From Bacteroidota bacterium (GTDB lineage Bacteria > Bacteroidota > Bacteroidia > NS11-12g > UBA955), in the NCBI GenBank assembly GCA_023957335.1, contig JAMLHC010000002.1, positions 322,809 to 386,808 on the forward strand: 64,000 nucleotides of DNA. Direction: 5' to 3'. A program made the position numbers and the translations under genes. The notes beneath the pieces are model-generated. The model saw only the letters and a list, made by a program, of their open reading frames with translations. It did not search any database and was not told the origin of the DNA. This document shows positions 1-64,000 of the stretch, in pieces; position 1 is the stretch's first letter; every line of letters starts with the position of its first letter.

Positions 1-68
1 TTTATATTGCCAATAACATCTCCTATGTTACCACCGGAAAGAATACAATACAAATTGGTTTTTGACAT
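1..68 (-). CDS. 5' end of a gene running off the window start (N-terminus MSKTNLYCILSGGNIGDVIGNIK...). The SGGNIGD motif is weakly reminiscent of the HPPK (folK) N-terminus.
   Basis: ATG on the minus strand at 66-68, open to the window edge. Only 22 codons are visible. Confidence 0.2.
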   Translation of the reverse strand, partial: MSKTNLYCILSGGNIGDVIGNI

Positions 69-89
69 ATTTATTTTACCTTTGCCACT

Positions 90-467
90 ATGCAACACTA
101 TGTTTATGCAGAGATTTCAACCTTCCTTTATGTGATTTTCGGAATATTGTACTTACTCTATAAGTACTCTGCTTCCAAAAAAGGAAAGGAGAAAAACACC
201 CCCAAACATTCGCATCCAAAAGTAGAAATTTTAGAGCAACTTGAAGAGTTACTTAAGAAAAAATCAAGTATTAAGATAGACCCCATACCTGCCCCCATAG
301 CTCCACCCATTTATAACTATCAGAAAACGCCACAAAAAAAACCTATCAGTCAAAATCTGGATCTCGTTGATATTGATGAGCAAGACAATAGTGACGGGAG
401 TATTATGGGAGTTTCAGCCAAAGAAGCAATTATCTTATCTGAAATTTTGAAAAGACCTGAGTATTGA
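90..467 (+). CDS. hypothetical protein with one N-terminal TM helix and a Pro-rich linker
   Basis: ORF track. The hydrophobic stretch FLYVIFGILYLLY is the TM helix. No recognisable family. Confidence 0.3.
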   Translation: MQHYVYAEISTFLYVIFGILYLLYKYSASKKGKEKNTPKHSHPKVEILEQLEELLKKKSSIKIDPIPAPIAPPIYNYQKTPQKKPISQNLDLVDIDEQDNSDGSIMGVSAKEAIILSEILKRPEY

Positions 468-474
468 AATTGAA

Positions 475-1200
475 TTAATCAAAAAATAACTCACCTTTCA
501 TTGGCTTAATATCTTTGAAATCAAACAAATAACTGATATTTAAACCCAAATAACCACCGGAATACCCCATTTCAAAAAGCGGTGTATGCGAATTCTTATC
601 ATTGATTACATTGAGCGTCATAGGAGAACCTAATCCTCTTTTGTAAAGAACTCCAATCGTAAAACAATGACCGCTTTCAAACTCACGCATATACTCCACT
701 CCTAAATTCAAACTATATGAAATTCGTTGATGGATAAAAGCTTCCACCGCAAAAGGATTATCCGGTGAAGAGCGCGAAAAGGTTACTTTATCTTTGTTTT
801 GATTCACAAAAGTGCTCATGCCAACCAATTCTCTCATTGAAGATTGCTTGTTCATTGGCTGTCTCAAATAAAACCCAAGGGGTATTTCAAACCCCCATAC
901 ATTCCCTCTAATATATTCATTAATAGGATTGTCATAATTGACAATTGTATAACTTTTTGAAGACAATAAAAAACCGGTATGTAACGCAAAACCTCCATTT
1001 AAACCGTATTGCGCCATTATTCCCCCCACCAAACCGGCTGCATTTTTTCTATTATAATCCTTTGGCAAAGGATCCATCAAGCTGACTCTTGAAAGATTGG
1101 GAGTAATTGCCAAACCGGCTCTAAATCCTTTTTGTGAATATGTGTTATAGGAAAACACAAATGCTAAAACAGAAAGTAGCAATAACTTGCGATTGGTCAT
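475..1200 (-). CDS. outer-membrane beta-barrel protein (PorT / OMP_b-brl_2-like)
   Basis: Start reassigned to the internal M (MTNRKLLLLSVLAFVFSYNTYSQ), which gives a signal peptide. The body has alternating aromatic/hydrophobic beta-strand pattern and a C-terminal F. Confidence 0.5.
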   Translation of the reverse strand: MTNRKLLLLSVLAFVFSYNTYSQKGFRAGLAITPNLSRVSLMDPLPKDYNRKNAAGLVGGIMAQYGLNGGFALHTGFLLSSKSYTIVNYDNPINEYIRGNVWGFEIPLGFYLRQPMNKQSSMRELVGMSTFVNQNKDKVTFSRSSPDNPFAVEAFIHQRISYSLNLGVEYMREFESGHCFTIGVLYKRGLGSPMTLNVINDKNSHTPLFEMGYSGGYLGLNISYLFDFKDIKPMKGELFFD

Positions 1201-1293
1201 GGGTTCAAAAATAAGATTTTTATCGGTACGAATAGTAACGGAAGATTCATGCAGAAAGTGGTCTGATACAATTCTAATCACTACTTTTGCAAT

Positions 1294-2310
1294 ATGGCTC
1301 TAACAACCACAAAGCTCCTGTTAACTTTTCATAATATTTTTAAAAACAATATTGATAATTCTGACTTGTTCAAAAGAGCAGAAATAGCTAATCCCTGGTT
1401 CACTGAGCGCAACTGCAAAATTACTTTCCAATCGTGGATGAAAGCATTAGATGACGCGAATGCTCAACAATGGTGTACACAAGAAAACCTTAGCTTAGAA
1501 ATCAAACACTCTAACAAAAAAGTAGGATTGATTTTAGCCGGAAATATACCACTGGTCGGCTTGCATGACATCATTTGTTCTTTAATAATGGGATATGCTA
1601 TAGTTGTAAAACCTTCAACGCAAGACTGCGTTCTCATCAAATGGATGCTTGCAGAAATCATCAAGGCATTACCCGAATTAAAAGATGCGATTGAATTAAG
1701 CGATGGTTTTGTAAAAAACGCAGATGCATATATTGGAACCGGCAGTAATAACAGTGCTAGATACTTTGAATATTACTTCAAAAGCAAACCAAACCTAATC
1801 AGAAAAAACAGGACATCAGTAGCCATTATTTATAATACGATTACAGACAAGGAGGCGGAAGCATTAGGAAAAGACATTTTCAGCTATTTTGGTATGGGAT
1901 GTAGAAATGTTACTCACCTCTACCTCCCTCAAGATTTTCAATTTGAGAGATTGATAAATCAATGGGAGTCATACAGTGAGTTAATCCATCATAATAAATA
2001 CGCAAATAACTATACCTATCACAAAGCCATTCTTTTGATGAACCTTGACAAACATCTTGACACAGGCTATTTGATTTTGGTAGAGAGAGAGCAAATACAA
2101 TCTCCGGTTGCGCTTCTTTCTTATAGCTTCTACGATAAAAAAGAGGTTGTTTTAGAAAAGATTCAAATCGAAAAAGACAACATACAATGTATTGTAACAA
2201 ATGATATATCTATCGCAGACAATGCGGTTTTGTTCGGACAAACACAAGAGCCTATGTTATGGGACTATGCAGATAGCATTAACACAATAGACTTTCTTCG
2301 AAACATTTAA
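1294..2310 (+). CDS. LuxC-like acyl-CoA reductase family protein
   Basis: GLILAGNIPLVGLHDIICSLIMGYAIVVKPS block and a length of about 340 aa, typical of Bacteroidota acyl-CoA reductase (LuxC) homologues. Confidence 0.5.
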   Translation: MALTTTKLLLTFHNIFKNNIDNSDLFKRAEIANPWFTERNCKITFQSWMKALDDANAQQWCTQENLSLEIKHSNKKVGLILAGNIPLVGLHDIICSLIMGYAIVVKPSTQDCVLIKWMLAEIIKALPELKDAIELSDGFVKNADAYIGTGSNNSARYFEYYFKSKPNLIRKNRTSVAIIYNTITDKEAEALGKDIFSYFGMGCRNVTHLYLPQDFQFERLINQWESYSELIHHNKYANNYTYHKAILLMNLDKHLDTGYLILVEREQIQSPVALLSYSFYDKKEVVLEKIQIEKDNIQCIVTNDISIADNAVLFGQTQEPMLWDYADSINTIDFLRNI

Positions 2311-2849
2311 AAAGGAGAAACAAAATCCTTAAACAAAGGTAATTTAGCATCTTTATCAGACACAATCGGTGTATCAACATTCCATTGAATATTTAAGTCA
2401 GAATCATTCCAATAGATGCCGCCTTCGGTCTCCGGATAATAGAAATCAGAGCATTTATACTGAAAAACTGTATAATCCTCTAAAGTTGCAAAACCGTGTG
2501 CAAAACCGCGCGGGATATACATCATCAATTTATTTTGTTCGGATAATTCAGCTGCAAACACCTTCCCGTATGTCTTGCTTCCACTTCTAATATCAACTGC
2601 AACATCGAGTACCCTACCCTTCACCACCCTCACCAGTTTTGCTTGTGGATGCGGGTCTTTTTGGAAATGCAATCCCCTGACAGCACCCTTCATACTCATA
2701 GATTGATTATCTTGCACGAAATTGTCAACAATTCCATTTTTCACAAAAACTTCTCGGTTATAGCTTTCAAAAAAATAGCCTCTTGCATCCTCAAAAATTC
2801 GAGGTTCTATGAGTAGCAATCCATCAATCCCAGTTTCGATAACTTTCAT
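2307..2849 (-). CDS. rfbC: dTDP-4-dehydrorhamnose 3,5-epimerase
   Basis: MKVIETGIDGLLLIEPRIFEDARGYFFESY... with the RmlC cupin motifs. 180 aa. Confidence 0.9.
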   Translation of the reverse strand: MKVIETGIDGLLLIEPRIFEDARGYFFESYNREVFVKNGIVDNFVQDNQSMSMKGAVRGLHFQKDPHPQAKLVRVVKGRVLDVAVDIRSGSKTYGKVFAAELSEQNKLMMYIPRGFAHGFATLEDYTVFQYKCSDFYYPETEGGIYWNDSDLNIQWNVDTPIVSDKDAKLPLFKDFVSPF

Positions 2850-2923
2850 TCAAGGTCTCAAAATTAAGTTTTAATCACAAGAAATTCAGATAGTTTTACA
2901 CTAATTGCCAACCCTAATAAATG

Positions 2924-2946
2924 AAAAAGCCCCGACAAAGCGGGGC
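2924..2946 (-). terminator. rho-independent terminator of the rplU-rpmA operon
   Basis: On the minus strand: GCCCCG-CTTTGT-CGGGGC followed by TTTTT, immediately 3' of rpmA. Confidence 0.6.
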
Positions 2947-2987
2947 AATTCCAAACCATTAACTTTAAACTATGAAAACTTTCTTAA

Positions 2988-3242
2988 TTAATTCTGAACA
3001 ACAGAAACAAAACTTCTGTCATTCTTTTTCTTCGTAAAAGTTACAATTCCATCAGTTAAAGCGAATAATGTATGGTCTTTACCTATACCTACATTCTCAC
3101 CCGGGTGATGAACTGTACCTCTTTGACGAACTATAATATTGCCGGCTTTGGCTATTTGGCCACCGTACAATTTCACACCAAGTCGCTTACTGTGCGACTC
3201 TCTTCCATTATCCGAACTACCTGCTCCTTTCTTATGTGCCAT
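2988..3242 (-). CDS. rpmA: 50S ribosomal protein L27
   Basis: [10 protein letters not shown]...[13 protein letters not shown] is the canonical L27 sequence. Confidence 0.95.
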
Positions 3243-3257
3243 TTCTCTTTAAATTTC

Positions 3258-3569
3258 TTAGATGTTAATTGCTTCCACTTTAATCTTAGATAACTGCTGT
3301 CTATGACCATTCAGTTTTTTGTAACCTTTTCTGCGTTTTTTCTTGAATACAAGAACTTTATCGCCTTGCACATGCTCAATAACAGAAGCTTTTACTGAAG
3401 CACCTTTAATTGTTGGAGAACCAACTTTGATTTTTCCTTCATTATCAATTAAAAGCACATTACTAAAATCTACAGTTGAACCTGCTTCATTATCCAATCT
3501 ATGAACAAATAATGACTGATCTTTTTGCACTTTGAATTGTTGACCTGCTATTTCTACGATTGCGTACAT
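3258..3569 (-). CDS. rplU: 50S ribosomal protein L21
   Basis: MYAIVEIAGQQFKV... is the canonical L21 N-terminus. The start was moved to the internal ATG at 3567-3569; the upstream extension in the ORF track is spurious. Confidence 0.9.
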   Translation of the reverse strand: MYAIVEIAGQQFKVQKDQSLFVHRLDNEAGSTVDFSNVLLIDNEGKIKVGSPTIKGASVKASVIEHVQGDKVLVFKKKRRKGYKKLNGHRQQLSKIKVEAINI

Positions 3570-3687
3570 TACTCTTGTTTTGAGGGGTGCAAATATAAAA
3601 CAATTTTTTTCAAACACAAACTAATTTTTATTTTCTTTTTTGGTTATTCCATTCTCATCGAAAGATATAATCTATGTATAAAAAACT

Positions 3688-4050
3688 ATGACAGCGGTCA
3701 ATAAACTCCATACCTTTGCAGTTCACTCTACTTGTATGCTTCTCCGCAAAAAAAATCCCAAGCTGACAGATGTCACAACAGTTGAAATCCATGTATTTGG
3801 TTTTGTTCAAGGGGTTTATTATAGAAAATTCACAAAAGAAATTGCCATCAAGCTCAATATCAAAGGCTGGGTAAAGAACTTAGACGATGGTTCTGTCTTA
3901 ATTATGGCAAGTGGCGAGCAAAATTCTATTGAACTTTTTATTGAAAAATGCAAGGAAGGGAATATTTGGAGTAAGGTTTCAAAGGTTGAAGTAACACCTG
4001 CGCAAAATGCAAAACCCTTTACCAATTACGTTATTATCAGAAAAGTATAG
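3688..4050 (+). CDS. acyP: acylphosphatase
   Basis: VFGFVQGVYYRKF...GWVKNLDDGSV matches the acylphosphatase signature. The true start may be the second ATG at 3736. Confidence 0.75.
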   Translation: MTAVNKLHTFAVHSTCMLLRKKNPKLTDVTTVEIHVFGFVQGVYYRKFTKEIAIKLNIKGWVKNLDDGSVLIMASGEQNSIELFIEKCKEGNIWSKVSKVEVTPAQNAKPFTNYVIIRKV

Positions 4051-4055
4051 ATTCT

Positions 4056-4529
4056 TCACTCATGGTGGTAGGGTAATTGCTTTTGAATAGTAAAAGCTCT
4101 ATATAATTGTTCGCAAAAAACAGCTCTGACCATTTGATGGTTAAAAGTCATGGCAGAAAGTGACAATGCAAAATCCTTGCGCTTATAAATGTTGTTTGAA
4201 AATCCATAAGCTCCACCAATTAGGAAAACTATCCTACCTCTCGCATTAATCATCCAATTTTGAAGTTTATCGGCTAAACCAATGGATGATAGTTGCTTGC
4301 CATTTTCGTCCAGAATCACAACAAAATCATCTTTTTTTATACTCCCTAAAAACATCTCCCCTTCCTTTTCCATCAATATTTCGCGGTTTAAATTACCGGC
4401 ATTCTTTACATCGGGGAGTACGAGCATTTCAAACTTGCAAAACCTAGACAATCTCATTGAATATTCATCAATTAGAGGCTGTACCCCTGCCAGGTTAGTT
4501 TTTCCAATAAAGCCTAATAAAATTTGCAA
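4056..4529 (-). CDS. rlmH: 23S rRNA (pseudouridine1915-N3)-methyltransferase RlmH
   Basis: SPOUT-family RlmH signature LIGGAYGF near the C-terminus. 157 aa. Confidence 0.85.
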   Translation of the reverse strand: MQILLGFIGKTNLAGVQPLIDEYSMRLSRFCKFEMLVLPDVKNAGNLNREILMEKEGEMFLGSIKKDDFVVILDENGKQLSSIGLADKLQNWMINARGRIVFLIGGAYGFSNNIYKRKDFALSLSAMTFNHQMVRAVFCEQLYRAFTIQKQLPYHHE

Positions 4530-4538
4530 TATTCTTAA

Positions 4539-5522
4539 TTAATTGGAAAGTATCTTAAACAGTTCATCCAAATTGGGTGTCAAGATGATTTCAGTTCTTC
4601 GGTTCATGGCACGTGCTTCAGGAGTTTTTAAAGGATTAAGAGGAAAATATTCACCTCTACCCGAAGCAATAATTCGTTTTGGCTCTATTTTCCCATCATC
4701 GGTAAGTATTCTCACAATAGAAGTAGCACGCAATACACTCAAGTCCCAATTATCCTTCACATAGCTTCCTTTAAGAATAGGCACATCGTCTGTGTGTCCT
4801 TCTACCATTATAGTAACATCTTGCTGTTCCATTAACACTTTTGCCAACTCAAGCAATGCTTTTTTCCCTTGCGGATCCACTTCAATACTACCTGACTTGA
4901 ATAAAAGTTTCTCCTGCATAGAAACATATACCTTACCATTTTTTACTTCAACAGTCAAACCGTTATTTTGAAAATCAAAGAGTGCTTTTTGCATTTTATC
5001 TTTAAGTACCAAAACAGTAGAATCTTTGGCACGCAAAATTCTTTCAAGCTCCATCACTCTGGCTTCTCTCTTTGCCAAATCAGCTTCCAAAGATTTTATT
5101 CTAAGTTCTGTATTGCGTAATTGTTCCTCTTTGTGCATCACATCTAACTCTCTTTGTTTAAGCAAATCTGACGTTTCAAGCAAGTCCCGCTTTGTTCTAT
5201 CCTGTTCATCTCTTGAATTTGCAATGATTCTTTGTTGCAAATCTTGCAGATCATTATAGAGTTTCTTAGTTCTTTCTAAAGCCATATAACATTCAGCAGA
5301 ATCTATCCTTAATGATGCAATATCCTTTCTGAGACGTTCCGCATTCTCTCTTTCAGCCATTAACTGAGTTTCAGCTTCTGCCAAACTTGACTGATACTTG
5401 TCGCGTTTTTGAACGCACTCATCATACTGGGTTTTGAGTTCAGAATATTTCCTTTCAGACACGCAACCCACAACAATCATGGACAATACAACAAACAAAG
5501 ACGATAATTTTAGCACTTTCAT
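4539..5522 (-). CDS. OmpA-family protein with a long coiled-coil
   Basis: C-terminal OmpA/MotB peptidoglycan-binding domain (VEGHTDDVP...NRRTEI) preceded by roughly 200 aa rich in E/K/R/L heptads. Start placed at MKVLKLSSLFVV, which gives a signal/lipobox-like N-terminus. Confidence 0.8.
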   Translation of the reverse strand: MKVLKLSSLFVVLSMIVVGCVSERKYSELKTQYDECVQKRDKYQSSLAEAETQLMAERENAERLRKDIASLRIDSAECYMALERTKKLYNDLQDLQQRIIANSRDEQDRTKRDLLETSDLLKQRELDVMHKEEQLRNTELRIKSLEADLAKREARVMELERILRAKDSTVLVLKDKMQKALFDFQNNGLTVEVKNGKVYVSMQEKLLFKSGSIEVDPQGKKALLELAKVLMEQQDVTIMVEGHTDDVPILKGSYVKDNWDLSVLRATSIVRILTDDGKIEPKRIIASGRGEYFPLNPLKTPEARAMNRRTEIILTPNLDELFKILSN

Positions 5523-5656
5523 AAACTTCGATTTAGCCCACGAAAGTACAATATCATGAAATTGCAAGGGGTAATTTAACCTAATCTAAACGGATTAGTT
5601 ATAAAGAACTGTTTATAATAACAGACATACAGCAGTAGAATGCAAAGTGACATATA

Positions 5657-5690
5657 TAAAAAAAGGTTGCCATTGCAGACAACCTTTTTT
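5657..5690. terminator. A-tract / hairpin / T-tract bidirectional terminator
   Basis: AAAAAAGGTTG-ccattgcaga-CAACCTTTTTT. Reading the minus strand it lies directly 3' of tRNA-Leu. Confidence 0.5.
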
Positions 5691-5696
5691 GTTCAG

Positions 5697-5780
5697 TACC
5701 CGGGACCGGGGTCGAACCGGTATGAGTGTTACCTCACTGGTGTTTGAGACCAGCGCGTCTACCAATTCCGCCACCCGGGC
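5697..5780 (-). tRNA. tRNA-Leu (anticodon CAA), class II with long variable arm
   Basis: Folded by hand. Acceptor GCCCGGG/CCCGGGT. D-arm GCGG-AATTGGTAGA. Anticodon stem CTGGT/ACCAG with loop CTCAAAC. Variable arm TGAG..CTCA. T-arm ACCGG-TTCGACC-CCGGT. No CCA is encoded. Confidence 0.85.
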
Positions 5781-5860
5781 ATATCCTTGTAAACAGGGCT
5801 GCGAAAATAGTATTTGAATTCATTTTAACAAAAAATATCTTTGCAGTAAAATTTACCTGA

Positions 5861-6856
5861 TTGGGCAAACAACTCCTCATATTATTAGGCGGCATTTTTT
5901 GCTGTATTTTTCTGATTGAAATCATACTTAAGATATTCAACCCTTTTATCACCTCAAGCAATGCAGATAATTCAAGTTATTGGAACTCAGCTCCCAACTA
6001 TATCTTAGAAATAAAACCTGAACATTTCAAAAAAAAGAATATCCTGTTTTTTCTAAGTACATCTTCTAACGATAGTTTACACAACTCTCTTTGGATTCAA
6101 AGATTAATGCAAGAAAAGTCAAACGAAAATTATGTTCAACTTGCGGACATTACTATTAATGATAAATTCCTAAACAATATCACATCTCTGAAAGACTATC
6201 TTGAGAAATATACCCCAAACACACTTGTTTTAGAAATAGACCCGGCTATCATCATAGATTTTGTTGATGTTCCTAATTATCATTTTGACAATGACAACAC
6301 CAACAATCTTTTATACGCAAGGAATTCAGAAATTCTACATTCATTTAAGGCATTATTTTCACAAACTTATGATGATACCATAGTTAAATTTAACGCTTCA
6401 AAAACCTCTATTGGATACAAAGATACATCCCCCGTATTAGACAGTAAAATTCTATCTAAAGCCACGGCTATGTCAGATTTATTAGTGCGCAACATTATTT
6501 CGCTTCACCACTTTTGCAAGAAACGAGGGATTAGACTCATTATTGTTCCTTCGCCTATTCTATGGCGAGCTTCTGACATCAATGACCGCTACAGCAGACT
6601 ACCTCTTAATAAAATTACACTTACTCACGAAACTCCAACATCTTGGTACGCAGAACTGTATTACTTGATGCTGAAGAGAATAGAAAAAAAACTACCCACA
6701 AGTATAACCTGGATTGAATTATACAAAAACTTTCCCTCTGACAGTCGTTTCTTTCATGATGGTCTCAGACTAAATGACTCCGGACAAGTTTTTTTTAGTC
6801 AAATGTATATTGGAAGATCCCAACTTATAAGAGAATATAGGGAACTTTTCAATTAA
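5861..6856 (+). CDS. hypothetical membrane-anchored protein (possible degenerate SGNH/AlgX-like fold)
   Basis: N-terminal TM helix (LLILLGGIFCCIFLIEIIL). C-terminal FFHDGLRLNDSG resembles SGNH block V but lacks the His. Confidence 0.4.
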   Translation: MGKQLLILLGGIFCCIFLIEIILKIFNPFITSSNADNSSYWNSAPNYILEIKPEHFKKKNILFFLSTSSNDSLHNSLWIQRLMQEKSNENYVQLADITINDKFLNNITSLKDYLEKYTPNTLVLEIDPAIIIDFVDVPNYHFDNDNTNNLLYARNSEILHSFKALFSQTYDDTIVKFNASKTSIGYKDTSPVLDSKILSKATAMSDLLVRNIISLHHFCKKRGIRLIIVPSPILWRASDINDRYSRLPLNKITLTHETPTSWYAELYYLMLKRIEKKLPTSITWIELYKNFPSDSRFFHDGLRLNDSGQVFFSQMYIGRSQLIREYRELFN

Positions 6857-6916
6857 AATCTATACAAACCGACATTCAATTAATAGTTTATCAGGCTTAC
6901 CTTTGCACCCCTTCAA

Positions 6917-8350
6917 ATGCGAATCGAACTCTCCGGCATAATCATAGACAAACTCAAAGACACAAGCAAACAAACCTTGCAACCCGCATGGCTGATTGGC
7001 GGTTATGTGCGCGATTTATTACTCCAAAGAGAGTGTAAGGATATGGATGTGGTTGTTTTAGGTAGTGGAATTGAGTTTGCTAAACGTTTTGCAGAAAATT
7101 TAGAAGAAAATGTTAGCGTATCATATTTCAAGAATTTTGGCACTGCACAAGTAAAATACGAAGATTTTGAAATTGAATTTGTAGGTGCTCGCAAAGAAAG
7201 CTATCAGAGAGATTCGAGGAAACCATTTGTAGAAGACGGAACATTGGAAGACGATCAAAAAAGAAGAGATTTCACAATTAACACACTTTCTATCTCACTA
7301 AATGAAGCGGATGCAGGCGAATTGTTTGACCCATTTGAAGGTTTAAAAGATTTAGAAGATAAAATCATTCGCACCCCTCTAGACCCTGATAAAACATTCA
7401 GTGATGACCCTTTACGAATGATGCGCGCCATTCGATTTGCAGCGCAACTTGGTTTTGAGATTGAAGAAAAGACGCTCAATAGCATTGCCAAAAATAAAGA
7501 GCGTATTCAAATCATTTCGGGCGAAAGAATTATTTCTGAATTAAATAAGATTATTTTATCAGTCAAACCTTCCGTAGGGTTTAATTACTTATTTGACACG
7601 GGATTATTACATATTATTTTCCCCGAAATGGTTGCCCTACATGGGGTTGAATGGATAAACGGCAAAGGTCATAAAGATAATTTCTATCATACCTTGGCGG
7701 TTTTGGACAATGTTGCAAAACAGTCAGATAACCTATGGTTGCGTTGGGCGGCCATCTTGCATGACATTGCAAAACCTGCTACAAAAAAATTTATTGAGGG
7801 AGATGGCTGGACTTTTCATGGACATGAAGACAAAGGCGCGAGAATGGTAAAACCGCTGTTCAGAAGGATGAAATTACCCTTGAACGAAAAGATGAAATAT
7901 GTAGAAAAACTTGTTTTTTTACACCTGAGACCCATTGCACTTACCAAAGAAACTGTAACGGACTCTGCCGTCAGGAGGCTGATGGTAGAAGCAGGGGAAG
8001 CTATTGAAGACCTCTTAATCTTGTGCCAATCCGATATTACTTCCAAAAATGAAGCTAAAAAGAAGAAGTATCTGGCAAATCTTGAATTGGTAAAACAGAA
8101 GATTGCCGAAGTGGGTGAAAAAGACCGATTAAGAAACTGGCAACCACCCATATCAGGAAATGATATTTTGAATAGTTTCAGCATTTCCGACCCCAAACAG
8201 ATTGGCATTTTGAAAAATAAAATTCGCGAAGCTATTCTTGAAGGCACTATTGAAGACAACAAGACCAAGGCATTTGAGTTTATGATGCGTGAAGGCAAAT
8301 CAATGGGTTTACAAATCACCAACAGCCTCAACACTACTAAAAATAAATAA
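6917..8350 (+). CDS. cca: CCA-adding tRNA nucleotidyltransferase / poly(A) polymerase family protein with HD domain
   Basis: GGYVRDLLL...DMDVVV polymerase-beta head motif, followed by an HD(IG)-type domain (HDIAKP, HGHEDKG). 477 aa. Confidence 0.75.
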   Translation: MRIELSGIIIDKLKDTSKQTLQPAWLIGGYVRDLLLQRECKDMDVVVLGSGIEFAKRFAENLEENVSVSYFKNFGTAQVKYEDFEIEFVGARKESYQRDSRKPFVEDGTLEDDQKRRDFTINTLSISLNEADAGELFDPFEGLKDLEDKIIRTPLDPDKTFSDDPLRMMRAIRFAAQLGFEIEEKTLNSIAKNKERIQIISGERIISELNKIILSVKPSVGFNYLFDTGLLHIIFPEMVALHGVEWINGKGHKDNFYHTLAVLDNVAKQSDNLWLRWAAILHDIAKPATKKFIEGDGWTFHGHEDKGARMVKPLFRRMKLPLNEKMKYVEKLVFLHLRPIALTKETVTDSAVRRLMVEAGEAIEDLLILCQSDITSKNEAKKKKYLANLELVKQKIAEVGEKDRLRNWQPPISGNDILNSFSISDPKQIGILKNKIREAILEGTIEDNKTKAFEFMMREGKSMGLQITNSLNTTKNK

Positions 8351-8378
8351 TTACATTTGACACCCACATTTACAAAAT

Positions 8379-9014
8379 ATGATTTATAGATTTAAAATAT
8401 GGTTTGAAGACGATGATGAAATCATCCGCTGGATTGATATGAAACCCACTCATACATTTAAGGATTTTCACGCAACTATACTCAATGCGATTGAATTTAA
8501 AGACAAAGAGCCTGCTTCCTTTTTTCTTTCCAATGACAAATGGGCAAAAGGATTGGAAATTACATTGGAAGATATGGGTTTTGACGAATCGGATTCTCCC
8601 AAAAACCTAATGAAAGACAGTTTGCTCAAGAGCCATATCAACGACCCTCATCAGAAGTTTATCTATATTAACGATTTCATGCAAATGTGGACACTGATGA
8701 TAGAACTTCAGAATATCATAGCAGAGGATGCAAAGGGAATTACATATCCTCATCTCTATAAATCAGTCGGAAAAGCCCCCAAACAAGAGACCGGGGTTGT
8801 TGATTTCCCGTTGATTGACGGCATGGAATTTGACAATCTTGCCGAACAATTAATCAAAGAAAAAGGCAAACACAGAACAGATGCAGACTTTTCAGAGGAT
8901 TTATCTTTTGATGACGAAGACGATGACGATGACTTTGATGATGAAGATGAAGAAGACAAAGATGAATTTGGTCCTGAGTATGGGGAAGAATATGACGAAG
9001 GCGATCATGCCTAA
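8379..9014 (+). CDS. PRiA4_ORF3-like (IS1096-passenger TnpR-type) domain protein with a poly-acidic C-terminal tail
   Basis: The N-terminal pattern YRFKIWFEDDDEIIRWIDM...FKDFHATILNAIEF resembles the Y.L.V.L....IWRR..VP...TL..LH..IQ pattern of PF07929. The last roughly 50 residues are almost entirely D/E. Confidence 0.4.
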   Translation: MIYRFKIWFEDDDEIIRWIDMKPTHTFKDFHATILNAIEFKDKEPASFFLSNDKWAKGLEITLEDMGFDESDSPKNLMKDSLLKSHINDPHQKFIYINDFMQMWTLMIELQNIIAEDAKGITYPHLYKSVGKAPKQETGVVDFPLIDGMEFDNLAEQLIKEKGKHRTDADFSEDLSFDDEDDDDDFDDEDEEDKDEFGPEYGEEYDEGDHA

Positions 9015-9036
9015 TTTACCCTAAATCTACACCCTA

Positions 9037-9912
9037 TTGAAAAGGTTGATAGTCATAGCCGGACCCACAGCTTCGGGCAAATCCCAACTTGCTATCCAAC
9101 TGGCTCAAAAAATAAAATGTCCTATTATCTCTGCCGATTCGCGTCAGGTTTACAAAGAACTGAATATTGGTGTTGCCAGACCTTCCGATGATGAGTTATC
9201 ACAAGCTGAACATTATTTTATAGCATCTCATTCAATTCAAAATCCATTGAATGCAGGTCAATATGAGAAAGAAGTAATGACATTGTTGAGCCGTCTTTTC
9301 TCCAAACACAACAATATCATACTATGTGGTGGAACAGGTCTTTATATTAAAGCAGTTACAGATGGTTTAGATATTTTACCTAAAAGTGTACCTGAAATAC
9401 GCTCTGAACTCAACCGTATTTTTGAAGAGCAAGGTATCAGTGCGCTTCAAGAAATTTTGCTCAAATTAGACCCTGAATTTTATCCTCAAGCAGAAATACA
9501 CAATCATCAAAGGCTTATCAGAGCCATTGAAATTGCCAAAATCAGCGGAAAATCCAACCTTGATTTCAGACGCAAAAAATTAGCCACAAGAGCCTTTGAA
9601 ACAACTTCCTATTGTATTGACATAGAGCGACATAGACTCTACGAAAGAATAAACAACAGAGTGGATGAAATGACTATTAAAGGGCTGGAACATGAGGCAA
9701 AAAACCTATTATCTTATAAAAATACAGAGCCACTCAAAACCGTAGGTTACAGTGAATTTTTTGACTATTTTGAAGGCAAAACAGACTATGCCACCTGCAT
9801 TTCCTTAATCAAACAAAACACACGCAGATACGCCAAACGACAAATAACTTGGTTCAAGAATCAAGGCGACTTTACTTTCATTGCACCGGAGGAGCTCCTC
9901 CATTTGTTCTGA
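9037..9912 (+). CDS. miaA: tRNA dimethylallyltransferase
   Basis: IVIAGPTASGKS P-loop and the MiaA core motifs (DSRQVY, ...GGTGLY). Confidence 0.9.
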   Translation: MKRLIVIAGPTASGKSQLAIQLAQKIKCPIISADSRQVYKELNIGVARPSDDELSQAEHYFIASHSIQNPLNAGQYEKEVMTLLSRLFSKHNNIILCGGTGLYIKAVTDGLDILPKSVPEIRSELNRIFEEQGISALQEILLKLDPEFYPQAEIHNHQRLIRAIEIAKISGKSNLDFRRKKLATRAFETTSYCIDIERHRLYERINNRVDEMTIKGLEHEAKNLLSYKNTEPLKTVGYSEFFDYFEGKTDYATCISLIKQNTRRYAKRQITWFKNQGDFTFIAPEELLHLF

Positions 9913-10462
9913 TATTATGCACGACTTCTTCAAACCTCTCCATGCGTTTGAGAAACATCGCTTCAGAGTCAATGACAGGGTCTAAATATTTCGAACTCAG
10001 CTCTTGTAACTCACTAATACCATTTGACACTTCACTCAAATACAGCTTAAAATCTTGCTTTCCATAGTCTCCATCTTCAACAGACTGTCTCAGTGTATGG
10101 AGCTGAATAAGCAGTTCTTCAGCCTCCTTGACTATGCTTTCTATATGATGGTCGAGATTGTCATACATCATAGCAAATCCTTGATAATCAATTAAAATTT
10201 GCTTTAGCTCTCCATCTATTTGCTGTGGCTTATCCATGTTTTGGAAAGAATCAAGCATGGAAATAATATACTGTTTTCTGTGCGCAATCTCCTCAAAATC
10301 TATCTCATCCAATTTGTATTTTATTTGAGCTAAGTCATTTTGTAACGAGTCAATATACTCCAACGAGCGTTGCTTTTCATACGCAGATTTAGATTGTTGA
10401 TTACAAGCAACAACTCCGAGAACTAATAGAATAATAAATAAAAAGTTGATTTTCAATTTCAT
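9878..10462 (-). CDS. hypothetical lipoprotein (coiled-coil rich)
   Basis: Start set at MKLKINFLFIILLVLGVVAC, which gives a lipobox Cys. It lies 1 nt downstream of the TonB-dependent receptor gene. Its 3' end overlaps the miaA 3' end by 35 nt in convergent orientation. Confidence 0.45.
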   Translation of the reverse strand: MKLKINFLFIILLVLGVVACNQQSKSAYEKQRSLEYIDSLQNDLAQIKYKLDEIDFEEIAHRKQYIISMLDSFQNMDKPQQIDGELKQILIDYQGFAMMYDNLDHHIESIVKEAEELLIQLHTLRQSVEDGDYGKQDFKLYLSEVSNGISELQELSSKYLDPVIDSEAMFLKRMERFEEVVHNIRTNGGAPPVQ

Positions 10463-10463
10463 T

Positions 10464-12881
10464 TCAAAAGTTAGACTTAATAGAAAAGACAAAATTTCTA
10501 CCTGCAGATGCTATTCCGGAACGATACACTCTGTATCTCTTATCAAGAATATTCTCAATACCGACAGTAAAAGATATATTGTCCAGAAAGTGATACATTG
10601 AAATAAAGTTTAAAGTCGCCCAAGCGGGAGAATATACATTACCGTTTTTGTCCTTAGCATACAGATAGGACTTGCTAATTTCAGAGGCGTCCATCATTTT
10701 ATAGCTGACTTGTGAGCTAAACATTGTATAAACCTGCATGGTTAATTTATTGTATTTGTATGTCAAACGTGACACTCCGTATGCTGGCGCAATATGTCGA
10801 GGACGGCTTAAGTTACCATCATCCATTTCTTCTGTTCCATCTTGAAAATTATATTTAGCAGAAAAAATAAATCCGGCAGGAAGTTTTACATCAACCCCAA
10901 CAAAAGCTCCATATATTTTAGCATAAGCAGCATTTTGAATTCCATAAACTTCACTCATGACACCGTTATACATAACACTATCCTGCCCGTTAAACAAAAA
11001 AGGTCTTCGCACCATTGCTTGGTCTAAGTATGTATAGTATCCGGTTATTTCAAGTTTTAAAGCACTCCCAAAACTTTTAACAACATTAAGTTCTCCGTTA
11101 TATACATATTCAGCTTGTAAGTTTGGATTTGGCACCACCACTTCTCCTGACACCACGTCAGTAATTTTACCAAAATCGTCCACATTGGGTGCTCTAAATC
11201 CGGTAGAACCATTTATACTCACAATCCAAGTTTGACTTGCTTTATATACGAATCCTAAACTTCCGGTCAAAGCGTTTTTATCCACCTTTGCGCTGTTAAA
11301 ACTAAATGGGTAAAAAGGCAATAACCTGCTAAAGTCTGAGTTAATGTTATAATTATTAAATCGTCCACCTGCTTGCAAAGTCAACTTCTTAGAAAGCAAA
11401 TATTGATAACTCAAATAAGCTGCATAGGACTGCCATCTGGATTGAGGATAACGGTCTTCGTAAGCAACAGCACTTCCGTTGCGGATATCAATGGCAGAAC
11501 CATTGGAGATGACATTATTAAACACATACTCAACACCATAAAAAAAAGTGTTTCTATGCAACGATTTGACAAAATCCACATTGGCAGAATACGTTTCTAC
11601 CCTATCTAATTGAGTTTTCAGGAGATTTTTCTTAGACCCTGTTAGATTTCTGCTTATTCTACTTTCTTCTGTATTTTGTACAGCCAATCTTACATTCATT
11701 TCATCATAGAAACGATTATTTCTGTAATGCGATAATGTAAAGTTATTCATCATCCATTTTTGAGGTCCATAGTTCCAGAAAGCAGCTGTGGGAAGTCCAT
11801 TTTTCATTTCAATCAACTTATCATAACGACTATATTCCGAGGTTTCGGAAAAATGAAATGCATATTGGAAATCCCAGTAGTTATTTGGTTTAAAGCGGAT
11901 TTTTTGCATTACATTAGTTTGAGAATATGCTGTGGGAATCTGCACCTTTGGGTCGGGGTTAGAAAACACCCTGTCAACACTGTCTATTCTCACAATATAA
12001 TATGTTTTCAAATATTCCTGAGGACCGTATGCCCCCATTTTTAAATCTCCAAATTCATTGTGTGAAATACTGGTAAGCATAGACCATTTGCGCCAGCCAA
12101 CATTCACATCAATGTGTCCTGTTTTTTCATTATTGGCAGAAGCAGTTCTCAATACCACATTGCCTTTCACTAAGGGGGATTGGGTAAAAGAAAATCCCGG
12201 TGTCAATGTCTTAAAGCTCATTACTCCTCCAATAGCGTCACTACCATACATTACTGAACCGGGTCCAAAAAAGATTTCCGCATTTTCCATAGCAAATGGG
12301 TCTAAGGAAATCACATTCTGCAAATTGCCTGAGCGATAAATTGCAGAATTCATTCTGACACCATCAACAGAATATAGCAGGCGGTTTGCTGCAAACCCTC
12401 TTATCATAGGACTTCCACCTCCTTGTTGACTCTTTTGGATAAATACCTCACCTGAATTTCCAAGCATATCGGCAGCAGTTTGAGGGTTAAAAAAAGCAAT
12501 ATCCTTAGGGGTAATCAATGAAATATGCGCAGGCACAAACTCGGACGTTTGCATCCAACGATTGGCAGAAACTACAACCCCATCAATGTTGATAGCAATG
12601 GGAGACAAGGATACATTAAAAGATGCTTTCTCAATTTCGGCATAACTCATCACCTTTGATTGAAACCCAAGTGCCCTAAATTCAATTTTCTCGACATTGA
12701 CAAGCAAAGAAATATCTGCTTGCCCCATTACATTGGTAATCGTGCTAAAGGACGGATTTTCACACAAAATATTTACTCCATACTGCGGTTTTTTATCCTC
12801 TGCATTCAGAACTGTTACGATTTGCGAAAACACATTAGTTGAACTAATCAGCAGAGTAATAAACAAAACTATCTTTCTCAT
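10464..12881 (-). CDS. TonB-dependent receptor with N-terminal carboxypeptidase-regulatory-like domain
   Basis: Signal peptide, a plug-domain motif (NIDGVVVSANRWMQ...) and a beta-barrel ending in a C-terminal aromatic residue. 805 aa. Confidence 0.85.
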   Translation of the reverse strand: MRKIVLFITLLISSTNVFSQIVTVLNAEDKKPQYGVNILCENPSFSTITNVMGQADISLLVNVEKIEFRALGFQSKVMSYAEIEKASFNVSLSPIAINIDGVVVSANRWMQTSEFVPAHISLITPKDIAFFNPQTAADMLGNSGEVFIQKSQQGGGSPMIRGFAANRLLYSVDGVRMNSAIYRSGNLQNVISLDPFAMENAEIFFGPGSVMYGSDAIGGVMSFKTLTPGFSFTQSPLVKGNVVLRTASANNEKTGHIDVNVGWRKWSMLTSISHNEFGDLKMGAYGPQEYLKTYYIVRIDSVDRVFSNPDPKVQIPTAYSQTNVMQKIRFKPNNYWDFQYAFHFSETSEYSRYDKLIEMKNGLPTAAFWNYGPQKWMMNNFTLSHYRNNRFYDEMNVRLAVQNTEESRISRNLTGSKKNLLKTQLDRVETYSANVDFVKSLHRNTFFYGVEYVFNNVISNGSAIDIRNGSAVAYEDRYPQSRWQSYAAYLSYQYLLSKKLTLQAGGRFNNYNINSDFSRLLPFYPFSFNSAKVDKNALTGSLGFVYKASQTWIVSINGSTGFRAPNVDDFGKITDVVSGEVVVPNPNLQAEYVYNGELNVVKSFGSALKLEITGYYTYLDQAMVRRPFLFNGQDSVMYNGVMSEVYGIQNAAYAKIYGAFVGVDVKLPAGFIFSAKYNFQDGTEEMDDGNLSRPRHIAPAYGVSRLTYKYNKLTMQVYTMFSSQVSYKMMDASEISKSYLYAKDKNGNVYSPAWATLNFISMYHFLDNISFTVGIENILDKRYRVYRSGIASAGRNFVFSIKSNF

Positions 12882-12927
12882 TTATATTCCTCCACAAATA
12901 AAAGCAATAACATCTCAGCAAAAGTTT

Positions 12928-13362
12928 TTAATTAAAATTTTCAGGGATATAAAGAGTATAGCGCCTTTTATTTTCTTTCAAATGATTGATTGTAACATAG
13001 ATAGCCATGTTTTTGTCAATAAAATCCTCAATCAGTTCGGGCCACTCAATGAAACAAGGAGTATCCCCTTCAATATATTCCGAGCCTCCTATACTCCAGA
13101 ACTCTTCAATAGAGTTCAACCTATATAAATCAATATGATACAGTTTTTGAGTCCCTACTCCATATTCATTTATCAAACCAAAACTTGGACTGTCTGTTAC
13201 CTCATCAACCCCAAGCTGTTTAGATATAGCTTTAACCAAGGTGGTTTTACCCGTTCCCAAGTCACCTTGAAGTAAGACAATATTGCGCTCCGTCAAGAGT
13301 TCTGAAATTTTCTTAACTAAACTACCTATTTCATCCAAACTTAGTTCAAGGACTTCCTTCAT
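12928..13362 (-). CDS. tsaE: tRNA threonylcarbamoyladenosine biosynthesis protein TsaE
   Basis: LQGDLGTGKTTLVK Walker A in a YjeE-family context. 144 aa. Confidence 0.85.
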   Translation of the reverse strand: MKEVLELSLDEIGSLVKKISELLTERNIVLLQGDLGTGKTTLVKAISKQLGVDEVTDSPSFGLINEYGVGTQKLYHIDLYRLNSIEEFWSIGGSEYIEGDTPCFIEWPELIEDFIDKNMAIYVTINHLKENKRRYTLYIPENFN

Positions 13363-13367
13363 TGCAG

Positions 13368-14918
13368 TTAATTGCTCAACGAAACCAATGGAACGAGCAT
13401 TTCTTCCATGCTAATGCCTCCATGTTGTATGGTGTCGCGGTAATATTTTACATAGTGATTATAGTTATTGGGGTAGGCAAAAAAATCTGTTCCTTTACAA
13501 AATACGAACCCGGAACTTACATGAAGTTTTGGCAAAAAAGCCATCTCCGGTTTCTTTATTTCAAACACCTCTTTGGGGTTATAGCTCAGATTTTTGCCTT
13601 GTTTGTAGCGCAGGTTAGTAGTAGTATTTCTGTCTCCCATTATTTTCACGGGTTCCTGCACTTTTACTGAACCGTGATCAGTTGCAATCACTAATTTGAC
13701 TTTCTTTTCAGCAATGCGTTGAATGGCTTCCCACAATGGTGAATGTTTGAACCAACTGTCTGTGAGTGAGCGATAAGCTGCCTCATCTTCCGACAACTCC
13801 CTCATAACACTTACATCTGTCCTGGCGTGTGAAAGTGTATCAATAAAATTATAAACTATCACATTGAGTTGATTGTTAAACAAATTAGGGATATTTTCAA
13901 CCATTGCTTTTCCGTTGTCAAGATTGGTAACTTTGGTGTAGCTGTGTTTAATATTAACTCTGAGTCTTTGCAGCAGGTCTGCGAGAAAATCAGATTCATA
14001 TAAATTTCTGCCTCCTTCGTCCTCGTCATTAGACCATTTGTCAGGAAATCGTTTTTCAATCTCAGATGGCAACAATCCACTGAATATGCTGTTTCTGCAA
14101 TATTGTGTGGTTGTAGGCAGAATACTCAAACTCATCCCTTCGTGTTCTACTTTGAAAAGAGTTTTAATTGTTTCGGAAATTACTTTCCATTGGTCATAAC
14201 GCAGATTGTCTATCAACAGAAAAAATACAGGTACTTTACTTTCCAAATGTGGCAACACTTTTCTTCTGATAAGATTATGGCACATCACAGGGCTGTCATC
14301 TCCCGTTTGCTTTAAAAAATCCAGATAATTCTTTTGAATAAAATCAGAAAAATTACGATTAGCTTCTTTCATTTGGGATTCCAGCACCTCTTTCATGCTT
14401 TGATCTTGCGCCTTTTGAATTTCAAGTTCCCAATAGACCATTTTTTTGTAAATATCCTTCCATTCGTTAAGCTTGCGGGCATCCATCATCGCCATTGATA
14501 TATTTCGAAAATCTCGTTGATAACCTAAATTGGTTTTTTCGGACTTGATTCTACCGCTTTCAAGCAATTTTTTGAGAGAAAGAATAATTTGATTAGGGTT
14601 TACGGGTTTGATGAGGTAGTCAGCAATTTTGGAACCGATTGCCTCCTCCATAATTTGTTCTTCTTCAGACTTTGTAATCATCACAACCGGAATTTCGGGA
14701 TAAGATTCTTTGATGCGTGACAAAGCCTCCAAGCCGGACATCCCCGGCATATTTTCATCCAAAAAAACCACTTTGGGATTTTGTTTGATAACAGCCTCAA
14801 CAGCATCAGTACCATTATTAACTGTAATCACTTGATAGCCTTTTTTTTCTAAAAATAGGATATGTGGCTTGAGCATATCAATCTCATCGTCTGCCCAAAG
14901 AATTGTAATCGGATTCAT
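13368..14918 (-). CDS. porX: response regulator with CheY-like receiver and PglZ/alkaline-phosphatase-like output domain (PorX-like, T9SS regulator family)
   Basis: The N-terminal receiver has ADDE and a conserved D in VVFLDENMPGMSG. The roughly 380-aa C-terminal part has no DNA-binding domain. Total length 516 aa, as in PorX orthologues. Confidence 0.6.
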   Translation of the reverse strand: MNPITILWADDEIDMLKPHILFLEKKGYQVITVNNGTDAVEAVIKQNPKVVFLDENMPGMSGLEALSRIKESYPEIPVVMITKSEEEQIMEEAIGSKIADYLIKPVNPNQIILSLKKLLESGRIKSEKTNLGYQRDFRNISMAMMDARKLNEWKDIYKKMVYWELEIQKAQDQSMKEVLESQMKEANRNFSDFIQKNYLDFLKQTGDDSPVMCHNLIRRKVLPHLESKVPVFFLLIDNLRYDQWKVISETIKTLFKVEHEGMSLSILPTTTQYCRNSIFSGLLPSEIEKRFPDKWSNDEDEGGRNLYESDFLADLLQRLRVNIKHSYTKVTNLDNGKAMVENIPNLFNNQLNVIVYNFIDTLSHARTDVSVMRELSEDEAAYRSLTDSWFKHSPLWEAIQRIAEKKVKLVIATDHGSVKVQEPVKIMGDRNTTTNLRYKQGKNLSYNPKEVFEIKKPEMAFLPKLHVSSGFVFCKGTDFFAYPNNYNHYVKYYRDTIQHGGISMEEMLVPLVSLSN

Positions 14919-15006
14919 ATTGCAATATTAGTGAATATGCCTCTGATTTTTGTATTCAATCAGATATTTGTAAAGGTAATATACTGCTGTTCAGAGAAAA
15001 TAAAAA

Positions 15007-16047
15007 TCAACTTCTCTTTTTCAGAAAAGGATTATTCTGATAAATTCTTTCAATGATTTCAACCACTTTCAACCCTTCGAGTGCATTGGTAGTAACTACA
15101 TTTCTACCTTTGAGCGTATCAATCACATTGTCATAAAAGAGGTTGTGATTGTTTGCAGAGCCTTTGTACCCTCCATAATCATTGGCAGGGTTAGCTTCCG
15201 GCAACTCAGGCATTTGGTAATCCTTAATATTGCATATTTCAACTTCATTCATATACTGACCGCCAATCTTAACAGTTCCGTTCTCTGCAATAATTGTCAA
15301 GGATGATTCCAGGTTCTTATCCCAGACGGCAGTTGAGTAATTAAGACAGCCCATACCTCCATTGATGAAATCAAAGTTGACTACACCGCTGTCCTCAAAA
15401 TCCGTGTTTTGTTGATGTTTAAAATCTTGAAATTTTGCTTTGATATTGGTTATATCACCAAAAAGCCAATACATAATATCAATAAAGTGAGAAAATTGGG
15501 TAAACAGTGTTCCTCCGTCCAATTCCAAATCTCCTTTCCACGTGTCAGGCTTATAGTATCTTTCATCGCGATTCCAATAACAATTGATTTGCACCATGAA
15601 AATCTCTCCTAAAACTCTTCGTTCCAACAAATCTTTAATCCAGGCAGAAGGAGGAGAATAACGATTTTGCATTACACAAAAAACCTGTTTGGACATTTGT
15701 AAGGCTTTGAAAATCATTTTTTCACAATCAGCTTTGCTCAATGACATAGGTTTTTCAATGACAAGATTTTTTTGGGACGAAAGTGCTTTCAACCCAAAGT
15801 GGGCATGCAAACCATTGGGGGTGCAAACTGAAACCACATCAATCTCAGGATGTTGTTCTAACATTTCGTCTGCCGAAGCATAGAAAGGTGTTTCGAATTG
15901 GTCAATTCCCAATACACTTTTGTCTTTGATATCACATAAAGCCACTAATTCAGCTTCAGGATGACGATGTACCATTTCTGCATGTCTTTTCCCTATGTGC
16001 CCGCAACCAATAACGGCAAACTTAACTGTCCGATTTTGAATATTCAT
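15007..16047 (-). CDS. Gfo/Idh/MocA family NAD(P)-dependent oxidoreductase
   Basis: VKFAVIGCGHIGKRH Rossmann motif. Start moved to MNIQNRTVKF. Confidence 0.8.
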   Translation of the reverse strand: MNIQNRTVKFAVIGCGHIGKRHAEMVHRHPEAELVALCDIKDKSVLGIDQFETPFYASADEMLEQHPEIDVVSVCTPNGLHAHFGLKALSSQKNLVIEKPMSLSKADCEKMIFKALQMSKQVFCVMQNRYSPPSAWIKDLLERRVLGEIFMVQINCYWNRDERYYKPDTWKGDLELDGGTLFTQFSHFIDIMYWLFGDITNIKAKFQDFKHQQNTDFEDSGVVNFDFINGGMGCLNYSTAVWDKNLESSLTIIAENGTVKIGGQYMNEVEICNIKDYQMPELPEANPANDYGGYKGSANNHNLFYDNVIDTLKGRNVVTTNALEGLKVVEIIERIYQNNPFLKKRS

Positions 16048-17725
16048 TGATAAAAATTTGTCTATCTCTAAAGTTACAATATAGATCTGCAATATTAGCT
16101 ACTTCCTGGTTATGTGAAGTAAGAATTATTGTGTGACCTGCATTCTTGAGTGTTTTAACAGTTTGAATAATAATCTGTGTATTATGTGAATCTAAATTAG
16201 CAGTAATTTCATCCAACAACAGAATGCTACTCCTCCTGTATATAGCTCTCGCCAGCATCAACCTTTGTTTCTGTCCTTCTGAGATTCTATAACCTTCCTC
16301 TCCAATTTGACGTGTTTCACAATCCTCAATAAAATCTTCCAGACCTGCTTGGCGCAATGCTGTTTTGACTTTGTCCAAATCGGGCATACTATCTGACCCA
16401 AAGCATACATTTTCAACTATACCATCTTTTAACACATAAGGTTTTTGACTAATCAAAGCAATCTGACTTTGCCATGAGCGCAGATTATTGTCTTTGAGTA
16501 CTTTGCCATCCACAAGTAGCTCTCCTTCCGTTGCCTTCATTTGCCCTGCAATAATGCGCATGAGTGACGACTTACCAACTCCTGACTCTCCGGTAAAAAC
16601 CACAATACAGCCTTTGGGTATGTTCAAATTAACTTTATTCAATATCGGGGTTCCACTATTACTGTACATCAGACTCAAGTTTTTCAACTCAATTTCTTTT
16701 GCAAATGGGAGCATTTCTTCCTCAATAAATTTATTGTTATCATAATCTGAACTGTTGAGGTGTCTGCTATACAACCTAATTTGAACCAAATTGAGCTGAA
16801 TTCGGTTAATTGCCGGAATCAAACGAAACAAAGCAAGTGCAAAAATAGACCCCATCATGATAAAATCCTCCGTAGGATTCATCAATCGTGCATACAAAAT
16901 CAACATTATCAAACCAATTACCGAAATCAATTCATTTACCCTAAAAGGTATGATACGCAATGAATTAGTGTCTAATTCCCCCATTGCAAGGTCTAAAACT
17001 TTGGAAGATAAACTTTCCTTGAATTTGTCTTGCGCACTACTTTGTTTCATATCTAACATCCCACTCAGATTGACTGCCATACTGTCAAAGAGCTTCTTTC
17101 TTCTTTCAATATTTTTTTCACCTAAACTAATACTCCTTTGTCGAATCCACTTATAAGCAACCCCCCCTGACACAAGCAATATAACCATTAAACCCACAGA
17201 AACATAAGGATAGAAGGCTATCATTCCGATTACAATAAAAATCAGAACTACTAATTCTTGGAATAAGGTAAAAAGCGGTACAAATATGCCTTGTCCTAAA
17301 TATAAGGGTTGAAAATATACTTTTTCTGAGAACAGAGAAGTATCAGTTTCCATTCTTTTCTCATAAGGGAGGTTCAAAAATTTTTCAATATTCTTAGCAG
17401 AAACAAAACTTACAATTTTAGCGACTAATTTGACTTGTTTCTTTTGCAGATAAAATGCTATTAACGATTTGAGCAGAAAGAATATGAGCACAATCAAAAG
17501 AAAAACATACTGATACCAAGCCGGCATCATTTCTAAGCGATAATCGTGCGCCTTTCCTGTATTCAACAACAGAAGCAATACCGGCAACAAAAAAGCCAGT
17601 CCTACAAAGTCAGCCAAAGAAAGCATTGACAATTCAGTCGCGTGTTTAAACACTTTAGGTCTAAGCACCGGTGGCAGAAAAGTCAACGATTTTTTAACTA
17701 TTTTAATGACTTCGTTTATGAACAT
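16022..17725 (-). CDS. ABC transporter, fused permease/ATP-binding protein (exporter type)
   Basis: Six TM helices, then Walker A GESGVGKSS, the signature LSGGQKQRLMLARA, and Walker B ILLLDE. The start is probably the internal ATG at 17723-17725; the ORF-track start is 17833. Confidence 0.8.
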   Translation of the reverse strand: MFINEVIKIVKKSLTFLPPVLRPKVFKHATELSMLSLADFVGLAFLLPVLLLLLNTGKAHDYRLEMMPAWYQYVFLLIVLIFFLLKSLIAFYLQKKQVKLVAKIVSFVSAKNIEKFLNLPYEKRMETDTSLFSEKVYFQPLYLGQGIFVPLFTLFQELVVLIFIVIGMIAFYPYVSVGLMVILLVSGGVAYKWIRQRSISLGEKNIERRKKLFDSMAVNLSGMLDMKQSSAQDKFKESLSSKVLDLAMGELDTNSLRIIPFRVNELISVIGLIMLILYARLMNPTEDFIMMGSIFALALFRLIPAINRIQLNLVQIRLYSRHLNSSDYDNNKFIEEEMLPFAKEIELKNLSLMYSNSGTPILNKVNLNIPKGCIVVFTGESGVGKSSLMRIIAGQMKATEGELLVDGKVLKDNNLRSWQSQIALISQKPYVLKDGIVENVCFGSDSMPDLDKVKTALRQAGLEDFIEDCETRQIGEEGYRISEGQKQRLMLARAIYRRSSILLLDEITANLDSHNTQIIIQTVKTLKNAGHTIILTSHNQEVANIADLYCNFRDRQIFINEYSKSDS

Positions 17726-17866
17726 GATGCTCGCCTGTAAACGGAGTTGCGAAAGTAAGCATAGACTTCGACTTTTGGTGATTGCAAATAGGAATATTGA
17801 CTTGAAATTTAATTGTGTCTCCTTTATACTCATGAAATTAGGCTATCTTTGACGGTTCATTCAGAC

Positions 17867-18439
17867 ATGAGCACATCAGGCAAAGTCATTATTTTTTCGG
17901 CACCTTCCGGCACGGGTAAAAGCACAGTAGTAAATCATCTTTTACAAGTTTTTGACAATCTAGAATTTTCGGTTTCTGCAACCACTCGCAAGCCCAGAGG
18001 CAAAGAAGTCAATGGCAAAGAATATTATTTCTTATTAGAAAATGATTTTAAACAGAAACTGGCAAACAACGAATTTCTGGAACACGAAATGGTGTATGAA
18101 GGATTGTACTATGGTACATTATGGTCAGAGGTAAAAAGAATTTGGAATGATGGCAAAACCGTAGTTTTTGATGTAGATGTAATGGGAGGCTTGAATATCA
18201 AAAAACAATTTGGCTCCAATGCACTGGCAGTATTCCTAAAACCACCCAGTATTGATGTTTTAATGGAAAGGTTAAAAAAACGCAGTACCGAAGTCGAACA
18301 TGAACTTCAAGAGCGTATTAACAAAGCCCATCACGAGCTTTCGTATGAAAGCAAATATGATGTTGTCATTGTCAATGATGTTTTGGAAGATACCTTTGCT
18401 AAGTGTGAAAAATTAGTGAGAGATTTTACCTCCAATTAA
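17867..18439 (+). CDS. gmk: guanylate kinase
   Basis: SAPSGTGKST P-loop, TTRKPR, and the EYYF guanylate-kinase signature. Start moved to MSTSGKVIIF. Confidence 0.9.
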   Translation: MSTSGKVIIFSAPSGTGKSTVVNHLLQVFDNLEFSVSATTRKPRGKEVNGKEYYFLLENDFKQKLANNEFLEHEMVYEGLYYGTLWSEVKRIWNDGKTVVFDVDVMGGLNIKKQFGSNALAVFLKPPSIDVLMERLKKRSTEVEHELQERINKAHHELSYESKYDVVIVNDVLEDTFAKCEKLVRDFTSN

Positions 18440-18450
18440 TATTTTGTTCA

Positions 18451-18470
18451 TAAAAGGCTATATAGCCCTT
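18451..18470. terminator. palindrome between convergent gmk and icmF (weak terminator candidate)
   Basis: AAAA-GGCTATATAGCC-CTT. Read on the minus strand it is followed by TTTT. Perfect 12-bp palindrome, but a short effective stem. Confidence 0.25.
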
Positions 18471-18512
18471 GAGGTATTGTTCCACTCAAGATTTCCGAGC
18501 ATATAATTCCGA

Positions 18513-21500
18513 CTACATGCTTCGTCTATATTGTCCGCCTACATTGAACAAAGCATCGGTTATTTGTCCCAAAGAGCATATTTTACCTGCTTCCATCAAT
18601 TCCGCAAAAATATTTTGGTTGTGGATTGCAGCAGATTGCAATTTCTTTAAGGCTACTCCGGTCAATTTCTCATTGCGTTTATGCAGATTTTCAAGCATTG
18701 CTATTTGATAATCCTTTTCTTCTTGTGTGGCTCTAATAACTTCTTTTGGGACAACAGTAGGCGACCCCTTGCTGCTCAAGAATGTATTGACACCAATAAT
18801 CGGAAATTCACCGGTCTGTTTTAATCTTTCATAATACAAACTCTCTTCTTGAATCGTACTGCGCTGATACATCGTTTCCATAGCTCCGAGCACTCCCCCT
18901 CTATCTGTAATCCTATCAAACTCAGCATATACAGCCTCTTCCACAAGGTCTGTCAACTCTTCTATGATGAACGAACCTTGAAGTGGATTTTCATTCTTAG
19001 CCAAACCTAATTCTCTATTAATAATCAACTGAATTGCCATAGCCCTACGCACAGACTCTTCGGTAGGGGTAGTGATAGCTTCATCATAGGCATTGGTGTG
19101 TAATGAATTACAGTTATCATATATAGCGTAAAGTGCTTGCAATGTGGTTCGAATGTCGTTAAAATCAATTTCTTGTGCATGTAATGAGCGACCACTGGTT
19201 TGGATATGATACTTGAGCATTTGAGAACGAGGGTCTGCACCATATTTCATTTTCATTGCTTTTGCCCAAATCCTTCTTGCCACGCGCCCAATTACAGCAT
19301 ATTCAGGGTCAATTCCATTACTGAAAAAGAAAGATAAGTTAGGTCCAAAATCATCAATATTCATCCCCCTTGACAGATAATATTCTACATAAGTAAAACC
19401 ATTGGAAAGGGTGAATGCAAGCTGGGTAATGGGGTTTGCTCCTGCTTCTGCAATGTGGTATCCGGAAATTGAAACGGAATAAAAGTTTCTGATTGACTTT
19501 TTGATAAAATATTCCTGTACATCTCCCATAAGTCGCAGGGCAAATTCAGTACTAAAAATACATGTGTTTTGTGCTTGGTCTTCTTTCAAAATATCTGCTT
19601 GAACAGTTCCGCGCACTTGTGCCAATGTTTGAGCTTTGATTTTTCCATAAACCTCTTTTGGCAACACCTGATCGCCCGTTACCCCGAGCAGCATCAAACC
19701 AAGTCCGTCATTACCTTCGGGCAATTCTCCTTGGTATTGAGGAATGGGCTGCCCATAGCCTTTATATAGTTTTTCTATCTTCTTCTTTATCTCTTTCTCA
19801 AGACCGTTTTCTTTGATATAAAGTTCACATTGCTGGTCTATGGCGGCATTCATAAAGAAAGAAAGCAACATAGGCGCGGGTCCGTTGATAGTCATTGAAA
19901 CAGAAGTTTTTGGATTGGCGAGATCAAAACCGCTATAGAGTTTTTTGGCATCATCCAAACAACAGATACTCACACCTGCATTTCCAATTTTGCCATAAAT
20001 ATCAGGACGCAAATCAGGGTTTCTGCCATACAAGGTAACAGAGTCAAAAGCTGTTGAAAGTCGTTTTGCCGGCATTCCCTTGCTTACATAATGGAAACGC
20101 TTGTTGGTTCTTTCCGGACCGCCTTCTCCGGCAAACATTCTGGTTGGGTCTTCGCCTTCTCTCTTAAAAGGATAAATCCCTGCAGCGTATGGAAATTCTC
20201 CGGGAAAATTTTCAGTCAATACCCAAAACACGATATCGCCCCAACTGCTGAAGCGTGGAACTGCAATTTTCGGTATCTGAGAATGTGAAAGAGACTCTGT
20301 ATGAGTCTGAATTTTAATTTTTTTATCGCGAACCTGGAAAACAAAATATTCGTCCTTAAAGGCTTGTACTTTTTTAGCCCATTGAACAATAATGTCCCAA
20401 TTATGTGGATTTAAGTTCTTTTTTTCTTTGTGAAACTGAGCTACTAATTTCTTCAAAATATCATCAGAGCCTTTGTAATTAGGGTTTGTGAGCAAATCAT
20501 CTCCACCAAAACTCAGCACAGCTTGGTACAACCCATACAACCTACCGGCAAACCCAGACTGTACTTTTGCAGTGTTGTTATAATTTCTGTTGTTTTCGGT
20601 AATTTCGCTCAAATAACGGGTTCTATTGGGTGGTATGATATATACCTTTTCCGAAGATTCTTGTGTTAGCGCCACTCCTGAACCAAATTTGGCGCCTGTC
20701 TTCTTTTCAATCACAGTAATCAAACTGTGATAGAGGTTATTCATACCCGGATCGTTAAATTGTGAAGCAATAGTGCCAAACACCGGCATATCCTCCGGTT
20801 TTGCATGAAATAGTTTATGGTTTCTTTGGAATTGTTTTTTAACATCTCTGAGTGCATCCAAAGCACCTTTCTTGTCAAATTTATTCAATGCAATCACATC
20901 GGCAAAGTCAAGCATATCAATCTTCTCCAGTTGAGAAGCAGCACCATATTCAGGAGTCATCACATACAGAGCCACATCGGCATGTTCTGTAATTTCACTG
21001 CCCGATTGTCCGATTCCGGATGTTTCCAGAATAATCAAATCAAAATGAGCACTCTTGAGCACCTCTATAGCATCATCCACATGTTGACTCAAAGAAAGAT
21101 TGCTTTGACGTGTTGCCATAGAACGCATGAATACACGTTCATCGTTGATGGAATTCATTCTGATTCTGTCACCTAACAATGCACCACCGGTCTTTCTCTT
21201 GCTAGGATCAACCGAAACTATTGCAATAGTTTTATTGGGAAAATCATTGAGGTATCTTCGCACAAATTCGTCCACAAGACTTGATTTGCCTGCCCCTCCT
21301 GTGCCGGTAATCCCCAGCACCGGAATCTTAGATTGACTTGCGATGGCTTTATATATTTCCTTGAATTTTTTGGGGTTGTTTTCAGCCAAGGAAATCAATC
21401 GTGAAATGGTATTTTCATCTCTTTTTGCTAATAACTTTTTAATTTTATCGATGCTTGGAACAGCCGGTTTCGTGTCATAAGCCTTGTCAACTCTTTGCAT

Positions 21501-21917
21501 TAGGTCATTAATCATCCCTTGCAACCCCATGCTTCTACCGTCATCCGGAGAATAGATTCTGTCAATCCCATATTTCATCAAATCTTTGATTTCTTTAGGG
21601 AGAATAACACCACCACCACCACCAAATATTTTGATATGTCCTGCGCCTCGTTCTTTGAGTAAGTCATACATGTATTTAAAATACTCATTATGACCACCTT
21701 GATAACTCGTCATTGAAATGGCATCAGCATCTTCTTGAATAGCAGTATTCACAACCTCAAGCGCACTCCTGTCGTGTCCGAGATGAATCACTTCGGCTCC
21801 TGTTGATTGAATAATTCTACGCATAATATTGATGGCAGCATCGTGACCATCGAACAAAGATGCGGCAGTAACAATACGAATTTTGTGTTTGGGTGTATAT
21901 ATTTCAGGTTCTTTCAT
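18513..21917 (-). CDS. icmF: fused isobutyryl-CoA mutase-like protein (B12-binding domain + MeaB-type G-protein + acyl-CoA mutase catalytic domain)
   Basis: Domains in N-to-C order. B12-binding: [24 protein letters not shown] (DxHxxG). MeaB/ArgK GTPase: [17 protein letters not shown]-loop. Large methylmalonyl-CoA-mutase-like TIM-barrel domain. Start set at MKEPEIY. Confidence 0.8.
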
Positions 21918-21975
21918 AACAGAGGAGTCTATTTTGAGACGCGCAAAATTATAAAATTGAGTGGTAAAAACACAC

Positions 21976-24198
21976 TCAAAAACCGAGTTTGGGAAGTTGA
22001 AGGTCACTTTCCTGTTTTGGGGCACATTCCCACAAAGGCTTTTTACCACCTAAATCAGGTACATCAAGAGGGTCAAGTCTAATATCAAGTTCATTGTCAA
22101 CCAGAACTGCTTTGATAAAGTTAGCAAATATAGGTAAGGCGGAGTTTGCTCCTTGTCCCAAATTAGTACTTCTGAATCGCACTGCTCTGCTGTCGCACCC
22201 CACCCAAGTAGCAGTAACAAGGTCTCGGGTTACTCCCATAAACCAACCGTCAGAATTGCTCTGCGTAGTTCCGGTCTTGCCCCCGATAGTACCTGCAATT
22301 TTATACCTCCCCCTTAGTCTGGCTCCGGTACCATAGTTAACAGCACCTTCCAAGAATTTGAAAATAGTGTAAGCCTTTTCTTCGGTCAATACTTGATTAA
22401 TCTTAGTGGGGGCAAACTCAGCAAGCACATTGCCATTTTTGTCTTCAATTCGGGTAATAAACGTGGGTTCAATCCATGTTCCTTTGTTAGCAAACACACT
22501 GAACGCACTCGCCATCTCCATTACGGAAATGTCACACACCCCCAGACATATAGAATAAACAGCTTGCAACTTCGCACTGTCAATGCCCATTTTGCGTACA
22601 AAATCAACGACATTCTGAGGGCCTGATTCTCCTAAACTCTTCATCAACTGTGCTGTATATAGATTATCTGATTGAGCCAGCCCCATGGACATATTCATGA
22701 ACCCTCCACTGCTTCCATCAGAGTTTTTGGGCGACCAAGTTTGAGCTCCTTCAATAAAGAAAGTAGTTTGTTCTCGAGGAAAATACTCGCATGGGTCTGC
22801 TCCCAGATAAAGTGAAGAAGCATAGAAAAGTGGCTTAAAAGTAGAACCAACCTGTCTTGTAGCACTCTTATTCACATGGTCATATTGGAAGTATTTATGA
22901 TTGATTCCGCCCACCCATGCTTTGATTTGACCTGAGTGCGGGTCAATAGCAATAAATCCTGTTTGCAAGAATTGCGCATAGTATTTAACAGAATCCAATG
23001 GACTCATAATGGTATCTTTTTCACCTTGCCAAGAAAACAGTGTCATCTTCACCGGTTTGTGCATTTCCTTCCAAATCAAAGCAGAATCACCATCAAATTC
23101 CGCACGCAAACTCCTATACCTGTCTGTCTTTTTAGCCTCCATTTCAGGAAAGCTTTTAAGTTCAGCCCATGTTTCAGTCCGCCATGGTACTCTATTGCCC
23201 CAACTTTTATAAAAATCTTCTTGCAAAGTAGCCAAGTGGGATCTAACAGCTTGTTCCGCATGCTCCTGCATACGTGAGTTCACAGTAGTATAGATTTTCA
23301 ATCCGTCTTTATACAAATCCAAACCTTTTTCTTTACACCAAGGAATCAGGATTCTTTTCATATACTCTCTAAAATAGGGCGCCAATCCATCATTGTGTGA
23401 ATCTTCAACATAGTCTAAAACAATAGGCAAGGTTTTTAAACTGTCAAAAGCTTCGTGTGTCACAAATTTATATTTTGCCATTTGCGACAGCACGACATTC
23501 CTTCGTTTGAGAGAGTTGTCAGGATTGGTTTTGGGACTATATTTTGAAATTGCTTTGAGCACTCCTACCAGAACTGCTGATTCTTCAACATTCAAATCAA
23601 TGGGTTCCTTATTAAAAAATTCTTTAGCGGCAGATTTGATACCGTAAGAATGACCTGAGAATTGAACAGTATTGAGATACATAGTGATGATCTCGTCTTT
23701 GGTATATGCCCTTTCCAATTCAACCGCTATAATCCACTCTTTGAGTTTTTGGATAACCCTCTTGAGTTTATTGCTATAATCGGGATCATGAAAAAGATTT
23801 TTCGCCAACTGTTGCGTAATTGTACTGCCGCCACCTGAGCCACCGGCACTTGCAATGGCACGCGCCAAACTTCTGAAATCGATACCCGCATGTTTTGCAA
23901 AACGAATATCCTCAGTAGCAATAAGGGCATCATACATAAAATGACTGATTTGTGCATGAGAGACGTTGGAGCGGTTTTTATAAAAATATTTACCTAACAC
24001 AACTCCGTCCTCAGCATAAATTTCGGATGCGATTTCACTTTTAGGGTTTTCAAGCTCAATGATATCAGGCATTTTCCCCAACATGCCTTGACTGATTCCA
24101 AACATAAATAGAAAGCCAAATACAATGGAACCGGCAAGAGAAATCCACAATATTAAAAGTACTTTTTTCAACTTATTTGAATTCTGCACGGGGTTCAA
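21976..24198 (-). CDS. mrcA: penicillin-binding protein 1A (bifunctional glycosyltransferase/transpeptidase)
   Basis: N-terminal TM helix. GT51 motifs [12 protein letters not shown] and GGSTITQQL. Transpeptidase motifs STFKP and KTGTT. Confidence 0.9.
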
Positions 24199-26849
24199 AG
24201 ATAGGTTTTAAGAAAGTACTGCTGGTAGTCGTCCCATATTTTTTCTTTTAACAGAATAGCAAAATTTTCTTTTGAAATAAATAGAAAATTCTTCTTGTCA
24301 TTGCCGGACTTAATCTTCTTAATAAACGCTTCATTTGCCAGAATGTCTTCAATATATTTTTTAACTTCCTGTTGTTTAGTAAAACCTGCTACAATAAGTG
24401 CACGAGTATCAGTACCCACAAAGGATGTAGTAATTTGCAGTCCCATATCTGAACGGAAGTCACGATTAAAATCAGAGAATGAAATTTTTACTATATTCAT
24501 GTCCATACCGGGTGCCAATTTGATGATAAAATAATATTCTTCTGACTCTGTCCCTTTTTTAAATTTATACGCTTTATTTTGTTGTTGATTATTTTGCGAA
24601 CTACCGACAGAATCAATACCCATCAATCGCTCATAAGCTCTTACCCTATCATCAGCTAAATCTCCTAATGGGGTGCCGGAGTAGTTTGCTGCGAGATTTC
24701 CCATGATGGTATAATATTCTTTCATCTTTTTTTGTTTCACCATAATCAAACCATAAACATATTCAAACTGACCTTCCAAATCATTGCCTGGATACTTTGT
24801 TTTCACACTGTCATATATAGCAATGGCATTAGAATAATCACCTTCGTTATATTTTTGATAATATTGCTCATACAAGTCGTTCACTATATCCTCCGGAGTG
24901 TTTCTACCTCCAATAACCTTCCCATTATTATCCAATAGTTGAAGAAATTTGCTTTCGGGAAACTCTTTTGCCAATAGCTCTTTTAAGGATGCAACTTTGC
25001 TTGTATTCCCCTCACTCTCATAGAGTTTAATCAACAAATAAATGATATTTTCTCGATAGGAGTTATTCTTCCATTTATTCAAAAATTGTTCAAATAATTC
25101 TTTTGCTTTGTTTGGCTCAGAGAGCTTGTCTCTATATATGGTTCCGGCTTTAAAATAACTTTCACCTAAACTTGATTCAGCTTTTTCTTGTGATTTGACA
25201 TCGAAGGGCACAGTTGCAAAGTATTTTTGGTCTTCTTTGCCAACATCATCTGGTATTTTTTTAGTTACAAACTCAGAACTGTCAGTTGCAGTATGAGAAC
25301 TTGTATCAGTTGGAATATTCTTCTTTGTAACTTCGTTGTTGTCTGTTTGTGCAATGCTCTGAATACGCCAGAAATCTCCCAATTGTCGATTGCCCCATAA
25401 TTGAACAAAATCGCCTTCCCCTTTGGATTTGAGTTGTGGATTGTAAAACGGAAAACGCGAGTCTGTTCCTTTGTTCTGCACATTGTTTTGACCGGGTACA
25501 CCTGCAAATGGGTCATTAAAGTTTTGATTCTGGAAAGGGTCATTCTTTCTATTCTCTTCCTCTTCTTTCTTTTTCTTTTCTTCGTCTTTGATTTTCTTCA
25601 AAGTTTCCTTACGGAAATTTGCATCTCGTGCCAATCGCAACATACTGTCTTGATATGAAATATTGACAAGATTGGTAATCAACTCTGTTAACACTATATG
25701 ACGGGTGCTGATAGTTTGGTAATCGGGTGATTCCGGATTCAAAACTTGCACTGCACTGTCGTAATATTTTTGAGCAAATTGAAAATTACTTTGTTCAAAA
25801 TAGAGTTCAGCAACCAACAAATATATTTGAGATTGCAATGGTTTGTTATTTTTTGAAAATGACAGCGCTTTTCTAAAATTATCCAGAGCTGATTTTTTAT
25901 TCCCTTGTTGAAGTTCTATCATCCCTAATTCGTAATAAATTTGGTCAAGCAAGTCTAAGTTTTTGTCATCTTTCAACATGCGCGTCAATATGCTTTGCCC
26001 TTTCTTTACGTCATTGATGGGAGGCTGGGTATAGAGTCTCACCATGTTTATTCTCGCATAAAAGTTAAACTCATAAGGAGAATTAGCTTTGATTACTTTA
26101 TTAAAATAGCGAATAGCCACTTCGGGTTGATTGTTGCGCATGGCGAGCTGACCGGCAACAAAATTCCTGCGGTATTTGTAGTCTCTACTACTGAGTAGGG
26201 GCATAGCTTTTTTGAGTCGATCATACGCTTCAACATATTTACCTTGTTTAATCAATCCTTCTGCACTCACAAGGAACAACTCTTTTTTTAATTTTTTTGG
26301 GAAAGATTTGTCGGCAAGCATCAAATCCGAAACCGCAACTGCTTCGTCATATTTCTCAAGCATGATAAAGGATTTGATAATCCAGATTTCAGCTTCATAA
26401 GCAACGGGAGTGTTTTTATACGTATTGGCAACATATTCAAATGCTTCCAGAGCAGCAAAGAAATCAGCTTTAAAAAAATCAGCTTTTCCAATCAATAACC
26501 AACTGTCATCCACCCATCTTCCCAATTGTCTGCGCGTGATGATATGATTGCACTTTTTGATAGCCTCGTCCATTTGAGGCGTATTGGCTTTGAGACTAGT
26601 TGGTTCAGAAAACGGAAATAAAGTAACAATGTCGGTAAAATTATCACGATGGGCAATTTCTGCATTCTTGAGTGCTTCTTTTACTTTCTCATTGGCATTA
26701 AAGAAGTAATTATAATGTGATACGGTATTGATATAGGCCCGTTTAAAAAAGCCCGCTTTTTTTTGAGCATTGAGTCCGGAATGTAAAAACATTGCCGACA
26801 CAAGCAGCAGGGGCATGAATAAACTTTTGTAATCGGTGATTGTTTTCAA
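24195..26849 (-). CDS. large TPR-repeat protein with signal peptide
   Basis: Many TPR-like A/Y/L repeats. K/E low-complexity segment (KKKKEEEENRK). Its stop overlaps the mrcA start in an ATGA arrangement. Confidence 0.6.
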   Translation of the reverse strand: MKTITDYKSLFMPLLLVSAMFLHSGLNAQKKAGFFKRAYINTVSHYNYFFNANEKVKEALKNAEIAHRDNFTDIVTLFPFSEPTSLKANTPQMDEAIKKCNHIITRRQLGRWVDDSWLLIGKADFFKADFFAALEAFEYVANTYKNTPVAYEAEIWIIKSFIMLEKYDEAVAVSDLMLADKSFPKKLKKELFLVSAEGLIKQGKYVEAYDRLKKAMPLLSSRDYKYRRNFVAGQLAMRNNQPEVAIRYFNKVIKANSPYEFNFYARINMVRLYTQPPINDVKKGQSILTRMLKDDKNLDLLDQIYYELGMIELQQGNKKSALDNFRKALSFSKNNKPLQSQIYLLVAELYFEQSNFQFAQKYYDSAVQVLNPESPDYQTISTRHIVLTELITNLVNISYQDSMLRLARDANFRKETLKKIKDEEKKKKEEEENRKNDPFQNQNFNDPFAGVPGQNNVQNKGTDSRFPFYNPQLKSKGEGDFVQLWGNRQLGDFWRIQSIAQTDNNEVTKKNIPTDTSSHTATDSSEFVTKKIPDDVGKEDQKYFATVPFDVKSQEKAESSLGESYFKAGTIYRDKLSEPNKAKELFEQFLNKWKNNSYRENIIYLLIKLYESEGNTSKVASLKELLAKEFPESKFLQLLDNNGKVIGGRNTPEDIVNDLYEQYYQKYNEGDYSNAIAIYDSVKTKYPGNDLEGQFEYVYGLIMVKQKKMKEYYTIMGNLAANYSGTPLGDLADDRVRAYERLMGIDSVGSSQNNQQQNKAYKFKKGTESEEYYFIIKLAPGMDMNIVKISFSDFNRDFRSDMGLQITTSFVGTDTRALIVAGFTKQQEVKKYIEDILANEAFIKKIKSGNDKKNFLFISKENFAILLKEKIWDDYQQYFLKTYL

Positions 26850-26903
26850 CTTTTCCTTTATAACTTTGAAACCGCGAAAATATTTTACTTCTGATAACTT
26901 TTC

Positions 26904-27800
26904 ATGAAAAACCCGAAAAAGCGTCCGAGTTGGATTAGAAAGCTACGCAATCGCTATCGTTTGATGCTTATCAACGAGTCTAATTTTCAAGAAAAAGCTA
27001 CTATCAGACTCACCCCTTTGAGTGTTTTAATGCTTTTTCTGGGTGGTTTTCTCTTGTTTTTTCTTATCAGCTGGCTAATGATTGTTGCCATTCCTCCACT
27101 TCGAGTTTATATGCCCGGTTATGAACATGATAGAGATAGGAAGCAAAAAAAAGAATTATTGGCGACACTCAATGATATTGAAAACTCTATTCATAAATTA
27201 GAAGAAAAGAAAGTGTTATTGGACATGCTTCTTCGTGGGGACAAACTCACTAAGACCGATATTGCAATGCTCCAAGACCAAATAGATGTGAACACTGAAT
27301 ATAAAGAACACGAGAAAATTATCAGTAATGACTCGTCCAATGACGACAAAGCACAAGCTTCGACTCTCTTTATGGAACCTTCTGAAAATGTTTTTGCCTA
27401 TACAGCAGAACAAAGCGGTCTAAGTCAAATGTCAGGGCTATTTTACCCCCCTATAACGGGCAAGGTAACATCCGTATTTGAAGCAAGCCAACATCCGGCA
27501 ATTGACATAGTTCCTAACAAAGACGAAACCGTAAAAGCCGCATTGGACGGAACAGTTATTTTGACAGGGTGGACGCCCGATTTTGGCAATGTAGTGTGTA
27601 TTCAACATCCGGACAATTGGATGACCGTGTATAAGCACTGTGCACAAGTTTTCAGCAAAAGAGGCGCCAGAGTTAATGCAGGTGAAGTAATTGGGGTGGT
27701 TGGCAATACCGGTAATTTATCCAGCGGACCTCACCTCCATTTTGAATTATGGCATAACGGAATCACCCTCAATCCCCTCAACTTTATTAGATTTAATTAA
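26904..27800 (+). CDS. M23 family peptidoglycan metalloendopeptidase (membrane anchored)
   Basis: N-terminal TM helix plus coiled coil. C-terminal M23 motifs HPAIDI...GNTGNLSSGPHLHFE. Confidence 0.85.
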   Translation: MKNPKKRPSWIRKLRNRYRLMLINESNFQEKATIRLTPLSVLMLFLGGFLLFFLISWLMIVAIPPLRVYMPGYEHDRDRKQKKELLATLNDIENSIHKLEEKKVLLDMLLRGDKLTKTDIAMLQDQIDVNTEYKEHEKIISNDSSNDDKAQASTLFMEPSENVFAYTAEQSGLSQMSGLFYPPITGKVTSVFEASQHPAIDIVPNKDETVKAALDGTVILTGWTPDFGNVVCIQHPDNWMTVYKHCAQVFSKRGARVNAGEVIGVVGNTGNLSSGPHLHFELWHNGITLNPLNFIRFN

Positions 27801-28567
27801 TGAAAAAAAATACTCTTGCTCTAAGTTGCATGACTTTGTGCTTGCTGGGTCTATTCTCTTGCTCCTCCGGCACTGAGTCAACTCAACAACCTAACGTTAC
27901 CACAAACAATCCGATAATAGAAGACCTCCCCCCCATTGAAAACAATACTCAAAAATCCGGCAGACCTCTCTCTTATGACCAATACCCATTTGGTTGCCCG
28001 ACAGTAGCCAATTTTGCTTTTACAAATGAGTGGAGAATCATTGACCGCTCAGGCACACGCGACATGGGATTTAGTGTATATCAAAAAGCCCTTTTGGATA
28101 TAAATAAATGTCTTCAACAAATTAACAACTATGTTCCGATTGCTAAACCCAAAATCAAAAAAACCAAATACATCAAGTACTTCAGTGAAGACGATTTAAC
28201 CTGCGACAATATTGCCACTACTGACAGCATCATTATCAAACTGCCAAATCTCGGCAAGTACAAGAGTTATTATGCCTTTGGTAATGTTCACAATGAAAGC
28301 GAAAGTGATTCAACAGTGTCACCTGACGGCTGTTCTGAATATGGAAACTTGGTTTTGATTGATTCTGCTTCAAATGAAGCCAAAGTTCTTAATCTTTATC
28401 TGATGAAACAGTTAGAAGACAAAATCTACTTGCGCTTATTTTATATTGATGAAAAAGAAACTATTCATATAATGGAAGTTAATTGTGACACCCGCGAATG
28501 TCATATATTGAATCAATTTACTGCTACAATTGACAATAGTGGCAGATTGCTTACTCAAAAAAAATAA
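27800..28567 (+). CDS. hypothetical lipoprotein
   Basis: Lipobox LGLFSCSS. Its start overlaps the M23 gene stop (TAATG). Confidence 0.45.
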   Translation: MKKNTLALSCMTLCLLGLFSCSSGTESTQQPNVTTNNPIIEDLPPIENNTQKSGRPLSYDQYPFGCPTVANFAFTNEWRIIDRSGTRDMGFSVYQKALLDINKCLQQINNYVPIAKPKIKKTKYIKYFSEDDLTCDNIATTDSIIIKLPNLGKYKSYYAFGNVHNESESDSTVSPDGCSEYGNLVLIDSASNEAKVLNLYLMKQLEDKIYLRLFYIDEKETIHIMEVNCDTRECHILNQFTATIDNSGRLLTQKK

Positions 28568-28600
28568 AAAAGCCGTCCGGCAATACCGAACGGCTTTTTA
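28565..28600. terminator. bidirectional rho-independent terminator between convergent genes
   Basis: AAAAAAGCCGTCCGG-caata-CCGAACGGCTTTTT. A 9-10 bp stem with one mismatch, flanked by an A-tract and a T-tract. Confidence 0.6.
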
Positions 28601-28618
28601 TCTTGATAAGCAGTCTCT

Positions 28619-31534
28619 TTATTTCTTCTTTTTATAAATCTTCACACTTCCTTCTGCATTGTTATTCAAAATCTGAACTTTGCCAAAGCCAAGTTCTTCT
28701 AATTTTGGTTTCAACAAAGATTGTGTTCCAACAACCACAATAATCATATTGTCGGGGTCAAGGTATTGTTTTGCAAACTTATTAATATCCTCTTTCGTTA
28801 GAGAATTGATAATATCAGCTTGCTTTTTCTTATAGTCAGCATCCAAATTTCTCAACACAATGCCTCTCAAGAATGAAGCTTTGTCAAAGGAAGATTCATA
28901 GTTAAGTGCATCACTTGCCACCAAAGAATTTTTTGTAAAGCTAAGCTCTTCATCCGTAATCCCTTCGTCTCTATATTTTTTAATAATCTTAAAAATCTCA
29001 ATAATGGAACTGTCGGTAGCCTCTGCTTTTACACTTGCGCCAATAATATAATAGCCGGGATATTGTTTTACACCTGAAGTAAATCCTGAGCGAATGCCAT
29101 AGGTCCAACCGTGGTCTTCTCTGATAGAAAGGTTTAATCTGGAGTTAAAACTTCCTCCCAACACATAATTCATCACATTGGCTTTGAAGAAATCGCCATA
29201 CGTGTCATAAGGGAGCGCTCTGTTTCCGATAGACAAATACGACTGAGAAGCAAAGTCTTTGTTTATCAAAAACACTTGCGTTGTTTGATATTCAGGGAAT
29301 TTATCAAAAGTAGGGATTGAAATATCTTTTTTCTCCCATTTATTCATAAAACTCAAAGCATTTTTAACCTCATCTTGCGTCAAATCTCCCACCATAATTA
29401 CTTTGGTGTATTGAGGTGTAATAAAGCTTTGATAATACCTTACAATATCTTCAAGTTTGATTTTAACAAACTCGTTATAATTGCCGGTAGCAAATTTACC
29501 CAGAGGATTCTTATCACTATAAATCAATCTGCTAAATGCTTTAGAAGCAACAGTAGAAGAACTAAGTCTTTGGTTAGCAACTGACTCTGAAAGACGTTTG
29601 CGAAGCAAATCAAAGTCAGCACGTTCAAAATTAGGGCTAAACATCATCTCTTCAAGCAATTCCATCGTTTCATCCAGTTTGTCTTTATAACAACTCACAT
29701 AAGCAACAATACCTGAACCTCCACCCGAGAAACTGATACTGCTTCCCAGCGTTTCCATTTTGGCTTCTAAGTCAGCAGCAGGGTATTTTTTAGTACTTTC
29801 ATTCATCATTTGAGCGGTAAAGAAGGCTGTTCCATAAGGGATTTTCTTTCCGTCTTCAAATAATTGTCCTCCATCAAAATTAATCATAAACATTACCCTT
29901 GGAGTTTTTTTGCTTTCGGTTCCAATCACGTCCACACCATTTTGAGTAGTAAACTTAAAGAATTGAGGAGCTTCAACCACTTTTGGAGCAGGAGGTACAG
30001 GTTTTTTACTTCTGTCAAAATTATCAACGGGTCTTTTGTAAACCAAACCTTCAAATTCTGAATAATCAGGTTTAGCGTCCACATAAGGATTAACACTCAC
30101 AAAAGGGGCTTTCTTTGTGCCCGGTTGGTCAAAAATAGGGTCTCTTTCAACTGTAATGCATGCATAATTTTTGTTTTTGATATATCTCAAAAACACCCTC
30201 ATCACATCGCCTTTGTTTACTTTTTTATACCGTTCAATGTCTTGGTCGAGGTTAAACCCTTTGCCCGGCAATAGCATCTCATATCCGGTAAGCAATGACG
30301 CTTTGCCAGCATTGGTTTCAAGTGAACCATACATACCGGAAATAAAACTTTCCTTTACTCTTTCTAAATCAGATTCGGTAAAACCTTCTTTCTCAAAATC
30401 TTCAATTGTCTTTAAGATAAGGTCGCGAGTTTCCAGCGGTGATATTCCCGGATAAGCAACCGCTTGTATGGTAAATTCACCTGACAATTCAAAAGCCGGA
30501 TGATACACATTAATTTCAACTGCTTTTTCGGCTTTAATAAAATTCTTATAGAACACTGAGTTTCTGCCTCCTGACATTAATTGTGCGAGGATATCCAAAG
30601 CAGCTTCGTCTTTGTGATAGTTGGGGACCGTAGGATATACAAAGAGCGTGAGCGGCAGGAATATATTGTCTTTATAAGTCTTAAAGTCACTTTCCGGCAG
30701 TCTTACGGGGACAGGATTGAGTTTTTTCACCTCCGGTCCTCTTGGAATTGAACCAAAATATTTGTCCACTAATTTGACAACACTATCCACTTGCACATCG
30801 CCTGCAACTACAAGGATAGCATTGTTAGGTCCATAATAACGCAAGAAAAAAGAATTCAAATCTTCTCTGGTTGCACGGTCAAGGTCTTCTGTAAACCCGA
30901 TGGTTGGCCATGAGTAAGGATGACCTGCCGGATAGAGCAACTGATCTTTTACTTCAGAAACAAACCCATAAGGCACATCATAATTCTGAGCTTTTTCATT
31001 TTTAACAGTTTTGCGTTGAACTTCAAACTTCTCTACAGTAAATGCATTGGGTAAAAATCCCATTCTGTCTGCTTCAAGCCAAAGTGCAGTTTCAAGCATA
31101 TTGCTGGGCAAGGTTTCAAAATAGTTCGTCCTGTCTCTATTTGTGGTTCCGTTCATATCACCACCGGCACCTTGTACAATTTTAAAATGTTCTTCATCTG
31201 CAACGTGCTCAGAACCTTGAAACATCATGTGTTCAAAGAAGTGTGCAAACCCTGAGCGTCCCGGCAATTCTCTGTCTGAACCTACTTTGTAGGTAACTTC
31301 GACATGCACCACAGGAGAGGAATTATCTTGATTTATTATCAAAGTCAAGCCATTTGCAAGTTCATATTTGCTGTATGGTATGATATACTGCCCTGGTTTT
31401 GCTTCCACTTTCTCAATGAATTTAACGGGACCTAAACTCTGTGGTACTGCTGATAATGGTATCATTATCAGACTTACTACTGTAATTAATCTAAAAATTT
31501 TATTCATAATTCTTTTTGCTGAATTGCGGTTCAA
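28619..31534 (-). CDS. M16 family (pitrilysin/insulinase-type) zinc peptidase, double-unit
   Basis: Signal peptide. HFFEHMMFQGSEH inverted zinc motif (HxxEH) in the first half, a non-catalytic second M16 unit. 971 aa. Confidence 0.85.
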   Translation of the reverse strand: MNRNSAKRIMNKIFRLITVVSLIMIPLSAVPQSLGPVKFIEKVEAKPGQYIIPYSKYELANGLTLIINQDNSSPVVHVEVTYKVGSDRELPGRSGFAHFFEHMMFQGSEHVADEEHFKIVQGAGGDMNGTTNRDRTNYFETLPSNMLETALWLEADRMGFLPNAFTVEKFEVQRKTVKNEKAQNYDVPYGFVSEVKDQLLYPAGHPYSWPTIGFTEDLDRATREDLNSFFLRYYGPNNAILVVAGDVQVDSVVKLVDKYFGSIPRGPEVKKLNPVPVRLPESDFKTYKDNIFLPLTLFVYPTVPNYHKDEAALDILAQLMSGGRNSVFYKNFIKAEKAVEINVYHPAFELSGEFTIQAVAYPGISPLETRDLILKTIEDFEKEGFTESDLERVKESFISGMYGSLETNAGKASLLTGYEMLLPGKGFNLDQDIERYKKVNKGDVMRVFLRYIKNKNYACITVERDPIFDQPGTKKAPFVSVNPYVDAKPDYSEFEGLVYKRPVDNFDRSKKPVPPAPKVVEAPQFFKFTTQNGVDVIGTESKKTPRVMFMINFDGGQLFEDGKKIPYGTAFFTAQMMNESTKKYPAADLEAKMETLGSSISFSGGGSGIVAYVSCYKDKLDETMELLEEMMFSPNFERADFDLLRKRLSESVANQRLSSSTVASKAFSRLIYSDKNPLGKFATGNYNEFVKIKLEDIVRYYQSFITPQYTKVIMVGDLTQDEVKNALSFMNKWEKKDISIPTFDKFPEYQTTQVFLINKDFASQSYLSIGNRALPYDTYGDFFKANVMNYVLGGSFNSRLNLSIREDHGWTYGIRSGFTSGVKQYPGYYIIGASVKAEATDSSIIEIFKIIKKYRDEGITDEELSFTKNSLVASDALNYESSFDKASFLRGIVLRNLDADYKKKQADIINSLTKEDINKFAKQYLDPDNMIIVVVGTQSLLKPKLEELGFGKVQILNNNAEGSVKIYKKKK

Positions 31535-31687
31535 AAGTAAGCATAGAATTTCTTTCTCATCAAAGCTTCGACCAAAAAGAATGACTTGTTGTTAAATCAA
31601 TGTGAATGAACCTCTTAAACAACATTTGAGCAGTGTTGTTTATAAAAATTTAATTAACTTTCAAAACATACTAGCAATTTTGCCCTC

Positions 31688-32224
31688 ATGTCTTCTTCAG
31701 CCATCATCCTCATTGTGATTATTGTTTCAGCGCTATTGCTGATTCGATTTGCCGGTAAATTCATTTTAAAACTAATTGGTGTTCTCCTTTTTATCCCTGC
31801 AATTCTGCTCGGATTATATCTCTTCAACCTTCCTCCTTTTAACAATAATATTTTTTCGAGAGACAATCTCAACAAAAAATTCTGTATGAATGAGAGCTCA
31901 CAAGACATTTGTGATTGCATTGTTAAACCCTACACCAAACTGATAGAAGACAAATTTGAAAAAGATGAGCTCAAAGAGATTGAAAGCAAAAACTATGAGA
32001 GTGCCTATATTTTTTCTAAACTCTCAACACAACTTGCAGTCGAGACTACTTTGTGTACGGGCAGCGAAGACAGTACAAAAAAGTTAACGAATAAGTTTAT
32101 CAAAGAAATTTCGCCTTTTGGCTATACAACAGCAAAAACAGCTGAATGGTTCCAAACCAAAACAACCGAAATTGATGACAAGCAACTAAGGAAAAAAGAG
32201 TTGGATGAAAAGCTCGATAAATAG
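31688..32224 (+). CDS. hypothetical membrane protein (2 TM helices, K/E-rich C-terminus)
   Basis: ORF track. Hydrophobic N-terminal segments. No family recognised. Confidence 0.35.
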   Translation: MSSSAIILIVIIVSALLLIRFAGKFILKLIGVLLFIPAILLGLYLFNLPPFNNNIFSRDNLNKKFCMNESSQDICDCIVKPYTKLIEDKFEKDELKEIESKNYESAYIFSKLSTQLAVETTLCTGSEDSTKKLTNKFIKEISPFGYTTAKTAEWFQTKTTEIDDKQLRKKELDEKLDK

Positions 32225-32331
32225 CGGGAAAGATTCATTAATACATCCTTTTATTTATAAACATTCTAAATAAACTATTTTTGAGTTACAATAATGTCTA
32301 ACTTTGCCCACCAAATTAATCTAATCATTCC

Positions 32332-32661
32332 ATGGGAAAAGTAACATATAAATTTGAAGACGGCACACCTGAAGTAACACATGATATAGACGAAGGAGAA
32401 AGTGTGCTGGAAGTAGCACTCGACAACGATATTCATTTAAATCATAACTGCGGAGGCGTTTGTGCTTGTTCAACCTGTCATATCTATTTTGAAGAAGGTG
32501 AGGAAAATGTGCAAGAAATGAGCGATGACGAAGAAGATTTTGTGGACAGAGCAAGAAACCCTCGAATTAATTCCCGCCTTGCATGTCAGTGTGTATTAGA
32601 AAACGCAGATGCACATCTGACAGTAACCATACCCGATCAATCGGACATTATAGGAAGTTAA
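32332..32661 (+). CDS. fdx: [2Fe-2S] ferredoxin, adrenodoxin/ISC type
   Basis: CGGVCACSTCH and a distal ...ACQC cysteine. Acidic protein of 109 aa. Confidence 0.8.
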   Translation: MGKVTYKFEDGTPEVTHDIDEGESVLEVALDNDIHLNHNCGGVCACSTCHIYFEEGEENVQEMSDDEEDFVDRARNPRINSRLACQCVLENADAHLTVTIPDQSDIIGS

Positions 32662-32673
32662 ACAAATCAAAAC

Positions 32674-32919
32674 ATGGAACATAAAGCATTTGAACCACCC
32701 ATTCATTGGAAAGACCATGAAGACATAGCAATGTCTTTGTATGAAAAATTTGGAGATGAATTTAATGAAAGCAAAATCTACCGCATTCGTTTTACAGATT
32801 TAATTGAGTGGGTATTGGAACTTCCAAACTTTGCCGGCAAAAGAGAAGAATGTAACGAAGGGCATTTGGAGATGATCCAAAGCCAATGGGTCTATGAGTG
32901 GCGCGACAACCAAGATTAA
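32674..32919 (+). CDS. iscX: Fe-S cluster assembly protein IscX-like
   Basis: W.D..EIA..LYE......PE.IRFTDL..W...L..F......NE..LE.I...W..E pattern as in IscX/YfhJ. Immediately downstream of fdx, as in isc operons. Confidence 0.55.
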   Translation: MEHKAFEPPIHWKDHEDIAMSLYEKFGDEFNESKIYRIRFTDLIEWVLELPNFAGKREECNEGHLEMIQSQWVYEWRDNQD

Positions 32920-32932
32920 GCTAATTTAAATC

Positions 32933-33430
32933 ATGCTGATACTCGAAAAACTCACACAAGTAAAAGCCTTTATCTTTGACGTAGATGGGGTTTTGTCTGA
33001 CGGCAGGGTGTTGATTACCGAAGAAGGAGCACAACTGAGGAATATGTCCATTAAAGACGGTTATGCACTCAAAAAAGCAATGGAATCCGGCTATTTGATT
33101 GCTATTATAAGTGGAGGAAACTCCCAAGGGGTTAAAGAGCGACTATTGTACCTTGGCATCAAAGAAGTTTATCTGGGCGTTAGAAATAAGATTGAAATAT
33201 TTGACAAACTCATAGAGGAATATGAACTTAAACCCACAGAAGTGCTCTATATGGGGGATGACATTCCTGATATAGAAATATTGAGAAAGTGTGGTGTACC
33301 TTGTTGTCCGGCTAATGCAGTTGTTGAAGTAAAAGAAATTTGCAGTTATATCTCGCCCAATATTGGAGGGCACGAATGTGTGCGAGACGTAATCGAAAAA
33401 ACACTCAAGGTCAAAGGACAATGGATGTAA
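32933..33430 (+). CDS. kdsC: 3-deoxy-D-manno-octulosonate 8-phosphate phosphatase (HAD superfamily)
   Basis: AFIFDVDGVLSDG, followed by the GDD HAD motifs. 165 aa. Confidence 0.8.
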   Translation: MLILEKLTQVKAFIFDVDGVLSDGRVLITEEGAQLRNMSIKDGYALKKAMESGYLIAIISGGNSQGVKERLLYLGIKEVYLGVRNKIEIFDKLIEEYELKPTEVLYMGDDIPDIEILRKCGVPCCPANAVVEVKEICSYISPNIGGHECVRDVIEKTLKVKGQWM

Positions 33431-33584
33431 TGATCTTATTTTTGTTTCAAACAGAGTTCATTTTTTTCATATCAAACAATCTTAATCTCATAGAATTATC
33501 AATTCAACACTCAGAACATGAAGTAGCTTTGAAAGCAGAAAAATGCAAAAAGCATTTTATGTAACAACTTAAATTTTTAATGTC

Positions 33585-34013
33585 ATGATCAAACACGTAG
33601 CACATGCCGTATGGAACGGCTCAGTAAAAGAAGGGAACGGTAAAATCACCACCCGCAGTAAAGTTTTGGACAATGCCCAATACTCCTACAAATCACGTTT
33701 TGAAAACGGTTCAGGTACTAATCCTGATGAACTATTAGCAGCTTCACATGCCGGATGTTTCGCAATGGCAACCAGCTTACTTTTAGGAAAAGAAGGTTTT
33801 AAACCTGAATCCCTTGAAGCAAAGTGCGAATTGTCAATGAACCACGAAAAGCTTGAAATCACAAGTTCACATTTAACATTGCACGCAAAAGTTCCCGGAA
33901 TATCACAAGCTAAATTTTTGGAAATTGCGAATCATGCAAAACAAGCCTGCCCTATCAGCAAGGTTTTGAAATGCGAAATTACATTAGACGCAACATTAGC
34001 AAGCGCACAGTAA
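33585..34013 (+). CDS. OsmC/Ohr family peroxiredoxin
   Basis: The two conserved Cys contexts (ASHAGCFAMA and KQACPISKVL). 142 aa. Confidence 0.85.
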   Translation: MIKHVAHAVWNGSVKEGNGKITTRSKVLDNAQYSYKSRFENGSGTNPDELLAASHAGCFAMATSLLLGKEGFKPESLEAKCELSMNHEKLEITSSHLTLHAKVPGISQAKFLEIANHAKQACPISKVLKCEITLDATLASAQ

Positions 34014-34026
34014 TATAACCACAAAC

Positions 34027-34060
34027 AAAAGCCGTCAACCAAAGCGGCTTTTGTTTTTTT
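34027..34060 (+). terminator. rho-independent terminator after the OsmC-family gene
   Basis: AAAGCCG-tcaaccaaag-CGGCTTT followed by TGTTTTTTT. Confidence 0.6.
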
Positions 34061-34072
34061 ACAACTAAATCT

Positions 34073-34492
34073 ATGGAAATCAAAATCATCAAAATATTTT
34101 TACGCTTATCATTATCAGCAAGTTTTTTGTACGCATCCATTGACAGGTTTAATGACATATTGGGGATTTTGAATCCCAACACAGTCTTGTGGGGTAATTG
34201 GAGCAACTTTATGGCATACTCCGCCAAACTAATGCCTTGGTTTCCATATTGGATAGTGCTCACTTTAGCCATTATTGCCACCATCGGTGAAATAGTTTTT
34301 GGAATTTGTTTACTCATCGGCTGGAAAACAAGTCAGGTCGCAAGATTAAGCGGATTGCTGCTATTGTTATTTGCTATTTTCATGAGTCTTACCGTGGGAA
34401 TACCCACAGTGTTAAGTTATTCAGTTTATAGTGCATCCGCGGCAGCTTTTGCGCTGAGCACTTTTAAAGTTAAATTTTTAGAATTCAAATAA
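34073..34492 (+). CDS. DoxX-like small membrane protein
   Basis: Four predicted TM helices and about 140 aa, typical of the DoxX/MauE family. Confidence 0.45.
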   Translation: MEIKIIKIFLRLSLSASFLYASIDRFNDILGILNPNTVLWGNWSNFMAYSAKLMPWFPYWIVLTLAIIATIGEIVFGICLLIGWKTSQVARLSGLLLLLFAIFMSLTVGIPTVLSYSVYSASAAAFALSTFKVKFLEFK

Positions 34493-34504
34493 AAACATCA
34501 AATC

Positions 34505-34858
34505 ATGAACGAAAACAACGAATTATATCCGCCTTCCACAGCGGAAGATAAAAGAAAGAAAGCAGATTTAGCACCCAAACAAATAGAAGCATGGAGAAAT
34601 TTCAGCAGAACAGTTTTCAAAGAAGGAGTTCTGGATGAAAAGACCAAACAACTGATTGCCGTTGCGGTTGCACATGTAACACAATGTCCTTATTGTATAA
34701 AAGCACATGTGCCTATAGCCATGCGCAAAGGCGCAAGCAAACAAGAAATCATGGAAGCAATATGGGTTGCATCCGAGATGCGAGCAGGTGCGGCTTATGC
34801 GCACGCTACTATTGCGATGGATGCAATGGAAAAAGCTGAAAACAAAGAACAGACCTAA
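34505..34858 (+). CDS. carboxymuconolactone decarboxylase (AhpD-like) family protein
   Basis: AVAHVTQCPYCIKAHV matches the AhpD core Cxx(C)..H motif. Confidence 0.75.
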   Translation: MNENNELYPPSTAEDKRKKADLAPKQIEAWRNFSRTVFKEGVLDEKTKQLIAVAVAHVTQCPYCIKAHVPIAMRKGASKQEIMEAIWVASEMRAGAAYAHATIAMDAMEKAENKEQT

Positions 34859-34882
34859 TTAAACTCTTAATAAAAAATAAAA

Positions 34883-35356
34883 ATGACCAGATTAAATTAC
34901 GGGGCAGTTGACCCCAAAGCAATGAAAGCCATGCTTGGCTTAGAAGAATATGCAGCTAATTCAGGTATTGAAAAAAGTTTATATGAATTAGTCAAAACAA
35001 GAGCATCACAAATCAATGGCTGCGCCTACTGCCTTGACATGCACACCAAAGATGCGAGACACTATGGCGAAACCGAACAACGACTGTACTGTCTGCCCGC
35101 TTGGCGCGAAACTCCTTTCTATTCCGAAAGAGAACGTGCTGCACTTGAATGGACAGAAGCAGTTACACTAATTTCACAAAATCATGTTCCGGACTCTATT
35201 TACAATGCTGTTAAAAAACATTTTACCGAGCAAGAATTGGTTGCTTTAACCATGGCAATTATTGCAATCAATGGATGGAATAGACTGGCAATCAGTTTTA
35301 GAACAGAAGCCGGCACCTATCAACCCGGAAGTCACGGTTCTTCAAGCAATAAGTAA
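34883..35356 (+). CDS. carboxymuconolactone decarboxylase (AhpD-like) family protein, second paralogue
   Basis: RASQINGCAYCLDMH is the AhpD-like motif. 157 aa. Confidence 0.75.
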   Translation: MTRLNYGAVDPKAMKAMLGLEEYAANSGIEKSLYELVKTRASQINGCAYCLDMHTKDARHYGETEQRLYCLPAWRETPFYSERERAALEWTEAVTLISQNHVPDSIYNAVKKHFTEQELVALTMAIIAINGWNRLAISFRTEAGTYQPGSHGSSSNK

Positions 35357-36075
35357 TGCAATTAAAAGGCAAGATTGCTGTGGTAACAGGTGCAAGCACC
35401 GGATTGGGTGCTGCACTTGCAACTGCATTGGTACAAAAAGGAGCACATGTATTCGGGCTTGCCAGAAACACCCAAGCACTCACAAAGCTTAAAGATAAAT
35501 TGGGCGAAAATTTTATTGCAATACCAATGGATATCACCCAACAAGAAAACATAGCAACTTGGGCTAATAGCACATTTTCCAAAAATAAATTACCCGACAT
35601 TTTGATTAACAATGCCGGAATTGGTTTTTTTAAGAAAATAGACGAAACATCTTCCGCAGACTGGTTGCAAATGATAGATACCAACCTAAACGGGATGTAT
35701 TTTATCACATCACAACTTGTACCCTATCTCAAAAAAAACAAGAACGTAACACACATTATTAATATAGGCTCCATTCTGGGCACTATGGGACGCGAAGAAG
35801 GCAGCGCTTATTGCGCAACCAAATACGCAATCAATGGCTTTAGTGATGCACTATACAAAGAACTACGCGCGTACAAAATCAAGGTTACCTGTGTGAATCC
35901 CGGTTCCATAGAAACTGATTTTTTCAAAAACTCCGGAATCGAAGCACACGACAATATGCTCCACCCAAATGACCTTGCTGCAACCATCATACATATTTTA
36001 GAAACCCCCGACAATATGTTAATTAATGAATTAACAATCAGACCACTGAACCCCAAACAAGCTAAAAAACTTTAA
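35356..36075 (+). CDS. SDR family short-chain dehydrogenase/reductase
   Basis: VTGASTGLG cofactor motif and catalytic YxxxK (YCATK). Its start overlaps the preceding stop. Confidence 0.85.
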   Translation: MQLKGKIAVVTGASTGLGAALATALVQKGAHVFGLARNTQALTKLKDKLGENFIAIPMDITQQENIATWANSTFSKNKLPDILINNAGIGFFKKIDETSSADWLQMIDTNLNGMYFITSQLVPYLKKNKNVTHIINIGSILGTMGREEGSAYCATKYAINGFSDALYKELRAYKIKVTCVNPGSIETDFFKNSGIEAHDNMLHPNDLAATIIHILETPDNMLINELTIRPLNPKQAKKL

Positions 36076-36103
36076 CGTTATCTATACTTAATATTGAATA
36101 GAC

Positions 36104-36454
36104 ATGAGCAAAATTATCATCAAAAGAGTCTATGAATCTGCCACCAAAGATGACGGATACAGGATTCTTGTGGACCGTCTGTGGCCCAGAGGAATCAGTA
36201 AAGACCACGCACAAATCAAAGAATGGTTAAAAGAACTGGGACCCAGTACCGAACTACGAAAATGGTTCAATCATGACCCTGCACTTTATCCAGAATTCAA
36301 AAAGAAATACATTGCTGAATTACATAATCAGAAAACTGAACTGAAACGCATTGCCGACCTTACAAACAAACATCAAGTGTGTTTAGTGTATGGGGCTAAA
36401 GACGAGAAACACAATCAGGCAGTCGTACTCAAAGAAGCGATTGAACATATATGA
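36104..36454 (+). CDS. DUF488 family protein
   Basis: RVYE....DGYRILVDRLWPRGISK is characteristic of DUF488. Confidence 0.7.
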   Translation: MSKIIIKRVYESATKDDGYRILVDRLWPRGISKDHAQIKEWLKELGPSTELRKWFNHDPALYPEFKKKYIAELHNQKTELKRIADLTNKHQVCLVYGAKDEKHNQAVVLKEAIEHI

Positions 36455-36604
36455 ACGAACTCTCAGATTTGTACTGTTTAACTCTGCACTTGCCTCTTAA
36501 TTTCAATTTTTAATTTTGGCAAATTATTGTGCTTGTGTTAGTATTGCCACATAAAAACACCCTCTGCAAGACGTATTAAAATTTCTATTAAGCCTTACTC
36601 AATA

Positions 36605-37696
36605 TTGCAACCCATAATGAACCTATTAAGCATTAAGTCACTATATTTATCCTTGATAATGATACTGTCCTGTCAACTTACGTGGGGACAAACATCCAAA
36701 ACTAATGCTGAAAAAGCTGCCAGAATAAATCAGGAAGCCATTAAACTAATGGATCAAGGTTATTATGCCAAAAGCATTAAGATATTAAAAGAGTGTAAGA
36801 AACTCGACCCTACCAACATTACCTATCCGTATGAAATTGCATACGCATATTACTTACAACGTAAGTATAAAAAAGCCATCACTATTTTAGAAGGATTAAA
36901 AAATCACAAAGATGTTACAGACTTAGTCTATCAACTGCTGGGCAATGCGTATGGATACTATGGTAAAGGACAAAAAGCCTTTGAAACATATCAAGAAGGT
37001 TTGCGATTAATCCCATACTCCGGACCATTAAATCTCGAAATGGGATACATATATATCAATGCACAACCACAGGACTTGGACAAGGCGTTAGCATACTTTG
37101 AAAAAGGCATCGAAGTAGCACCCACTTTCCCTTCAAACTACTATTGGGCAACCAAAATTTATTCCCACAAAAACGAAATCGTTTGGAGCATGCTTTACGG
37201 TGAAATTTTTTTAAATTTAGAGCGCAACGGCAAATATTTCAATGAAATAAGCAAACTGATGTTTGACAACTATAAAAAGTCCGTTAAATTCACCAGCGAC
37301 ACCTCTTTTATTCTAAATTTCACAAACGCAACAGAGACAAAGAAAACAAACCCCGCCAAACCATCTTATGAAACTGATATTTACGAATCTACAATGTTCA
37401 ATGCGCTGAAAGGAATATCGGACATCAATATTAATTCTCTTGACACAATCCGCACCCGCTTTCTCAACTTATATTACAAAAACGGCTATGACATTAACTA
37501 CCCCAATGCGCTCATTTCTTTTCAAAAACAAATAGAAGATGCGGGGCACTTAGAAGCCTATAATCACGGGATATTGATGTATGGAGATGAACAAAATTTC
37601 AAAGAATGGCAAGCCCTCAACACAGATAAATGGAAAAGCTTTGTTGACTGGTTTGCCCACAACGGCAGTCTGTCTAATAACCTAATTTCTCATTAA
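36605..37696 (+). CDS. secreted TPR-repeat protein
   Basis: Signal peptide plus TPR-like repeats (YAKSIKILKE..., YKKAITILEG...). Confidence 0.5.
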   Translation: MQPIMNLLSIKSLYLSLIMILSCQLTWGQTSKTNAEKAARINQEAIKLMDQGYYAKSIKILKECKKLDPTNITYPYEIAYAYYLQRKYKKAITILEGLKNHKDVTDLVYQLLGNAYGYYGKGQKAFETYQEGLRLIPYSGPLNLEMGYIYINAQPQDLDKALAYFEKGIEVAPTFPSNYYWATKIYSHKNEIVWSMLYGEIFLNLERNGKYFNEISKLMFDNYKKSVKFTSDTSFILNFTNATETKKTNPAKPSYETDIYESTMFNALKGISDININSLDTIRTRFLNLYYKNGYDINYPNALISFQKQIEDAGHLEAYNHGILMYGDEQNFKEWQALNTDKWKSFVDWFAHNGSLSNNLISH

Positions 37697-37699
37697 TCC

Positions 37700-39400
37700 T
37701 TTCGCAATACTATGCAAATAACTCCACTTTCAGGAACTTAAAATGAGATTTATTTTAGAAGATGATCCCCACTTTTTGAAAAAGAAAGTGTCGTAAAACG
37801 CCTTAAATTGACTCCTCTGAATGGAAAAAATAAAGCCAAGTTCTTTGAGGAACTTTTTAAGCAGATTTGGGTCAAGAAGATTAAAGATTCTACGTAGGTT
37901 AAAGGCGGTGAAAATCAAGCCTACATCGGCAGAGGCTCTTGATATTCCTTGTTTGGTCATGACATAGTAAAAATCCCACTGGCGTTTGATAATCCCGAAA
38001 GGGTGTTCCACAATGGCTTGTCGTTTTCTGTAGAGTTCACCGGCTTGTTCCATGCGAAGTTTGTTTTTTTCTATGTATGGTGCAAATTCTGTTCTCTCGA
38101 TGACCCTACCTCTACCTCTTGTGTTTTTGGTGCAGGAGTTGATGAGTGGACAGGTTTTGCAGGCTGTTGTTTTGTAATGCTGAACCAAAATCGGTGGCTG
38201 CTTTTTTCTTCCTTCATAATTGCGGTCTTTTTTGTACCATTTACCATTGGTAGAAAGTGCGTTTCCCTGCGGACAGATGTAAACGTTTTCTTCTTCATTG
38301 AAAACAAAGTTTGCCACGTTGTATGAAGGGTCAGGAGCCATAGAAGAAGAAGAAATATCAGGAATAGCCACCACCACATCTACGCCCAGTCCATCTGCTT
38401 TTTTGAACTCACTTCCGGTGTGGTAGCCTTTGTCAAAAACGGCTGTAAATTCATTATTTCCTAATACTTCAACGGCTTGCTGGAGCATGCTTCCCATGGC
38501 TTTGGAATCATTCTCATTGGTAACTTCGTAATTAATTGGAATGTTGAGTTTGGCATCCACGGTGCTTTGGATGTTGTAAGCCACCTCTGTAATGTTGTTG
38601 CGAACAATCATTTGTCTGGATTCAGGGTCAGAAGTAGAAATTTGCACTTCGCCTGTAGCGTCTAATTGCTTTTGAAAATCTTGGTATTGTTTTTTATGCT
38701 GCTGATGTTTGTTGATTTTGCCGTTGATTTCTTGCTTTTTCTCCTCACTTAAATCCTTGTCTTCGCTTGCTAATATGGAGTTGTACTCATCGAGTTTGTT
38801 ATCAATATAAGCAATGTGTCGCTCAATTTTCTTTTCGTTAAAGTTGTTTTTCTTGGAATTTTGTGCACGGAGTTTGGTTCCGTCACCGGCTAATAGTTTG
38901 CCGCCAATCAACTGAAAATGCTGTGCAAGTCTGACTGTTGAACGAAATACATTTTTAATGGCTTTCGGATTGTCTTTTCGGAAGTTGGCAATGGTGTTGT
39001 GATCGGGAACCAAGCCTCTCATGAGCCACATCACCTCTAAGTTTCGTGTACATTCTTTTTCCAACTGACGCGAGGAGCGTATGCGGTTCAAATAGCCATA
39101 CAAAAACAACTTCAACAAATCACCGGGATGATAAGCGGGACGCCCATTTTCAATAAAATCCAATTTAAAACCTGCATCCGCTAAATTGATGCTGTTTACA
39201 AACAACTCAATCAACCTGATTTCGTGATTATGCTCAATTTGCTCCTCCAAACAAAAGAAACTGATTTGATTCCTGTCCTTGCCAAGTATAAATTTCATGC
39301 AGTAAATATACTGACAATCAATTCGTTAAGCAACTAATTTCGATATAACTTATTAACAATCTGTGTGTTAAAAAGTAAGAGGTTATTAGACAGTTTGACG
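37700..39400 (-). mobile_element. IS1182-family insertion sequence (boundaries approximate; terminal inverted repeats not resolved)
   Basis: A single 522-aa transposase ORF fills the segment. It is wedged between the TPR gene stop (37696) and the nuoA start (39607). Confidence 0.55.
37730..39298 (-). CDS. IS1182-family (IS5-related DDE) transposase
   Basis: N-terminal ...DRNQ...ENGRPAYHPGDLLKLFLYGYLNRIRSSRQLEKECTRNLEVMWLMRGLVPDHNTIANFRKDN is the hallmark IS1182 N-domain. C-terminal CxxC pairs are also present. Confidence 0.85.
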   Translation of the reverse strand: MKFILGKDRNQISFFCLEEQIEHNHEIRLIELFVNSINLADAGFKLDFIENGRPAYHPGDLLKLFLYGYLNRIRSSRQLEKECTRNLEVMWLMRGLVPDHNTIANFRKDNPKAIKNVFRSTVRLAQHFQLIGGKLLAGDGTKLRAQNSKKNNFNEKKIERHIAYIDNKLDEYNSILASEDKDLSEEKKQEINGKINKHQQHKKQYQDFQKQLDATGEVQISTSDPESRQMIVRNNITEVAYNIQSTVDAKLNIPINYEVTNENDSKAMGSMLQQAVEVLGNNEFTAVFDKGYHTGSEFKKADGLGVDVVVAIPDISSSSMAPDPSYNVANFVFNEEENVYICPQGNALSTNGKWYKKDRNYEGRKKQPPILVQHYKTTACKTCPLINSCTKNTRGRGRVIERTEFAPYIEKNKLRMEQAGELYRKRQAIVEHPFGIIKRQWDFYYVMTKQGISRASADVGLIFTAFNLRRIFNLLDPNLLKKFLKELGFIFSIQRSQFKAFYDTFFFKKWGSSSKINLILSS

Positions 39401-39606
39401 GAATCCAGCTCGATGAAATTAACAGATTCCATCGCCAGCAATTCAATTAGCAATTTAAAATTACAAAACTTTGTAAATCAATGCATGCAAAACATTGAAT
39501 AACAGTTGTTAGCACCCGTTTGCAAAATCATCGATTTATTTTGCAAAAATTCATTTTCCGAATGTAATAAAGGCTACTTTCGTGCAGGTTTTAAACACCA
39601 CTTTTT

Positions 39607-39978
39607 ATGATTCTATTAAGCGTTCCTTCCGACTATTTCCCAATCGCTATAATGCTTGTAGTTGCATTAGGGTTCGTGGCTACAACGCTTGTTGCTACCC
39701 ACCTTTTAGGACCCAAAAGAAAATCTAAAATCAAACTCGACACATTCGAATGTGGTATTGAATCACAAGAGAATGCAAGAACACCTTTTCCAGTCAAATA
39801 TTTTCTGATTGCAATCTTGTTTGTGTTATTTGATGTTGAGATTATATTTATGTATCCATGGGCAGTTAATTTTCTAAAATTGGGGATGACCGGATTTATT
39901 ACCATGCTGGTTTTCATTGTTTTGTTGCTGGTTGGTTTTATTTATATCGTTCGCAAAGGGGCATTAAAGTGGGAATGA
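39607..39978 (+). CDS. nuoA: NADH-quinone oxidoreductase subunit A
   Basis: Three TM helices, FECGIE motif. First gene of a co-directional nuo operon. Confidence 0.9.
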   Translation: MILLSVPSDYFPIAIMLVVALGFVATTLVATHLLGPKRKSKIKLDTFECGIESQENARTPFPVKYFLIAILFVLFDVEIIFMYPWAVNFLKLGMTGFITMLVFIVLLLVGFIYIVRKGALKWE

Positions 39979-39996
39979 ACGTAGAAAATAAATAAC

Positions 39997-40557
39997 ATGT
40001 CAGAAAATCAAATTCAGAAAGTTACGCAGTCAACTGAAAAATTAGAAGGCTATGAAGGATATGGTTTCTTAGCAACTTCATTAGAAAAAGCAGTTGGGAT
40101 GGCACGTAAAAACTCCTTATGGCCGCTTCCATTTGCGACTTCATGTTGCGGAATAGAGTTTATGTCAACCATGTCTTCACATTACGACCTTGGGCGATTC
40201 GGTTCCGAGCGTTTGAGTTTTTCTCCTCGTCAGGCAGACTTGCTGATGGTGATGGGAACTATTGCAAAAAAAATGGGACCTATACTGCGCCAAGTATATG
40301 AGCAAATGGCTGAACCTAAATGGGTATTAGCTGTAGGCGCATGCGCCAGTTCGGGCGGTGTATTTGACTCATACAGTGTACTTCAAGGTATTGACCGCAT
40401 TATTCCGGTCGATATTTACGTTCCGGGATGCCCTCCCAGACCCGAACAAATTTTAATGGGCGTAATGAAAATTCAGGAATTAGCCGAGAGCGAATCACTT
40501 AGAAGAAGAAATTCGCCCGAATATCTGGCATTGCTGGAGAGTTATGGTATCAAATAA
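39997..40557 (+). CDS. nuoB: NADH-quinone oxidoreductase subunit B
   Basis: CCGIEFM ... GCPPRPE are the N2-cluster ligands. Confidence 0.95.
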
Positions 40558-40562
40558 AACGA

Positions 40563-41072
40563 TTGGAGCGAAGAATGTTTAATACAATAGAACCCGAGGA
40601 ATTTGAAGAGATGCTTCACAATCAATTTGCCGACAACATTGTCTATGTAGGCAAACAATATGACATCTCCGAGGCAGAAATCACATTAGACAAAATCAAG
40701 GATGCAATACAATGGATGAAAGAGCAAGGTTTCACTTTCCTCACTTCCTGTAATGGCATTCACTATCCTCATACTGAGAAAGTATTTTGCATGGTCTATC
40801 ATCTATATAATATGCAGCGCAATCTTAGAGTTCGCCTCAAAGTTTCCAACCCCATTGACCCACCTCACTTTCCAACCATCACGGATATTTTTCCGGCTGC
40901 TAACTGGATGGAACGAGAAGCTTACGACTTCTTCGGATTCAAATTTGACGGGCATCCTGATTTGAGAAGAATTTTAAACGAAGATAGTATGGAAGGCTGG
41001 CCTCTGCGCAAGGAATATCCGCTCGAGGATCAAGCCCGATTTGATAAAGACGACAAAATGTTTGGCAGATAA
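40563..41072 (+). CDS. nuoC: NADH-quinone oxidoreductase subunit C
   Basis: 30-kDa-subunit fold motifs (ERE.YD.FG..F.GHPDLRRIL). Encoded separately from nuoD. Confidence 0.9.
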   Translation: MERRMFNTIEPEEFEEMLHNQFADNIVYVGKQYDISEAEITLDKIKDAIQWMKEQGFTFLTSCNGIHYPHTEKVFCMVYHLYNMQRNLRVRLKVSNPIDPPHFPTITDIFPAANWMEREAYDFFGFKFDGHPDLRRILNEDSMEGWPLRKEYPLEDQARFDKDDKMFGR

Positions 41073-41088
41073 GATAATGATTTAAGCA

Positions 41089-42303
41089 ATGTTAGAGAAA
41101 AAAGAAGCCACCGCTGACATATCAGAAAAGGACTATACCTATCTCAACTTAGGTCCCACACATCCGGCAACACACGGCATTTTCCAGAATGTACTTAAAA
41201 TGGATGGGGAAATAATTGTTGAAGCCACACCCACAATAGGTTATATACACCGCGCATTTGAAAAAATAGCAGAAAGAAGACCCTATTACCAATATACCCC
41301 CATCACAGACCGATTAAATTATTGCTCCGCCCCTATCAACAACATGGGATGGCACATGTCTGTAGAAAAACTTCTGGGTATTCAACTACCCAAACGCGTA
41401 GAATACCTGAGGGTTATTATTATGGAACTTTCACGCATCTCCGATCACATCATTTGCAATTCAGTAATTGGGGTCGATAGCGGAGCCATGACCGGATTTT
41501 TGTATATTTATCAGTTCAGAGAGTTGATTTATGAAGTATATGAACAAATATGCGGTGGAAGGCTAACCTCTAATATTGGCAGAATTGGAGGCTTGGAAAG
41601 AGATTTCTCTCAAACTGCTTGGCTCAAAATCGACAATATCTTGAAAGAACTACCCAAAGCACTCAAAGAATTTGAGGCTTTGTTGGTGCGCAACCGTATC
41701 TTCATGGATAGGACCATCAACTGCGGACCCATTTCTGCTGAAAAGGCTCTCGCCTATTCTTTTACAGGTCCCAATCTTAGAGCAGCCGGAGTAGATTATG
41801 ACGTAAGAGTGATGAGCCCTTATTCCTCTTATGAAGAATTTGATTTTAAAATTCCGGTAGGAACTCGCGGTGACACCTATGACAGGTTTATGGTAAGAGA
41901 ACAAGAGATGTGGGAAAGCATTAGTATTATTAAACAAGCGATACAAAAAGTAGAAAAATTAGAAGATAAAACTACCTACCATGCGGATGTTCCGGAATAT
42001 TATCTGCCTGAAAAAGACGATGTTTATAATAAAATGGAAGCATTGATTTATCATTTCAAGGTTGTCTATGGTGAAACCGCTATTCCAAAAGGCGAGGTTT
42101 ATCATTGTGTGGAAGGAGGAAATGGAGAATTAGGATTTTACATTGTCAGCGATGGCGGCCGTACACCCTACAGAATGCACATTCGCAGACCTTGTTTTAT
42201 TTATTATCAGGCATACCCGGAGATGATAAAAGGAGCTTATCTGAGCGATGCCATATTAACAATGAGTTCAATGAATGTAATAGCAGGCGAATTAGATGCC
42301 TAA
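41089..42303 (+). CDS. nuoD: NADH-quinone oxidoreductase subunit D
   Basis: [18 protein letters not shown], and the 49-kDa C-terminus. Confidence 0.95.
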
Positions 42304-42317
42304 AAAAACAATCTAGT

Positions 42318-42860
42318 ATGAATGAGACAAAAGAAATACAGTTTTCGGATGAAGCCTTAGCACTAATAGCAAAGATAACCAAGCACTATCCGGAAGGGAA
42401 AGAAAAATCAACCATTCTACCGGTACTTCATCTTGCACAAGCCGAATTTGACGGATGGTTAAGCCCGCAAGTAATGGACTATGTAGCATCGCTACTTAAA
42501 GTTCAACCCATTGAAGTATATGAAGTGGCAACTTTCTATACTATGTTTAATATGCAGCCCGTAGGCAAATGTGTAATTGAAGTGTGCCATACCGGACCTT
42601 GCTGGTTAATGGGTGCCGAAGACATTGTGCATTACATTGAAAATAAACTGGGTATCAAAAAAGGCGAAACTACAGCAGATGGAATGTTTACGCTAAAAAC
42701 CGTTGAGTGCCTTGCCAGTTGCGGAACCGCACCTATGATGCAAATTGGCGAAACATATCATGAGAACCTAACATTAGAAAAAGTAGATTCTGTTCTGGAT
42801 GATTGCCGAAAAGCAGATATCCGCAGATCACATTGGGAAAAAGAAAAAATTAAATCTTAA
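42318..42860 (+). CDS. nuoE: NADH-quinone oxidoreductase subunit E
   Basis: 24-kDa-subunit 2Fe-2S cysteines (CHTGPC...CLASCG). Start set at MNETKEIQ. Confidence 0.9.
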   Translation: MNETKEIQFSDEALALIAKITKHYPEGKEKSTILPVLHLAQAEFDGWLSPQVMDYVASLLKVQPIEVYEVATFYTMFNMQPVGKCVIEVCHTGPCWLMGAEDIVHYIENKLGIKKGETTADGMFTLKTVECLASCGTAPMMQIGETYHENLTLEKVDSVLDDCRKADIRRSHWEKEKIKS

Positions 42861-42866
42861 AAAGCA

Positions 42867-44207
42867 ATGGGACGCAAACTACTTTTAGACAATCTTGAAT
42901 ATCCTGAAATAAAAACATTTGCAGGCTATTGTAATAAAGGCGGATATGAGTCTTTGAAAAAAGCTCTTAAAATGAAGCCGGAAGAAGTACAAGCAGAAGT
43001 ACAAAAATCAGGCTTGCGAGGCAGAGGTGGAGCAGGTTTTCCTGCCGGCATGAAATGGAGCTTTATTGCTAAACCCGAAGGTGTTCCAAGATACTTTGTT
43101 TGCAATGCAGACGAAAGCGAGCCGGGTACTTTCAAAGATAGATACCTCATGGAGCATAAACCTCACATCCTGATTGAAGGGATGATTATTGCCAGCTATG
43201 CCCTTGGTGCTACCACTGCTTATATTTATATCAGAGGCGAATTGATGTACATATACCATATCCTGCAAAAAGCCATTGAAGAGGCATATCAAGCAGGATT
43301 TTTAGGTAAAAATATTTTAGGCTGCGGCTTTGACTTAGATTTACACATCCATTGTGGTGCGGGCGCATATATCTGCGGAGAAGAAACTGCTCTACTCGAA
43401 TCGTTAGAAGGCAAACGCGGCAATCCACGCATCAAACCTCCATTCCCCGCCATAAAAGGTTTGTGGGGCTGTCCTACTGTGGTCAACAACGTAGAAACAA
43501 TTGCTGCTGTAGTTCCTATCATCCGTATTTCGGGAGACGAATATGCAAAAATAGGGGTTGGAAAATCCACAGGAACCAAGTTAATTTCCGCTTCCGGTCA
43601 TATCAACAAGCCGGGGGTCTATGAGATTGAACTTGGCGTCCCTGTAGAAGAGTTTATTTACAGTGATGAGTATTGTGGAGGAATCAAAAACGGCAAAAAA
43701 CTCAAAGCTGTCGTTGCGGGAGGCTCTTCTGTACCCATCCTTCCAAGTCATTTGATTTTAAAAACAGCTGACGGTGCACCTCGCTTGATGACTTATGAAA
43801 GCTTAGCAGACGGAGGGTTTGCTACCGGAACAATGCTCGGCTCAGGTGGATTTATCGTAATGGACGAAAGCACAAGTATTGTCAAGCATTTGTGGAACTT
43901 CAGCAGGTTCTATCATCACGAAAGTTGCGGACAATGCTCACCTTGCAGAGAGGGCACAGGGTGGATGGAACAAATACTTCACAAAATTGTTAATGGCAAA
44001 GGAGAAATGAGACATATTGACCTACTATGGGATATACAAGGAAAAATAGAAGGAAAAACAATTTGTCCCTTTGGAGATGCGGCTGCATGGCCTGTAGCTT
44101 CTACAATCCGCCACTTCCGCTCGGAATTTGAAGAATATATTCGTAATGGAGAACACAACCGAGATGTTAAACATTACTATCGTTTAAATAACTTACAAGA
44201 AATCTGA
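42867..44207 (+). CDS. nuoF: NADH-quinone oxidoreductase subunit F
   Basis: GRGGAGFP FMN/NADH motif and the ESCGQCSPCREG 4Fe-4S motif. Confidence 0.95.
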   Translation: MGRKLLLDNLEYPEIKTFAGYCNKGGYESLKKALKMKPEEVQAEVQKSGLRGRGGAGFPAGMKWSFIAKPEGVPRYFVCNADESEPGTFKDRYLMEHKPHILIEGMIIASYALGATTAYIYIRGELMYIYHILQKAIEEAYQAGFLGKNILGCGFDLDLHIHCGAGAYICGEETALLESLEGKRGNPRIKPPFPAIKGLWGCPTVVNNVETIAAVVPIIRISGDEYAKIGVGKSTGTKLISASGHINKPGVYEIELGVPVEEFIYSDEYCGGIKNGKKLKAVVAGGSSVPILPSHLILKTADGAPRLMTYESLADGGFATGTMLGSGGFIVMDESTSIVKHLWNFSRFYHHESCGQCSPCREGTGWMEQILHKIVNGKGEMRHIDLLWDIQGKIEGKTICPFGDAAAWPVASTIRHFRSEFEEYIRNGEHNRDVKHYYRLNNLQEI

Positions 44208-44211
44208 TAAG

Positions 44212-45213
44212 ATGGCAAAAGTAACAATAGATGGATATACCATAGAGGTTCCTGAAGGAACAACCATAGTGGATGCCGCCCGTATGATAGGGGGAGAAAT
44301 CGTTCCGCCTACTATGTGTTATTATTCAAAGCTTGAAACAAGTGGCGGATATTGTCGCAGTTGCTTAGTGAAAGTAACAAAAGGCTCGGAAAAAGATCCG
44401 CGTCCTATGCCCAAATTGGTTGCTTCGTGTCGCCAAACAGTGATGGACGGTATGGTGGTAGAAAATATCACTTCCAAAGAAGTGTTGGAAGCCCGTGAAG
44501 GGGTAGTAGAGTTTTTATTGTTTAACCATCCACTGGATTGTCCGGTTTGCGACCAAGCAGGAGAATGTGACTTGCAGGATTTGAGCTATGAACACGGTAC
44601 TGAGAAAACTCGACAGGAGTTTAGACGCAGAACATTCCCCATGCGCGACATCGGAGATCAAATCAAGTTACACATGAACCGCTGCATAATGTGCTATCGT
44701 TGTGTTAAAGTTGGCGAACAGTTAGCACCTACAAGAGTTCACGGAGTGCTTAACCGAGGTTATATGTCAGAAATTTCCACCTATATCCAAAACAATATTG
44801 ATCAAGAATGGAGTGGCAACATGATTGATGTATGTCCGGTGGGAGCATTGACTGACAAAACATTCCGATTCAAATCAAGGGTTTGGTTTACAAAACCGCT
44901 GGATGCTCATAGAGATTGTGATACATGTTGCGGAAAAGCAGCAGTTTGGGTGTCAGGTGACGATATTATAAGGGTAACAGTACGCAGAGATCCTTATGGA
45001 GAAGTGGAATATATGGAAGATGGCAAACCCGGTTGGATTTGTAATACCTGCCGTTTTGAAAAGAAAAAACTTTCTGATTGGGTGATAGAACAACCAAGAC
45101 ACATAGATAGACACTCCGTTATTGCACAAAATCATTATGAAGAGTTGCGAAAACTAAAACAAGATTTATCTCGTCAAAAAGAAATATTCGAAAAATCACA
45201 CAAAGACCAATAG
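44212..45213 (+). CDS. nuoG: NADH-quinone oxidoreductase subunit G, short form (N-terminal Fe-S domain only)
   Basis: Has the 2Fe-2S and 4Fe-4S cysteine clusters of the 75-kDa subunit N-terminus. It ends at 333 aa without the molybdopterin-like domain. Confidence 0.85.
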   Translation: MAKVTIDGYTIEVPEGTTIVDAARMIGGEIVPPTMCYYSKLETSGGYCRSCLVKVTKGSEKDPRPMPKLVASCRQTVMDGMVVENITSKEVLEAREGVVEFLLFNHPLDCPVCDQAGECDLQDLSYEHGTEKTRQEFRRRTFPMRDIGDQIKLHMNRCIMCYRCVKVGEQLAPTRVHGVLNRGYMSEISTYIQNNIDQEWSGNMIDVCPVGALTDKTFRFKSRVWFTKPLDAHRDCDTCCGKAAVWVSGDDIIRVTVRRDPYGEVEYMEDGKPGWICNTCRFEKKKLSDWVIEQPRHIDRHSVIAQNHYEELRKLKQDLSRQKEIFEKSHKDQ

Positions 45214-45218
45214 AAGCA

Positions 45219-46259
45219 ATGGAGTATTCAGAACTGATATTTAAAATCACATTTGTTGTAGCCATATTTGCTATAACATTGGTAATTGCGATGTATTCCA
45301 CATTTGCAGAACGAAGAGTGGCTGCATTCATTCAGGACAGAGTAGGTCCCAATCGTGCCGGTCCGTTTGGAATTTTGCAACCCTTAGCCGATGGTGTCAA
45401 AATGTTCATGAAGGAAGAAATTATTCCCGACCATGCCAATAAGGCTTTATTTATTTTAGGTCCCGGTATCATGATGCTCACTGCATGTATGACCAGCGTG
45501 GTAATACCTTGGGGCGACACATTAATTATCAATGGAAAAGAATATATATTACAAATTGCCGATATCAATATTGGCATTTTATATATTTTCGGGATTGTTT
45601 CTATTGGGGTCTATGGCATCATGATAGGCGGCTGGGCTTCTAACAACAAATATTCTCTTATGGGGGCTTTAAGAGCTTCTTCTCAAATGATTAGTTATGA
45701 ATTGGCTATGGGAATGTCAATAATTGCTCTTGTAATGATGACCGGCACTTTGAGTATTCGCGAAATGGTTTTTCAGCAACACGGGATGCATTGGAATGTA
45801 TTTTATCAACCATTGGGATTCCTTATTTTTTTGATATGCGCTTTTGCAGAATGTAACAGAACACCTTTTGATTTACCTGAATGTGAAACGGAATTGGTGG
45901 GCGGTTTTCATACAGAATATTCATCCATGAAGTTGGGATTTTATCTATTTGCCGAATACATCAACATGTTCATTTCTTCTGCTGTTATTTCTGCCTTATA
46001 TTTTGGTGGTTTTAACATGCCTTTCATAAGTGAATTGAGTTTATCACACAACATAGTAACAATATTAGGAGTAGTATTCTTTTTTATTAAAATATTTTTC
46101 TTTATCTTCTTTTTCATGTGGGTTAGATGGACAATCCCGCGTTTTCGTTACGATCAGTTGATGCGATTGGGATGGCGCATGCTGTTGCCACTTTCAATTT
46201 TGAATGTATTGCTCACCGGAGTTTTTACATTATGGAAAAACGGTTTGTTTCATTTTTAG
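45219..46259 (+). CDS. nuoH: NADH-quinone oxidoreductase subunit H
   Basis: Eight-TM ND1 homologue with RVGPNRAGPFGILQP.ADG.K. Confidence 0.95.
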   Translation: MEYSELIFKITFVVAIFAITLVIAMYSTFAERRVAAFIQDRVGPNRAGPFGILQPLADGVKMFMKEEIIPDHANKALFILGPGIMMLTACMTSVVIPWGDTLIINGKEYILQIADINIGILYIFGIVSIGVYGIMIGGWASNNKYSLMGALRASSQMISYELAMGMSIIALVMMTGTLSIREMVFQQHGMHWNVFYQPLGFLIFLICAFAECNRTPFDLPECETELVGGFHTEYSSMKLGFYLFAEYINMFISSAVISALYFGGFNMPFISELSLSHNIVTILGVVFFFIKIFFFIFFFMWVRWTIPRFRYDQLMRLGWRMLLPLSILNVLLTGVFTLWKNGLFHF

Positions 46260-46289
46260 AACTACATGATTCACTAAAATTAAATTCAA

Positions 46290-46838
46290 ATGCAAAGTTT
46301 AACGAACAGAAGTCAAGTGGTAGGAAATAAGCCTATGGGCTGGAAAGAAAAGATTTATCTTCCTGCTATTATCATAGGCATGGTCATTACCATCAAGCAC
46401 TTTTTCAAAAAGAAAGTTACATACAAATTCCCTGAGGAAAAGCGTCCCATATCGCCAATTTGGCGCGGACAGCATGTGCTTAAACGCGATGAAGAAGGAC
46501 GTGAAAATTGTGTTGCTTGCGGGCTGTGTGCTTTGGCGTGCCCTGCAGAGGCAATCACAATGACCGCTGCCGAGCGCAAACCCGGAGAAGAACATCTTTA
46601 TAGAGAGGAAAAATATGCTTCTGTATATGAAATCAATATGTTGCGCTGCATCTTCTGCGGACTATGTGAAGAAGCTTGTCCAAAGGAGGCAGTTTTCTTG
46701 ACCGACCGATTGGTAGAACCGGAGGATTTACGCGATGATTTTATCTATGGCAAAGACAAGCTGTTGGAAGGTAAGGAAGAAAGCGAACGTATTGATGTAA
46801 GTATTAGAAGACGCGCACATCGAAGATTAGAAGAATAA
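46290..46838 (+). CDS. nuoI: NADH-quinone oxidoreductase subunit I
   Basis: Two CxxCxxCxxxCP ferredoxin motifs. The start could also be the ATG at 46335. Confidence 0.9.
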   Translation: MQSLTNRSQVVGNKPMGWKEKIYLPAIIIGMVITIKHFFKKKVTYKFPEEKRPISPIWRGQHVLKRDEEGRENCVACGLCALACPAEAITMTAAERKPGEEHLYREEKYASVYEINMLRCIFCGLCEEACPKEAVFLTDRLVEPEDLRDDFIYGKDKLLEGKEESERIDVSIRRRAHRRLEE

Positions 46839-47003
46839 AGTTAATAGGAGCACTTATCAATACATTTTTAAACCCTCAAAACACAATATAATTACACATG
46901 ATTTTGACCTATAACAATCGTGAAAAAACATACCTAGAATATATGTCTAAATTAAGAATAAAAATATTATTTCGCAGTCGCTTATAAACCATCAAAAATT
47001 ACC

Positions 47004-47495
47004 TTGAGTCAGTACGCTTTTTACATACTTTTTGCTTTGTCAATTGTCAGTGCTTTGTTTACTGTATTCTCACGCAACCCTGTTTATTGCGTACTCTATC
47101 TCATTTTTTTCTTTTTCACTCTTTTTGGACATTATATCCTTCTAAATGCTCAGTTTTTGGCTGCCGTCCATTTAATTGTATATGCAGGAGCCATCATGGT
47201 CTTATTTTTATTTATTATCATGATGCTTAACCTGAATAAAGATATTGAACCTCACAAGAGTACAATTGCAAAATTTACTGCCGTAGTGTCCGGTGGTTTA
47301 CTTATGATTGTTATTATCAGTGTGATGAAAGGCACTGATAACATATTGCTTAATCAAAACAGCGAAATAGGCATGGTTCAGGCACTTGGAGAAGTGCTTT
47401 ATAATAAATATATGCTCCCATTTGAAATGGTCTCTGTATTGTTTCTCACAGCCATAGTAGGGGCGGTAATGCTTGGCAAAAAAGATATTAAATAA
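47004..47495 (+). CDS. nuoJ: NADH-quinone oxidoreductase subunit J
   Basis: ND6-like with VYAGAIMVLF. Apparent TTG start. It follows a 165-bp intergenic gap. Confidence 0.85.
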   Translation: MSQYAFYILFALSIVSALFTVFSRNPVYCVLYLIFFFFTLFGHYILLNAQFLAAVHLIVYAGAIMVLFLFIIMMLNLNKDIEPHKSTIAKFTAVVSGGLLMIVIISVMKGTDNILLNQNSEIGMVQALGEVLYNKYMLPFEMVSVLFLTAIVGAVMLGKKDIK

Positions 47496-47497
47496 AA

Positions 47498-47806
47498 ATG
47501 AACGGAATCACAATAGATCATTACATACTGCTTTCAATCATATTATTCAGTATTGGTGTTATAGGGGTTTTATTTCGCAGAAATGCAATCATTATCTTCA
47601 TGTGTATAGAACTTATGCTCAATGCTGTAAACTTATTACTTGCAGCATTCAGCAACCAACACAACGACCCTACAGGACAAGTTTTTGTTTTCTTTATTAT
47701 GGCGGTAGCTGCCGCTGAGGTAGCAGTGGGATTAGCTATACTGGCAATGATTTATCGCAATGCCAAGTCAATTGATATAGACTTTTTTAACAGACTGAAA
47801 GAATAA
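47498..47806 (+). CDS. nuoK: NADH-quinone oxidoreductase subunit K
   Basis: ND4L-like, three TM helices. 102 aa. Confidence 0.9.
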   Translation: MNGITIDHYILLSIILFSIGVIGVLFRRNAIIIFMCIELMLNAVNLLLAAFSNQHNDPTGQVFVFFIMAVAAAEVAVGLAILAMIYRNAKSIDIDFFNRLKE

Positions 47807-47810
47807 GCGG

Positions 47811-49709
47811 ATGAATTTGATTGTAGCACTCATACCACTTTTGCCTTTAGCCGGTTTCTTAATCAACGGACTGGTAAACAAAAAAATGCCTAAATCATTA
47901 GTTGGGCTTATCGGCAGTAGCACTGTATTGATTTCATTTATTTGTTCCGTTTACCTCTTTTCGCAGCTATTGGGAGATACTCAATCTATTTCAACTAAAT
48001 TATTTGCATGGATACATGCCGGAGGCATCAATTTAGACCTGACATTTTTGGTTGACAGGCTCTCTTCCGTAATGCTGTTGGTGATTACAGGAGTTGGATT
48101 TTTGATACATGTTTACTCTATTGGCTACATGAAAAATGACGAGGATTATCCACGTTATATGGCTTATCTCAATCTATTTGTTTTTTTCATGTTATTGCTC
48201 GTAATGGGCAACAACTATATTGTCATGTTTGCCGGTTGGGAAGGAGTAGGGCTTTGTTCATACCTACTTATTGGGTTTTGGTTCAAGAATACTGCTTACA
48301 ACAATGCAGGGAGAAAAGCATTTGTGATGAATCGTATTGGCGATTTTGGGTTTTTGTTGGGAATATTCCTTATGTACCAAACTTTTGCTACTTTGGACTA
48401 CAAAGAAGTGTTTGAAGCTGCCCAATCCTATCCAAAAGGAACAGCCACTCTCACCGCCATAACACTCCTACTATTTGTAGGTGCTGTTGGAAAAAGTGCT
48501 CAAATCCCTTTATACACTTGGCTCCCTGATGCAATGGCAGGACCAACACCGGTATCTGCTTTGATTCATGCTGCGACTATGGTAACAGCTGGCATATACA
48601 TGGTTGTTCGCAGTAATATCTTATATGCACTCTCGCCTATCAGCAGCGAAATTATTGCTGTCATTGGACTTGCAACAGCATTCATGGCGGCAACCATTGC
48701 AATCAAGCAAAATGATATTAAAAAAGTTTTGGCTTATTCAACAGTCAGCCAACTTGGATATATGTTTGTGGCACTTGGCGTTGGTGCTTATACGACTGGA
48801 TTATTTCATGTGGTTACACACGCTTTTTTTAAGGCACTGTTGTTTTTATGCGCAGGAAGTGTGATCCATGCAATGGGCGGAGAACAGGATATACGCAAAA
48901 TGGGTGGATTGAAAAAGTATATTCCTATTACTCATATTACATTCTTGACGGGTGTGCTTGCTATCATCGGGATGCCCCTATTTTCGGGATTCTTTTCTAA
49001 AGATGAAATACTTGCCGCAACTTGGATTGCCTCGCCTATCATATTTACATTACTTGCGTTGACATCGGTTCTAACAGCTGTCTATATGTTACGTCTGTAT
49101 TGGCTTACTTTCCATGCTAATTTTAGAGGAACACAGCACCAAAAAGAACATTTACATGAATCTCCGTTGAGCATGACCATTCCTTTGATAGCACTTGCAG
49201 TACTGTCTGTTTTGGGCGGTTTCATCGGAATGCCTGATTGGATAAATGAGAAACTCGGCACCCGACATATTTTCAATGACTATGTTGCACCGGTCATCAA
49301 TTCTCCCAAAGAATTTATTGCTTCTCACACTTTTGATTTTTCACTTCTGGCTGGTACTATTATTGGTCTTGCATTGATTTATTACTATACCCGTAAGATC
49401 TATGTTACAGATAATACAGTCCCCGAAGATGATGCTCATACCAAAGGTTTTGCAAAGATTTTGGCAAAGAAATACTATGTGGACGAGGCTTATGATGCTG
49501 TAATCCGCAAACCGCTGGATGCAATTTCGGAAGTGTTTTATAAGGTATTTGACCTGAAAATGATTGATGGACTGGTAAACCAATTGCCAAAGCTGACAAC
49601 AAATTTTGCTGCGGCTTTACGCACCTTGCAATCCGGCAAGCTTGGGTTTTATTTGACCGCCATGGTAATTGGAATAATCTGCATTTTTGTTTTTAAGCTA
49701 CTGATGTAA
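47811..49709 (+). CDS. nuoL: NADH-quinone oxidoreductase subunit L
   Basis: ND5 antiporter-like core. 632 aa. Confidence 0.9.
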   Translation: MNLIVALIPLLPLAGFLINGLVNKKMPKSLVGLIGSSTVLISFICSVYLFSQLLGDTQSISTKLFAWIHAGGINLDLTFLVDRLSSVMLLVITGVGFLIHVYSIGYMKNDEDYPRYMAYLNLFVFFMLLLVMGNNYIVMFAGWEGVGLCSYLLIGFWFKNTAYNNAGRKAFVMNRIGDFGFLLGIFLMYQTFATLDYKEVFEAAQSYPKGTATLTAITLLLFVGAVGKSAQIPLYTWLPDAMAGPTPVSALIHAATMVTAGIYMVVRSNILYALSPISSEIIAVIGLATAFMAATIAIKQNDIKKVLAYSTVSQLGYMFVALGVGAYTTGLFHVVTHAFFKALLFLCAGSVIHAMGGEQDIRKMGGLKKYIPITHITFLTGVLAIIGMPLFSGFFSKDEILAATWIASPIIFTLLALTSVLTAVYMLRLYWLTFHANFRGTQHQKEHLHESPLSMTIPLIALAVLSVLGGFIGMPDWINEKLGTRHIFNDYVAPVINSPKEFIASHTFDFSLLAGTIIGLALIYYYTRKIYVTDNTVPEDDAHTKGFAKILAKKYYVDEAYDAVIRKPLDAISEVFYKVFDLKMIDGLVNQLPKLTTNFAAALRTLQSGKLGFYLTAMVIGIICIFVFKLLM

Positions 49710-51166
49710 TGAATAATATGCTATTGATAATATTACTGTTGCCTTTGGTAAGTATGGTGCTATCACTACTAACTCCGAAAGAAACTACCGCTAAAGTCGC
49801 ATTTGTGATGTCATTACTCAGCACTGCATTTACGTTCTATTTGTTCAGCGTATTTGTACCCGAATCAGGCATGCAATTCATAGTCAGTTTTCCATGGATT
49901 CCTTCATTGGGAATTACATTTAAACTCGGAATGGATGGCATTAGTCTGATGTTGATTGTTTTGACAAACATTCTGACTCCTTTGATTCTACTGTCTTCTT
50001 TCAATCGGAAGATTGAAAATCCCAAACTGTTTTATGCGCTCATACAATTAATGCAATTTGCCATGTTGGGCGTTTTTGTAGCACTAGACGGGTTTTTGTT
50101 TTATATTTTCTGGGAACTTGCGCTGCTTCCAATTTACTTTATTGCTTTGTTGTGGGGCGGCAAAGACAGGATTAGAATTACGCTAAAGTTTTTTATTTAT
50201 ACAATCACCGGCAGTTTGTTTATGCTTGTAGGTTTGATTTATCTTTATTTACAAACTCCCGACAATCACACATTTGATATCAATGCTTTTTATCAATTAC
50301 AATTGAACGCTTCTCAACAAGCATTTGTGTTTTGGACCATTTTTGTTGCATTTGCAGTAAAAATACCCATATTCCCGCTTCACTCATGGCAACCTGACAC
50401 CTATGTTGATGCGCCCACACAAGGCACCATGTTATTATCGGGCATTATGCTCAAAATGGGATTGTATGGCATTTTACGTTGGTTGTTACCGATTGCGCCA
50501 GGTGCAGTTGATGAATATGGTTTTACAGTAATTGTGCTCTGTGTTATCGGAGTGGTATATGCTTCATGTATTGCTATTATTCAGAAGGATTTCAAGCGTT
50601 TGGTTGCTTATGCTTCTATTGCTCACGTTGGATTAATCGCAGCAGGCTTATTTACGCTTAGACAAGAGGCGTTAGAAGGCTCTTTGTTCCAGATGTTAAG
50701 TCACGGTATCAATGCTGTTGGTTTGTTCTTTATTGTCGATATTTTGAGACATAGAATGAAAACATCAACGCTGGCGGAGTTAGGTGGTATAGCCGGGGTT
50801 CAACCCTTTTTTGCCATTTCATTTATGATTATTCTTTTGGGCACCATAGCACTGCCTCTTTTTAATGGTTTTGTGGGTGAATTTCTCATCATGACTAAAA
50901 TATTTGACTATCATGTTTGGATAGGATCTGTTGCTGCTTTGGCAATCATTTTAGGTCCCGTATATATGTTCAGGAGTTACCAAGCCATTATGCTCGGAGA
51001 CAGTCATTTTGATACCAACACGTTTACCCCTCTTACATTGTCAGAAAAAGCCATACTCGGTATTATTTCTTTTTTGGTATTGTTGGGAGGTATCTACCCC
51101 TCTTTGTTGATGGATGTCGCTCGCCCAAGTGTTCAGCAATTACTCAATTTAATCAGTGCCGGATAA
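49709..51166 (+). CDS. nuoM: NADH-quinone oxidoreductase subunit M
   Basis: ND4 antiporter-like core. 485 aa. Confidence 0.9.
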   Translation: MNNMLLIILLLPLVSMVLSLLTPKETTAKVAFVMSLLSTAFTFYLFSVFVPESGMQFIVSFPWIPSLGITFKLGMDGISLMLIVLTNILTPLILLSSFNRKIENPKLFYALIQLMQFAMLGVFVALDGFLFYIFWELALLPIYFIALLWGGKDRIRITLKFFIYTITGSLFMLVGLIYLYLQTPDNHTFDINAFYQLQLNASQQAFVFWTIFVAFAVKIPIFPLHSWQPDTYVDAPTQGTMLLSGIMLKMGLYGILRWLLPIAPGAVDEYGFTVIVLCVIGVVYASCIAIIQKDFKRLVAYASIAHVGLIAAGLFTLRQEALEGSLFQMLSHGINAVGLFFIVDILRHRMKTSTLAELGGIAGVQPFFAISFMIILLGTIALPLFNGFVGEFLIMTKIFDYHVWIGSVAALAIILGPVYMFRSYQAIMLGDSHFDTNTFTPLTLSEKAILGIISFLVLLGGIYPSLLMDVARPSVQQLLNLISAG

Positions 51167-51189
51167 TTTTTAACTAAACAAAAAACAAC

Positions 51190-52566
51190 TTGAATACCAT
51201 AGTCATACTTTCTATCACGGGCATAGCAGCAATGCTTTCGGATGTTTTTAAGTTTAAGAAAATCATTTATGCGTTATCCATATTGGGATTGCTGACAGCA
51301 TTGGTGTTTTCAATACGGGATTGGGGGCTTTTTGCTTCCTATTTCAACAACATGGTACAAACCGATAACTATGCGGTTGTATTTACATCCATGCTCATTG
51401 GGTTCACTACGCTATGGTTTATGATGTCAGCAGACTTCTTTAAAAGTCCAAGCAGTGAAGGCGAACATTTTGCTTTAATCATTTTTGCTCTTACAGGTGG
51501 GGTAATGATGACAAACTTTTCTAACCTTTCCATGTTATTTATCGGTTTGGAGATTCTGTCTATTGCACTCTATATTTTGGCTGGGAGCAATAAATCTAAC
51601 CTCAAGAGCAATGAGGCTGCATTGAAGTATTTTATGATGGGTGCATTTGCAACCGGATTTTTGCTCATGGGTATAGCACTTATTTATGGTGCTACTGCAT
51701 CATTCAATATTCAGGCAATAGCCGATTATATTACACAAAATCAGAGTACGCTACCTTTATACTTTTATGCCGGCATTATCATGATGTTGATTGGTTTGAC
51801 ATTCAAAATATCGGCTGTACCGTTCCATTTTTGGGCACCGGATGTCTATGACGGCTCTCCTACGCCCGTAACCACATTTATGATGAGTGTGGTTAAGATT
51901 GCCGGATTTGCTGCACTCTACAGGTTATTTACTTCTTGTTTTATTGCCGTTGATAATTTCTGGACTCCAATTTTTGCAGGAATGTCAGCACTCACCATGC
52001 TTTTGGGCAATATTACCGCTGTAAGTCAAACCAGCTTCAAGCGCATGTTGGCATATTCCAGCGTGGCACATGCAGGTTATATGTTGATGTCTTTGGCTTC
52101 ACCGGGCGCAACTTCGGGCAATGCACTTGTCTATTATTTGATAGCTTATTCTATTGCTGTAATGGGCGTGATGAACTTTTTGTTTCATTTACATAAAACG
52201 ACAGGCAAAGAAGACATTCAATCTGTTAGAGGTCTGTTTCGCGCTCATCCGCTAACTGCCATCATGTTAAGTATTTGCATATTGAGCATGGCAGGAATAC
52301 CTCCCATGGCAGGATTTTTTGGAAAATACTTCATGTTTATTTCTGCATTAAATGCCAATCTTGTATGGTTGGTAATTATAGCCGTTTTGTGTTCTTTGGT
52401 TGGCATCTTTTACTATTTCAGAGTTATCATTGCTGTGTTTCAAGATGCTGAACATGAACAGCCTGTTTTTTATAATAAAACTTCAAATTTAACAGTGCTT
52501 TATATCTGTGGAGTATTGAGCATTTTAATAGGTATTGCGCCTCAGATATTTGCAAATCTATTATAA
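51190..52566 (+). CDS. nuoN: NADH-quinone oxidoreductase subunit N
   Basis: ND2 antiporter-like core. 458 aa. Last gene of the operon. Confidence 0.9.
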   Translation: MNTIVILSITGIAAMLSDVFKFKKIIYALSILGLLTALVFSIRDWGLFASYFNNMVQTDNYAVVFTSMLIGFTTLWFMMSADFFKSPSSEGEHFALIIFALTGGVMMTNFSNLSMLFIGLEILSIALYILAGSNKSNLKSNEAALKYFMMGAFATGFLLMGIALIYGATASFNIQAIADYITQNQSTLPLYFYAGIIMMLIGLTFKISAVPFHFWAPDVYDGSPTPVTTFMMSVVKIAGFAALYRLFTSCFIAVDNFWTPIFAGMSALTMLLGNITAVSQTSFKRMLAYSSVAHAGYMLMSLASPGATSGNALVYYLIAYSIAVMGVMNFLFHLHKTTGKEDIQSVRGLFRAHPLTAIMLSICILSMAGIPPMAGFFGKYFMFISALNANLVWLVIIAVLCSLVGIFYYFRVIIAVFQDAEHEQPVFYNKTSNLTVLYICGVLSILIGIAPQIFANLL

Positions 52567-52626
52567 CTGTTTGAGTAATTCTGATTCAATCAGTTCCTAA
52601 TTACCAAAAAATTCTCTAAAAAATTC

Positions 52627-52634
52627 TACCTTTG
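52627..52634 (+). promoter_or_regulatory. candidate Bacteroidota sigma-A -7 element (TAccTTTG) upstream of panD
   Basis: Matches the TAnnTTTG consensus 10 nt before the panD ATG. No convincing -33 TTTG at canonical spacing. Confidence 0.3.
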
Positions 52635-52644
52635 CAACCCTTTT

Positions 52645-52989
52645 ATGTACATTCAGGTTTTAAAGTCCAAAATACACGGTGCCAAAGTTACAGAAACCGA
52701 GCTTAACTATATCGGCAGTATCACCATTGATGAAGATTTGATGGATGCTGCCAACATGATTGAGCATGAAAAAGTATTGGTGGTTAACAATAACAATGGT
52801 GAACGTTTTGAAACATATATTATCAAAGGCGCAAGAAAGAGTGGCACTATTGGCATCAATGGGGCTGCTGCCCGCAAAGGAATTAAAGGCGATGTATTGA
52901 TTATCATTTCATTTGCCCAGATGGAATTTGATGAAGCCAAGAAACATAAACCTACTGTCGTTTTCCCAAACGACTTTAATAAAATTTAA
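52645..52989 (+). CDS. panD: aspartate 1-decarboxylase
   Basis: [11 protein letters not shown]...[13 protein letters not shown] with the pyruvoyl-forming Gly-Ser processing site. Confidence 0.9.
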
Positions 52990-54009
52990 GTGACGCCACA
53001 AAGCAAAAAAATCATCAGAATTACCATCTTCTCACTGATTGGGGCGCTGGTGTTATTTTTAGTTTTTAGAAACATTAACTGGAAACAGTTTCTGCAAGGA
53101 CTCAAACAAGCCAATTTATTCTGGATTGGGACGGCTATGATAGTGGGCGCATTAGGGCATTGGATCAGGGCTGCACGCTGGACCATTATGCTCAAATCTA
53201 TTGGATATAACAGCGCACGTACCTACCCGGGCTTTCTTACTGTGTTGGCGGGCTATCTCATCAATCTTGCCATTCCAAGAGCGGGCGAGATTTCTCGTTG
53301 TGCTTTGATGGGTGACGTGTGCAAAATTCCGGTTCAAAAACTCATTGGGACTGTAGTTACTGAAAGAATTATTGACCTATTGATGACGGTCTTGATTGTT
53401 GTATTGGTTTTATGGCTGCAATTTGACTTGCTTTTCGACTTTACTGACAAGAATATCCTGACCCCATTGTCCCAAAAATTCAAATCATTCTATGAATTCA
53501 GCCTCTTCTACCCTATAGTGTTGTGCATAGTCGCATTTGTATTTGCAGGGTATTATTGGATTGTGAGAAGAAAAAAGAATAAACTCAACTCACAAGAAGG
53601 AAAACTAATTGGGTTTGTCAATGGCATAATCGAGGGTGCAAAAAGTATATTAAAACTCAATAAACCTGTGATTTTCACCTTGCAAACCTTTGCTATATGG
53701 CTCACCTATTTGGGTTCAACCATCAGTATTTTAAAGGCATTTGAGTTTTCACAAAGTGAAGGATTTTTTACAGGTTTGAGTGTATTGCTATTTTCTACCA
53801 TTGGTGTCATTGTGCCCGCACCAGGGGGCGTGGGTAGTATTTGGACAACCCAAAACGGATTGATGGAAATTTATGGTTACTCGCTGGAGCATGCCACTCT
53901 GTTTGCCAGTCTTCTTTTCTTCACTCAGGTGATTGGATTCATCATTTTGGGTACTTTTGCGTTAATTCATCTGAGTATTATGAAAAACAAAATCAATGCG
54001 ACATCCTAA
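52990..54009 (+). CDS. lysylphosphatidylglycerol-synthase-TM-like (UPF0104) membrane protein
   Basis: Eight hydrophobic helices. GTG start abutting the panD stop. Confidence 0.65.
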   Translation: MTPQSKKIIRITIFSLIGALVLFLVFRNINWKQFLQGLKQANLFWIGTAMIVGALGHWIRAARWTIMLKSIGYNSARTYPGFLTVLAGYLINLAIPRAGEISRCALMGDVCKIPVQKLIGTVVTERIIDLLMTVLIVVLVLWLQFDLLFDFTDKNILTPLSQKFKSFYEFSLFYPIVLCIVAFVFAGYYWIVRRKKNKLNSQEGKLIGFVNGIIEGAKSILKLNKPVIFTLQTFAIWLTYLGSTISILKAFEFSQSEGFFTGLSVLLFSTIGVIVPAPGGVGSIWTTQNGLMEIYGYSLEHATLFASLLFFTQVIGFIILGTFALIHLSIMKNKINATS

Positions 54010-54487
54010 ATCCAAAATATTAAGCCTTGAAGATGCTTTAAAAATTATTACTGCACAAAAGACTTTCGGCAAACGCGTAGTATTCACCAATGGTTGCTTT
54101 GACATCCTTCACAGAGGACATTTGGAATACTTGATGGAAGCACGTCAGTTGGGCGATTTTTTGCTTGTGGGCGTAAATTCGGATAATTCGGTGCGCAGAT
54201 TAGGCAAATCACCATCCAGACCATTACAAGACGAACAAGGCAGAGCCTTGGCTATTGCTTCTTTATATTTTGTTGACTTGGTTATCATTTTTGATGAAGA
54301 CACTCCGCACAAACTTATCAGTACTATTCTGCCGGACATCTTGGTAAAAGGTGCAGACTATAATCCCGAAGACATTGTTGGGTATAAAGAAGTAACCGAC
54401 AATGGGGGAACAGTCAAGACCATTCCTTTTATTGAGGGATATTCCACCACTTCGATTGAACAGAAAATTCTGAAAGAAAACAAATAG
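53996..54487 (+). CDS. rfaE2: D-glycero-beta-D-manno-heptose 1-phosphate adenylyltransferase (RfaE domain II / cytidylyltransferase-like)
   Basis: VFTNGCFDILHRGH nucleotidyltransferase motif. 163 aa. Confidence 0.85.
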   Translation: MRHPKSKILSLEDALKIITAQKTFGKRVVFTNGCFDILHRGHLEYLMEARQLGDFLLVGVNSDNSVRRLGKSPSRPLQDEQGRALAIASLYFVDLVIIFDEDTPHKLISTILPDILVKGADYNPEDIVGYKEVTDNGGTVKTIPFIEGYSTTSIEQKILKENK

Positions 54488-54489
54488 AT

Positions 54490-55887
54490 GTGCGAAAGTT
54501 AGCCGCTTTACTTATAACTTGTATTTTTATCGTGGACGCTTTGGCTCAACAAGATTCTTTGTTGCAAAATCAACATTTCATAGTCAAAAAAATCTTCCTC
54601 ATGGGTCAAAAAAAGACTAAGGACGGAATCATCCTGCGGGAGCTTAATTTCAAAGAAGGTGACACGCTGGCAACTTCCAAACTTCCTTTGCTCTTTGAAC
54701 AAAGTAAGAAACAACTGTTGAACACTAACTTGTTCAATGAAGCACAGATTGTGAATGATTCCAACGGAAATGTTTTTGTGGCTGTCAAGGAAGATTGGTA
54801 TATCTATCCTGTTCCTATTCTACAATTTGCAGACCGCAACTTTAACCAATGGTGGCTAAGTAAAGACTTTAACCGGCTTAACTATGGGCTGTGGACATAC
54901 TGGTATAATTTTACCGGCAACGCTGACAAGCTCGCTGTCTTGCTCAACAGCGGCTACACGCATCTGACAAGCATAGCTTATGCGCTACCGTTTATTGACA
55001 GTAAAAAGCATTGGGGAATTGGTTTTGAGGCAAGCTATTCCGCCAACAGAGAAGTTTGGGCAATTCCCAAAGATGACAAGATTGTTTTCTTTTCTGACCG
55101 CAACAGATTTCTGATTTGGCGCAAGGGCATCGGGCTTTATACAACCTATAGAAACAATTTTTTTGACAAACACACACTTAGTTTAACTTTTCAAAACATT
55201 CAGGTTGCAGACACAGTCGTAACTCCCGAAGTGAACAATCGTTTTTTAGCCCAAAGCAAATCATTCATGAATACGCTACGGTTGAATTATAGCTTTATTT
55301 TTGACAAGCGCGATATTCGTGGGTATCCGCTCAAAGGGTATTTTCTGAAAACAACTGCCGAATACAACCTTTACAATCCTGCTAAAAGCTTTAGCACACA
55401 CAATATCAAATTTGGGGTCAATGCCAACATCTATATTCCTTTGTCGGAGAGGGTTTTCACAAACGGAGGCATAACCGCTTCTACGAGTCAGTCTTCATTG
55501 GTTCCTTATACAGATTTCAGGGCTTTGGGATATGAAAATCAATTCGTACGCGGGTATGAATATTATGTGATTGACGGAAAAGATTTTGCTCTGTTTCGAA
55601 GCAACCTGAAATATGCCATAGTCAAAGATAAAAAACATTATTCATGGTCGCTTCCTTCGGCTTTTCGCTCGGTTACTTTTACATGGATGGCGGGATTATT
55701 TTTCGATGCAGGATATGTAAACAGCCCTATAGAATACAAGGGCAACCGCTTGCCAAACACGCTACTTACGGGCTATGGAGTAGGAACTGACTTCATTTTT
55801 TTTTATGACAGGGTGATTAGGCTGGAGTTGTCAAGAAACGGCTTAGGCAAAACAGGTCTCTACTTGAGTTTCTTTGCCCCTCTATAA
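54490..55887 (+). CDS. BamA/TamA-family (Omp85-like) outer membrane protein with a single POTRA domain
   Basis: Signal peptide, POTRA-like region (IVKKIFLMGQKKTKDGIILRELNFKEGD), and a beta-barrel with C-terminal F. Confidence 0.65.
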   Translation: MRKLAALLITCIFIVDALAQQDSLLQNQHFIVKKIFLMGQKKTKDGIILRELNFKEGDTLATSKLPLLFEQSKKQLLNTNLFNEAQIVNDSNGNVFVAVKEDWYIYPVPILQFADRNFNQWWLSKDFNRLNYGLWTYWYNFTGNADKLAVLLNSGYTHLTSIAYALPFIDSKKHWGIGFEASYSANREVWAIPKDDKIVFFSDRNRFLIWRKGIGLYTTYRNNFFDKHTLSLTFQNIQVADTVVTPEVNNRFLAQSKSFMNTLRLNYSFIFDKRDIRGYPLKGYFLKTTAEYNLYNPAKSFSTHNIKFGVNANIYIPLSERVFTNGGITASTSQSSLVPYTDFRALGYENQFVRGYEYYVIDGKDFALFRSNLKYAIVKDKKHYSWSLPSAFRSVTFTWMAGLFFDAGYVNSPIEYKGNRLPNTLLTGYGVGTDFIFFYDRVIRLELSRNGLGKTGLYLSFFAPL

Positions 55888-55940
55888 AACAGATTTGCCG
55901 AACTAACACCCGCTGACAAAAACTTATCTTTGCACACCCT

Positions 55941-57797
55941 ATGAATTACCTATCCGCAGAGAATATTGCCCGAATATTAGGCGAAAGAACACTTTTCGAA
56001 AATATAACTATTGGGATAGAAAAAGGAGATAAAGTTGCACTAGTTGCACCCAACGGAAGCGGAAAAACCTCAATGATGAGAATTTTAGCCGGTTTAGAGC
56101 CTCCGGACAAGGGAAAAGTTGTTACACGCAATGGTATTCGGGTGGCATTGTTAGAGCAAGAACCACATTTTGACCCAAAGAGTACTGTACTGGAAAGTAT
56201 TTTCGAGGGGGACTCCCCTATTGCCAAAGCTGTCAGCGATTACACCGCCAGTCTTGAATCGGGAGATAGTGAAGCCATTCACAAAGCATACGAACAACTT
56301 GATAACCTACAAGCATGGGATTTTGAAGCCAAAGCAGAACAGATTTTGGCAAAATTGAAAATTACACATCTCAAACAACTCACGGGCAACCTTTCAGGTG
56401 GGCAAAAAAGAAGACTTGATTTGGCAAAAGTGCTATTGTCAGAACCCAATTTATTGCTATTAGATGAACCCACTAATCATTTAGATATTGAAATGGTGGA
56501 ATGGCTTGAACAGTATTTAAGCGCAAGTAATATCACTCTTTTTATGATTACCCACGACCGCTATTTCCTTGATAGAGTATGTAATACAATTTTTGAAATG
56601 GATGATAAAAATCTCTATTCATACAAAGGGAATTACAGCTATTTCTTGGAGAAAAGAGAAGAACGCTATGCCAATCTTGCTGCCAACATTGCCAAAGCAA
56701 AAAATCTGTATAGCCGAGAGTTAGAATGGGTGCGCAGACAACCCAAAGCACGTACAACCAAGTCGCAATCACGAGTAGATGCGTTTGCGGTATTGAGTCA
56801 ACAAGCAAACCGAAGAATAGCCGACCGTAAACTGCATCTCAAATCAGACATGATACGCTTGGGAAATAAGGTAATCAATGCAAAGAGTATTGGGGTAAGT
56901 TTTGATGGAGAACATTGGCTGTTTAGCAAATTTTCACACAAATTTCTACCGGGTGAACGGGTTGGGATTATTGGACCCAACGGAAGTGGAAAGTCCACAC
57001 TTATAAAAACCTTAATTGGCAAGCTACCACCAAACGAAGGCACTATAGACACCGGAGACACCGTTGTCATTGGCTATTTTGGACAGGATGGACTGCGGTT
57101 CAAAGAAGGACAACGCATCATTGAATTGGTAAAAGAAATAGCGGAAAATTTTGAACTTCCTGACGGGATGAGTGTCAATGCTGCCCAACTTTTGGAACGA
57201 TTTCTTTTTCCGCGCAACAGCCACTATACACCCATTGAAAAACTGAGTGGTGGCGAAAAACGCAGATTATATTTACTCACCGTTCTGTTGCGAAAACCCA
57301 ATGTACTCATCTTAGACGAGCCTACCAATGACCTGGATTTATTGACCTTGAATGTATTGGAAGATTATCTGGAAAATTTTGGAGGATGTTTGATGATTAT
57401 CTCGCACGACCGTTTCTTTTTGGACAAACTCTGCGACCATCTTTTTGTCTTTGAAACCGATGGAAATATCAAAGACTTCCCCGGAAATTACACACAATAC
57501 AGACAGTATCAGGAAATCAAAGAAACGGATAGTCACGAAATCAAGCCCGTTAAAACCGAAGCTAAAATCATCCCAAAAACAGATTCCAAAAAGAAACTCA
57601 GTTATAAAGAAAAACTTGAATTGGAAAATTTACCCAATGAAATCGCTCAGTTGGAAATCGAAAAAACAAAACTTGCCGATTCGTTGAATGACAGCAGCCT
57701 GTCACATGAACAACTCACACAAATCAGTGCCAAACTCACGTCTATTATCCAAATGATTGACAATAAAGAAATGAGGTGGTTAGAACTCTCTGAATAA
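55941..57797 (+). CDS. ABC-F family ATPase (two nucleotide-binding domains, C-terminal coiled coil)
   Basis: Two Walker A/signature/Walker B sets (APNGSGKTS / LSGGQKRRL / LLLDEPTNHLD, and GPNGSGKST / LSGGEKRRL / LILDEPTNDLD). No TM domain. Confidence 0.85.
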   Translation: MNYLSAENIARILGERTLFENITIGIEKGDKVALVAPNGSGKTSMMRILAGLEPPDKGKVVTRNGIRVALLEQEPHFDPKSTVLESIFEGDSPIAKAVSDYTASLESGDSEAIHKAYEQLDNLQAWDFEAKAEQILAKLKITHLKQLTGNLSGGQKRRLDLAKVLLSEPNLLLLDEPTNHLDIEMVEWLEQYLSASNITLFMITHDRYFLDRVCNTIFEMDDKNLYSYKGNYSYFLEKREERYANLAANIAKAKNLYSRELEWVRRQPKARTTKSQSRVDAFAVLSQQANRRIADRKLHLKSDMIRLGNKVINAKSIGVSFDGEHWLFSKFSHKFLPGERVGIIGPNGSGKSTLIKTLIGKLPPNEGTIDTGDTVVIGYFGQDGLRFKEGQRIIELVKEIAENFELPDGMSVNAAQLLERFLFPRNSHYTPIEKLSGGEKRRLYLLTVLLRKPNVLILDEPTNDLDLLTLNVLEDYLENFGGCLMIISHDRFFLDKLCDHLFVFETDGNIKDFPGNYTQYRQYQEIKETDSHEIKPVKTEAKIIPKTDSKKKLSYKEKLELENLPNEIAQLEIEKTKLADSLNDSSLSHEQLTQISAKLTSIIQMIDNKEMRWLELSE

Positions 57798-57811
57798 ACC
57801 ATCTTTGTACA

Positions 57812-58384
57812 ATGCAATTCAGAACCATAGCGGTCTTTTTCATTCTGTTTTCAACCCTTTCTGTTAAAGGCAATGACAGCATTTTTTCCAAAAACACCAT
57901 ACATTACGGAATAGGTTTAGGCATCAGTGACGGCTTTCAACAAAACGGCTTGGGCTATGGCATAACATCAGGTTATGAGAGAAATATATGGAAAGAACGC
58001 CTGCGCCTCAATATTGCGTTCACCTATGGCTTATTTAGCTCGATTGGAATTAATGATGTGGGAGAACAATATTTCAGTGTACTGACCTTAGAATCAGGTG
58101 TTAAATTTGATTTATTGCGCTACAAAGCAGTTTCATTGGTTGTAGGAATGGGTGTATGTGTCAATCGAGTTTTCGGACTCAAATCTTATCATGACTATTA
58201 TTTAAATTATCGTCATCGTTATTTCGGTGAGGTGAATGGTGCTTTGATTCCCAGTGTAGGCATCAGAATCAATCCCAAGAAAAGCGCAGTTGTTTATGAA
58301 TTTACGCCTATTAATTTTTATATAGGAACACATGAGTTTTTCCAAGAGTATCTAAGATTCGGAATAGGTATTAAGCTACGCTAA
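57812..58384 (+). CDS. hypothetical small outer-membrane beta-barrel-like protein
   Basis: Signal peptide, Gly/aromatic-rich alternating pattern. 190 aa. Confidence 0.4.
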   Translation: MQFRTIAVFFILFSTLSVKGNDSIFSKNTIHYGIGLGISDGFQQNGLGYGITSGYERNIWKERLRLNIAFTYGLFSSIGINDVGEQYFSVLTLESGVKFDLLRYKAVSLVVGMGVCVNRVFGLKSYHDYYLNYRHRYFGEVNGALIPSVGIRINPKKSAVVYEFTPINFYIGTHEFFQEYLRFGIGIKLR

Positions 58385-58453
58385 CTATCGAAAACGAATC
58401 AACCTTATCCAAAACATTTGGATAGGAAATACGAATATTGCACATTCGCAAAC

Positions 58454-61027
58454 ATGAAATTTTTTAATAAAACATGTATTGCATTGGCTTCTATATGTTT
58501 ACTTACCTTGTTCTCACCTCATTCAATCAAGGCACAAGCGCAAAATTCAGGAGCTATTTTTAAAGAAATTCAAAAACTCAATCAATTTGGGTCTGTGTTA
58601 TACATAGCTGCACACCCTGATGATGAGAATACACGCCTCATCAGCTATTTGTCCAAAGGAAGACAATACAGGGTGGGTTATTTATCCCTTACGCGCGGAG
58701 ATGGCGGGCAGAATCTGATAGGGACTGAACAAGGCGTAGCATTAGGGCTTATTCGAACCAATGAACTCTTGCAAGCACGTATGGTGGATGGGGCAGAACA
58801 ATTCTTTACCCGTGCCTATGATTTTGGTTACTCCAAGAATCCTGAAGAAACATTCACATTCTGGAACAAAGATTCTGTCTTGCGCGATGTGGTGTGGGTA
58901 ATTCGAAAATTCAGACCTGATGTAATCATCACCCGTTTCCCTGACACAGGCGAAGGAGGACACGGACACCATACTGCTTCTGCTATTTTAGCTAAAGAGG
59001 CATTCAGAGCCGCAGCAGACCCTAATATGTTTCCTGAACAACTCAAAGAGGTGCCGGTTTGGCAAGCAAAAAAGCTATTTTGGAACACCTTTAATTTTGG
59101 CAACAACAATACCACCTCCGAAACACAGTTCAAATTAAATGTAGGAACTTATGACCCCATACTGGGCATGAGTTATGGCGAAATTGCATCTATGAGCCGC
59201 TCCAAACACAGCAGTCAGGGATTTGGAACCCCATTAGTACGCAATCCGATTTATGAATACTTTGTAGCATGGGAAGGCAGCAAACCTCAAAATTCTTTCA
59301 TGGAAGGTATTGACACAGGCTGGACAAATGCAATCAACAATGCAGGCAAAGCAAAAATAATTACTCAAAAAATCAATAATATCATTGCCCAATATGATTT
59401 CCAAGCCCCTTACAAGTCAATACCAGCCTTGTATGCCCTGCGAAACGAGATAGAACAAAACTACGAATTAACCTCTCCCACTGTATTTTGGCTCAACCGG
59501 AAGATAGAAGCACTCAACCATATCATCAGTCAATGCGCAGGAGTATTCTGCGAAATAACCACAGACAAACAAAATCTTGTCCCCGGTCAAACAACAAAAG
59601 TTACCTTTTCTATGGTTGCACGTTTGCAACCCAAACAAAACATAGAACTTCATTTCAAATTCGGGAATCTTGATATCAAAAAAACGCTCACCGAAAACAA
59701 GTGGGATACAAGCTTTGTTTATACCATCCCAAACACCTTTTACTATGAATCTTCGCAACCTTATTGGCTGAGGAAACCCAAAAGCAAAGGACTGTTTGCA
59801 GATGTAGATTTGAGTTTGGCAGGATTGGCTAAAAATCCTGAATTGTTCAAAGCTGAGGTATCATTGAACTTTAGCAAACCTGATTTTTATATCACACAAA
59901 ACCCGACCCTAAAATATAAAACAAACGACCCTTCCAAAGGCGAGCTATATCAACCTGTTTTTATTGTTCCTCTGGCAGTTATAATGCCTGAGACAAATCG
60001 AACTTTCTTTCTGCTGAGCGAAAACAACAATCAAGCGGTTGAAAAAATCATCCACGTAAAGGTTAAGTGTTATCAAGACAATTTCAAAGGAAACTTGTTT
60101 GTTGAAGTGCCCAAAGAATGGCAATTACTAAATACTCCTGAGGATTTTAAATTAGAGTTTGGAAAAGCAGGGACAGAAAAAAATATTGAAATCAAATTAA
60201 AGCTGTTTGAAAATGCATCTGCCATTCAACAAAGCGGCAGTTATCAATCCTCCCTTTCGTATTATATCATGACAGACGGACAACAATATGATGTAACTGA
60301 AAAACGCATAACATATCCGCATATTCCAAATCAGATACTTTATTCCACAGCCCAAACCCAACTTGTCCTCTCGCCTGTCAGCCAAGAACTAGCACAAAAA
60401 ATAGGGCGTGTAGGCTACATTCCGGGAGCAGGTGACATGGTGATGGAATGTCTCAGAGAAATTGGTATTCATGTAGATGAGTTGAGTGAAAGCGATTTGA
60501 GTAACACAGCCGTATTAGGCATGTACAAAACTATCATTGTAGGCGTGAGGGCGTTCAACGTGCGTCCCGAACTGCAGACCCAATTTCCCAATCTACTGAA
60601 CTTTGTAAACAATGGCGGGCGATTGTTAGTACAATACAACACCAATAATCGTATTGCTCCCATAGATTTTAATATTGCACCTTATCCTCTCACCATTACA
60701 GCCAATCGTGTTACAGATGAAACCACCAAAATTACTTTCTTGCAACCTACACACAAATTAGTGCAACAACCGTTTAAAATTACATCTGCGGATTTTGATA
60801 ATTGGATACAAGAACGCGGAATTTATTTTGCAGGAGCACGAGACTCCCAATTTGTTTCTTTGTTTGCAATGGCAGACCCGAAAGAACAAGCGAATGATGG
60901 AGCACTTATTTATGCAGATTATGGCAAAGGCAGCTATATCTATACAGGCTTCGTATTTTTTCGAGAATTACCTGCCGGAAACCTTGGGGCATATAGGCTT
61001 TTCATCAATCTAATTTATAACCCATAG
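58454..61027 (+). CDS. PIG-L/LmbE-family deacetylase fused to a large C-terminal domain
   Basis: LYIAAHPDDENTRL...HGHHTAS LmbE zinc-deacetylase motifs after a signal peptide, followed by roughly 600 aa more. Start set at MKFFNK. Confidence 0.7.
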   Translation: MKFFNKTCIALASICLLTLFSPHSIKAQAQNSGAIFKEIQKLNQFGSVLYIAAHPDDENTRLISYLSKGRQYRVGYLSLTRGDGGQNLIGTEQGVALGLIRTNELLQARMVDGAEQFFTRAYDFGYSKNPEETFTFWNKDSVLRDVVWVIRKFRPDVIITRFPDTGEGGHGHHTASAILAKEAFRAAADPNMFPEQLKEVPVWQAKKLFWNTFNFGNNNTTSETQFKLNVGTYDPILGMSYGEIASMSRSKHSSQGFGTPLVRNPIYEYFVAWEGSKPQNSFMEGIDTGWTNAINNAGKAKIITQKINNIIAQYDFQAPYKSIPALYALRNEIEQNYELTSPTVFWLNRKIEALNHIISQCAGVFCEITTDKQNLVPGQTTKVTFSMVARLQPKQNIELHFKFGNLDIKKTLTENKWDTSFVYTIPNTFYYESSQPYWLRKPKSKGLFADVDLSLAGLAKNPELFKAEVSLNFSKPDFYITQNPTLKYKTNDPSKGELYQPVFIVPLAVIMPETNRTFFLLSENNNQAVEKIIHVKVKCYQDNFKGNLFVEVPKEWQLLNTPEDFKLEFGKAGTEKNIEIKLKLFENASAIQQSGSYQSSLSYYIMTDGQQYDVTEKRITYPHIPNQILYSTAQTQLVLSPVSQELAQKIGRVGYIPGAGDMVMECLREIGIHVDELSESDLSNTAVLGMYKTIIVGVRAFNVRPELQTQFPNLLNFVNNGGRLLVQYNTNNRIAPIDFNIAPYPLTITANRVTDETTKITFLQPTHKLVQQPFKITSADFDNWIQERGIYFAGARDSQFVSLFAMADPKEQANDGALIYADYGKGSYIYTGFVFFRELPAGNLGAYRLFINLIYNP

Positions 61028-61489
61028 AAAAATCAAAAATTGTATTTTTTCTTATTGCCAATCGCCTATATTTGCAGCCCTCAAAAAAAGCCTATCCGCA
61101 CCCATAGCTCAACCGGATAGAGCAACAGAAATAACTGAATTTTCGACAGGTGTTAGATATTGGTCGTTAAAAATCTCCCTCTTAACAACATGTTGATAAA
61201 CCCAATAGCATAAAAATACATTATCCCTTTTTGAAACAAGCAGTGGGGGAGTATTTTGCCATGTTAATAACCCTTCTTTTTATCCACAATGGCAATAATC
61301 TGTTTGGCAGTTTGGTTTTAGGGTGTTACTTAGCCCACGTCTTTTGGGGGAATTATAAGCTGCTTTTTTGTCTGTTTCAGTCTCAAATCAGTTTTTTTCT
61401 TCGTTTAGGCTAAGAGCAAAGCAGACATTTTAAAACCACAATATGGCTGAAAATATTCAATAAGTACTCACCTAAACAATCTAAGAAAT

Positions 61490-64000
61490 ATGCACTTCTT
61501 TACAGAACATACCGTACTTCCTGCTCAAAATGCTTCGGATAAATACGGTCCTGATGGGGGAACTTCTTCTGATTTATACAATATCTCCGCCCGATTTGAA
61601 TTACCGAATGGAAATACTGCAAAAGCATTTGCTTGCCAAGACGGATTAATGTTGGTGCAACAATCATCTGTAGATTCTGACTTGGTTAATGTTCTCATTA
61701 AACCTAATGAGCCACCCAAGTCTTATTTACAGGTTAAATATTACATATACAGAGGTATACTGAAAAGCAGCTTAATCAGTGGAAGTAATATTACACCCGC
61801 AGACGACAGCAACAATGAATTAATTGCAAGATTTTGGGCTGAAAACGAAAACCATCCAGACCCAAAAGCCTATTTAATAGGTTTTGGTGACAGCCTGCCG
61901 GACAGTACCGACATTGAAGATATTCTTCTATGTACCGTTTCTGGCACTGTAGAACCAATATATGTAAAGGAAGGTGAGTGGTTTGGCGATTTTGGAGGCA
62001 CACATGAAACCGAAGAGCATCCGATAGATTTTGAAGTTCTCATTGACAATGCCGAAGAAGTAATTACTACCCTCGGCTATTTAAGAAACGGCTTTTATAA
62101 TTCCAATACTTCTAAATACCAGATTAATGTTACCTCAAAAACCAACTTGGAAAAGCGCAGATTGAAAGAACAGGTATTATCTTTTCTAGACCCTGCTGCT
62201 CTGTTTGGTATGTTTTATAATGAAGGTTATGTTAATTTTACTGAATATTCAGGCTCAAAAGTGGTCAAATCAACCAATAGCAATTCAGGTTCTCCTCTAT
62301 ACCTTTACACTGTATTCCTAAACAAATTTGAAACCAAGCATACCGTTTATCTTGACATAAGAAGCGACAGGGGATTTTCTTATAATTTCTATGGCAACTA
62401 CGATGACCAGACTATCAATAACAGTAACATTAAAATAGGACTTGGTAAAGCGACAGTTACAGCCCAAAAGTACCATACAAATGATTGGCCAATAATCATT
62501 CTCTCGCAGGCTCAAGATTGGACAGGAACAAGTCCTGTACCCAATAAAAACAGAATTGGATTTCAATTGCGGCTTGATGACGTAGAACAGCCATTGATTT
62601 TTCTGGAAGACATAAGTATCAGAGACGGAAGTGCATCATCCAACTGGATAAAGAAAGACGCATTACTTCCTAAACCACTTCCTGTTACAACAGCAGACCT
62701 ATATACAAAAGAAAACAAAATTCATTTTCCCAATAAAGATTCCGGTACTACGAGGAACAATGTAGCCCGCTTCATTAAGCTATATTATTTTAGGCAAAAT
62801 CATAGCCAAACTCCATCAAGCACTGTAATGCCAAGTTCAAAGTATTTCAACAACGCTTTTATTGAGCTTGACAGCCTCATCTTAGGGACTTTTAAAAGTG
62901 AGGACATCCCCGGCACTACTGAAAACCCTATTCGTAAAAACAAAGCCATAGAATCCTGCAAAAATCATCTCATTCATCAGAAACTTAATGAGACGGACGG
63001 AACAGGGAACTTTGCCTTTTGTGCGAAATCAGGCGCATATTGGGAGCGAACGGGAGCACCAATCTTCGGAGGTGGGGAATACCCTCCTCGTGTATTGCTA
63101 TACACCACTATTTACAAAGAAGATGAGAACAATAGTGAAAAAAAATTTCTGCCAACCTATAACAGAAAATTCAATCTCCACGAAAATCCATTATTTGAGG
63201 ATTCAAAATTACGAAACAACATGGATTTAATCTGCCGAAGCTATAAGATTGATAATAACGACATTAAAATACTGGGCATTAATTGGTATAGCGAATCGGG
63301 AAGAAAAGATATCTCTAAGAATCATAAAGAAAACCTCATGCTACTGGGGCTGACCCATGAAGAACTGACCGCCATTTATGAAACGACAGGCTTGGCTTAC
63401 GATGATTTTCACAGGTATATTTACTTAGACCCCGACAGCGGCAACCCTCTTACATCCGATGCGCCTGAAAACATGCGCTATCACAAATATACAATACGCA
63501 TTCAGGGAATTGCAAGCACAACCAATGGCGGTGGAACTAACGAGATAGGAATGATTACTCCACAATTAGACGAACAGGATATTGTAGTTTATAGCCGAGA
63601 CAATCAGTTCTTTCATTCAAAAGATTTTTCAGAGCAAGAAACGGTTTCTCCAAGACAAAACCAGATTGAAATGCACATATACCACGATGGAGTTATAAAA
63701 ATTACAGATAACATAGATTTAAGCCTAGTTAGGAAAAGATTACTTTCAACCAGAGAGGCTCTAATAGATGATAATACAATTGCAAACGATCAAAGTTTAG
63801 TACAACAAATTCATTACTACTATCATACACAAGAGAATCAACATCAATCTATACATATAGCCAATTTTGATATTGTAATGGCAGACAAAATGGCAAAGAA
63901 TGGTCGAAATAATAGGTCACATATCGTGCCTGGTGGTTACGCGTTGTTAATCAACTATCAAACACCTACAATTCACAATGGCGTTGATGCTGGCAGTTCA
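61490..64000 (+). CDS. large uncharacterised protein, 5' portion only (at least 837 aa, continues past window end)
   Basis: From ATG 61490 the frame is open for 837 codons to the last base of the window. An in-frame TGA at 61448-61450 upstream bounds the ORF. Absent from the supplied ORF track because no stop occurs inside the window. Asn/Tyr/Ser-rich, no signal peptide or TM. I recognise no family motif. Confidence 0.6.
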   Translation, partial: MHFFTEHTVLPAQNASDKYGPDGGTSSDLYNISARFELPNGNTAKAFACQDGLMLVQQSSVDSDLVNVLIKPNEPPKSYLQVKYYIYRGILKSSLISGSNITPADDSNNELIARFWAENENHPDPKAYLIGFGDSLPDSTDIEDILLCTVSGTVEPIYVKEGEWFGDFGGTHETEEHPIDFEVLIDNAEEVITTLGYLRNGFYNSNTSKYQINVTSKTNLEKRRLKEQVLSFLDPAALFGMFYNEGYVNFTEYSGSKVVKSTNSNSGSPLYLYTVFLNKFETKHTVYLDIRSDRGFSYNFYGNYDDQTINNSNIKIGLGKATVTAQKYHTNDWPIIILSQAQDWTGTSPVPNKNRIGFQLRLDDVEQPLIFLEDISIRDGSASSNWIKKDALLPKPLPVTTADLYTKENKIHFPNKDSGTTRNNVARFIKLYYFRQNHSQTPSSTVMPSSKYFNNAFIELDSLILGTFKSEDIPGTTENPIRKNKAIESCKNHLIHQKLNETDGTGNFAFCAKSGAYWERTGAPIFGGGEYPPRVLLYTTIYKEDENNSEKKFLPTYNRKFNLHENPLFEDSKLRNNMDLICRSYKIDNNDIKILGINWYSESGRKDISKNHKENLMLLGLTHEELTAIYETTGLAYDDFHRYIYLDPDSGNPLTSDAPENMRYHKYTIRIQGIASTTNGGGTNEIGMITPQLDEQDIVVYSRDNQFFHSKDFSEQETVSPRQNQIEMHIYHDGVIKITDNIDLSLVRKRLLSTREALIDDNTIANDQSLVQQIHYYYHTQENQHQSIHIANFDIVMADKMAKNGRNNRSHIVPGGYALLINYQTPTIHNGVDAGSS

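Follow-up and report, generated by a model that had tools for sequence, protein, structure and literature searches.

Polymorphic toxin systems, as described by Zhang et al. 2012 (PMC3482391), join a constant N-terminus to interchangeable C-terminal toxins, occur as several loci per genome, have a co-varying immunity gene directly downstream and share their toxin modules with other carriers, all of which are also features of the protein family considered here (labelled C0), its immunity gene being a candidate one. The closest relatives of this kind in the phylum are the TANFOR-domain polymorphic toxins of Bacteroidetes, proteins that mostly have a signal peptide and are mostly nuclease-bearing (PMC7073777). 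The C0 gene reported here is situated at the very end of the window, i.e., the whole 64,000-nucleotide stretch of DNA that was analysed, and the reading that we favor, with moderate confidence, is that its open frame represents the N-terminal 80% of an interbacterial effector that is polymorphic and targets the cell envelope.

The reading frame, its surroundings and its relatives

Retranslation of the forward strand from 61490 produced 837 sense codons and zero stops, with the last codon ending at base 64000, exactly the unbroken frame of the original prediction. An in-frame stop lies 15 codons ahead of position 61490, whose ATG is the first to follow it, and because this ATG coincides with the conserved N-terminus of the C0 family, MHFF[IT][DE]H..L..Q, it is taken to be the right start. 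A complete version of the gene is present on contig L001, which has 99.5% DNA identity to window positions 61083-64000, and its product, P0001, is a protein of 1038 aa and 117.5 kDa, in keeping with the expectation that the gene would run past the window and encode more than 90 kDa. From the near-identity of L001 it follows that the frame closes ~600 nt beyond the window and is no pseudogene in the sister strain, and everything stated below about the region past base 64000, including the catalytic motifs, is taken from that contig. An AlphaFold2 model of full-length P0001 had a mean pLDDT of 88.2 and a pTM of 0.89. That the frame might be a decaying pseudogene, or open by chance, is scarcely credible: although the window end cuts the frame and leaves its own stop outside view, and although the DUF6603 partner gene on L001 is broken into 165 + 1092 aa (relatives have 1278-1297 aa), 837 codons have stayed open in 38% GC DNA, the intact 1038-aa gene differs by only 4 amino acids in 837, conservation across phyla is strong and the structure model is confident, so that for the part within the window the idea is already contradicted. 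The small ORFs at 61525-61719(-), 61791-62003(-), 62318-62566(-) and 62988-63230(+), which had been dismissed as artefacts, lie inside the frame and are best read as its shadow ORFs.

Several other properties noted from the letters alone were found to be accurate. A hydropathy scan of the product detected neither a signal peptide nor a TM segment, and, compared with 14 other genes in the window, its content of N was raised (8.5 vs 5.6%), as were those of T, D, S, Y and H, which includes all four residues (N, Y, S and T) named originally. The lack of a recognisable family was likewise borne out, as searches of Pfam, NCBIfam, PADLOC and PHROGs with the 837-aa product or full P0001 returned nothing at E ≤ 1, phmmer of P0001 against PDB sequences returned noise only and Foldseek against the PDB nothing at E ≤ 1e-3. 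A comparison of composition, also proposed originally, did not set the gene apart: neither in GC content (38.1%) nor in codon usage (r = 0.89) can it be told apart from the remainder of the window, and composition thus gives no sign of recent transfer. The features of the locus are collected in Table 1.

Table 1. Positions of features of the C0 locus within the window
Feature	Position	Strand	Basis or remark
Open-ended CDS, residues 1-837 of ~1038-aa protein (family label C0)	61490..64000	+	Stop-free frame, homologues, AF2 model
Conserved leader/promoter region	61177..61489	+	Aligns with upstream region of 81%-identical L002 homologue
Palindrome TTAACAACATGTTGATAA, candidate operator	61182..61199	.	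Inverted repeat I4, left edge of conserved leader
Conserved N-terminal "carrier" module, residues 1-715	61490..63634	+	Common to all members whatever the C-terminus
Putative LytM/M23-like beta domain, degenerate and non-catalytic, residues ~29-185	61574..62044	+	Placement inferred
Most conserved family motif YLDIRSxxGYSYNFYxNY, residues 287-304	62348..62401	+	Family alignment
Junction motif IVVYSRDNQFFHSKDF (VYSRDxxFFxSxxF), residues 698-713	63581..63628	+	Closes conserved module
Beta-rich "HIYxDG..." sub-domain, start of C-terminal toxin module (~120 residues, 716-837)	63635..64000	+	Precedes LAS domain

Upstream of the gene is a spacer (61028-61489) that had been described as 462 bp long and odd in structure, of which the length is right and the odd structure is not, as its fold z-score was -0.76 and no Rfam model matched above threshold (the sole signal, Fibrobacter-1, was sub-threshold with an E of 0.98). 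No structured RNA, tRNA (ARAGORN) or terminator was found in it, and promoter-like sites were no commoner than chance. Its right-hand 310 bp form the leader, parts of which are better conserved than coding sequence in the comparison with L002, and the counterpart there of the candidate operator is a perfect palindrome, TTATCAACATGTTGATAA. Beyond the spacer is an 869-aa protein whose PIG-L/LmbE domain is confined to residues 61-195, the last of a block that includes NuoN, a POTRA protein and an ABC-F ATPase, and the gene does therefore border on a housekeeping block, as had been proposed. The two-component module C6-C7-C4-C2, which flanks many C0 loci, is absent from this window.

The first search for homologues identified 87, and an exhaustive one (E ≤ 1e-3) at least 1359 representative clusters at 50% identity, with the core HMM matching metagenomic members at E-values of 1e-180 to 1e-222. 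Among 185,579 species genomes, a pattern search with the YLDIRSxxGYSYNFYxNY stretch located 48 C0 loci. The family is mostly found in Bacteroidota, with members also in MAGs of Acidobacteriota, Chloroflexia, Ignavibacteria and Planctomycetia, and cultured carriers include Mesonia oceanica ISS653, Adhaeribacter soli MA2, Dawidia soli PWU37, Kaistella yonginensis and Chryseobacterium proteolyticum. Individual genomes can have multiple divergent paralogous loci with differing tails (e.g., L008/L018, L025/L048 and L023/L038/L050). A phage origin was considered and rejected: the phage GenBank collection had zero C0 matches, plasmids a single weak match to a "hypothetical protein", and IMG/VR one contig, on which C0 and DUF6603 were once more together. 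Recombinase and transposase genes are present near some C0 loci.

The N-terminal module and the C-terminal modules

Column conservation and occupancy in the family alignment fall after about residue 745, and the junction alignment sets the break nearer to 715 (~700-715 in P0001). Subfamilies align up to the VYSRDxxFFxSxxF junction and from there diverge by subfamily, and three short members (650-667 aa) with no C-terminal extension stop exactly at this point. Within the YLDIRS motif, residues Y287, D289, R291, G295, S297, Y298, N299, N303 and Y304 are invariant or nearly so. Fold matches of the model included M23/LytM domains, among them the non-catalytic EnvC, DipM and SpoIIQ, and it is in the first part of the module, with a helical insert at ~92-156, that the matching domain would lie; the placement stays tentative in light of negative sequence-profile tests, in that a profile of the N-terminal 200 aa found nothing among PDB sequences and hhalign of the N-terminal profile to the LytM catalytic domain aligned 11 columns with a probability of 0.2. 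No His/Asp ligand (HxxxD/HxH) is conserved at residues 29-185, hence an M23-like domain, if there, would be degenerate. The C0 model is like M23/LytM domains in fold, and the protein is unlike them in that its N-terminal region lacks conserved ligands and sequence-profile support, and the module probably incorporates a degenerate LytM-like domain.

Past the junction, the C-terminal unit of this lineage is ~300 residues long and has a LAS-type zinc metallopeptidase at its end. Its ligands in P0001 (H935-x6-D942 and H1021-L-H1023), which fall outside the window, are invariant in 20 aligned members and have the order required of LAS metallopeptidases, H-x(3-6)-D and then H-x-H, and the modelled fold is that of a LAS enzyme, resembling MepA, VanX or hedgehog. 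The original prediction had seen no catalytic motif, a statement that stands within the window and fails for the full protein with its Hx6D...HxH module, as the catalytic part is beyond base 64000. No Pfam model matched the LAS module at E ≤ 1 (including those for Peptidase_M15, VanY and M74), and a profile of 20 C-terminal domains had zero matches to PDB sequences at E ≤ 10. Compared with known LAS peptidases, i.e., MepA (M74), VanX/VanY, the phage L-alanoyl-D-glutamate peptidases (M15) and the hedgehog N-domain, the C0 enzyme is too divergent for Pfam, NCBIfam or PDB profiles, is preceded by a dedicated beta-rich sub-domain of ~150 aa, and terminates a 1000-aa cytoplasmic protein.

By motif, the LAS module is present in 24 of 87 homologues. 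The tails of 42 aligned members also comprised alpha/beta-hydrolases (Chlorophyllase, PAF-AH, Hydrolase_4; eight members), Peptidase_C15 (three) and DUF3289 (two), and this set of at least four recognisable tail types, together with tail-less members, on a constant N-terminus is the architecture of a polymorphic toxin family. As with toxin modules elsewhere, the LAS module is shared: in a metagenome motif scan it was confirmed in 15 of 18 matches, nine of them on the C0 core and five to six on unrelated N-termini, and its other carriers have at least three unrelated N-terminal architectures (L067/L072, L070, L073 and the short L062), to which Pfam assigned nothing. Fusions with an N-terminal S8 subtilase and prodomain also exist.

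Downstream genes and the DUF6603 operon

In L001, the start of the next gene, encoding a 260-aa lipoprotein of family C3, overlaps the effector stop by 4 bp (ATGA). The identity of the next gene follows that of the tail, as C3 comes after a LAS tail in 12 of 13 loci and C8 after an alpha/beta-hydrolase tail in all eight, and there are no LAS/C8 or hydrolase/C3 cross-pairs. This co-variation of a downstream gene with the toxin domain is, on genomic evidence, what is expected of an immunity gene. C3 proteins have a lipoprotein signal peptide and Cys, one genome has three tandem copies, and from these sequence features C3 is put forward as a candidate periplasmic immunity protein. C8, which follows the lipase-type members, has no signal peptide, an unexpected location for immunity to a lipase that acts in the periplasm, and in L072 and L049 there is no small ORF between the effector-like gene and DUF6603. 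Four of the LAS modules on unrelated N-termini have a lipoprotein or signal-peptide ORF next to them, and where the LAS module is on another carrier, none of the ORFs behind it matched the C3 HMM.

The most consistent neighbour of C0 is a giant one. Of the 36 C0 loci that have at least 3 kb of downstream sequence, 31 have a DUF6603-cluster gene that begins no more than 3.5 kb downstream in the same orientation, and the LAS protein L072, whose N-terminus is different, has a DUF6603 protein directly after it (E = 2.9e-125). In this lineage, DUF6603 is followed on the same strand by a ~980-aa protein from a family of more than 2400 members with no annotated domain. The next proteins in the operons of other phyla are of ~1800 aa and ~600 aa, in neither of which did Pfam detect anything, and a relationship between the third genes C5 and C10 was undetectable. 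Some DUF6603/C10 operons, an actinobacterial example among them, lack a C0 member, and quite different genes can stand first in such operons, so that delivering toxins is not necessarily what the operon is primarily for. Operons of this type occur in Bacteroidota, Acidobacteriota and Actinobacteria, and Chloroflexota, too, have homologues of the ~1000-aa "YxFLPxLRxG" protein. One acidobacterial locus encodes a 696-aa protein ahead of DUF6603, and this protein is not a C0 relative. Nothing on DUF6603 or PF20248 was found in the literature searched. It is a tentative proposal, more doubtful than not, that the operon is an undescribed delivery machine with a core of DUF6603 and the ~1000-aa "YxFLPxLRxG" protein, and that C0 is the polymorphic cargo of this machine, addressed through its N-terminus; a conduit or container could be formed by the long beta-hairpin meander of DUF6603.

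Co-occurrence with T6SS(iii), T9SS C-terminal domains or eCIS, for which a search had been advised, was not observed on the protein or ~6-10 kb downstream, the conserved partner being DUF6603 instead. The protein has no domain of a known export route (Pfam, NCBIfam) and no signal peptide, and its neighbours are only DUF6603 and unannotated proteins. T6SS markers (MIX/FIX/RIX/WHIX, PAAR, VgrG, Hcp and adaptors) were absent from the protein and from its Pfam-annotated neighbours for ~6 kb (L001) to 10 kb (L002-L004) downstream. With regard to the T9SS, there is no Sec signal peptide and no Por_Secre_tail on the protein, which has the LAS domain as its C-terminus; separate FG-GAP proteins with a Por_Secre_tail are encoded downstream in L002 and L054. 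Pfam families of the eCIS sheath, tube, baseplate and ATPase were absent within up to 10 kb on either side of L001-L004 and L053-L055, the flanks scanned being limited in L001 to ~0.4 kb on the upstream and ~6 kb on the downstream side, and in L002-L003 to ~1.7 kb upstream. RHS or YD Pfam families were not found on C0 proteins, and a Foldseek match to TcB-TcC had an E-value above 0.5.

Interpretation and comparison with known systems

On balance, C0 is best viewed as an interbacterial effector that is exported, cleaves peptidoglycan and has an immunity protein in the periplasm, a reading somewhat likelier to be right than wrong; toxicity, export and immunity are all properties that we infer from sequence. 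The effector would be made in the cytoplasm, where its conserved N-terminal module, probably including the degenerate LytM-like domain, would dock it to a device for export or delivery. The peptidase at its C-terminus would then cleave peptide stems or cross-links of peptidoglycan in the periplasm of a neighbour cell, and the immunity lipoprotein in the periplasm of the producer would shield it and its kin. The device would not be among those known, its best candidate being the predicted co-transcribed pair of DUF6603 and the ~980-aa protein, and the delivery route may thus be the DUF6603 operon. Of the three roles guessed at originally, polymorphic toxin and secretion-system cargo fit the architecture of the family, and an anti-phage effector does not, given the lack of PADLOC matches and candidate immunities that are secreted lipoproteins.

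Lytic subunits that help a larger structure to penetrate the envelope are known, e.g., phage tail-associated lysins, the internal proteins of ejectosomes and the LytM-domain PrgK of a T4SS, and the alternative with the most to recommend it is that C0 is such an envelope-breaching accessory subunit of a DUF6603-based structure, its lytic C-terminus opening the wall or membrane of the producer or of a target. We consider this unlikely, if a serious contender. The tight linkage to DUF6603, which holds for LAS proteins with another N-terminus, is in its favor, as are the DUF6603/C10 operons with quite different first genes, the loci where no small ORF intervenes, and the fusions to S8 subtilase and prodomain at the N-terminus. 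Strict co-variation of the tail with the downstream ORF and tandem arrays of lipoproteins are, however, the signature of effectors and immunities and not of structural enzymes, tails that are colicin-M-like or lipases are killing modules rather than assembly aids, and neither the phage database nor PHROGs had a match.

An anti-phage or abortive-infection effector, in which the N-terminal module would sense infection and the variable C-terminus wreck the cell's own envelope, is improbable. Defence systems, too, typically place variable enzymatic domains on a constant, sensor-like module, C0 members are large, cytoplasmic and without known domains, and recombinase or transposase genes are close to some loci; yet PADLOC had zero families at E ≤ 1, the searches revealed no sensor domain of the ATPase, NTPase or nuclease kind, base composition is native, enzymes acting on peptidoglycan or lipid II cannot reach their substrate from the cytoplasm, and the partners are secreted lipoproteins, which would guard the periplasm from an incoming toxin. 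Still more improbable is a housekeeping role as a large LytM/LAS peptidoglycan hydrolase or regulator in the cell's own growth or division. While the fold matches to M23/LytM proteins (EnvC, DipM, SpoIIQ) and to the murein endopeptidase MepA, and the adjoining housekeeping genes, are in accord with such a role, an enzyme of this kind must act outside the cytoplasm and C0 has no signal peptide, its distribution is patchy (the 48 loci of the pattern search) with divergent paralogues per genome, its C-terminus is exchanged for lipases or colicin-M-like domains, and it has dedicated lipoprotein partners.

If the interbacterial effector reading is true, C0 would be a large antibacterial effector class, of at least the 1359 clusters given above, that is invisible to domain databases, and its constant N-terminus would be a handle for the discovery of further families of toxins and immunities, in the way that MIX, FIX, Rhs and TANFOR were. 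The locus also makes it testable whether these "dark" operons of giant proteins represent a new route of export or injection.

Against the known systems, the differences lie mainly at the N-terminus and in the partners. Judged by Pfam and NCBIfam, the N-terminal module of C0 is not TANFOR, MIX, FIX, Rhs, PAAR, LXG, MuF or another described trafficking domain, and, unlike described polymorphic toxins, C0 is linked to DUF6603 rather than to a known secretion system. Membership of the TANFOR class was excluded, as TIGR02542 was unmatched by the 837-aa product in an NCBIfam scan that had zero families at E ≤ 1; moreover, in contrast to TANFOR proteins, C0 lacks a signal peptide, and those of its tails that can be recognised are enzymes directed at the envelope. 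With the periplasmic effector-immunity pairs of the T6SS (Tae/Tse, Tle lipases, DUF3289/colicin-M-like; PMC11148199), C0 shares targets, namely peptidoglycan, lipid II and membrane lipids, and immunities (in C0, candidate ones) that are secreted or lipoproteins, and DUF3289 is itself a C0 tail. It differs from them in having no Hcp, VgrG, PAAR or adaptor on the protein or ~6-10 kb downstream (L001-L004), and in that the family extends to MAGs of four further lineages, Acidobacteriota to Planctomycetia. Lastly, the Tc (ABC) toxin complexes, as C0, have several giant signal-peptide-less proteins per operon, one of which has a hypervariable toxic C-terminus; the Rhs/YD repeat shell that precedes the variable C-terminus of TcC and Rhs toxins was not detected in C0 by Pfam.

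The Open Reading Frame and Its Full-Length Counterpart

Translation of the plus strand from the ATG at 61490 gave 837 sense codons with no stop, up to the last base of the window, as the original prediction had described, and the four small ORFs that it had dismissed as artefacts are all in the mechanical ORF list and all lie within this frame. The ATG is the first beyond an in-frame stop 15 codons upstream, and we take it as the correct start because it coincides with an N-terminus, MHFF[IT][DE]H..L..Q...FGP, that is conserved throughout the family. The public contig L001 (9788 bp), 99.5% identical to window positions 61083-64000, encodes the complete protein, P0001, of 1038 aa and 117.5 kDa, with four substitutions over the 837 shared residues. 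L001 served as the proxy for the sequence past base 64000, and everything said below of residues beyond 837 is inferred for the window's own genome; a pseudogene is scarcely credible. A comparison of composition, which had been proposed as a check, brought out no deviation: GC is 38.1% in both ORF and window, and the ORF's codon usage, set against that of 14 other genes in the window, gives r = 0.89 (those genes range among themselves from 0.71 to 0.95); the gene is therefore compositionally native. As had been claimed, no signal peptide or hydrophobic segment was found in the product; the noted richness in N, Y, S and T is real, and extends to D and H.

The gap upstream is indeed 462 bp. Its tRNA-like segment, in which neither ARAGORN nor Rfam reports a tRNA, sits just left of 61177, where DNA homology begins to L002, a contig carrying an 81%-identical homologue, and could be what an insertion or deletion left behind at a tRNA gene. 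The palindrome at the left edge of the conserved leader is perfect in L002 (TTATCAACATGTTGATAA) and is a candidate transcription-factor operator. Conservation of the leader at about 61290-61400 exceeds the 83% of the coding region; the leader as a whole matches nothing in Rfam, and its RNA is of ordinary stability (z = -0.76). In the protein encoded before the gap, the other ~670 residues match no Pfam family.

Coordinates of features in the window and at related loci
Sequence	Positions	Feature	Details
Window	58418-61027	upstream protein	869 aa; PIG-L/LmbE (GlcNAc deacetylase) match at residues 61-195 only
Window	61098-61130	GCACCCATAGCTCAACCGGATAGAGCAACAGAA	33 nt; resembles tRNA 5' acceptor stem and D-arm, remainder of tRNA missing
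Window	61177-61489	leader	~310 bp, conserved with L002
Window	61182-61199	palindrome TTAACAACATGTTGATAA	
Window	61231-61413	ORF inside leader	60 aa, probably spurious
Window	61490-64000 (+)	ORF under study	
L001		gene 1 downstream	260-aa lipoprotein; signal peptide ending LLSSC; ATG overlaps C0 stop by 4 bp
L001	4310-4807	gene 2 downstream	165 aa
L001	4862-8140	gene 3 downstream	1092-aa DUF6603 protein, E = 1e-101
L001		gene 4 downstream	at least 547 aa
L002; L003	255-1028; 241-1014	serine recombinase (Resolvase/Recombinase)	opposite strand
L002; L053; L055	9507-12449; 12028-15360; 10001-13063	third protein	~980-1000 aa
L002; L054	12452-14790; 6817-12398	FG-GAP repeat proteins	Por_Secre_tail (T9SS C-terminal sorting domain); PemK toxin and transposase genes also there in L054
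L040	4862-13996	C0 fusion	
L057	9-4219	distant C0 member	1134 aa; positions include the 269-aa downstream ORF
L067; L072	123-5805; 1-6017	LAS proteins	different, unannotated N-terminal region; 886-aa protein (L067) or DUF6603 protein (L072) directly after

A Conserved Core with Exchangeable Tails

The statement that the product has no recognisable family was borne out, in that Pfam, NCBIfam, PADLOC and PHROGs returned no match at E <= 1 for the 837-aa fragment or P0001, and a PDB sequence search with P0001 gave only noise. Word-indexed searching of proteins yielded 87 relatives, labelled "hypothetical protein" with few exceptions. When 1.84 billion cluster representatives were searched exhaustively with a profile, 1359 passed E <= 1e-3, and 998 passed E <= 1e-30. 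With each species represented by a single genome, 48 loci of this family (C0) were located, mostly in Bacteroidota (Flavobacteriia, Cytophagia, Sphingobacteriia, Chitinophagia and Bacteroidia). The remainder belong to Pyrinomonadaceae and further Acidobacteriota, to Chloroflexia, Ignavibacteria and Planctomycetia, and to a single Rhodospirillales MAG. Two or three divergent copies coexist in several genomes (L008/L018, L025/L048, L023/L038/L050). The record of a 67-kb mobilizable Chryseobacterium plasmid (L057, NZ_CP044508.1) begins with a distant member and a 269-aa ORF downstream of it, both "hypothetical protein" in RefSeq; M15 metallopeptidase and patatin-like phospholipase genes lie ~10 kb away, and its first ~21 kb yielded no DUF6603-cluster match.

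When sets of 42 and 87 members were aligned, residues 1 to ~715 of P0001, the core, proved common to all, and past the motif IVVYSRDNQFFHSKDF (residues 698-713) the members diverge by subfamily. This junction is also where three members, 650-667 aa long, terminate. Eight of the 42 have alpha/beta-hydrolase tails (Chlorophyllase, PAF-acetylhydrolase or Hydrolase_4 type), others have Peptidase_C15-like domains or DUF3289, and 24 of the 87, P0001 among them, carry the motif PSxxHxNGxAxDxxY ... HxxHLH. Across 20 aligned modules of this last type, R, S, H, N, G, A, D, Y and three H are invariant, and their Hx6D and HxH we take to be the ligand pattern of LAS zinc peptidases (cf. M15, M74 and hedgehog enzymes). 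Since DUF3289 is a colicin-M homologue, a T6SS effector acting in the periplasm (PMC11148199), all the tails to which a name can be given are envelope-directed enzymes. Fusions of 2200-3000 aa also exist (2300-3040 aa for P0182, P0186, P0205 and that of L040), in the order S8 subtilase with prodomain (fervidolysin-like in L040), ~1000 unannotated residues, C0 core and Peptidase_C15-like tail.

The AlphaFold2 model of P0001, built on the 87-sequence alignment (pLDDT 88.2, pTM 0.89), is mostly beta. Its LAS structural matches are assigned to residues ~880-1038, because the motifs and the alpha/beta pattern lie there. Matches to M23 peptidases are tentatively placed at residues ~29-185, where the blocks AKAFACQDG, LVNILIKP, VKYYIYRGIL, VKEGEWFGDF and IDFEV follow the canonical M23 order without the metal ligands; if so, this would be a degenerate LytM-like domain, the alternative site being the beta-rich sub-domain at 716-880. 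For this placement, neither a profile search of PDB sequences nor an hhalign comparison with LytM reached significance.

A metagenome collection scanned with the back-translated pattern [FY]PSxxHxNGxAxDxxY gave 18 matches, of which HMMs classified 15 as containing the LAS module, nine behind the C0 core and five or six behind unrelated N-terminal regions with no Pfam match (L062, L067/L072, L070, L073 and the fragment L069). The exchanged unit is therefore a ~300-aa module starting near "HIYxDG". Four of these alternative carriers are followed by a lipoprotein or signal-peptide ORF, in no case a detectable homologue of C3, the ORF cluster that follows LAS tails in C0 loci.

Downstream Genes and the DUF6603 Operon

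Four same-strand genes follow the C0 gene in L001, and L002 and L003 have the same order, with a fourth gene of 980 aa. The second and third of L001 together correspond to one DUF6603 gene, which is single in the close relatives P0211 and P0212 (1278-1297 aa); the split may be genuine, or may come from a frameshift or a fault in assembly. Neighbouring ORFs were called and clustered over 52 loci. Of the 36 whose sequence extends at least 3 kb downstream, 31 have a DUF6603-cluster gene (1100-2400 aa) in the same orientation that starts no more than 3.5 kb away. The small ORF between them tracks the tail: LAS tails are followed by C3 in 12 of 13 loci and alpha/beta-hydrolase tails by cluster C8 in 8 of 8, sometimes plus a secreted WG-repeat protein, and there are no cross-pairs. 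C3 proteins have lipoprotein signals, and one genome has three C3 genes in tandem.

The third protein of the operon opens with YxFLPxLRxG, then LYGPxDVxGID, and has no Pfam domain; its homologues number more than 2475 and occur in Bacteroidia, Chloroflexota, Acidobacteriota and Actinobacteria. Apart from DUF6603 itself, Pfam annotates nothing in C3, C8 or C13, in the third genes or in the long forms of the DUF6603 protein, and the searchable literature has no mention of DUF6603 or PF20248. In L053 (Acidobacteriota) and L055 (the actinobacterium Nonomuraea), the DUF6603 and YxFLPxLRxG genes are followed by unannotated ~1800- and ~600-aa proteins, and the first gene is not a C0 member. A DUF6603 protein also directly follows the LAS protein of L072 (E = 2.9e-125), so the linkage is not confined to the C0 carrier, and with the 886-aa peptidoglycan-binding-domain protein after that of L067, it seems that more than one kind of gene can come first in a DUF6603 operon.

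Other neighbours vary. A serine recombinase gene (C11) directly upstream of the closest homologues, in L002, L003 and L013, hints at operon mobility in some genomes; the window has none upstream of the ORF. FG-GAP proteins follow the ~980-aa gene in L002 and L054, two relatives from this lineage, the latter with PemK toxin and transposase genes also downstream. A four-gene module (105-aa protein, 211-aa membrane protein, 257-aa histidine kinase and LuxR-type response regulator), absent from the window, is frequently found next to the operon, facing either way (L007, L012, L023, L038, L043-L045, L048 and others) and may be its regulator.

A Putative Effector and Its Rivals

We favour, with some reserve, the reading of the C0 protein as a polymorphic effector used between bacteria and paired with an immunity protein in the periplasm; in this lineage the effector would be a peptidoglycan-cleaving zinc peptidase. 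This reading is suggested by the constant N-terminal module, fixed junction and interchangeable envelope-directed enzymes; by the tail-specific downstream gene, a secreted lipoprotein with tandem copies; and by multiple loci per genome and a toxin module common to other carriers. The tail would act as the toxin, and the adjoining lipoprotein would confer immunity in the periplasm. Against this stand C8, which has no signal peptide, the loci with no intervening small ORF, the DUF6603 operons without any C0 member, and catalytic motifs that lie outside the window. It is unlikely that the protein, instead of being a toxin itself, belongs to a DUF6603 structure as its envelope-breaching subunit; a defence effector is distinctly improbable, and a housekeeping wall enzyme more improbable still.

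The T6SS(iii), T9SS C-terminal-domain or eCIS partners that the original prediction had proposed to look for did not materialise: neither the protein nor the neighbourhoods that were sequenced show any feature of T6SS, T9SS, eCIS, Rhs or TANFOR. The natural candidate for carrying this 117-kDa protein, which has no signal peptide, out of the cell is the co-transcribed DUF6603 operon, a possible, if doubtful, new delivery route.

A polymorphic toxin with its immunity protein is a well-known kind of system. Four features appear undescribed, to judge by the searched databases and literature: the N-terminal module of ~715 aa, the partner family of lipoproteins, the LAS module, which is highly divergent and preceded by a beta-rich domain, and the near-constant link with DUF6603 and with further giant proteins that lack annotation. 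It is in the DUF6603 operon that there is a substantial chance of something categorically new.
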